From: a bacterium
GTDB lineage: Bacteria; Patescibacteriota; Minisyncoccia; Phycocordibacterales; UBA5272
Direction of reading: 5' to 3'
DNA: 29,237 bases
Assembly (NCBI GenBank): GCA_043728155.1
Contig: JAYTMX010000014.1
Span: 1 to 29,237, forward strand
Under the pieces are notes generated by a model. It searched no databases and was not told the origin of the DNA. It saw nothing but the letters and a program-made list of their open reading frames with translations. This document shows, piece after piece, positions 1-29,237 of this stretch. How positions within the stretch are numbered: the first letter of the stretch is position 1; every line of letters starts with the position of its first letter. A program made the translations under genes and the position numbers.

Positions 1-13
1 AAAGGAGATTATC

Positions 14-639
14 ATGAACCAAGCAGAATTGGCCGAAATGGGCCGCCTTCAAGCAGCACTTGCAGCAGCCCAAGCAGGGCAGCCAGTTGCTCAAGCTCAG
101 CCTGCGCCACAAGTGCAGCAGAACTTTATTGCGCAGGCAGCTCCAGTAACCGCTGTACACACCGTACAGATGCCATTCCCGATTGATTCGCAGGGAGTAA
201 GGTTCATTCCTAGTCTCCCGACTTGGGTGATATGGAGTTTGTCCTTACTGACCTTGTTAGTTGTCGTTGCCTTGTTGGTTATGACTTCTGTTTGGAGTTC
301 GAAACCGGCAACGGTTTCAGCAACGGCAGTACCAACACCGCAGGCAATCACCTACACTATTCCACCAATCAAGATCGATCCGATCAAGATTGATGTAAAT
401 GTAACGGGGGTACAGCCGGGAAAGCCGTAGCGCCTGATCCAAGGGCAGTTGTAGCACCAGTGGTAATACCTGCTGCAGCTGCACCTAGTCAGGCGCAAAA
501 GCCTAAACCGAAGCCCACCGCTACGCAAAGTGGTAGTGGTTCTGGTTGGGTATCGTCAGCACCACCTGCCGCATGTCACAATCCGCCCCCAGGGTGGGCT
601 GTGCAGTGGCCAGATCAGTGCGGCTATAAAAAGCCATAA
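14..639 (+). pseudogene. Gln/Ala/Pro-rich single-pass membrane protein, frameshifted near 394-427
   Basis: SD AAGGAG precedes ATG 14. ORF 14-430 has a TM segment (WVIWSLSLLTLLVVVALLVM). The -1 frame stays open from 394 to TAA 637-639 with the same Ala/Pro-rich style (KAVAPDPRAVVAPVVIPAAAAPSQAQKPKPKP...CGYKKP). Confidence 0.6.
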
Positions 640-736
640 TTGGTCAAAGCGAAGTTATTTTTTTGAAAAGCACAACATGTGCAAATCAAATTAAGACTTC
701 GCTTTTTCTTTTTGTAAAATAGTTCACGTAAGCTAC

Positions 737-764
737 TTGACAAATAATTGTAAAGGTGTATACT
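737..764 (+). promoter_or_regulatory. sigma70-type promoter
   Basis: TTGACA (737-742), 16 nt, TATACT (759-764); SD AAGGAG before ATG 841. Confidence 0.6.
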
Positions 765-840
765 ATATAAGTAAGTAATGCAATTCTGCAAAACTTAAGA
801 GTTCTTTTACAACAACGCCCGACAGGGCAAGGAGAAAAAA

Positions 841-1899
841 ATGAAGAAATTCATTCACGCCCTGATCGCCGGCGTATTGGCAATCTTTTCCGTATCAGCA
901 ACGGCACAGAGTCAACCAGACGGTATCAGCGGATTTGTTTCTGATGATGCTTGTGTATCTGCAGTTTTTGCAGGTAAAGCAAAGGCTTATGAACCAAAAA
1001 TAAGCCGTTCGCCAGGTCCTCAGTTTGGTCGAATGACAATGCACAATGCTGGCTACCAAAATGGTGCCTGCGTGCAAGGTCTGACAACCTTTACTCAAGG
1101 GACTTGGGTGTATTTACCTTCAACTTTTCAGGTTGGACAAAATGGTGAACACTTGGTTATGTGGCAGTGCGCGAATGCCATCACTATCATTACAGCAATT
1201 CCTACGAACCAGGTTGTAAATCGCCCAGCTGCATCAATCAATTTTTCTGCCGCTACTCCGCTAGTCTGCAAAGGTGAAGAGGAGTGTAAGCAGGTTAATT
1301 GGTGTGAAGCTAACAATGGCTGGTATGCAAGCAAAGATGGTGCTGGTAACAACATTCGTAAATGCGATGTCCCTGGTGAGATGAGTGTTATTTCTAAACA
1401 AAATATCGTTCGTATCCAAGAGCAAACAACCATTCTGCCTGAGCAATTACCAACTGAGGTTCGTCCTTGGAAAGTTGCAGCTCCAGTTGTGATACCGCCG
1501 GCGCCAGCGATTCGTGTTGATGTACAGGGCTCACAAGGTCCAGTAGTTAATATGGCTCGCCAAAGCCAAGGTACTGTATCTGGTACGAGATGTAGTTTTG
1601 ATTGCATTTCGCGTGAAGTCACAAAGGATGTCGTGGGTCACCAAAACATTCCAAGTGTCGACAAGCAGTGCGAAATACGGTGGTCTGCTGCTAATCAGCA
1701 AGGTCGCCTCCTGATCGATAACTACAGTGGCAAGATTCGTCTTGCTAGCGTGGTATCAGGCCAATCTTCCCCTTCAAAGGTTATGGTTACACCAGCAAAT
1801 GCTAGCCGTGACTGTAACCTTGATCAAGGGGAAGTGAAAAAAAATTGGGACAGTGTGGTGCGTATGATGGGGTTACCTCCAACTTGCAAGCCAGTTTAG
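841..1899 (+). CDS. Secreted Cys-rich hypothetical protein
   Basis: 352-aa ORF, Sec-type signal (MKKFIHALIAGVLAIFSVSATA-Q), many Cys, strong SD, visibly higher GC than the core genes. Confidence 0.8.
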   Translation: MKKFIHALIAGVLAIFSVSATAQSQPDGISGFVSDDACVSAVFAGKAKAYEPKISRSPGPQFGRMTMHNAGYQNGACVQGLTTFTQGTWVYLPSTFQVGQNGEHLVMWQCANAITIITAIPTNQVVNRPAASINFSAATPLVCKGEEECKQVNWCEANNGWYASKDGAGNNIRKCDVPGEMSVISKQNIVRIQEQTTILPEQLPTEVRPWKVAAPVVIPPAPAIRVDVQGSQGPVVNMARQSQGTVSGTRCSFDCISREVTKDVVGHQNIPSVDKQCEIRWSAANQQGRLLIDNYSGKIRLASVVSGQSSPSKVMVTPANASRDCNLDQGEVKKNWDSVVRMMGLPPTCKPV

Positions 1900-2055
1900 C
1901 TAACGACCGCAAATATGAGTCGTGCGGTGTATAAATAGACTTTAATTAGCCCTTTTGATGCAAATCAATTGGGCTTTTCTTTTTGCACAAAAAATGTTAC
2001 TATTTTAGTATATTTAAGGAGTTGTCAAGTAAGATACAAAAATGATACATATCAC

Positions 2056-2085
2056 TTGACAAGTTGTAAAGTAGTATGCTATAAT
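2056..2085 (+). promoter_or_regulatory. sigma70 promoter with extended -10
   Basis: TTGACA 2056-2061, 18 nt, TGcTATAAT (hexamer 2080-2085). Confidence 0.6.
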
Positions 2086-2143
2086 ATAAAAACCTTAAAA
2101 CAGGTATTAAAAACAGGAAAACAAATTATACAAAAAACTTTAT

Positions 2144-4657
2144 ATGAAAAAAACAATTATGAACTTTATTAAAAAATTAGCAACCAGTGCAATGCTTTTT
2201 GCATTTTTATTTAATGCAAACTTTACGTTAATAGAATCAGCTCATGCACAGTGGAATGACTCTGATTGGACGACACAAGATCCATCTAACTATACTTACA
2301 ATACAGATTCTTATACTAATCCAAATATAGATTATGTAACTTACGGTTGTGAATATTATGGTAACTGTGCAAATAATAACACCGTAGGTAACTCTACTTG
2401 GAATGACTCTGATTGGACTACTCAAAATCCAAGTACATACGTTTATAATACAGATTCATACACTAATCCAAATATAGATTATATAACTTATGGTTGTGAA
2501 TATTATGGATCATGTAATACTACATATCCACAAGAACCTGTATACCCTACATACCCACAACAGCCAGTATATCCAACAAATCCTGTTTATCCTGTATACC
2601 CAACTCAGCCAGTTTACCCAGTGCAACCTGCGTACCCAGTTTCGCCAGTTTATCCAGTACAGCCAGTTAATCCCGTTTATCCTGTTAGTCCTGTAACACC
2701 GATAACTTATACATATTATTGTAATATTAATGGAGTTACATATTACTCTCAAGCAGAATACAATTATGGATGTAGAAATACTATAACCCCAATACAACCA
2801 CAACCAACTTATTATTGTGCTATTAATGGTCAGACTTATAATTCACAATCAGCATATGACATAGGATGTAGAGCACCAGTAATATCACTTTATTGTTCTA
2901 TTAACGGTCAGACATACAACTCACAAGAAGCTTACAACGCCAACTGTGTAAATAGACCATCACTGTACTGTGCACTTAATGGTCAGACATATACATCACA
3001 ACAAGCATACGCTGATGGATGTAGAAAATACTGTGCTCTTAATACTTACTACTACTCAACACAAAGTGAATATGACGCTTATTGTAGAACTCCAATAGTT
3101 AACCTATATTGCGCCCTTAATGGTCAGACTTATAATTCACAATCAGCATATGACGCAGGATGTAGAAATGTAAACCCAACTTATTATTGTTCTATCAACG
3201 GTCAGACATATAATAATATTAATGACTATAACAATTACTGTAAAAATCCAACTATAAGTTTATACTGTGCATTAAATGGTAATACTTATAATTCTCAGGA
3301 TGCTTATAATACTGGATGTAGATTATATTGTACTTATAATGGATACTACTATAATACTCAAAACGAATACAATGTATCATGTAAAGCGCCTATCAGTTTA
3401 TACTGTGCACTTAACGGATCAACTTATTCATCAAATGAAAGTTATGCAGCTGGATGTAAAAAATATTGTTCTATTAACGGATTCTATTATGGAACTCAAA
3501 ATGAATATGACAATTACTGTAAAGCACCAGTAACTCCAGTATGGTACTGTACTGTTAATAGCAGAACATATTACTCTCAAAATGATTATAACAATAATTG
3601 TAGAAACATAATTGTAAATAATCACAGAGTAGTTACAACAATCCCAACACAAATCACAAAAACAAGTGCAAGATGTAATGGTGTTGCGATGATAGTTAAT
3701 AATGTTAATACTACTGGATACTTTGAATACGGTGCTAGTGCGAACCTTGGTTATACTACTAACTCGGGTAATATCGGAAATCAAATGTCTACTCAGTATT
3801 CTAATCTTATTAACGGATTAAAATCTAACACTACATATTACTGTAGAGCAGTAATTACTAATATTAACGGAACATACAAAGGTGAACTTATGAGCTTTAA
3901 AACAGCTACTGAACATGTACAATACATACCAATAGTTACAGCTCCAAAACCAAAACAAGTTATAACTTATGTAAAACAAAATAAAGTTACTAAAAAAGTT
4001 GTAACTTATGTTGCTCCAAAAACTGACAAGGGTGGCGTAGATATTACTTGTAAAGATATAGAAGGCAATCAGTCAGTAATTAAAAATGGTCAAAAATTAG
4101 CTATAGTTAATTTTGACAAAGTTTCTGGTGAGGTTATAAAGGGTGGTATTATAGATTATAAATTATCTTATAAAAATACTTCCGACTTAACGTTATCAAA
4201 TGTAATAGTAAAAGTTACAGCTCCAAAAGATATGACTTTTCTAGATAAAAATATCGGAGAATATAATGCAATTGAGAACTCGATTACTATTGAAGACGCA
4301 AGAGTAAAGTCTGGCGAAACTGTAGAAAAGATAATCAAGATGCAAGTGAGTGACACCGTAACTGCAGGAAAATCATTAATTGTTAATTCTTACTTATCAT
4401 ACGAAGTATTAGACACAAAAGGTAGTATTTTAAAAGATGAGGTTACTAATTACTCAGTAGTTACTGTAGCTAATGATGTTAAGGTGACTGCTAATAATAC
4501 AAAAGTAGATACAAAAAATACTACAACTGGAAGTATACTTCCAGGGACAGTGTTAGAATGGATAGCGGTAATTGCACTATTTATGATCTTATTTATCCTG
4601 GGAAGAGTTATTTTCAAAGATATAATGGGAACAAAAAGTGAAGTTAATCATCACTAG
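2144..4657 (+). CDS. Large repeat-rich surface protein (signal peptide, Cys repeats, FN3-like and DUF11-like domains, C-terminal TM)
   Basis: 837 aa: signal ending AHA-Q, duplicated 39-aa module, PVYP tract, 12 C-x16-C repeats, TTGYFEYG...YYCRAV FN3-like block, IDYKLSYKN DUF11-like block, C-terminal TM. Domain names are by recognition only. Confidence 0.85.
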   Translation: MKKTIMNFIKKLATSAMLFAFLFNANFTLIESAHAQWNDSDWTTQDPSNYTYNTDSYTNPNIDYVTYGCEYYGNCANNNTVGNSTWNDSDWTTQNPSTYVYNTDSYTNPNIDYITYGCEYYGSCNTTYPQEPVYPTYPQQPVYPTNPVYPVYPTQPVYPVQPAYPVSPVYPVQPVNPVYPVSPVTPITYTYYCNINGVTYYSQAEYNYGCRNTITPIQPQPTYYCAINGQTYNSQSAYDIGCRAPVISLYCSINGQTYNSQEAYNANCVNRPSLYCALNGQTYTSQQAYADGCRKYCALNTYYYSTQSEYDAYCRTPIVNLYCALNGQTYNSQSAYDAGCRNVNPTYYCSINGQTYNNINDYNNYCKNPTISLYCALNGNTYNSQDAYNTGCRLYCTYNGYYYNTQNEYNVSCKAPISLYCALNGSTYSSNESYAAGCKKYCSINGFYYGTQNEYDNYCKAPVTPVWYCTVNSRTYYSQNDYNNNCRNIIVNNHRVVTTIPTQITKTSARCNGVAMIVNNVNTTGYFEYGASANLGYTTNSGNIGNQMSTQYSNLINGLKSNTTYYCRAVITNINGTYKGELMSFKTATEHVQYIPIVTAPKPKQVITYVKQNKVTKKVVTYVAPKTDKGGVDITCKDIEGNQSVIKNGQKLAIVNFDKVSGEVIKGGIIDYKLSYKNTSDLTLSNVIVKVTAPKDMTFLDKNIGEYNAIENSITIEDARVKSGETVEKIIKMQVSDTVTAGKSLIVNSYLSYEVLDTKGSILKDEVTNYSVVTVANDVKVTANNTKVDTKNTTTGSILPGTVLEWIAVIALFMILFILGRVIFKDIMGTKSEVNHH
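2252..2515 (+). repeat. Two copies of a 117-bp (39-aa) module, period 147 bp
   Basis: 2252-2368 and 2399-2515: WNDSDWTTQ[D/N]PS.Y.YNTDSYTNPNIDY[V/I]TYGCEYYG.C. Confidence 0.9.
2525..2701 (+). repeat. Pro-Val-Tyr-Pro low-complexity tract
   Basis: YPQEPVYPTYPQQPVYPTNPVYPVYPTQPVYPVQPAYPVSPVYP... Confidence 0.85.
2711..3607 (+). repeat. 12 tandem C-x16-C repeats (YCxxNGxTYxSQxxYxxxC)
   Basis: Counted directly in the translation, e.g. LYCALNGQTYNSQSAYDAGCR. Confidence 0.9.
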
Positions 4658-4693
4658 TAATATATAGCAATAGTTACTAATTAACAGTTGTTA

Positions 4694-4724
4694 ACAAAAG
4701 CGGCGCCGTAGGCGCCGCTTTTGT
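4694..4724. terminator. Perfect 14-bp palindrome with GTA loop (terminator/REP-like)
   Basis: ACAAAAGCGGCGCC-GTA-GGCGCCGCTTTTGT downstream of the stop at 4657. Confidence 0.75.
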
Positions 4725-4738
4725 GTTATTATTACATT

Positions 4739-5545
4739 ATGAATTTTAAGCAATTTTTAGGGATACCACCAGAACCAGCAACCAGAGCAGGAATATTACC
4801 AGGAACTACAGTTGTTAGTCCTGACGATTTGGTAGCCAGCAGAAGAGATTTTTTAAAGGGTGCAGGTAAGTTGGCAGCTGTTGCTGCAATAGGTAGTATA
4901 GGAGCATCTCTTTCTAAAAATGTAGAGGCAGCACCTAATATAGAATTAAGAAAAGAATTAATAGATAATCATACTATATTTACGGATAAAGCTGATATAA
5001 TTTCTGCTCTTGAAAAATATGAAAAACAAAATGACTTAAGAGCATTTAATTTTTATTACCCAAGATATATAGGTGAGCAAAATCCAAATATTACCAGAAT
5101 AGCAAAATCACTAATAGTCTCAAAAGTAATGGTTAAGAATTTAGATGATAGAGTAGTAGAAGTGCCACTTCTAAATGGTGAAATTTTAAGTACTTTATCT
5201 GACAAAATAGTTGTAAAAGCAGAAATAGTTGGAGGTAACGGTTGGATTATATTACCTGCTGGGACGCAAGTAATAACAGGAGCAGATGGAAAAAGAAAAA
5301 TAGCAGCGTGCAGGAATGATATACATGAAGAGATAAAAGAAGAAGAGAAAAAATGTATACCAAAATGTGTAGCTGTTAAATGTAATTATCCAGAAACCGT
5401 AGGAGGAGTAAAAACAGGAAAATCAGTTAGTGTAGTGATACCTTTTTCAAAAGAAAGAAATTCTGATTCTGGTAAAAATATATGCCAATCATATATGGAA
5501 AGTAATATTTCTTTTATAAAGTCAAAATTTAATGAAGTAAATTAA
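4739..5545 (+). CDS. Hypothetical protein with twin-arginine-like signal
   Basis: SRRDFLK followed by a hydrophobic stretch and VEA-A. ATG 4739 preferred over TTG 4721 because it lies 6 nt after TGtTATTAT. Confidence 0.75.
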   Translation: MNFKQFLGIPPEPATRAGILPGTTVVSPDDLVASRRDFLKGAGKLAAVAAIGSIGASLSKNVEAAPNIELRKELIDNHTIFTDKADIISALEKYEKQNDLRAFNFYYPRYIGEQNPNITRIAKSLIVSKVMVKNLDDRVVEVPLLNGEILSTLSDKIVVKAEIVGGNGWIILPAGTQVITGADGKRKIAACRNDIHEEIKEEEKKCIPKCVAVKCNYPETVGGVKTGKSVSVVIPFSKERNSDSGKNICQSYMESNISFIKSKFNEVN

Positions 5546-5549
5546 AATT

Positions 5550-7673
5550 ATGAAATTCTCTAAAAACATTTTATTAATATCTGTAATTTTTATAAGTATA
5601 TTCTTTATAAACTTGCCCAATTCTTTCTCACAAGAATGTACTGACGATTGTACTATTACTGAGACGGTAGAAATACCAATAGATAATACTCCTTCCCAGG
5701 TTGATTGTGGTGATGGTTTTTTTGCGCCAACTAAAGCATCTTGTCCAGCGACACCTCAACCTACTGAAGTTAACTGTCCTGGGGGGTATTTTAGTGACTA
5801 TTATCAGCAGTGTATGAAAACTTGCCCTGGTAATTCCCCAGATGTTAGACTTAATGAATCTTGTTCTGTTACACCAACGGGTAATACAAGCAGTCAGCCG
5901 ACACCAACTACGCCAGTGTTGAATACTAACTCACCATATCAGACACCTCCTTATGTGCCAAATAATACAGGTGGGGTAAGTGTTACATGTAGAGGCAATG
6001 GTCAATGTGGTGTCGGTATTAATTGGGGAGGAGTAAATATTGGATACAATCCAACTCCAACTGCGCCAACTTATAATCAACCTTCATCTCCTTATTGGGG
6101 TGGAACTAGTGGTACGCAGACATATAATCAACCACAAGTTTACAACCAGCCAACTATTGTAATACCTGGTCCACCGCAAATTGTATGCCCCATCAATTAT
6201 ACAGTCAGTAGCCGAGAGTGTATTCCTAATAAAAAACCGTGTAGTGAAGGAGGGCAAGTTAATTTTTATGAGCAATGTCTTAAAACTTGCTGGTCGGGTA
6301 CATTATCTGGTCAAAGGATACCAGAGAATCAATCCTGTCCTGCTGGGGTCATTAATATGCAACCAAATCCAGGTCAGACATATAACCCTACGCCAGTAAC
6401 AATAGTTAATAATTCAAATCAAACCAAAACATGTCCTGGAGGTTATATAGCAAAAATAACAGAAGCCTGCCCAGCTGTTCCTAATTGGGGTGGTGACAGC
6501 AGGCCAGCTCAAGTCTATGCAACCACAACAAATGTGTATAATACTAATGTTAGTACAACAAAAGTTTGCAGGGACGGTAACACAGTGTATGATTATCAAG
6601 TTTGTACGAAAAGATGTTTAGACGGAAAATTAATTAACGAGGACTATAGATGTCCAATAGCAAAGGCTAATCATGAAGTTATAACCACAACGCCGACATA
6701 CATAACTAATAATTCAGCTAGTTGTAACGGAGTAGCTGATATTGTTAATAATGCTAACACTACTGGATACTTTGAATATGGTACTAGCGCATCTCTTGGC
6801 AAGGCTACTAATTCTGGGAACATAGGTTATGGTGATAATATTGCTTACTCTAACACTGTAACCAATCTAGAATCAGATACAAAATATTATTGTAGAGCGG
6901 TAATAGTTAATAAAGACGGAGTGTACAAGGGTGACATAGTTAGCTTTAGAACTAATGCTAATAAAAAAGTCTATGTATCAACAATAATAGAAGAAGTCTA
7001 TAAAAAAGAAGTGATATCAAGTCCGATTAAAAAGAGTATTACTAAAAAAGTAGAACAAAAAAAAGTAGAAGTTACATGTAAGGATACAGCTGGTAATACT
7101 GATAAGTTAGAATCAGGTGAAAAGTTTTTAGATATGAGACTGGACAATGTGAGTGGCTATATATCTCCAAGTGAAATTACAGATTACAGATTAGAGTATA
7201 AAAATAGAAGTAGTATAAACCTAGAGAATGTTTTATTTACTATAAAAGTACCAGAAGGTATGGCATACGTATCGTCTACTGACGGCACAGAAAATGACGG
7301 GGAGATAATCATAAAAGTCGGAGACTTAAAAGCAAATGAAAGCAAAACTATTAATTTTAAATTAAAAGGAGATAAAAATCTAGTCTCTGGAAGAAATATA
7401 ATAGTACAAGCTAACTCAACGTATGATATGCTAGACGAAAATGGAGATAAAATCAGCGATGAGAACTCGGTATATAGTATATCTACGGTTACGGATAAGA
7501 TGGTGAGTATAAATAATAAAATAAGTAAAGAGACAGAGACTTTCTGGAGTGGCTGGTTATTCAAATTCTTATTATCTATAATACTATTAGTAATTTTATT
7601 TGTATTAGGTAGAAATATATATAAGAAAATAATACGCAAGAGATATGCTGACAGAATATTAGGCCATCACTAA
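5550..7673 (+). CDS. Large Cys-rich surface protein, paralog of 2144-4657
   Basis: 707 aa; N-terminal signal/TM, CPGG/KTC Cys repeats, shared FN3-like block (CNGV...TTGYFEYG...SGNIG...YYCRAV), DUF11-like block, C-terminal TM. Confidence 0.85.
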   Translation: MKFSKNILLISVIFISIFFINLPNSFSQECTDDCTITETVEIPIDNTPSQVDCGDGFFAPTKASCPATPQPTEVNCPGGYFSDYYQQCMKTCPGNSPDVRLNESCSVTPTGNTSSQPTPTTPVLNTNSPYQTPPYVPNNTGGVSVTCRGNGQCGVGINWGGVNIGYNPTPTAPTYNQPSSPYWGGTSGTQTYNQPQVYNQPTIVIPGPPQIVCPINYTVSSRECIPNKKPCSEGGQVNFYEQCLKTCWSGTLSGQRIPENQSCPAGVINMQPNPGQTYNPTPVTIVNNSNQTKTCPGGYIAKITEACPAVPNWGGDSRPAQVYATTTNVYNTNVSTTKVCRDGNTVYDYQVCTKRCLDGKLINEDYRCPIAKANHEVITTTPTYITNNSASCNGVADIVNNANTTGYFEYGTSASLGKATNSGNIGYGDNIAYSNTVTNLESDTKYYCRAVIVNKDGVYKGDIVSFRTNANKKVYVSTIIEEVYKKEVISSPIKKSITKKVEQKKVEVTCKDTAGNTDKLESGEKFLDMRLDNVSGYISPSEITDYRLEYKNRSSINLENVLFTIKVPEGMAYVSSTDGTENDGEIIIKVGDLKANESKTINFKLKGDKNLVSGRNIIVQANSTYDMLDENGDKISDENSVYSISTVTDKMVSINNKISKETETFWSGWLFKFLLSIILLVILFVLGRNIYKKIIRKRYADRILGHH

Positions 7674-7720
7674 TTTTAGTGTATTTATTAGTAGGGTAGT
7701 TTTTGTGTTATAATCGAGTT

Positions 7721-8158
7721 ATGAAAAGTATTAATTATAATAATATTAAAATACAAGACTTAGAAAATATAGCAAAAGAAATAGTGAGTAAAATATTTGA
7801 AAGTAAAAAAGAAAGCTTTGTAATTTACCTAGAGGGTGATATGGGGGCAGGGAAAACTACACTTGCACAAAATATAGGAAAATCTCTTGGTGTTACCGAT
7901 CATATGCAGTCACCTACTTTTACCCTCATGCGTGAGTATGATTTATCTGAAAATAAATACAAAAAGCTCATACATATAGATGCCTACAGATTCGAAGCTA
8001 AAAAAGAGGGGCAGGTGCTTAGAATAAATGAAAACAAAATAGGTAATATAGTTTTAATAGAATGGCCAAATAATATGCAGGCACCAGATGCTAATATGAT
8101 AATAAATATAGAAAAAGTAAGTGAGGATATTCGAAATATAAAAGTAGAAATTATTTAA
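7721..8158 (+). CDS. tsaE: tRNA threonylcarbamoyladenosine biosynthesis ATPase TsaE
   Basis: GDMGAGKTT P-loop, QSPTF, HIDAYR, IEW motifs. ATG 7721 lies 6 nt after TATAAT. Confidence 0.92.
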   Translation: MKSINYNNIKIQDLENIAKEIVSKIFESKKESFVIYLEGDMGAGKTTLAQNIGKSLGVTDHMQSPTFTLMREYDLSENKYKKLIHIDAYRFEAKKEGQVLRINENKIGNIVLIEWPNNMQAPDANMIINIEKVSEDIRNIKVEII

Positions 8159-8162
8159 AATT

Positions 8163-10748
8163 ATGTCAAAAATATTTAAGGAAAAAAATAATAAAGATAA
8201 AGAAGTTTTGATGCTTATCGATAGTCATGCACTACTTCATCGTGGGTATCATGCTATGCAAAACTTTTTTACGAGAGACGGGCGCCCTACGGGCGCCCTA
8301 TATGGATTCCTTAAGATGATAATGTCAGGGAATGAATTAGTCAATCCTGATTACGTAATCGCTACGTATGACTTGCCAAAGCCCACATTTCGTCACCTGG
8401 CATATAACGCTTATAAAGGGACGAGACAAAAAAGTGATGATGACTTACGTGTTCAGATTAATCAATCCAAAGATTTTTGTAGAGCGCTGAATATTCCAAT
8501 TATGGAGATGGAGGGTTTTGAGGCAGACGATATGCTAGGAACTATATCTAAAATATATAGCGATAAATATAATATTATAATAGTAAGTGGTGACATGGAT
8601 ACACTGCAATTAGTTAATGAAAATGTAAAAGTGTGTACTCTTAAAAAAGCAGCAGAAGTAAGCGTATTTGGCGAAAAAGAAGTCTTTGATAAATATGAAT
8701 TAACCCCAAAACAAATACCAGACTACAAAGGTCTCGCTGGGGATGCTAGTGACAATATACCAGGAGTATCTGGTGTCGGCGAAAAGACGGCTATTAAAAT
8801 CTTAAAAGAATTTAAAACAGTAGAAAATTTGTACATAGAGATTAAAAAGGATGAAGTCAATAATTATGAAAATATTAACAAAATAATAAAAGGTAAAGTC
8901 TTTGAAAGTCTTAAAAATAGCGAAGAAGAGGCATTATTTTCTAAAACTCTCGCGACTATTATACTTGACGCTCCTATTGATCAAAAATTGTTTAATAATT
9001 TTATACACAGATTCGGTGTTGGTTATGATAAAGTAGAATATGAAAAGCTTTGTGATTTATATGAGCTTAAAAGTCTCAAAAATATTTTTAAAAAGAAAGA
9101 AGACATTAAAGATGGAAACAAAGAGAGTGATAATGTTGTGTTGGGAGCTGGATTAAGTGCAGCCAGTTTTGGTGGCGCCGAAGGCGCCGCTTTGGAAAAT
9201 TCAAAAAAAACCAAAACAGAAGAGAAGAAAATAGAAGTAAATTTATCAGAAAAAGAGATGGCAGAGTTACAAGTTATGAGTAGTGTGATTGAAAGTGAGA
9301 AAAATAACATATCTCTTGAAGATCTTAAAAATATACATAACATTGATGAAGCGCAAAATAATTTTGAAATAATAAAAAAAGTTCTAGAAGAAAAACTAAA
9401 AGACCAAATAAATAAAGAGTCAAAACTAGAAAAGGATGGTGGTTTAGAAAATAAAAGTGGACAAGTGATTTTAAGTTCTAGCTTTGAATATTATAAAAAG
9501 CTAGAAGAGCCCCTTTTTGAAATCTTAGAAAAGATGAGAGGTATAGGAGTATTGGTAGACAAAGAAGAGTTAGAAAAACAAAAAATATTTGTAAGGGATA
9601 TAATAGATAATTTACAAAAAGAAATACACATACTCGCCGGAAAAGAATTTTTAATATCTAGTCCAAAACAGCTGGGAGAAACTTTGTATGATCACATGGG
9701 CCTTGGTACTAAAATAAAAAAGACAGCTAGCGGGGCAAGGAGTACTAATGCTGATATGCTAGAAAGCATAAAAGAAGAGCATGTTATAGTGGGTAAAATA
9801 ATTAATTTTCGTGAAGTCTCGAAAGTATTTAATACATATATTGAGCCCCTTAATAACTTTATACTTGGTGATGGCCGTGTCCATCCGAGATTCCTTCAGG
9901 CTGGTGCCTCGACAGGTAGGTTTTCTTGCGAAAACCCCAACATGCAAAATATACCTCGTAATACTGAGATCGGTCTTGCTTTCCGCAAAGTTTTTATTGC
10001 AGATAAAAATAAAACTTTTATTTCAGCTGACTATTCACAGATAGATTTGCGTGCTGCCGCGATATTATCTGGTGATAAAAAATTAATGGAAATATTTAAT
10101 AATAATATAGATATTCATACCGGAGTCGCAGCGCAGGTATTAGGTAAAAAAATAGAAGAAGTAACAGATGAAGAAAGGAGAAAAGCCAAAGCAATTAACT
10201 TTGGTATATTATATGGCATGGGGGTGAGCGCACTTAAAGAGGCAATGCATACAGATAGGAAAACAGCTCAAGAATTCTATGATAATTTTAAAAATACTTT
10301 TTCAGAATTAATTGTTTATCTTGAAAATGTAAAATCGTTAGCTACTTTTAATGGTTACACCAGTACACTTTTTGGAAGAAGAAGACAGGTGCCGCTCCTT
10401 AAATCAAAATTACCTTTTATGAGGGCGCAAGGTGAACGCATAGCTATTAATGCACCAATACAGGGGACAAGTTCAGACATAATAAAACTTGGCATGATAC
10501 AAGTGAATAATATTTTAAATCCACAGACTAAAGACATTGAGATGGGTGCAAGAATTGAAAATAGTGAGATAAAAATGCTGCTGCAAATACATGATGAATT
10601 AGTTTTTGAATGCGACGCAGATAAAGTAGAAAAATATTCTAAAATAATAAGTGATGGCATGCAAAATGTTTTAGATAATTATGACATTAAAAACAGAGTA
10701 CCATTAAAAGTTAATATTGCTACTGGTAAAAGTCTATTTGAATTATAA
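8163..10748 (+). CDS. polA: DNA polymerase I (5'-3' exonuclease plus family A polymerase; no recognisable 3'-5' exonuclease motifs)
   Basis: EGFEADD, GDASDNIPGVSGVGEKTA, TGRFSCENPNMQNIP, ADYSQIDLR, KAINFGILYG, QIHDEL. Confidence 0.96.
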   Translation: MSKIFKEKNNKDKEVLMLIDSHALLHRGYHAMQNFFTRDGRPTGALYGFLKMIMSGNELVNPDYVIATYDLPKPTFRHLAYNAYKGTRQKSDDDLRVQINQSKDFCRALNIPIMEMEGFEADDMLGTISKIYSDKYNIIIVSGDMDTLQLVNENVKVCTLKKAAEVSVFGEKEVFDKYELTPKQIPDYKGLAGDASDNIPGVSGVGEKTAIKILKEFKTVENLYIEIKKDEVNNYENINKIIKGKVFESLKNSEEEALFSKTLATIILDAPIDQKLFNNFIHRFGVGYDKVEYEKLCDLYELKSLKNIFKKKEDIKDGNKESDNVVLGAGLSAASFGGAEGAALENSKKTKTEEKKIEVNLSEKEMAELQVMSSVIESEKNNISLEDLKNIHNIDEAQNNFEIIKKVLEEKLKDQINKESKLEKDGGLENKSGQVILSSSFEYYKKLEEPLFEILEKMRGIGVLVDKEELEKQKIFVRDIIDNLQKEIHILAGKEFLISSPKQLGETLYDHMGLGTKIKKTASGARSTNADMLESIKEEHVIVGKIINFREVSKVFNTYIEPLNNFILGDGRVHPRFLQAGASTGRFSCENPNMQNIPRNTEIGLAFRKVFIADKNKTFISADYSQIDLRAAAILSGDKKLMEIFNNNIDIHTGVAAQVLGKKIEEVTDEERRKAKAINFGILYGMGVSALKEAMHTDRKTAQEFYDNFKNTFSELIVYLENVKSLATFNGYTSTLFGRRRQVPLLKSKLPFMRAQGERIAINAPIQGTSSDIIKLGMIQVNNILNPQTKDIEMGARIENSEIKMLLQIHDELVFECDADKVEKYSKIISDGMQNVLDNYDIKNRVPLKVNIATGKSLFEL

Positions 10749-10777
10749 AGCTTATTTAAGCTACATATTTTAATTAC

Positions 10778-10806
10778 TTGACATAACCTAATAATTAGTA
10801 TATACT
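10778..10806 (+). promoter_or_regulatory. sigma70 promoter
   Basis: TTGACA 10778-10783, 17 nt, TATACT 10801-10806. Confidence 0.7.
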
Positions 10807-10855
10807 AAAAAAGTAAGTTTTTCGCCCTTTCAAAAATAAAATTTAGGAGAATCTA

Positions 10856-11287
10856 ATGTCTACAACAAAACCAAAGAATATTAAATGTCCAGTACTAACT
10901 TTATATAATGTAAAGTCAGAGCTTAAAAAAGCTGGAGTCAGAATCTATCTTCGCAATGGTACAAGTCTAGCAAGTTTAGATCCTGGCGTGTTTAATGCTA
11001 AGACTCAATATGCAAAATTAGATCAAAATTGTAAATCAGAAGACATTGCAGTTAGTCTTAAAAATATTAGCCAATCATCTGCAGGCCTATTAAGTTTAGC
11101 TAGGGTATTAATTGAAGATCCAAGCATTTTCGATAATATCTCCCTTTATATTCAAAATAAAGAAGCTAATCCAAAAGGTGATTTCACCTATGCGTTCGCG
11201 CGTCGCTGGAATGGAGGACGCATTCTGCGTGTTGATCGTGATGGAGGCAGGATCGCTGGTAATATTTTTTTGGTTAACCCTATTTGA
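10856..11287 (+). CDS. Hypothetical protein, possible remote DGR-type target
   Basis: 143 aa with SD AGGAG; GC-rich 3' end (AFARRWNGGRILRVDRDGGRIAGNIFLV); followed by a hairpin at about 11322-11343 and a T-run. Confidence 0.7.
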   Translation: MSTTKPKNIKCPVLTLYNVKSELKKAGVRIYLRNGTSLASLDPGVFNAKTQYAKLDQNCKSEDIAVSLKNISQSSAGLLSLARVLIEDPSIFDNISLYIQNKEANPKGDFTYAFARRWNGGRILRVDRDGGRIAGNIFLVNPI

Positions 11288-11454
11288 TTTATTTTTTTAT
11301 TTGGTGATATTTGGTGACTGGCCCCGAGCATATGCGAGGGGCTTTTCTTTTTGTATTTATTTGTTTTCATTTTTCTATATTTATATTTTTAAAAATGTTA
11401 TAATTAATCTAAAAAATTATTTTTGCATATAGCAAAAATATAAATTATAACATT

Positions 11455-12105
11455 ATGTTAATACTAAAAGTCGGAACAGAATTAAAAATAAGGGAGAAAG
11501 CTAATAAATATATTAGAGATAATTTTATTATAGAAAATAATTCAGAAAATAAAGACATAAAAAAAATACCAGAATATTTTGTAAAAAAAGTTTTAAATAA
11601 AGAAGAATTAGCCAGTATACCACAACATTTTGAAGTAGATATTTTTGGAGATAAAAGTATTATATATTTAGAAAATTGGAATAATGAGGATTACAGAGAT
11701 TATGTATATAAATATTTGGAAGAAATAAGAGATAGTAAAAATATTTTTGTAATAGACGAAGTAGATATATTAGATGCGAGCTTTAATAAGATAGCTAAGT
11801 ATGCCTATAAAGATACTATTTTTGATGCCAGGGAAGATAAGGTAAAAGAGAGTGCATTTTACTTTGCAGATTTATTTTTGATGAGGAAAAGGGGAGAGGC
11901 ATGGACTGAGTATTTTAGATTATTAGAAGCTGATGAGCCGATAGAAAGTATTGCTGGAGCGCTAATATACAAGATAAAAGTAAGTAGAATGAATAATAGC
12001 TTAAAAAGTGAATTCATGTATAAAATAATAAGTATAGTAGCCCTAGATCACGATGGTAAATTAAATGCAGAATTAGAATTTGAAAAGCTTATTTTGTCTT
12101 TATAA
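11455..12105 (+). CDS. Probable DNA polymerase III delta (HolA)-like protein
   Basis: 216 aa; DIFGDKSIIYL and FVIDE segments resemble short CPR HolA-like proteins. Weak recognition. Confidence 0.5.
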   Translation: MLILKVGTELKIREKANKYIRDNFIIENNSENKDIKKIPEYFVKKVLNKEELASIPQHFEVDIFGDKSIIYLENWNNEDYRDYVYKYLEEIRDSKNIFVIDEVDILDASFNKIAKYAYKDTIFDAREDKVKESAFYFADLFLMRKRGEAWTEYFRLLEADEPIESIAGALIYKIKVSRMNNSLKSEFMYKIISIVALDHDGKLNAELEFEKLILSL

Positions 12106-12156
12106 AATAAAATTTTTAGACTTGATTTTAATTATTTTATTTGTTATAAATAATGT

Positions 12157-12813
12157 ATGAAAAATAACAAAAAAGACACAAACGAAGACGGAGTAGTAGA
12201 GATAAATCTAGAAGATTTAGACACTCCAAAAGTTGCAGGTCAAAATACTGATTCAGAAAGTAGTGAAAGTGAAGTAGAAGAATTTGTAGATCTGGGCGAT
12301 GATGGTGAAGAGCTGTCCAAAAAAGATATAGTTAAAAAGTTACGAGAGAAAATAAAAATATTAGAAGTAGAGAAGCAGAATAATCTTGACGGCTGGATGA
12401 GGTCACAGGCGGATTATAAAAACAGAGAAATACAAATAGAAAAAGATAAAAAAGAATGGGGCGGTTATGCTGTTAAAAAGTATACAGAAGATCTGCTAGT
12501 AGTAATGGATACATACGACGCAGCTAGAAGTAATAGGCAAGCATGGGAAAGCGTCGACGCTAATTGGCGTGGAGGTATCGAGTATATATTTCAGACTTTT
12601 GAAAATAAATTATTAGAACAAGGTTTTGAAAAGTTCGGATCAGAAGGGGAAACTTTTAATCCAGAAATTCATGAGGGTCTAGGAACTACAAAAATAGAAG
12701 ATGAGGTAGAAGTGAGTAGAAAAGAAAATACTATTTCGCAAGTAATCATGTCAGGATATAAATACAAAGGGCAAATATTCCGCGCCGCAAAGGTGAAGGT
12801 GTATTCAAAGTAG
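12157..12813 (+). CDS. grpE: Nucleotide exchange factor GrpE
   Basis: RSQADYKN, GETFNPEIHEGL, GYKYKGQIFRAAKVKV; upstream of dnaK. Confidence 0.92.
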   Translation: MKNNKKDTNEDGVVEINLEDLDTPKVAGQNTDSESSESEVEEFVDLGDDGEELSKKDIVKKLREKIKILEVEKQNNLDGWMRSQADYKNREIQIEKDKKEWGGYAVKKYTEDLLVVMDTYDAARSNRQAWESVDANWRGGIEYIFQTFENKLLEQGFEKFGSEGETFNPEIHEGLGTTKIEDEVEVSRKENTISQVIMSGYKYKGQIFRAAKVKVYSK

Positions 12814-12826
12814 ATTTTATAAAAAT

Positions 12827-13336
12827 ATGGAAGAAGCTAAAAAGAAAATAGCCTATATAGATGCTGCAAATATTATCCTAGCTTTAAAAAGTATTGACTT
12901 AGAAGTTGATTTTTTAAAACTTAAAATATTTTTAGAAGATAAATTTAGATTAGATGAGGTGTATTATTTTACTGCAGACTTAGAGAAATTGAAAGAGAGC
13001 ATTCTTAGCCTGAGAGAGAATAATTTTAACGTAATAACTAAAAGTGTTTATTTTGAAAACCACAAAACAAAAGCAAATTGTGACGTAGAGATATCACATT
13101 ATATAACAAAACATGTTGAGAATAATGAGGTATCAGAAATTATTTTACTTAGTGGCGATGGTGATTTTTCTATGTTACTTGATTATGCAAAAAGTAAAAA
13201 TATAGAAGTTAAACTAATGCCAGCTAATAAAAAATCAACTTCTAAAATATTAAAAACAAAGAAGTTTTTAAAGATCTTCTTCATAGAAGAGCTAATATCT
13301 AAATTTGAAAAAGAAAAGACCCCGGTAAGCACTTAG
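12827..13336 (+). CDS. NYN domain (LabA/DUF88, PIN-like) putative ribonuclease
   Basis: YIDAANI, KANCDVEI, LSGDGDF acidic catalytic motifs. Confidence 0.88.
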   Translation: MEEAKKKIAYIDAANIILALKSIDLEVDFLKLKIFLEDKFRLDEVYYFTADLEKLKESILSLRENNFNVITKSVYFENHKTKANCDVEISHYITKHVENNEVSEIILLSGDGDFSMLLDYAKSKNIEVKLMPANKKSTSKILKTKKFLKIFFIEELISKFEKEKTPVST

Positions 13337-13392
13337 CTTACAAGGGTTTCTTTTCGATATATTAAGTATAGCAAATTAAAGACTTTTGTCAA
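13308..13392 (-). ncRNA. Putative antisense hairpin sRNA with its own promoter
   Basis: Minus-strand TTGACA (13392-13387), 16 nt, TGcTATACT (hexamer 13370-13365), then a long hairpin (13313-13355) and a U-rich tail. Confidence 0.45.
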
Positions 13393-13438
13393 ATTGTTAG
13401 ACATGCTATAATATATTTAGAAAAATATTTAATTAAAA

Positions 13439-13768
13439 ATGCAAATTACTATACAAAAACATTTTTTAATATTAGTAGAAGTATCACATGATGTATATAG
13501 TTTTTTTGTTGTGATTGTTAATTATGTATTTACTTTTGTAGAAGAGAAAATAGAAGAAGTAAAAAGTGAAGTAAGTAAGTTTTATAAAGATACTTTGGAA
13601 AAAGTTGGGAGAGCTTTTAATTTTATACGTGCTTTATTTGGTTTTAATATTTATAAATTTAATTTGCTACAGATTAAAACGAAAACAAATTTTAATAATA
13701 ATTTTATAAAAAATAGAAATCAAGATTTTTTAATATATTCTAACCTACTCGCCCCACCGATAAATTAA
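13439..13768 (+). CDS. Small hypothetical ORF upstream of dnaK, ending LLAPPIN
   Basis: 109-aa AT-rich ORF after TGcTATAAT (13407-13412); could be spurious. Confidence 0.45.
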   Translation: MQITIQKHFLILVEVSHDVYSFFVVIVNYVFTFVEEKIEEVKSEVSKFYKDTLEKVGRAFNFIRALFGFNIYKFNLLQIKTKTNFNNNFIKNRNQDFLIYSNLLAPPIN

Positions 13769-13888
13769 AATAAATATCAATTTCTTCAAAGCCTCTTAAT
13801 CCCAAAGGGAACCCTACGAGCTCTTTTCAGAAATTATATTTATTTAAATTTATAAATTAAAAGTATTAAATAAAAACAAAACAAATAT

Positions 13889-15826
13889 ATGGCAAAAATA
13901 ATCGGAATAGACCTAGGAACAACAAATAGTGCGGTAGCTATAATGGAAGGAGGTGTACCAAAAATAATTGAGAACTTAGAAGGTGCGCGTACTACACCAT
14001 CAGTAGTTAGTGTGTCTAAAAATGGTGACAGGACAGTAGGAGCGGTTGCAAAGCGTCAAGCAGTAATGAACCCAAAAGATACAATATACGGAGTCAAGAG
14101 ATACATGGGGCATGAATTCACAGACAAAGAAGTAAGTGATGATGTTGGCCGCGTATCATACGAAGTTAAAAAGGGCGAGAATAACGGAGTATTAGTAAAT
14201 ATAGGAGGCAAAGACATGCGTCCAGAAGAAATATCAGCAATGATATTACAAAAAATAAAAGCTGACGTCGAAGCAAAGACAGGTGAAAAAATAACTGAAG
14301 CAGTAATCACTGTGCCAGCATACTTTAACGATGCGCAGCGTCAGGCAACAAAAGACGCGGGTGCAATAGCTGGCCTTGACGTTAAGCGTATTATTAATGA
14401 GCCGACAGCTGCAGCTCTTGCTTATGGGTTCACAGAAAAGGCTCATGCAAAGCTCGCGGTATACGACTTTGGAGGTGGAACATTTGATATATCAATACTC
14501 GAGATGGGTGATGGGGTAGTTGAAGTAAAAGCAACTGGTGGGGACTCACACCTTGGAGGTCGTGACATTGATATCGAAATTGTAAGCTATATCAAAGATC
14601 AATTTAAAAAAGAAACTGGAATAGATCTAAGTTCTGATTCGCTCGCTATGCAAAGACTGGACGAGGCAGCAGAAAAAGCTAAGCATGAATTATCAACACA
14701 GGTTGAAAGTAAAATCTTTTTACCATACATCTCAGTTGGGGCTGAGGGTCCAAAGAATTTGGATGTTACGCTAACTCGCGCACAGCTAGAAAATATTGCA
14801 AGATCATTTGTAGAGAGGTCAATTAAAATTACCGAGCAAACTCTCAAAGATTCTGGAATGTCAAAAGCAGATATAAACGAGATAATCATGGTAGGAGGTC
14901 AGACTCGTATGCCGATGATAGTTGAAGCAGTTAAAAACCTATTTGGTAAAGAACCAAATAGGTCAGTTAATCCTGACGAAGTAGTAGCTCTTGGTGCTGC
15001 AGTGCAGGCAGGAGTATTGCAGGGTGACGTTAAAGATGTTCTACTATTAGATGTTATCCCTCTTTCTCTTGGTATCGAGACCATGGGTAATGTCGCTACT
15101 AAGCTCGTAGAGAAAAATACTACAATACCAACAAGTAGGTCACAGACTTTTTCTACAGCAGCAGATAATCAGACTAGTGTGGAGATTCATATTGTCCAAG
15201 GTGAGAGACCAATGGCACCTGATAATAAGTCACTGGGCAGATTCATTCTCGATGGTATTCCACCAGCACCGCGTGGTATGCCACAGGTAGAAGTTACTTT
15301 TGACGTGGATGCTAATGGAATCTTAAATGTAAAAGCAAAAGACAAGACAAGCGGTAAAGAGCAGACAATTAGAATCGAAGCTAGTTCAGGATTATCAAAA
15401 GAAGATATAGCAAAAATGCAAGCTGACGCAGACGCTAATGCTACCGAGGATGCAAAGAAAAAAGAATTCGCAGAGGCTAAAAATATGAGTGATCAACTAA
15501 TACACACTGCAGAAAAATCACTACATGATGCAGGAGATAAAGTTAGTGCTGATATAAAAGCAGAGATATTAGCTGATATATCAGAACTAAAACAAGCAAA
15601 AGAAAGTGGTGACCTAGTAAAGCTAAATGATGCGAGCGCAAAATTAAATACATCAATGATGAAAATCGGCGAAGCGATGAAGCAAGCTAATGATGCAAGT
15701 GCGGCAGCAACTAATGCCACAGACGGAAGCTCCGGAGAAACAAATCCAAATGACGCTAAAGATACTGAAAATAAATCAGATGGTACAAGCGCAAATGAGA
15801 GAGGTGGAAATAGTGAGAGCAAATAG
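13889..15826 (+). CDS. dnaK: Chaperone DnaK (Hsp70)
   Basis: [45 protein letters not shown]. Confidence 0.98.
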
Positions 15827-15901
15827 AGTAAAAAATTAGGTTATTAACTAATAAAACAACATGATAAATGTTGTTTTATTTTTTTGTGATATAATATACC
15901 A

Positions 15902-16765
15902 ATGAAAATAAACTTTGATTTAAAATTTTATAAAATAGTAAGTATAATTCTTTCTTTAATTTCTCTTGCTTTGATCTTATACATGTTTAAAAGTAATAGT
16001 GAAGGCAATGTAATATCTCAGAAAGAATTTTATGAAAAAACTAGCTCAATATCAAATGTAAATGAAGCAAAAGAAAATGAAATAAAAGTTGAATATGCTT
16101 GGGAAAAACATAAATTAGAAGCATGCGCGGGACCTTCTGCATCGGAATCAGAAGTGGAATTTGCTTCTAGCTCACCAGAAATTAATGGGTATAAAGTTTT
16201 ATTAGACTGTAGTAAAGAGACTTACAATCAAGGACCAGGAAAGAAAGATGAATCTTTTTATATCTTAGATATTAAAAATAATATAAAGTATTATATATAT
16301 AATGAAGTTAAATATTTAGTGGGCTCACCTGTAATATTAGGAGTACAAGATAAAAATATTTTCATAAGTTATTGTTACGAGAGTTGTGGACGTAAGCAGA
16401 TGCTTTCTTTGGGTGAATCTTCTGAAAGAAACGAGAACGTAAGAAGCGTCTTTCCTTACCACATAGGAGAGATTCTTGACAGAAACAAAATTTACTCACA
16501 TGATTTATTTGTTTTAAATAATAAAGTTGTAGTAGTGTATGAAAATAAAATATATGAATTCAATTCAAATAACTTTACCTTAAAAGTTTTAAAAGAAATA
16601 GACGCAGATAAGGTTTTTGGAAGATATGGTGGAATGGGTGGAGAATTTTATGCTGACTACAAAATAGATGGTAATTTTATAAAGTATAATATTTACAAAA
16701 AAGATGAAGTTATTGATGATAAGGATGGTAAACCTGTAAATGTTGGGACTTTTGAAGTTAGATAA
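15902..16765 (+). CDS. Membrane-anchored hypothetical protein
   Basis: 287 aa; N-terminal TM (IVSIILSLISLALILYMF); Cys pairs. Confidence 0.8.
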   Translation: MKINFDLKFYKIVSIILSLISLALILYMFKSNSEGNVISQKEFYEKTSSISNVNEAKENEIKVEYAWEKHKLEACAGPSASESEVEFASSSPEINGYKVLLDCSKETYNQGPGKKDESFYILDIKNNIKYYIYNEVKYLVGSPVILGVQDKNIFISYCYESCGRKQMLSLGESSERNENVRSVFPYHIGEILDRNKIYSHDLFVLNNKVVVVYENKIYEFNSNNFTLKVLKEIDADKVFGRYGGMGGEFYADYKIDGNFIKYNIYKKDEVIDDKDGKPVNVGTFEVR

Positions 16766-16807
16766 ATTAAATTTGTTAATTGTTATTAAATTAATTATCA
16801 ACAACAT

Positions 16808-16838
16808 AAAAAGCGCGGACCGAAGGTCTGCGCTTTTT
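16808..16838. terminator. Palindrome with GAA loop
   Basis: AAAAAGCGCGGACC-GAA-GGTCTGCGCTTTTT (one G.T pair). Confidence 0.7.
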
Positions 16839-16999
16839 GTCATTTTTAAAATTTGACAGAGAGAGCAATTATGATACTATATACTTGGTCCAATTCGACA
16901 CACTTAATAATAAATTGTTTAGACTTTCGAAAGATAGTTTATATATTTTTTGTAAAGTGAATATGATTGGTTGTACATTTTTCTTAGGAGTTAAAAACA

Positions 17000-17881
17000 A
17001 TGTTTAAAAAATCTACCGATACTGGAAAGTTATTTCTGGAGATAGGTAAGTTGCCCAAAGCAACCTTTTTCATCATCATCTTCATGGTAATTATTTTGTC
17101 TACTTTCTCTGTAGTCCCTGAAGGTTCGCGAGGAATCAAAACTCGCTTCTCTGAGGCAATAGGACAAACTAATCAAGGTATACAATTTAAGGTACCAATT
17201 ATTGAGTCTATACATAGTATCAGTATTATGGCTGATGCTGTTGAAGTCAAAGATGCAGAGGGTTCTACAAGCGATACACAACCTGTGCATACAACATTTG
17301 TGGTCCGCTACAATATTCGTGAAAACGCAGCACTCACAGTATACAAAGAGTACTCACGAGTTGGTGATATAGATAATTTTGTCACTACAGCTTCATACGA
17401 AGCTTTTAAAGCAGTAACTGCTAAGTACAAAGCCGACGAACTAATAAGCAAAAGAGCAGAGGTGAGCCAAAGCGTTTTTTCTGCAATTCAGTCTCGTGTT
17501 GAAAAATATGGGGCTGTTGTACTGAATGTTGATATGACTAATTTCTCCTTTGCTCCTGATTACATGAAGGCTATTAGCGCTAAAGTTACAGAAGAGCAGC
17601 AGAAATTAGCTGAACTAAACAAGTTAGAGCGTTTGAAGGTGGAGAATCAGCAGCGTGTTGTTGCAGCAAATGCAGACGCAGAAGCAACTGTTGCTGCTGC
17701 CAAAGCACAAGCAGAGTCAATACGTTTACAAAGTAAAGCTCTTGCTGAAAGTCCTCAGTTCCTTGAGCTTCGCCGCCTTGAAGTTGAGATGGCAAAAGCT
17801 GGTAAATGGAATGGTTCGCTGCCGACTCATGTTCTTGGGGGTGTAACGCCTTTTATGGACATATCTCGATCTAAGAAATAA
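17000..17881 (+). CDS. SPFH/band 7/prohibitin family membrane protein
   Basis: N-terminal TM, VVPEGSRGIKTRF, GIQFKVPII, Ala/Glu coiled-coil C-terminus; SD AGGAG. Confidence 0.88.
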   Translation: MFKKSTDTGKLFLEIGKLPKATFFIIIFMVIILSTFSVVPEGSRGIKTRFSEAIGQTNQGIQFKVPIIESIHSISIMADAVEVKDAEGSTSDTQPVHTTFVVRYNIRENAALTVYKEYSRVGDIDNFVTTASYEAFKAVTAKYKADELISKRAEVSQSVFSAIQSRVEKYGAVVLNVDMTNFSFAPDYMKAISAKVTEEQQKLAELNKLERLKVENQQRVVAANADAEATVAAAKAQAESIRLQSKALAESPQFLELRRLEVEMAKAGKWNGSLPTHVLGGVTPFMDISRSKK

Positions 17882-17953
17882 CCAATGCAATACTAGCACG
17901 GGCCCCGTTAAATGTTAAATCATTTCGGGGGTTTTTTATTTATGTATTTATCA

Positions 17954-17994
17954 ACAAAAGAAAACGCGCGCCGTAGGTGCGCGTTTTCTTTTGT
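17954..17994. terminator. 19-bp palindrome with GTA loop
   Basis: ACAAAAGAAAACGCGCGCC-GTA-GGTGCGCGTTTTCTTTTGT (one G.T pair). Confidence 0.7.
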
Positions 17995-18019
17995 GTTATA
18001 ATTTGATAAGAATAAAATT

Positions 18020-18394
18020 ATGAAGCCTACACTCCGTATAGAAGTATTAAAAGAGAAGACAAATATTATTTATATCGATAATGGTACTAGACTTTTTGAA
18101 TATGTATCTAGTATCGGTGAAGATAAAATAATTAAAAATAATTTTTCTGAAAAGATTGCTAATGATTGGATGGGTTATATTATTTGGTGTCTAGAATCTG
18201 TGTCATATGTTGATCGTATCCCCGAAGAGTTTTTATTATTAGTTAATGATAACTCGACCTGGTATAAAAGTGTACTGAGTAGATATAGTTATGCACAGTT
18301 TTTTATAAAAAATAAAAAGCCGCATGTTATAATAGAAGGAGATATACACAACTATGAACGACATAAAAAAGTCTTCTCGCAATTTAAAATATAA
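18020..18394 (+). CDS. Hypothetical protein
   Basis: 124-aa ORF with a promoter-like TATAAT upstream; overlaps the next gene by 41 nt. Confidence 0.65.
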   Translation: MKPTLRIEVLKEKTNIIYIDNGTRLFEYVSSIGEDKIIKNNFSEKIANDWMGYIIWCLESVSYVDRIPEEFLLLVNDNSTWYKSVLSRYSYAQFFIKNKKPHVIIEGDIHNYERHKKVFSQFKI

Positions 18395-19739
18395 TGAAGG
18401 GGGAATAAGCAGAATTCCAATCGTAAGAACTAGTGTAACTAGGTCAGTTAATTCTGTATCTGTGCGTGATCATAAAAATATTCTAAATAGAAAAGTAGAA
18501 GCCTTTGAAGAGTCTAATTACGAAGAAGAAAATGAAGAAGAACAAAGTATTGAAAGTTTCTATAACAGAAATTCAGCTAGAAATATCAGAAATAAAGTTC
18601 TTAATAAAAAGCCTAGAAAGAAATTTTCTTCAACTTTTAAAATTATTAGTGCTGTACTCACATCACTGCTTATATTATTCTTATTAACCAGTTATGTATT
18701 TAACAATGCTACTATTGAGATAGTGCCAAAAATATTTAATATAAAACCTAGCACTAACCTTGATTTTTACAACAGTTCGTCTACAGAAGATTATCAAATA
18801 GTAGAGATAAAAAAAGAAGCCACAAAGCAAATCGAAAAATCAGAAGTAAAAAAGACTAATACAAAAGCTTATGGTAGTATAACCATCTATAATAATTTTA
18901 ATGAGAATAATCAAAAATTAGTTAAGAATACTCGTTTTGAATCAACTAATGGTAAGATTTTTAGAATATCTGACTCAATAGTTGTTCCAGGTAAAACACA
19001 AACTGGTCCAGGATCTATTACTGTAAAAGTTACAGCAGATAGTTTTGGTTCTAATTATAATATAGCGCCGTCAAAATTTAAGATACCAGGATTCAAAGGC
19101 TCGGCAAGGTATGATACTTTTTATGCTGAGTCTAAAATTAACATGATTGGTGGCTCGGCTGGTGAGTCTAGTAATTATTCTGTTACTGATATAGATAGTA
19201 CGGATATGATATTACGTTCTGAGATAAGAGAGTTAATTAAAAAAGATATACCATCAGTATACAAAAAAGATTATTCGATAATATATGAACCTTCTCTTAT
19301 CCAGTATTCTAATAATAAAGATGGGTTACTTTCTGGTACTAGTGACAAGTATACTGTATTTGCAAATGCCAGAGTAATTTTAATAAAAGATGAATCTATA
19401 GCAAAGAGTCTTAGTAAAAAGTATGTAACAGGGTATGATAAAGAGAGTGTTATGGTATCAGACTTTAGTAAATTAAAAATGACTATAAGTTCTAGTACAG
19501 AAGACATAAAAGATAAGATTAATGTTAACTTTTCAGGTGATGCCGAAGTCATTATGAAAATAGACGAAACAAAGTTAAAAGAAAATCTTATAAATAAACA
19601 AAATACAAAAGAAGAATTTGTAGCTGCATTATCTAAATTCACCGAGATAAAGCAAGCGGTACCTAAAATATTTCCACCCTGGGTTAAGACATTCCCAAAG
19701 AATCCAAACAAGATAGAGATAATTACCAAGAAAGAATAA
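18354..19739 (+). CDS. CPR-type membrane protein with baseplate J-like domain
   Basis: 461 aa; basic/acidic N-terminus, single TM, GSITIYN...TRF...VPG...YNI...FKIPG pattern typical of Patescibacteria 'baseplate J/gp47' proteins (recognition only). Confidence 0.65.
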   Translation: MNDIKKSSRNLKYNEGGISRIPIVRTSVTRSVNSVSVRDHKNILNRKVEAFEESNYEEENEEEQSIESFYNRNSARNIRNKVLNKKPRKKFSSTFKIISAVLTSLLILFLLTSYVFNNATIEIVPKIFNIKPSTNLDFYNSSSTEDYQIVEIKKEATKQIEKSEVKKTNTKAYGSITIYNNFNENNQKLVKNTRFESTNGKIFRISDSIVVPGKTQTGPGSITVKVTADSFGSNYNIAPSKFKIPGFKGSARYDTFYAESKINMIGGSAGESSNYSVTDIDSTDMILRSEIRELIKKDIPSVYKKDYSIIYEPSLIQYSNNKDGLLSGTSDKYTVFANARVILIKDESIAKSLSKKYVTGYDKESVMVSDFSKLKMTISSSTEDIKDKINVNFSGDAEVIMKIDETKLKENLINKQNTKEEFVAALSKFTEIKQAVPKIFPPWVKTFPKNPNKIEIITKKE

Positions 19740-19857
19740 AGCAATAAAAAGTAATAGATTTGTGTTTTTGTAAAGTTTATAGTAAAATAGAATAAATATG
19801 TATAATAATAAAAGCGTTAATAGAGCTAATAATTCTAGAAACAAGAAACTGAACAAT

Positions 19858-20097
19858 ATGGCTTCTAAAAAAGAAGTTACAGAAGACGATGAAGATGAGT
19901 ACTCAGTAAAAGTAGAAGGCAGGGTAGTGGACGCACTCCCTAATGCTCACTTTAGATGTGAGACAAAAGACGGAATACAAATAGCTTATCTTGGGGGTAA
20001 GATGCGTATACACAAGATAAGGATACTGGTAGGAGATAAAGTGACTTTGCAGTTAGATGAATACGGAGGTAAAGCTAGAATTATAAGAAGAGGCTAA
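19858..20097 (+). CDS. infA: Translation initiation factor IF-1
   Basis: EGRVVDALPNAHF, AYLGGKMRIHKIRILVGDKV. ATG 19858 preferred; 19798 is possible. Confidence 0.93.
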   Translation: MASKKEVTEDDEDEYSVKVEGRVVDALPNAHFRCETKDGIQIAYLGGKMRIHKIRILVGDKVTLQLDEYGGKARIIRRG

Positions 20098-20195
20098 TCA
20101 GTATAACTTTTTTAGTAAAACACCATATAAATATATGTCAATATTAAATAAACTTTAGTATTGACATATATTTGTATTTGTGATAAGATATAAAG

Positions 20196-20489
20196 ATGCA
20201 AAAAATATTAAAGCAATTACTTGATTTGTTTGAAGAAATGAATATGACAAAAGAAGAAGTATCTGCTTTTTCTAAAGGTATTTCTAATTTACCTATTGAA
20301 AATCAGGTTGAGCTTTTTAGAATATTTAATTATGACAAGAACCTAATATATCCAACCTTTGTACATTATATGGCTAAAAAAAGAGCTAAAGACACTGGTA
20401 TGGGTTGGGAAGATGCAGTCGAGGCTGAGATAAAGTTTTTAGATAATCATATCGAAGGTAAGATAGTGGGTAATGAAGTGAGGGCGTAA
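20196..20489 (+). CDS. Hypothetical helical protein
   Basis: 97-aa ORF; TTGACA (20161)-17-TAAGAT promoter 6 nt before ATG. Confidence 0.75.
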   Translation: MQKILKQLLDLFEEMNMTKEEVSAFSKGISNLPIENQVELFRIFNYDKNLIYPTFVHYMAKKRAKDTGMGWEDAVEAEIKFLDNHIEGKIVGNEVRA

Positions 20490-20560
20490 AATAAATTTGA
20501 TATTAAAATAAATAAATTCAAAATAAAAATCTCAGTAAAAGTACTGAGATTTTTATTTAC

Positions 20561-20592
20561 TTGACACACTAGGGGGGGGGATGTGCTATACT
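20561..20592 (+). promoter_or_regulatory. Promoter with G9 tract in the spacer
   Basis: TTGACA 20561-20566, 20-nt spacer containing G9 (20572-20580), TGcTATACT (hexamer 20587-20592). Confidence 0.7.
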
Positions 20593-20650
20593 TTCAACAT
20601 AAATAAGTTTTTAGATTCTACCTGAATTGACTTATTGCGAGGAGGTAGAA

Positions 20651-20929
20651 ATGATATACGGAGACCCAGACCACAATGGTAGCGGTGATAATAGTAGCAA
20701 GTCCGGAAAAGGATTTTGGTCAACTTTGTTTGGAAGCAGAGGAGAAGATTCTGACGTTAAAGTTCAATCTAAAAACTCTGATGTTTCCGTGACACGTGGT
20801 CATAAATATGAACACACCGGAGATGGGCAACATACCCACAGTAGCTATTCTCTAGATAAAACAACTGGATCTTATAAAGAGTATCATGGAGGAGAAAATA
20901 GTTCTGACAGAAGTTTCAATAAACGTTAA
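20651..20929 (+). CDS. Small hydrophilic Gly/Ser/His-rich protein
   Basis: SD AGGAGGT (20640-20646) before ATG 20651; 92 aa. Confidence 0.75.
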   Translation: MIYGDPDHNGSGDNSSKSGKGFWSTLFGSRGEDSDVKVQSKNSDVSVTRGHKYEHTGDGQHTHSSYSLDKTTGSYKEYHGGENSSDRSFNKR

Positions 20930-20988
20930 ATAATTTATTGAGCTTAAGGCTGGTTGCAAAACCAGCCTTTTAATTTTATAATATAAAT

Positions 20989-21285
20989 ATGGAAATAAAA
21001 ATAAAAGAAAATTTGTATGATTTATTACTTAATTTGTATTCATTTAAGAATCTACTAAATACAGATGATGAGAAAATTATATATGAGTATTCAAAATACT
21101 TGAAACGAGAGATTAATAAAATAACTAACTTAGACAAAGAAAAAAGTTATGAAATTCTGCTCGAGCTTGATTCCGAATTTAGTTTTTTTAATCTTGATAA
21201 TTCAGGAAATTTAAAGTTTGCTCTAGACAGAATAATATTTTTTCTATCTAAAGAGTTAAATATTCAATTAAGTGTAGAAAAGTAA
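20989..21285 (+). CDS. Hypothetical protein
   Basis: 98-aa ORF; TATAAT 6 nt before ATG. Confidence 0.6.
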   Translation: MEIKIKENLYDLLLNLYSFKNLLNTDDEKIIYEYSKYLKREINKITNLDKEKSYEILLELDSEFSFFNLDNSGNLKFALDRIIFFLSKELNIQLSVEK

Positions 21286-21436
21286 TTTATATTTTTACTA
21301 AAAAATATAAATATAGAAAATAAAAAACAAAATAAAAAACTGAGTACCAAGTACTCAGTTTTTTATTTTGTGCTATAATACATACAAGAAGATAAATAAA
21401 ATCTAATAAAAATAAGAATAAAGATAAATAATAAAT

Positions 21437-23467
21437 ATGGAAGAAAATAATAACAGCGTTTTGGATTTAGAAAAAACATACACTGGTTTTGTGAGCATTA
21501 CCAAAGATATAGATGCGTATGTTCGAGTGCCTGATTTAGATCATGACAGCGTCTTTGTAAAACACGACTATATTAATACTGCTATGCAGGGTGACAGAGT
21601 AGACGTAAAAATTATAGGAAAAGACGAAGATGGTATGTATGGCAAGATATTAAAAATAAATTCTAGAAGCAAAAAAGCTCACACTGGAATCCTAAGAGAA
21701 GATAAGACTGAGTCAGATATAAGCAAAAAGTACTTTTTAGAAAATAGTGATAAGAAAACTTATGTAAAGATTTTTATAGACATAGAAAGAGGAGTATTTG
21801 AAAAAGATATTAAAAATATAAAGACTGGATTGAAACAAGAAAAGCTAGAAGAGGTAATTGGTCATAAAGTCGCAGTGAATGTGAGGGAATTCCAAGACAG
21901 CATGAATGCAACAGGAGAATTAGTTCGTGATCTTGGTATTCCAGGTAAAAATAATACTGAGATGTTAGCCTACGCTATTGAGCGTGGATTTTCAGATGAG
22001 CACTTTGCAGAAAGTAAAAAGCAAGCAGAAGAAATAAGTAAACGCGGTATAACCGAAGAAGATAAAAAAGGAAGAAGAGATTTTCGTGATGTACTTACTT
22101 TTACTATTGATCCTGTAGACGCAAAAGATTTTGATGATGCTATTAGTTTTAAATATTTAGATAAAAAAAATATAATAGATGGCGTAGAAAAAGATGTGTA
22201 TGAGATAGGAATACACATAGCTGACGTATCTCATTATGTAACGCCTAATACACCGTTAGATGCTGAAGCTGTAGAGCGCGAGACCAGTGTGTATTTGGTA
22301 GATAGATGTGTACCTATGCTACCAGAAGAACTATCTAATGATTTGTGTTCATTAGTTGAGGCAAAAGACAGATTAGTTATGTCAGCAGTATTCGAAGTAG
22401 ATGCTGAAGCGAATGTAATAAGTGAATGGTATGGAAGATGTGTTATCAATAGCGCCAAAAGATTCACCTATGAAAATGCACAAGAAAGTATGAACACTGA
22501 CGGTTTACACTCAAAAGAATTAAATATCTTAAATGCTTTAGCTAAGAAAATGTTCAAGGCAAGACTTGATGCTGGGGCGCTAGTTCTTGAAACTGAAGAA
22601 GTAAAGTTTAAGCTGGACGAGTCAGGTCACCCTATAGATGTATACGTAAAAACCAGAGGAGATACTCATAAATTAATCGAAGAGTACATGTTACTAGCTA
22701 ATAGAAAAGTAAGTGAATATATTACAAAATCTCAGACTATTAAAAAACCAATTTGTATATATCGTATTCACGATAAGCCGGACCCAGAAAAGATGCATGA
22801 TCTTAATCTCTTTATAAAAGGTATCGGCGAGTATGTGACTTTTATTGATGGTGCTATACCAACACAAGATCTTAATAATCTTTTAACTAAAATGGAGGGT
22901 AGGCAAGAAAAAGATTTACTTCAGTCTCATATCACAAGATCAATGGCAAAAGCAATATACAGCCTTGATAATCTTGGTCATTATGGACTCGCATTTGAAT
23001 ATTATTCACACTTTACTTCACCGATACGTAGATATCCTGACGTTTTAACCCACAGATTATTACAGAGGATACTGGATCATGATAATCCAAAAGAAGAAGA
23101 AGCGGTATTATTATCAGCGCTGTGTATCAAAGCAAGCGACAGAGAAAAGGATGCAGCTGATGCCGAGCGTGGCAGTATCAAGTATAAACAGGTAGAATAT
23201 ATGGGTGACAGAGTCGGGCAGACTTTTGAAGGCGTCGTATCAGGTATATCAAAATGGGGTATCTTTGTCGAGGAGAAGAAGAGTAAATGTGAGGGAATGA
23301 TACGCCTGCGTGACCTGGGTGACGACTTCTTTAACTATATAGAAAACGGTAATTATATAAAAGGTGAGAGAAGTGGCCAGACCTTTAAAATAGGGGATAG
23401 AGTAAAACTTAAAGTATTACAAGCCGACCTAGAATTAAAACAGATTGATTATAAGATAGTCAAGTAA
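21437..23467 (+). CDS. rnr: Ribonuclease R (RNB plus S1)
   Basis: TIDPVDAKDFDDAIS, SHFTSPIRRYPD, C-terminal S1 domain. Confidence 0.93.
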   Translation: MEENNNSVLDLEKTYTGFVSITKDIDAYVRVPDLDHDSVFVKHDYINTAMQGDRVDVKIIGKDEDGMYGKILKINSRSKKAHTGILREDKTESDISKKYFLENSDKKTYVKIFIDIERGVFEKDIKNIKTGLKQEKLEEVIGHKVAVNVREFQDSMNATGELVRDLGIPGKNNTEMLAYAIERGFSDEHFAESKKQAEEISKRGITEEDKKGRRDFRDVLTFTIDPVDAKDFDDAISFKYLDKKNIIDGVEKDVYEIGIHIADVSHYVTPNTPLDAEAVERETSVYLVDRCVPMLPEELSNDLCSLVEAKDRLVMSAVFEVDAEANVISEWYGRCVINSAKRFTYENAQESMNTDGLHSKELNILNALAKKMFKARLDAGALVLETEEVKFKLDESGHPIDVYVKTRGDTHKLIEEYMLLANRKVSEYITKSQTIKKPICIYRIHDKPDPEKMHDLNLFIKGIGEYVTFIDGAIPTQDLNNLLTKMEGRQEKDLLQSHITRSMAKAIYSLDNLGHYGLAFEYYSHFTSPIRRYPDVLTHRLLQRILDHDNPKEEEAVLLSALCIKASDREKDAADAERGSIKYKQVEYMGDRVGQTFEGVVSGISKWGIFVEEKKSKCEGMIRLRDLGDDFFNYIENGNYIKGERSGQTFKIGDRVKLKVLQADLELKQIDYKIVK

Positions 23468-23500
23468 AATAGTGTTTATTTACGAGACTATTTTATGCTA

Positions 23501-23529
23501 TTGACAAAAATGTAAAAAGAGTATATACT
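23501..23529 (+). promoter_or_regulatory. Promoter of DGR target gene
   Basis: TTGACA 23501-23506, 17 nt, TATACT 23524-23529. Confidence 0.7.
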
Positions 23530-23588
23530 AATTAAGTTAGTTCAAGCGCACATTCGTACGCACTAACGCTCTTTAAAGGAAACACGTC

Positions 23589-24194
23589 ATGAATGACAAG
23601 TTTACAATGACAACAGGACAGGCCCATGAGTTCGCTATGGCTTGTAGTAGAAATGGAGTTAGCGCTGCTAATATCAAGTTTCTCTCAAAAGGGGAAAATA
23701 TTAAAAAAGCCCTAGCTTTTCTTGGAAGAAAAAGTGAGGTCGCTGATTTTACAACCGCCACCTACTGGCAAATTGATACCTATCGCAAGCTCTGGGTTTC
23801 GTCAGAGTTCACGCAGCGGATTACTACTGCGTACCCAGACCCAATTCTACATCGTGGTCTTGAAGGAGTAACCCACTTTCCATCCAAATCTAGCGATAAC
23901 AAAAACATTGCTGAGATGGGTGGTATGGAGGAAGTGCGCAAGCACGCCTTCACTCCAGATCAGATCGCTAATTTGCGTGACAAGCAAATGAGTGGCGAAG
24001 AGGGTCAACTCCTCACTAACGGTTACTGGAATTTGTTCTACGTAATCGGAAAGGGTGGGGTACTTTTTGTGGTCGGCTTGTACTGGGATCGTGACAACGG
24101 CGAGTGGGACACGCACGCGTGGCCTTTGGACGAGCATGGCGACTGGCGCTCTGACCGTCGTGTCTTTCGCAATACTTTGGTTTTGGAGACTTAA
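23589..24194 (+). CDS. DGR target (variable) protein with C-terminal VR
   Basis: 201 aa; 113 nt near the 3' end match the TR; SD AAAGGA; no signal peptide seen. Confidence 0.93.
   Translation: MNDKFTMTTGQAHEFAMACSRNGVSAANIKFLSKGENIKKALAFLGRKSEVADFTTATYWQIDTYRKLWVSSEFTQRITTAYPDPILHRGLEGVTHFPSKSSDNKNIAEMGGMEEVRKHAFTPDQIANLRDKQMSGEEGQLLTNGYWNLFYVIGKGGVLFVVGLYWDRDNGEWDTHAWPLDEHGDWRSDRRVFRNTLVLET
24060..24172 (+). repeat. DGR variable repeat (VR)
   Basis: 100/113 identical to the TR; all 13 mismatches are at TR adenines. Confidence 0.97.
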
Positions 24195-24520
24195 CCCTTC
24201 TGAACCAAATCCTTAGGACTCTAACCTTGGTACTTTGTACTTGGTTCGGGTCCTTTTTTAATATATAATATTATTGATTTCGTAATAAAGTGCGATCAAG
24301 GTTTCACTTTCGAAATCAAGAAGAGTACGAGTCAGTATAATTATGAATACGTTTGTAATTAGAGTGCAAATATTCTTCTTTATATAAAAAATATAAAAAT
24401 TGGTGCCATGCCTTGGTAGATTAGATTGGTAGTTTACTGCCAACAAGATCTCAAATAATATTCAATCCAGATTAGAGTAATCTTAAATGGATGGTGGTAC
24501 AGATGAGATGTGGCACAAAA

Positions 24521-24633
24521 GTACTTTTTGTGGTCAGCTTGAACTGGAATCATGACAACGGCAAGTGGAACACGAACGCGTGGCCTTTGGACGAGAATGA
24601 CGACTGGAACTCTGACAATCGTGTCTTTCGCAA
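24521..24633 (+). ncRNA. DGR template repeat (TR)
   Basis: AAY-rich copy of the VR (30 adenines): GTC AGC TTG AAC TGG AAT CAT GAC AAC GGC AAG TGG AAC ACG AAC GCG TGG... Confidence 0.97.
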
Positions 24634-24637
24634 CTTT

Positions 24638-25056
24638 TTAATTTCTCTCCAGATTTTTATCTGGAGAGTTTTGTTTCTCAACCTGACCCAGCCAACCACC
24701 CAACATCTTACCTATTTCATCCAATGGTACACTAAGTTTTTCATATTTATTATTATCTATTGATTTACTTTCCCACAGTACCATGAGCAATATCTTAAGT
24801 GTATCTAATTTCCTTATCGCAGTTTTTAAATAAATGACCTTGTCTAACTTTTGCACAAAAGAAGCGCTAGCGCACATTTCAATCAACTCTACAAATAAAT
24901 TATCTATTTTTAAAGCAAGAGTATACCTGTGTGTTCTCGGCACAACTCCGTATATGCCATACCAAAAAGTATAAACATTTTTAATTTTAATTAAAATAGG
25001 TACGAGTTTCCCTTGCAAAATTCCTGGGGGGGGGGGGTAATATTATGTGTATGCAT
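24638..25056 (-). CDS. avd: DGR accessory variability determinant (four-helix bundle), out of frame with ATG 25056 at a C12 run
   Basis: HRYTL and DEIGKMLGGW motifs. The ORF from TTG 25018 is open. ATG 25056 joins it (MHTHNITPPP(P)GILQGKL...) only with 10 or 13 C. Confidence 0.85.
24645..24668. other. Perfect 10-bp hairpin 3' of TR
   Basis: CTCTCCAGAT-TTTT-ATCTGGAGAG; lies inside the last codons of antisense avd. Confidence 0.8.
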
Positions 25057-26052
25057 AGTTTTTCTAAAAATTATTTTTGTTTATCTTACAATAATATCAT
25101 ATCCACAGAAAATCTTTTAGAAGCCTGGAATATATTTAAAAAAGGTAAGAAAAATAAATTAGATATAATAGAATTTGAATTTAACTTAATGAATAATATT
25201 TTAGATTTACACAATAGTCTTAAAAATAAAGATTACAAACATGGGAGTTATGAACATTTTAAAGTTAATGATCCAAAGCTGCGTGATATACACAAAGCGA
25301 GTGTAAGGGATAGATTATTACATCATGCTATCTATAATATATTGTAGCCACTTTACGATAAAAAGTTTATCGCTGATTCGTATAGCTGTAGAAATAACAA
25401 AGGCACATATAAAGCTATAAAAAGATTTAAAAAATTTACAAGATGTGTAAGTAATAATTATACTACTCAGTGTTACATATTAAAATGCGATATTAAAAAG
25501 TTTTTTGCGAGTGTTGATCATAATATATTAATTAAGATATTAGAAAAGAAAATAGGAGATAGAGATATTTTAGAGTTATTAATTAATATTATTTCTAGTT
25601 TCGGCCCTGGATTGCCGCTCGGTAATTTAACTTCGCAGTTACTAGTAAATATCTACATGAATGAATTTGATCAATATATAAAACATAACTTAAAAGTAAA
25701 ATACTATATCAGATACGCTGATGACTTTGTTTTTGTTTCAGATGGTAAAAACTACTTAGAGTTAGTGCGTCAAAAATGCGAAGCATTTTTGACGCTAAAC
25801 TTAAAACTAAGTTTACATCCAAAGAAATGCTTTATCAGAACTATATATTCTGGAATAGACTTTTTAGGGTGGGTGCATTTTCCAAATCATAGAGTGCTGA
25901 GAAATACAACAAAGAGGAGAATATTTAGAAGAGTGAGTGAAGAAAACCTAGCTAGTTATTTAGGGTTATTAAAACACGGTAATGCACACAACATAGGTGA
26001 AGAGATTTTAGAAAAGGTAACTTGTAAAAAGTGTGAGAATATGTTAATATAG
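25045..26052 (+). pseudogene. DGR reverse transcriptase with a single in-frame TAG (25345-25347)
   Basis: One frame throughout: RDRLLHHAI, *PLYDKKFIADSYSCR, KCDIKKFF, GLPLGNLTSQ, YIRYADDF, GIDFLG; 335 codons. Confidence 0.93.
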
Positions 26053-26060
26053 TAACACTT

Positions 26061-26357
26061 ATGTTAAAAATTAGATTACAAAGAATAGGAAGAAAAAACG
26101 ACCCACATTTTAGAATGGTTGTAACTCCGCACCACTTAAAACCAAAAACTACACAGTACACAGAAATATTAGGTACTTACAATGTAAAAGCCGGTATTTT
26201 TGAATGTAAAGGTGACCGTGTTAAGCATTGGATGTCAGTTGGCGCTCAGGTCAGTCCAACAGTACACAATTTATTAATTAATAAAGGTGTAATCGAAGGA
26301 AAGAAAATCAACGTATTACCAAGAAAGTCTCCAGTTAAGAAAGAAGAGAAAAAATAA
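26061..26357 (+). CDS. rpsP: 30S ribosomal protein S16
   Basis: MLKIRLQRIGRKNDPHFRMVV...EILGTYN...GAQVSPTV. Confidence 0.96.
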   Translation: MLKIRLQRIGRKNDPHFRMVVTPHHLKPKTTQYTEILGTYNVKAGIFECKGDRVKHWMSVGAQVSPTVHNLLINKGVIEGKKINVLPRKSPVKKEEKK

Positions 26358-26496
26358 TCTAAATATAAAATACTAATTACTATAAATAATTAGTATTTTA
26401 TTTATGGTTAAAGTGTGTAAAAAGTATTTGTAATAAATTAAACATGATATAATTAGATTATTAGAAAAATAAATAAGTAAGAACAAAAAAGAATAT

Positions 26497-26793
26497 ATGA
26501 ACAAAGATCAAGAATTTATAGAATACGTTGTTAAATCAATAGTAGATGATGTGGATGCAGTTAAGGTAGAGAGAAAAGTGGATGAGATGGGAGTTTTAAT
26601 TACTTTAGAAGTGTCACCAGCTGACATGCCAAAAGTAATAGGTAAGATGGGTAATAATGCAAAAGCGATACGCACACTGTTACGTGTTGTAGGCATGAAG
26701 AATAATGCTCGTGTTAACCTAAAAATTAACGAGCCAGGAGGAGTCGAGCGCGCCCCTAGCGAGGATATGACATACATGAATGATGTGCATTAA
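26497..26793 (+). CDS. khpA: KH-domain RNA-binding protein KhpA
   Basis: DMPKVIGKMGNNAKAIRTLL KH motif; usual position after rpsP. Confidence 0.9.
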   Translation: MNKDQEFIEYVVKSIVDDVDAVKVERKVDEMGVLITLEVSPADMPKVIGKMGNNAKAIRTLLRVVGMKNNARVNLKINEPGGVERAPSEDMTYMNDVH

Positions 26794-26900
26794 GCATCAA
26801 GAAAACAATATAAGATAATATTAAAATAAAACTCTGATTTCTCAGAGTTTTATTTTAAGTATTTGTTCTTGATATATATATATATGATATAATAACTTCT

Positions 26901-27398
26901 ATGAAAAACAAAAATACATTAATTATAGTTCTAATCTTAGTAATAGTCTCTCTCACTGGATTTATTATTTATGATAAGTACGTAAAATCAGAAATTCTAA
27001 CCAAAAAAGAGATTACCAGCCAAATAAATATTAATAAAAAAACAGAAACACAAGAGGACCAGTTAGTTAGTGATGAAAAAATAATTACAAATTATCTTAA
27101 TAATAAAGGTTATGGAAAATCGCGTTCTTTTAATGTAACCAATTTAAAATTAAATAATAAATTTATAGACAATATGGAGAATGACAACATTTCTCTGTAT
27201 ACAGGAGTAATTAATAGTGGATGTAGTAATGTTAATGATTTTTGTGGTGGTCCAGGATTTGTGGCTGTGATATCTGAAAATACTAAGAGTGTAATATATT
27301 CTGAAGATACATTAGGAGATTATGAGTGTAAGGAAATAGCCACTATAAAAAATGAGAATGTTCGCAATTATGTTTTAAATACTTTTTGTAAAGGTTAA
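26901..27398 (+). CDS. Membrane-anchored hypothetical protein
   Basis: 165 aa; N-terminal TM; 4 Cys; TGaTATAAT 7 nt before ATG. Confidence 0.8.
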   Translation: MKNKNTLIIVLILVIVSLTGFIIYDKYVKSEILTKKEITSQININKKTETQEDQLVSDEKIITNYLNNKGYGKSRSFNVTNLKLNNKFIDNMENDNISLYTGVINSGCSNVNDFCGGPGFVAVISENTKSVIYSEDTLGDYECKEIATIKNENVRNYVLNTFCKG

Positions 27399-27516
27399 GT
27401 TGATAAACTATAAATAAAATTTTTATTTATAGTTTATATTAATTTATATTTAACAAGTAAAGGCCACGCTTCGCGCAGCCTTTTAGTTTTGCAAGAGATA
27501 TGCTATAATGTCAAGT

Positions 27517-28335
27517 ATGAATTATCACATCGTAACTATTTTTCCTGATATGTTTAACTCTTATCTTAATGAGAGCATAATTGGTAGTGCTGTAAAAGAA
27601 AAGAAAATAAGCGTGAACACATACGCGCTGCGAGAATACACTAAAGATAAGCACAGAAGAGTAGATGGTAAGCCATTTGCAGGTGGTCCAGGTATGGTCT
27701 TATGGGTGGACCCGATAGTTAACTGCGTAGAAAAAATCAAAACAAAGATAGAGAAAAAATACCAGAAAGATATAGTAAAATATAATACAAAAAAAGAAGC
27801 AGAAAAAACAAAAACAAAAAAGACCGTTTTAAAATTACAAAAACCTGTAAAAAGTAAAATACTCTTTGTACATTTTAATCCAGGAGCGGAAAAGTTTACA
27901 ACTAAAATTGCAAAAGATATATCTTGTAATTACACTGATATAATATTTATTTGTGGTCGTTATGAAGGAGTAGATGCAAGGGTAAACGAAATATACAAAG
28001 GCTTAGAAATCAGTATCGGAGATTACGTGTTAACTGGTGGCGAGTTGCCGACTATGATTATGATAGATAGTATTAGCAGACAAGTAGAGGGAGTATTAAA
28101 CAAATTAGAAAGTCTCGAAGAAAATAGAGTGAGTTCACACAAGGTATATGCAAGACCAGAAATATATGAGTATAAAATAAAAAGTATAGATAAAAAGAAA
28201 ATGGAAGAAAATTCTAAAAATAATATAAATAAAAAAGTTTATAAAAAAAAAATAGTAGAGTATACGGTACCCAAAGTATTACTAAGTGGTAATCATAAAG
28301 AAATAGAAAAATGGAAGTTAGGACAAAACATCTAA
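27517..28335 (+). CDS. trmD: tRNA (guanine37-N1)-methyltransferase TrmD with Lys-rich insertions
   Basis: VDGKPFAGGPGMV, ICGRYEGVDAR, SIGDYVLTGGELP, VLLSGNH. ATG 27517 preferred. Confidence 0.95.
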   Translation: MNYHIVTIFPDMFNSYLNESIIGSAVKEKKISVNTYALREYTKDKHRRVDGKPFAGGPGMVLWVDPIVNCVEKIKTKIEKKYQKDIVKYNTKKEAEKTKTKKTVLKLQKPVKSKILFVHFNPGAEKFTTKIAKDISCNYTDIIFICGRYEGVDARVNEIYKGLEISIGDYVLTGGELPTMIMIDSISRQVEGVLNKLESLEENRVSSHKVYARPEIYEYKIKSIDKKKMEENSKNNINKKVYKKKIVEYTVPKVLLSGNHKEIEKWKLGQNI

Positions 28336-28422
28336 AACTTCTTCTATTGACAAAATTGCTTATTTTATTTATAATTAGAAAGGCAGTATAAATTTGTACT
28401 GTAATAAGTTAAGGAGAATTTT

Positions 28423-28683
28423 ATGAAATTTTTAGTATCAGTATTTTTTCTGGCTGTACTCTCTATATCTTCAGCTTTTGCTGAAGATTCTAAGAATAGA
28501 TTTTTCGAACTGGAACAAAAGAAACAAAAATTAAAATCATGCAATCTTGTGTTTAAGAGCATGTTCGGTAAAGAAAACAAGATCAGCGCTATAGAAAAAG
28601 AATCTTGTAAAAAACATAGCATTGGTTCTATTTACTTTATACATCAAGATGGAACCATGCGACCCATGAATCCTCTCAAGTGA
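28423..28683 (+). CDS. Small secreted protein with two Cys
   Basis: Signal peptide ending AFA-E; SD AAGGAG; TTGACA(28347)-17-TATAAT(28370). Confidence 0.8.
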   Translation: MKFLVSVFFLAVLSISSAFAEDSKNRFFELEQKKQKLKSCNLVFKSMFGKENKISAIEKESCKKHSIGSIYFIHQDGTMRPMNPLK

Positions 28684-28801
28684 ATTTGAATTTAGTCTTC
28701 TAAAATCACGCACACAATATGTGCGTTTTTTTATTTACAGATAAATATGTTATAATGTTTAAATTAAAAGTCCTAACTTTTATAAAATTAGTTAGTAGTT
28801 A

Positions 28802-28874
28802 GCCACTGTAGCTCAGTTGGTAGAGCACGTCATTGGTAATGACGAGGTCGGCAGTTCAATCCTGCTCGGTGGCT
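28802..28874 (+). tRNA. tRNA-Thr (GGT), CCA not fully encoded
   Basis: Acceptor GCCACTG/CGGTGGC, D-arm GCTC/GAGC, anticodon stem CGTCA-TTGGTAA-TGACG, T-loop TTCAATC. Confidence 0.96.
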
Positions 28875-28891
28875 CAAAAAATTATAGTTAG

Positions 28892-28959
28892 AAAATACAA
28901 AATAACATCTTCTATAAGACGGCAGTCAGGTCTTTATAAAAGATGTTATTTTGTATTTT
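28892..28959. terminator. Long hairpin after the tRNA
   Basis: 19-bp perfect outer arms AAAATACAAAATAACATCT / AGATGTTATTTTGTATTTT. Confidence 0.7.
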
Positions 28960-29207
28960 TGTGTTACTCGTATTCATTAATAAATATAAATATTTAATTA
29001 TTATATATTATTTATATAAATATTACATTTGCAAATGTTTTGCATTTGCGTTTATCTATTTGTTAAAATTTTGAGTTATCCACAGAGAAAATACTACTTG
29101 CCTATTGCAAGATATTTTATACATGCAATAATACTAATTAGAGAGTGATAGATGATCTTGGTCAATCAGTCACCCACTCTCATAAGTTTTAAATCTATAT
29201 AATTACT

Positions 29208-29237
29208 ATGGCAGTAGCAAAAAAATCAGCAGCTAAA
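29208..29237 (+). CDS. 5' end of a Lys/Ala-rich ORF cut by the window edge
   Basis: MAVAKKSAAK; TATAAT just upstream. Confidence 0.5.
   Translation, partial: MAVAKKSAAK

Follow-up and report, generated by a model that had tools for sequence, protein, structure and literature searches.

The junction between avd and the reverse transcriptase (RT) gene of a Patescibacterial DGR of B3 type carries a homopolymer, G12 on the plus strand and C12 on the minus strand, which we judge, with reasonable though not strong confidence, to be a slipped-strand contingency switch. The repeat at this junction probably turns the DGR on and off at random, the switching itself being inferred. A contingency locus had been put forward in the initial annotation, and that reading is now supported by the presence of a repeat at 142 of 155 related junctions, the turnover of its unit, the leader frames that run into it, the matching extensions of homologous proteins, and the G11, G11, and G13 tracts of relatives.

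The DGR locus and its homopolymer

The window, that is, the whole stretch of DNA analysed (29,237 nucleotides), is one whole contig of a 72-contig genome of 579,291 bp with a GC content of 32.5%. The features on which the argument first depends are listed below.

23589-24194, plus strand: DGR target gene, with the variable repeat at its 3' end
~24060-24172, plus strand: variable repeat (VR), at the 3' end of the target gene
24521-24633, plus strand: template repeat (TR), compared with the VR
24638-25018, minus strand: avd core frame, Pfam bAvd; 126 aa when counted from TTG 25018
24645-24668, plus strand: terminator-like hairpin, a 10-bp stem followed by a T-rich tail
25026-25037, G12 on the plus strand and C12 on the minus strand: homopolymer, a hypermutable repeat tract by its length, found in the sequence, in the X1 contig, and at related junctions
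25051-26052, plus strand: DGR reverse transcriptase (RT), alternative ATG 25045, RVT_1 E 8.4e-24

The locus is a complete DGR in the order TR-(avd)-RT and of architecture B3, the criteria for which (a DGR-type RT, an adenine pattern between TR and VR, and an avd inverted between TR and RT) are all met. All mismatches between the TR and the VR, read by eye, fall at adenines of the TR, and the avd core matches bAvd (PF22296) with an E value of 7.1e-15 and 55.9 bits, above the Pfam gathering cut-off of 40, with orthologues at 88% and 74% identity. The same TR-(avd)-RT order is reported for 90% of CPR DGRs by Wu et al. (2018, PMC5758913). The terminator-like hairpin, situated 12 nt past the TR and within the last avd codons, probably ends a separate TR RNA before avd, so that the RT probably has a promoter of its own. 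An Rfam search of the region returned no match.

Across the 579,291 bp of the genome there is one G/C run of at least 12 nt and there are ten of at least 8 nt, while the number of runs of 12 expected by chance, calculated from base composition, is about 4e-4 per genome; G12 meets the criterion for a hypermutable length (a G/C run of about 8 or more). The locus was also found in four public runs of one study, X1 to X4, in the form of assembled Logan contigs. The run of twelve guanines first reported at 25026-25037 was confirmed in the sequence and recurs as G12 in the independent X1 contig, which spans the tract without a gap and so excludes, for this MAG, the homopolymer assembly error against which the initial annotation had cautioned; the X2 contigs break at the tract. 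In the X3 contig, whose approximately 25 nt covered on each side are identical to the locus, the tract is G13, the predicted in-frame state, and in the Logan contig of X4, a more divergent strain, it is G11. G11 is likewise carried by a relative at 92% Avd identity and by the avd orthologue at 88%, and G7 by that at 74%. Tract length hence differs among close relatives (G12 here versus G11, G11, and G13), as read from contigs of related strains and not from one population. A scan of metagenomes for near-identical strains yielded none above 66% RT identity, and identity of 80% or more on both flanks was reached by no more than three pairs of loci.

Predicted reading frame of avd through the tract

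On the minus strand, the tract would be read as part of avd if translation began at ATG 25056, and two further features bear on this reading.

24991-25056, minus strand: OFF-state leader frame from ATG 25056, reading MHTHNITPPPQEFCKGNSYLF and then a stop codon
Alternative predicted Avd N-termini: MHTHNITPPPPGILQGK... or MQGKLVP...

At C12, the frame from ATG 25056 indeed ends as was first described, giving a stub of 21 residues. When the tract was rebuilt at 8 to 15 C, only C10 and C13, the two lengths that had been named from the outset, opened a frame of 138 or 139 residues, which begins MHTHNITPPP(P)GILQGKLVPILIK and continues into Avd. A change of one unit is therefore enough to alter the frame, C10 and C13 opening the Avd frame from ATG 25056 and the other rebuilt lengths not doing so, a statement that concerns the sequence only.

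The reservation that initiation at TTG 25018 might bypass the switch has been met only in part. It is not excluded, given that AGGA stands 3 nt upstream (a short spacing), and with such a signal Avd could be made at any tract length; the codon itself, which in the sub-clade is TTG, CTG, GCG, or CAA, is not conserved as a start. A TTG before the conserved Pro was also considered as the general start of avd and was ruled out, the codon being TTA, CTA, or CTG in many loci. ATG 25056 exists because the ATGCAT at the RT start is palindromic, and the need to encode the RT may by itself suffice to maintain it. The extension of avd, being antisense, overlaps both RT codons and the -10 hexamer described below, so that conservation of the leader is confounded.

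A repeat at the junction across the clade

Related loci were gathered by a genome search, by scanning genome contigs with an RT profile, and by an RT scan of metagenome contigs. In all 159 loci with a readable junction, avd is adjacent to and divergent from the RT. Among the 155 distinct Patescibacterial DGR junctions, 142 carry a repeat at the head-to-head avd/RT junction and 11 are repeat-free, one T7 and one inverted C8 junction having been excluded from the 142. The repeat is, on this count, a clade-wide feature and not peculiar to this genome. A G run is present at 123 of the 155 junctions, ranging from G6 to G13 with a mode of 9-10 (62% are 9 or 10); (GA)n or (AG)n is found in 14 loci, including (GA)9-17, and (CT)n, (GT)n, (TTCG)9, (CTGG)9, and (TGATTGC)11 in a single locus each. 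G/C runs of at least 7 nt number 123 in 8.7 kb of junction versus 4 in 598 kb of flank from the same loci, an enrichment of approximately 2,100-fold.

Along the RT tree, one type of repeat gives way to another no fewer than 18 times, and one three-member RT clade (L045/L116/L069) holds three different units, TTCG, CTGG, and TGATTGC. This turnover implies that the conserved trait is the presence of a slippery repeat and not a specific sequence. All unit lengths seen (1, 2, 4, and 7) are non-multiples of three and hence frame-shifting. In the L153 junction, (GA)10 is followed directly by G11, and in the L076/L125 clade the pyrimidine strand is on the RT side, as (CT)10 and C8.

Which gene reads the repeat

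In most loci, the repeat adjoins the first conserved Avd residues, ...PPP-R-L-L-P-V-L..., a placement by which it is taken to be anchored to avd. The repeat-free relatives indicate where avd would otherwise begin: in 11/11 of them avd starts at an in-frame ATG that precedes the Avd core by 3-20 codons, often within a CATATG or ATGCAT palindrome common with the RT start. An open frame led by ATG runs into the repeat in 141/142 repeat-bearing loci versus 56-82% at antisense-RT control positions. This leader frame is in register with avd in 41/142 repeat-bearing loci (29%), which, set against the 11/11 of repeat-free loci with an in-frame ATG, gives a Fisher p of 3e-6. The loci are related and not phylogenetically independent, and p-values of this kind are overstated.

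The in-frame share was also considered as a proof of translation through the tract and had to be rejected as such, since 29% is about one third (binomial p 0.29). With the share at chance, the frames by themselves do not distinguish a switch that is mostly OFF from a repeat left unread by avd. No ATG, GTG, or TTG lies in the interval from the repeat to the conserved Avd Leu-Pro in 76/142 loci, and 50/142 have no usable avd start at all in their present state.

Four public Avd homologues at 70-83% identity (P0009, P0026, P0027, and P0033) possess the in-frame extension predicted here, among them MHTPNNITPPPANVQGK|LVP and MNTTNITPPPTKLQEK|LIP; the locus of P0009, the former of these two, carries G11 and is in frame. 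All the comparative evidence agrees with ATG 25056 as a start of avd that depends on the frame, the true N-terminus of Avd remaining inferred. Taken together, the 5' leader that is kept open, the repeat that shifts the frame, and the occurrence of natural genomes in each of the three phases form the usual signature of a translational contingency gene, which supports ATG 25056, the start named in the initial annotation.

In 45/142 loci (e.g., L017, L030, L051, L099, and L114), the stretch from the repeat to the conserved N-terminus of the RT contains no ATG, GTG, or TTG, and the repeat there seems, from the position of the codons, to lie within the RT's own coding start. A downstream avd start is present in 27/45 of the loci without a downstream RT start versus 39/97 of the others.

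The proposed RT promoter and the RT gene

On the plus strand, the same tract falls between two hexamers of a putative RT promoter.

25013-25018, plus strand: TTGCAA, -35-like hexamer of the proposed RT promoter, inferred from sequence
25038-25043, plus strand: TAATAT, -10 hexamer, abutting the G run

The proposed layout is TTGCAA-19-TAATAT-7-ATG 25051, with the G run inside the spacer; the tract may accordingly be read as the spacer of a leaderless RT promoter as well, an inference for which there are no transcription data. TTGCAA, which on the minus strand forms the avd codons TTG CAA, is retained as such or as a close variant in the sub-clade loci L002, L023, L080, and L117. The arrangement Gn-TAnnnT-7 nt-ATG in the RT frame occurs in 24 loci including this one, with T1, A2, and T6 invariant and the middle positions variable, as would be anticipated if a -10 element were driving a leaderless mRNA here. 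In 16/19 sister loci, a TGGYAA hexamer (antisense of the avd Leu-Pro codons) lies 16-18 nt from the -10.

Genome-wide, 17% of 531 long ORFs have a TAnnnT whose end lies exactly 6 nt ahead of their first ATG, versus about 5% at other offsets and 1.2% for internal ATGs, from which it appears that leaderless starts are common in this Patescibacterium; smaller TAnnnT peaks occur in this genome at offsets 0 and 11. With its -10 lying 7 nt before ATG 25051, versus the genome-wide peak of 6, the RT mRNA is probably leaderless. The distance of 19 nt to the proposed -35 is suboptimal by the criterion of 16-18 nt, and a general promoter scan did not call this promoter.

The conserved start of the RT is ATG 25051, and the ATGCAT start is common to L002, L174, and L175. 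On account of this start, the G run was dropped as a Shine-Dalgarno mimic 7 nt before ATG 25045, a candidate also contradicted by the run-to-ATG distance in relatives (from 4 to more than 50 nt) and by the replacement of G with other units. The RT of the window has a single in-frame TAG, at 25345-25347, in an alignment column where relatives have Tyr; the Logan contigs from X1, X2, and X3 show TAC (Tyr) instead, which indicates that the dominant populations possess an intact RT. An alternative genetic code for the TAG was rejected on account of the Tyr column, the TAC in three runs, and the other genes, which are intact under table 11. Position 25338 is G in the X1 and X2 contigs, and the breaking of X1 contigs near 25338/25345-25347 suggests a polymorphic site.

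Proposed mechanism

On the minus strand, the tract would sit in a 5' coding extension of avd, and translation from ATG 25056 would yield Met-His-Thr-His-Asn-Ile-Thr-(Pro)n and reach the four-helix core of Avd only at C10 or C13. The C12 frame stops after 21 codons, so that the consensus state would be Avd-OFF, or leaky by way of TTG 25018. Seen from the plus strand, the tract would make up the -35/-10 spacer of a promoter belonging to the RT itself. A slip of one base would consequently shift the frame of avd and at the same time change the spacing of the RT promoter, and C10 would give both an in-frame Avd and an RT promoter spacer of 17 nt. A useful rate of slippage, the use of ATG 25056, the reality of the promoter, and the dependence of DGR mutagenesis on the state of the tract are all inferred.

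A bolder proposition, which we advance only tentatively and would not ourselves wager on, is that hypermutation is held under a two-key lock formed by the tract. Tract length would set both the frame of avd and the spacing of the RT promoter (and in sister loci the frame of the RT too), only a minority of lengths (here C10) would be active, and more than 90% of Patescibacterial B3-type DGRs would be stochastically silent in most cells and active in few. If true, this would amount to a second-order switch of evolvability, which was not found described in the DGR literature searched.

Alternative explanations

It is conceivable, though in our opinion unlikely, that the tract is a promoter element and nothing more, in which case avd would be expressed constitutively from TTG 25018 and the length of the run would tune the leaderless RT promoter and perhaps a divergent avd promoter. 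The length of a poly-G/C or TA repeat does tune transcription in other phase-variable promoters, and such an element would be in keeping with the AGGA just 5' of TTG 25018, the in-frame fraction equal to chance, the 24 loci with Gn-TAnnnT-7 nt-ATG, the total spacer of 16-18 nt in 16/19 loci, and other genomic runs of G8-10 between TTGACA-like and TATAAT-like hexamers (C14:20572, C20:3615, C42:233, C42:3258, and C51:92). It cannot, however, accommodate (GA)9-17, (TTCG)9, (CTGG)9, and (TGATTGC)11, which at 18-77 nt are too long for a 17-nt spacer, nor the half of the G-run loci that have no -10 beside the run; a pure promoter-spacer model was set aside for the same reason, as it holds only for the sub-class whose -10 abuts the run and fails for the repeats of 18-77 nt. 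The supposed constitutive start fares no better, as 76/142 loci have no avd start codon downstream of the repeat, all repeat-free relatives use the upstream ATG, and within the sub-clade the TTG is not maintained as a start.

A fixed signal that does not switch, whether a rigid homopurine/homopyrimidine insulator of overlapping divergent promoters or a poly-Pro/poly-Gly linker, with tract length merely drifting slowly, is to our mind improbable. The narrow distribution of lengths (62% being 9 or 10) would suit it, as would the fact that most alternative repeats are also homopurine (GA), but TTCG, CTGG, GT, and the 7-mer are not, and the only common property is a repeat with a length that is not a multiple of three. 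A coding linker, moreover, would stay in frame, yet 71% of the loci are out of frame. No length heterogeneity was seen within a population, albeit in assembled contigs only and without raw reads, whereas the tract is already of different length in relatives whose Avd identity is 88-92%. Least credible of all, and close to negligible, is that the observation is one of artefact or decay, G12 having been miscalled from an in-frame length or the DGR, with its TAG-bearing RT and frameshifted avd, being in the course of dying. Homopolymers are error-prone and the X2 contigs break at the run, but X1 reproduces G12 gap-free; the in-frame TAG in the RT of the window is TAC in the contigs of X1, X2, and X3; and neither the confinement of VR/TR differences to TR adenines, which is the mark of DGR activity, nor the clade-wide conservation of leader frame and repeat is what decay would leave behind. 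The slipped-strand switch at the avd/RT junction accordingly remains the reading that we prefer.

Comparison with known systems

Intragenic contingency loci built on poly-G/C or tetranucleotide repeats are known from Campylobacter jejuni, Neisseria meningitidis (hmbR, hpuA), and Haemophilus influenzae (lic1A, mod). The junction described here resembles them in having a repeat of non-multiple-of-three units just past a start codon with the functional domain downstream, in the occurrence of genomes both in and out of frame, and in a 5' leader frame that is preserved even when out of frame. Unlike in those pathogens, the gated gene serves a mutagenesis machine, of which it is a component, instead of surface structures or modification, the bacteria that carry it are ultra-small, environmental, and host-dependent, and the switching is inferred. 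Repeat-spaced promoters are equally familiar, as in the (TA)n within the overlapping divergent promoters of H. influenzae hifA/hifB and the poly-G/C spacers of Neisseria porA/opc and Bordetella fim. As in hifA/hifB, the repeat lies between -35 and -10 at a junction of divergent genes and one tract can affect two genes; unlike in any of these three systems, the tract also codes for the gene on the opposite strand, and the promoter that it spaces is leaderless, as predicted without transcription data.

DGRs are the most extreme natural protein diversifiers, and to our knowledge the cellular limits on their activity are largely unknown. In gene order and orientation, in the Avd and RT families, and in its adenine-specific TR/VR pattern, the present locus is like the B3 DGRs (PMC5758913) and DGR clade 2 (Roux et al. 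2021, PMC8144416); unlike in those published descriptions, the junction repeat adds a layer that had not been described. Word searches found no mention of homopolymers or of "promoter" in Wu et al. (PMC5758913) or Roux et al. (PMC8144416), no "phase variation" in the latter, the one of these two in which that term was sought, and nothing relevant on such switches in Paul and Eren (2022), and full-text searches of the literature found no paper linking DGRs to repeat switches. What is new is that a repeat of contingency type targets the DGR machinery, and does so across a large clade of Patescibacteria; the mechanism itself is of a known kind. To this are added the tract as the spacer of a leaderless RT promoter, which is inferred, and the absence of the RT TAG from the contigs of three runs.

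Many DGRs appear inactive in a given sample, according to Roux et al. (2021, PMC8144416), and a heritable and reversible repeat switch at avd/RT would, if true, explain such patchy activity. The state of a DGR could then be read from metagenomic reads as tract length modulo three, and ultra-small symbiotic bacteria would be seen to rely on contingency loci, which are familiar above all in host-adapted pathogens.

Other G/C runs in the genome

Five of the ten longest G/C runs of the genome, of 8-10 nt, are those already named in C14, C20, C42, and C51, the one in C14 (the window) occupying 20572-20580. They sit between TTGACA-like and TATAAT-like hexamers with spacers of 17-20 nt and may be further length-tunable promoters; the runs at C42:233 and C42:3258 share flanks and so may belong to a repeated element. 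Two others, a C8 at C59:5496-5503 and a C9 at C28:4358-4366, can each pair with a G run close by (G7 and G5, respectively) and have a T-rich tail after them, and from this predicted pairing they look like intrinsic terminators with homopolymer stems.

Follow-up and report, generated by a model that had tools for sequence, protein, structure and literature searches.

The window, that is, the whole 29,237-nucleotide stretch analysed here, is one contig of a genome bin of 579 kb (72 contigs, 77% complete) and has a GC content of 33%. It contains a diversity-generating retroelement (DGR), which is mutagenic and consists of the following parts:

23589..24194, plus strand: DGR target gene, an ORF of 201 aa without a Pfam family, with the variable region at its 3' end
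24060..24172, plus strand: variable region (VR), 113 nt, a direct repeat of the template region with 13 mismatches
24521..24633, plus strand: template region (TR), 113 nt with 30 adenines, of which 13 are substituted in the VR
24638..25018, minus strand: avd (accessory variability determinant), 126 aa, TTG start, an unbroken ORF divergent from the reverse transcriptase gene
24645..24668, plus strand: terminator-like hairpin with a 10-pair stem and a T-rich tail, directly 3' of the TR and just past the stop codon of avd
25026..25037: homopolymer G12 (C12 on the avd strand), separating the divergent starts of avd and the reverse transcriptase gene
25045..26052, plus strand: frame of the DGR reverse transcriptase (RT), 335 codons, with YADD and an LGNLTSQ motif

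The RT belongs to the DGR type, as had been claimed in the earlier note on this DNA. The product of the 335 codons that precede the terminal stop, translated with an X at the one internal stop, matches the Pfam family RVT_1 with 83.9 bits over profile positions 8-203 of 205. Among solved structures the best match is 8ub7_A (328 aa, E 3.9e-42), which is named 'Reverse transcriptase' and which we take to be the Bordetella enzyme; RTs of group II introns and retrons match the RT of the window more weakly (E 1e-16 or worse). Moreover, an SQ motif as present in LGNLTSQ is typical of DGR RTs. The description of the frame given in the earlier note agrees with the translation as well: ORFs 25045-25347 and 25612-26052 of the list are in the same frame, and no stop interrupts the 88 intervening codons (25348-25611), which encode the motifs DSYSCR and CDIKKFF. 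The single internal stop, the TAG at codon 101 (HHAIYNIL-stop-PLYD), is the sole lesion of the RT in this contig.

The TR and the VR had been called pristine, and this can be confirmed. The TR lies 461 nt downstream of the VR, and all 13 mismatches between the two are found opposite adenines of the TR, which would occur by chance with a probability of about 3e-9 if the positions were random. In the target ORF, all 13 changes affect codon positions 1 or 2. The last 15 nt of VR and TR do not differ at all, and the sequences diverge after 24172 and 24633, respectively. The target protein has no Pfam match even at E values up to 10, and its 39 homologues (40 matches including the protein itself), most of them 154-230 aa long, are all unnamed or hypothetical; judged by these matches, it seems to represent a small target family with a fold that is unassigned by Pfam. 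The hairpin stands 3' of the TR, not of the VR. It could end the transcripts of both the TR and avd, or it could form part of the RNA that is used by the RT.

Upstream of the element, the window encodes an RNB/S1 protein of the RNase R kind, and the RT gene is followed by the genes for the ribosomal protein S16 (rpsP), a KhpA-type KH protein and a tRNA m1G methyltransferase. Given these neighbours, the element is chromosomal. The closest homologues of the RT and of Avd bear names of the Patescibacteria/CPR group in the public sources. Elsewhere in the window, the ORFs 10856-11287 and 11112-11432 overlap by 176 nt in different frames; neither of them has a Pfam match, and they may represent a frameshifted gene or a chance ORF. 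The former is the sole TGA-ended ORF among the 28 long ORFs that were tallied.

The order of the parts, i. e. the target with the VR, the TR (24521-24633, plus strand), the reverse-strand avd (24638-25018) and the RT gene (from 25045, plus strand), corresponds to architecture B3, TR-(avd)-RT, which accounts for 90% of the 126 DGRs of a CPR set (Wu et al. 2018, Nucleic Acids Res 46:11, PMC5758913). As far as the main text of that study describes the B3 elements, the element of the window is likewise chromosomal and located beside ribosomal-protein genes (here, rpsP after the RT gene), its target is likewise without a recognisable domain, and there is no architectural difference; what is found here in addition is the in-frame TAG in the RT gene, on this contig alone. 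With a DGR-type RT, a TR/VR pair with differences confined to adenines, a VR in the 3' end of the target gene, and avd, this is a complete, ordinary chromosomal B3-type DGR in a small-genome, low-GC bacterium.

The prototype of these elements is the DGR of the Bordetella phage BPP-1 (mtd-avd-TR-brt). Like the prototype, the element studied here encodes an RT with a YADD motif and a bAvd-type Avd, its TR/VR differences are restricted to adenines, and the VR is found at the 3' end of the target gene. Unlike in BPP-1, avd is located on the opposite strand between the TR and the RT gene, the element resides in a chromosome rather than a phage, and the 201-aa target is without a Pfam family.

Four public runs of one study (X1 to X4) contain this DNA or part of it, in the form of contigs, which do not report allele frequencies. 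Their comparison with the window draws attention to three features of the RT gene, two of which are private, i. e. present on the contig of the window only:

25332..25347: 16-nt quasi-palindrome that contains both private changes, with 7 of 8 pairs formed in the window
25336..25338, plus strand: AAT (Asn98), the second private change, 9 nt upstream of the change that creates the TAG; AAG in X1 and X2 and AAA in X3 (all Lys)
25345..25347, plus strand: in-frame TAG, private; TAC (Tyr) in all contigs of these runs that cover the site

The X1 contig (1650 nt, depth 13.9) spans positions 25026-26200, and the X2 contig (6036 nt, depth 15.9) spans positions 23500-25376; each of them differs from the window at the same two positions, 25338 (T>G) and 25347 (G>C). 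X3 represents a related strain with 25 differences in 484 nt, and it has A at position 25338 and C at position 25347. Expressed as depth, C at 25347 accounts for 13.9 of 13.9 in X1, 15.9 of 15.9 in X2, and 6.99 of 6.99 in X3. Tyr at the stop position and Lys three codons upstream are thus found in all three runs that cover the site, and the TAG haplotype is absent from all covering contigs of these three runs (X4 has no cover there). The two private changes, 9 nt apart, are the only difference in 2.7 kb. The protein records give the same picture: A public protein of 335 aa (ENA; two contigs, the longest of 43,007 bases) is identical to the RT of the window at 333 of 335 residues and differs from it only by Lys instead of Asn98 and by Tyr at the position of the stop (Tyr101). 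The truncated product of 100 aa is on record from a single contig, the one of 29,237 bases studied here. An uninterrupted RT frame, absent from the window due to the TAG at codon 101, is therefore present in the contigs of X1, X2, and X3 and in the public protein.

The haplotypes seem to differ by little else, since the identical 126-aa Avd and the identical 201-aa target, and hence the same VR allele, are each found on two contigs, and the longest of these has the length of the longest contig with the intact RT (43,007 bases). The VR of the X1 and X2 contigs shows no difference from that of the window, and the cluster of the target protein has a single member; both observations have to be read in the light of the fact that contigs collapse variants. 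Of the words sampled from the window, a share of 0.98 is present in X1 and 0.97 in X2. As the 31-mers over the two private sites make up only 40 of 2671 words (1.5%), these shares are compatible with the absence of just the private words. The X1, X2, and ENA contigs may share reads with the genome bin, in which case they are different assemblies rather than independent samples. Still, other assemblies, even if made from the same reads, are a relevant test of a consensus base.

The earlier note had proposed a recent inactivation of the element that froze the current VR allele, and it had named a sense codon in the reads as the observation that would speak against this idea. At the level of contigs, such a sense codon is what we find, with TAC in three of the three covering runs and an intact 335-aa protein on two other contigs. 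Accordingly, the claim that the element as such was inactivated and its VR frozen is not supported, and of the claim that the inactivation was recent one part survives: The lesion would be very recent if it is real. The alternatives that had been offered, a mixed population or a sequencing error, agree better with these findings. We conclude that the TAG most likely does not represent the element as it exists in the population sampled, and that the element is most likely a normal, functional one that is intact in most cells. The architecture is that of the known CPR-type DGRs, and the unusual part is the combination of the TAG and Asn98 on this contig only.

The two affected residues are highly conserved among the relatives. 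We considered 92 loci, i. e. the window, 11 loci of related genomes and 80 metagenome contigs, and for 79 of them enough upstream DNA was available. In all of these 79 loci, avd is divergent from and adjacent to the RT gene. Internal stops in the RT are absent from all 91 related loci; this count leaves out a match in genome G018 with one flagged TAA and a 64-aa fragment on G011:C6 with two flagged stops. Four locus alignments contain a stop, and in each case it is the natural end, located within the last dozen query residues (residues 324-325 of 335 in L070, L071, and L093, and near residue 331 in L005). We also looked for recurrent stops in relatives: The stop of G011 turned out to be a natural end that was read through, and residues 15-332 of G027 are free of stops. 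Among the 120 best homologues, the column of the stop holds Tyr in 117 sequences, Cys in two, and His in one, and in the column of Asn98, 114 of the 120 have either Arg (95) or Lys (19), while Asn is found in none. The codon at the site of the TAG is TAT or TAC in the 12 other loci in which it was located by a simple pattern (L010 was unmatched by this pattern). The metagenome scan for the same locus returned relatives only, with 66% identity at best, and so provided no further view of the site. The window haplotype thus combines two unusual states within four codons.

How can two private changes so close to each other be explained? The explanation that we favour, with a confidence that is evenly balanced, is a real rare or sister haplotype that was followed by the assembly of the genome bin while most cells have an intact RT. 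According to this idea, the two linked base changes at 25338 and 25347 would mark a haplotype that just happened to be assembled in the bin. The majority of the cells would possess the intact RT with Lys98 and Tyr101, and the cells of the TAG haplotype would make a 100-aa fragment devoid of the catalytic motifs and would thus be unable to diversify their VR. In the lineage as a whole, RT, Avd, TR, and VR would remain functional. We prefer a real haplotype over an error because short-read assemblers use words that are present in the reads, and because the two changes are found on one path; two wrong bases on one path would be unusual for such an assembler at a depth of about 14-16x. The sequences directly show the TAG of the window, the sense codon of the other assemblies, the intact avd body, and the adenine-specific TR/VR differences; the presence of the TAG haplotype in cells and its frequency are inferred. 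Several observations weigh against a real haplotype: Its existence in cells hinges on the window, as the three covering runs provide no contig with the TAG, and contigs drop rare variants and show neither presence nor frequency. In addition, two changes within 10 nt and none else in 2.7 kb would fit a cluster of errors equally well.

Alternatively, the private bases may result from sequencing, library preparation or contig polishing. If so, no cell would carry the TAG, and the element would simply be intact. We regard this as a serious possibility, to which we assign somewhat less than an even chance. It is in good agreement with the restriction of the TAG and of the truncated product to this one contig, with the close spacing of the two changes in an otherwise identical stretch of 2.7 kb, and with the replacement of two conserved residues by states (Asn and stop) that are found in none of the 120 homologues. 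Moreover, each change completes a pair in the 16-nt quasi-palindrome, and such structures are rare: 16-mers with at least 7 of 8 pairs are found at 33 of 29,222 positions in the window and at 2 of 993 in the RT. If the bases of the other assemblies (G at position 25338, C at position 25347) are put in, two pairs, 25332/25347 and 25338/25341, would be lost and 5 of 8 left. This pattern points to a process that is linked to the palindrome, either a template-switch mutation in the cell or an artefact of preparation or assembly at the inverted repeat. Preparation artefacts are known to occur at inverted repeats, and for this reason the location of both changes in one quasi-palindrome may also count against the real haplotype.

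Quasi-palindrome template-switch mutations are known in bacteria from work with E. coli. The case described here is similar in that two clustered changes each perfect an imperfect inverted repeat. It is different in that the changes are located in opposite arms and that the mismatch 25335/25344 between them is uncorrected; by our reasoning, a single contiguous template switch would therefore not account for both changes. We also considered a near-identical second copy of the element as a source of mixed words. However, blastn searches of the 72 contigs with the RT, the TR, avd, and the target detected, in addition to the window itself, only paralogues of 66-67% identity and a 43-nt RT-like fragment on contig C44. 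None of the 12-, 14-, or 16-mers that span both private sites is present elsewhere in the genome, and neither of the paralogous RTs has these bases at the site. A mixing of words from a second copy in these contigs can thus be rejected, which speaks against the artefact.

The earlier note had counted a frameshift in avd as a second, independent lesion that keeps the element off. Taken together with the nonsense codon, this led to the idea of a recent switch-off of the whole element, with the RT inactivated by the TAG, avd by a frameshift at the G run, and the VR allele frozen. A part of the observation can be confirmed: On the minus strand, there is an ATG at 25056 upstream of the C12 run, and the frame from this ATG, which reads MHTHNITPPPQEF..., is out of phase with the body of avd across the run. 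By our reasoning, a G run of 13 or 10 would join this ATG to the avd body. Some Avd homologues, as called by their sources, do start upstream of a Pro run (e. g. MHTPNNITPPPANVQGKLVPIL), and Pro runs of at least two residues are present in the first 40 residues of 52 out of 120 Avd homologues, many of which start at a Met upstream of the run. The body of avd is not broken, however. Its ORF of 126 aa is whole, the product matches the Pfam family bAvd with 55.9 bits (cut-off 40) over profile positions 6-105 of 107, and it is 89% identical over residues 1-126 to the Avd of the same-genus relative L005. Moreover, an ATG in phase upstream of the G run is found in just 17 of 55 loci, which is about the one-third expected by chance, and it is out of phase in the other 38 (the 55 loci, among them the window's own, are those with a G run that passed a first, stricter filter). 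Since the in-phase state is thus no more frequent than chance, an out-of-phase ATG is no lesion in itself; it is the commoner state among the relatives. Finally, G12 is found unchanged, without any gap, in the contigs of X1 and X2, whose RT is intact. The phase mismatch upstream of avd would, from what can be read in these genes, not count as a second lesion.

A switch-off of the whole element is therefore improbable in our view. It draws on the TAG of the window itself, on the phase of the upstream ATG and the upstream starts of homologous Avd proteins, on the lack of any VR variant with a single-member target cluster, and on the possibility that the true source sample of the bin is not among the four runs. 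Against it stand the TAC in all covering contigs of the runs and the intact 335-aa protein on record, in addition to the whole avd body, the chance-like phase of the upstream ATG, and the unchanged G12 next to an intact RT.

The G run itself is a recurrent feature of the junction between avd and the RT gene. A run of at least six G residues is present at this place in 64 of the 79 loci with enough upstream DNA, the window included; the runs comprise 6 to 14 residues, most often 9, and the window is the sole locus with G12. A contig of X3 with a low depth of 2.7 has a run that is longer by one G. The run is flanked by palindromic hexamers, TTGCAA (25013-25018), which holds the TTG start of avd, and ATGCAT (25051-25056), which provides an ATG on both strands. 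A scan for consensus sigma-70-like promoters with spacers of 16-18 nt detected none on the plus strand near the RT gene. By eye, TTGCAA (25013-25018) and TAATAT (25038-25043) are 19 nt apart, and a TANNNT hexamer follows the G run in 18 of 64 loci. The G tract may act as a switch by slipped-strand events, belong to a promoter spacer, or serve as an RNA element. The main text of Wu et al. (PMC5758913) does not mention a G run at this junction (the terms homopolymer, poly-G, and G-rich have no occurrence each), and nothing relevant on a control of DGRs by homopolymers or phase variation was found in the literature searched. In the whole genome (579 kb, 33% GC), ten runs of at least eight G or C are found, e. 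g. at C14:20572-20580, C20:3615-3623, C42:233-240, and C42:3258-3265; two of them are located at the 5' ends of DGR RT genes (C14 and C51). Several others are, by eye, located between -35-like and -10-like hexamers, as in TTTACA-18-TATAAT on C20. G/C runs may thus be a general promoter-spacer feature of this organism.

Could the TAG be tolerated? Readthrough, decoding of the TAG as an amino acid, or cover in trans by another RT would each keep the element active in spite of the stop. The search for a second DGR RT that the earlier note had called for was successful, and the bin encodes two more such enzymes without internal stops. The RT on C51 (positions 73-1068) is complete with 331 aa and 52% identical to that of the window; a separate G10 run belongs to it, and the genes that follow encode L32 and a NusB-family protein. 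The RT on C58 (C58:1-999), whose 5' end is missing because the contig stops there, carries YTDD as a variant of the YADD motif, is 48% identical, and adjoins a gene for a CAP-family secreted protein. Both have Tyr in the stop column. In both cases the contig ends directly 5' of the RT, and blastn of the 72 contigs of the bin detected no additional avd or TR. The two enzymes could in principle provide the missing activity, and a suppressor tRNA might be missed in a genome that is 77% complete. In the Bordetella phage system, the RT acts together with the RNA and the Avd of the same element, and an identity of just 48-52% speaks against an exchange; cover in trans is also not needed here. Stop codon usage argues against the two other routes: The 28 tallied long ORFs end with TAA (20), TAG (7), or TGA (1), and the seven TAG-ended ORFs include the RT gene with its own terminal stop. 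Among 32 tRNAs detected by Aragorn in the 77% complete genome, none has a CUA, UUA, or UCA anticodon. Another genetic code can be dismissed on the basis of these results, and TAG is a normal stop in this genome. Considering also that no relative has a stop at this place, tolerance of the TAG is very improbable.

It is tempting to speculate that populations are polymorphic for ON and OFF states of the element. The combination of the TAG and Asn98 would then be an RT-null allele that arose in one step at the quasi-palindrome on a shared VR allele, and the G6-G14 tract would provide a second, reversible control by slipped-strand events. We consider this scenario unlikely. In the literature searched, by title or by the start of the abstract, no nonsense allele (premature stop) of a DGR RT is reported.

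The results have a practical consequence for the interpretation of metagenome-derived genes: In a genome bin, one nonsense codon should not be taken for gene decay until the position has been compared with other assemblies, or with reads, of this DNA, and in the present case it was the inspection of the other assemblies that overturned the decay reading. The apparent double inactivation largely dissolves, and what is left is a standard CPR-type DGR, so that the biological consequence is small. If the TAG haplotype is real, it would illustrate, on a small scale, that a mutagenic retroelement can vary by loss of function within a natural population.
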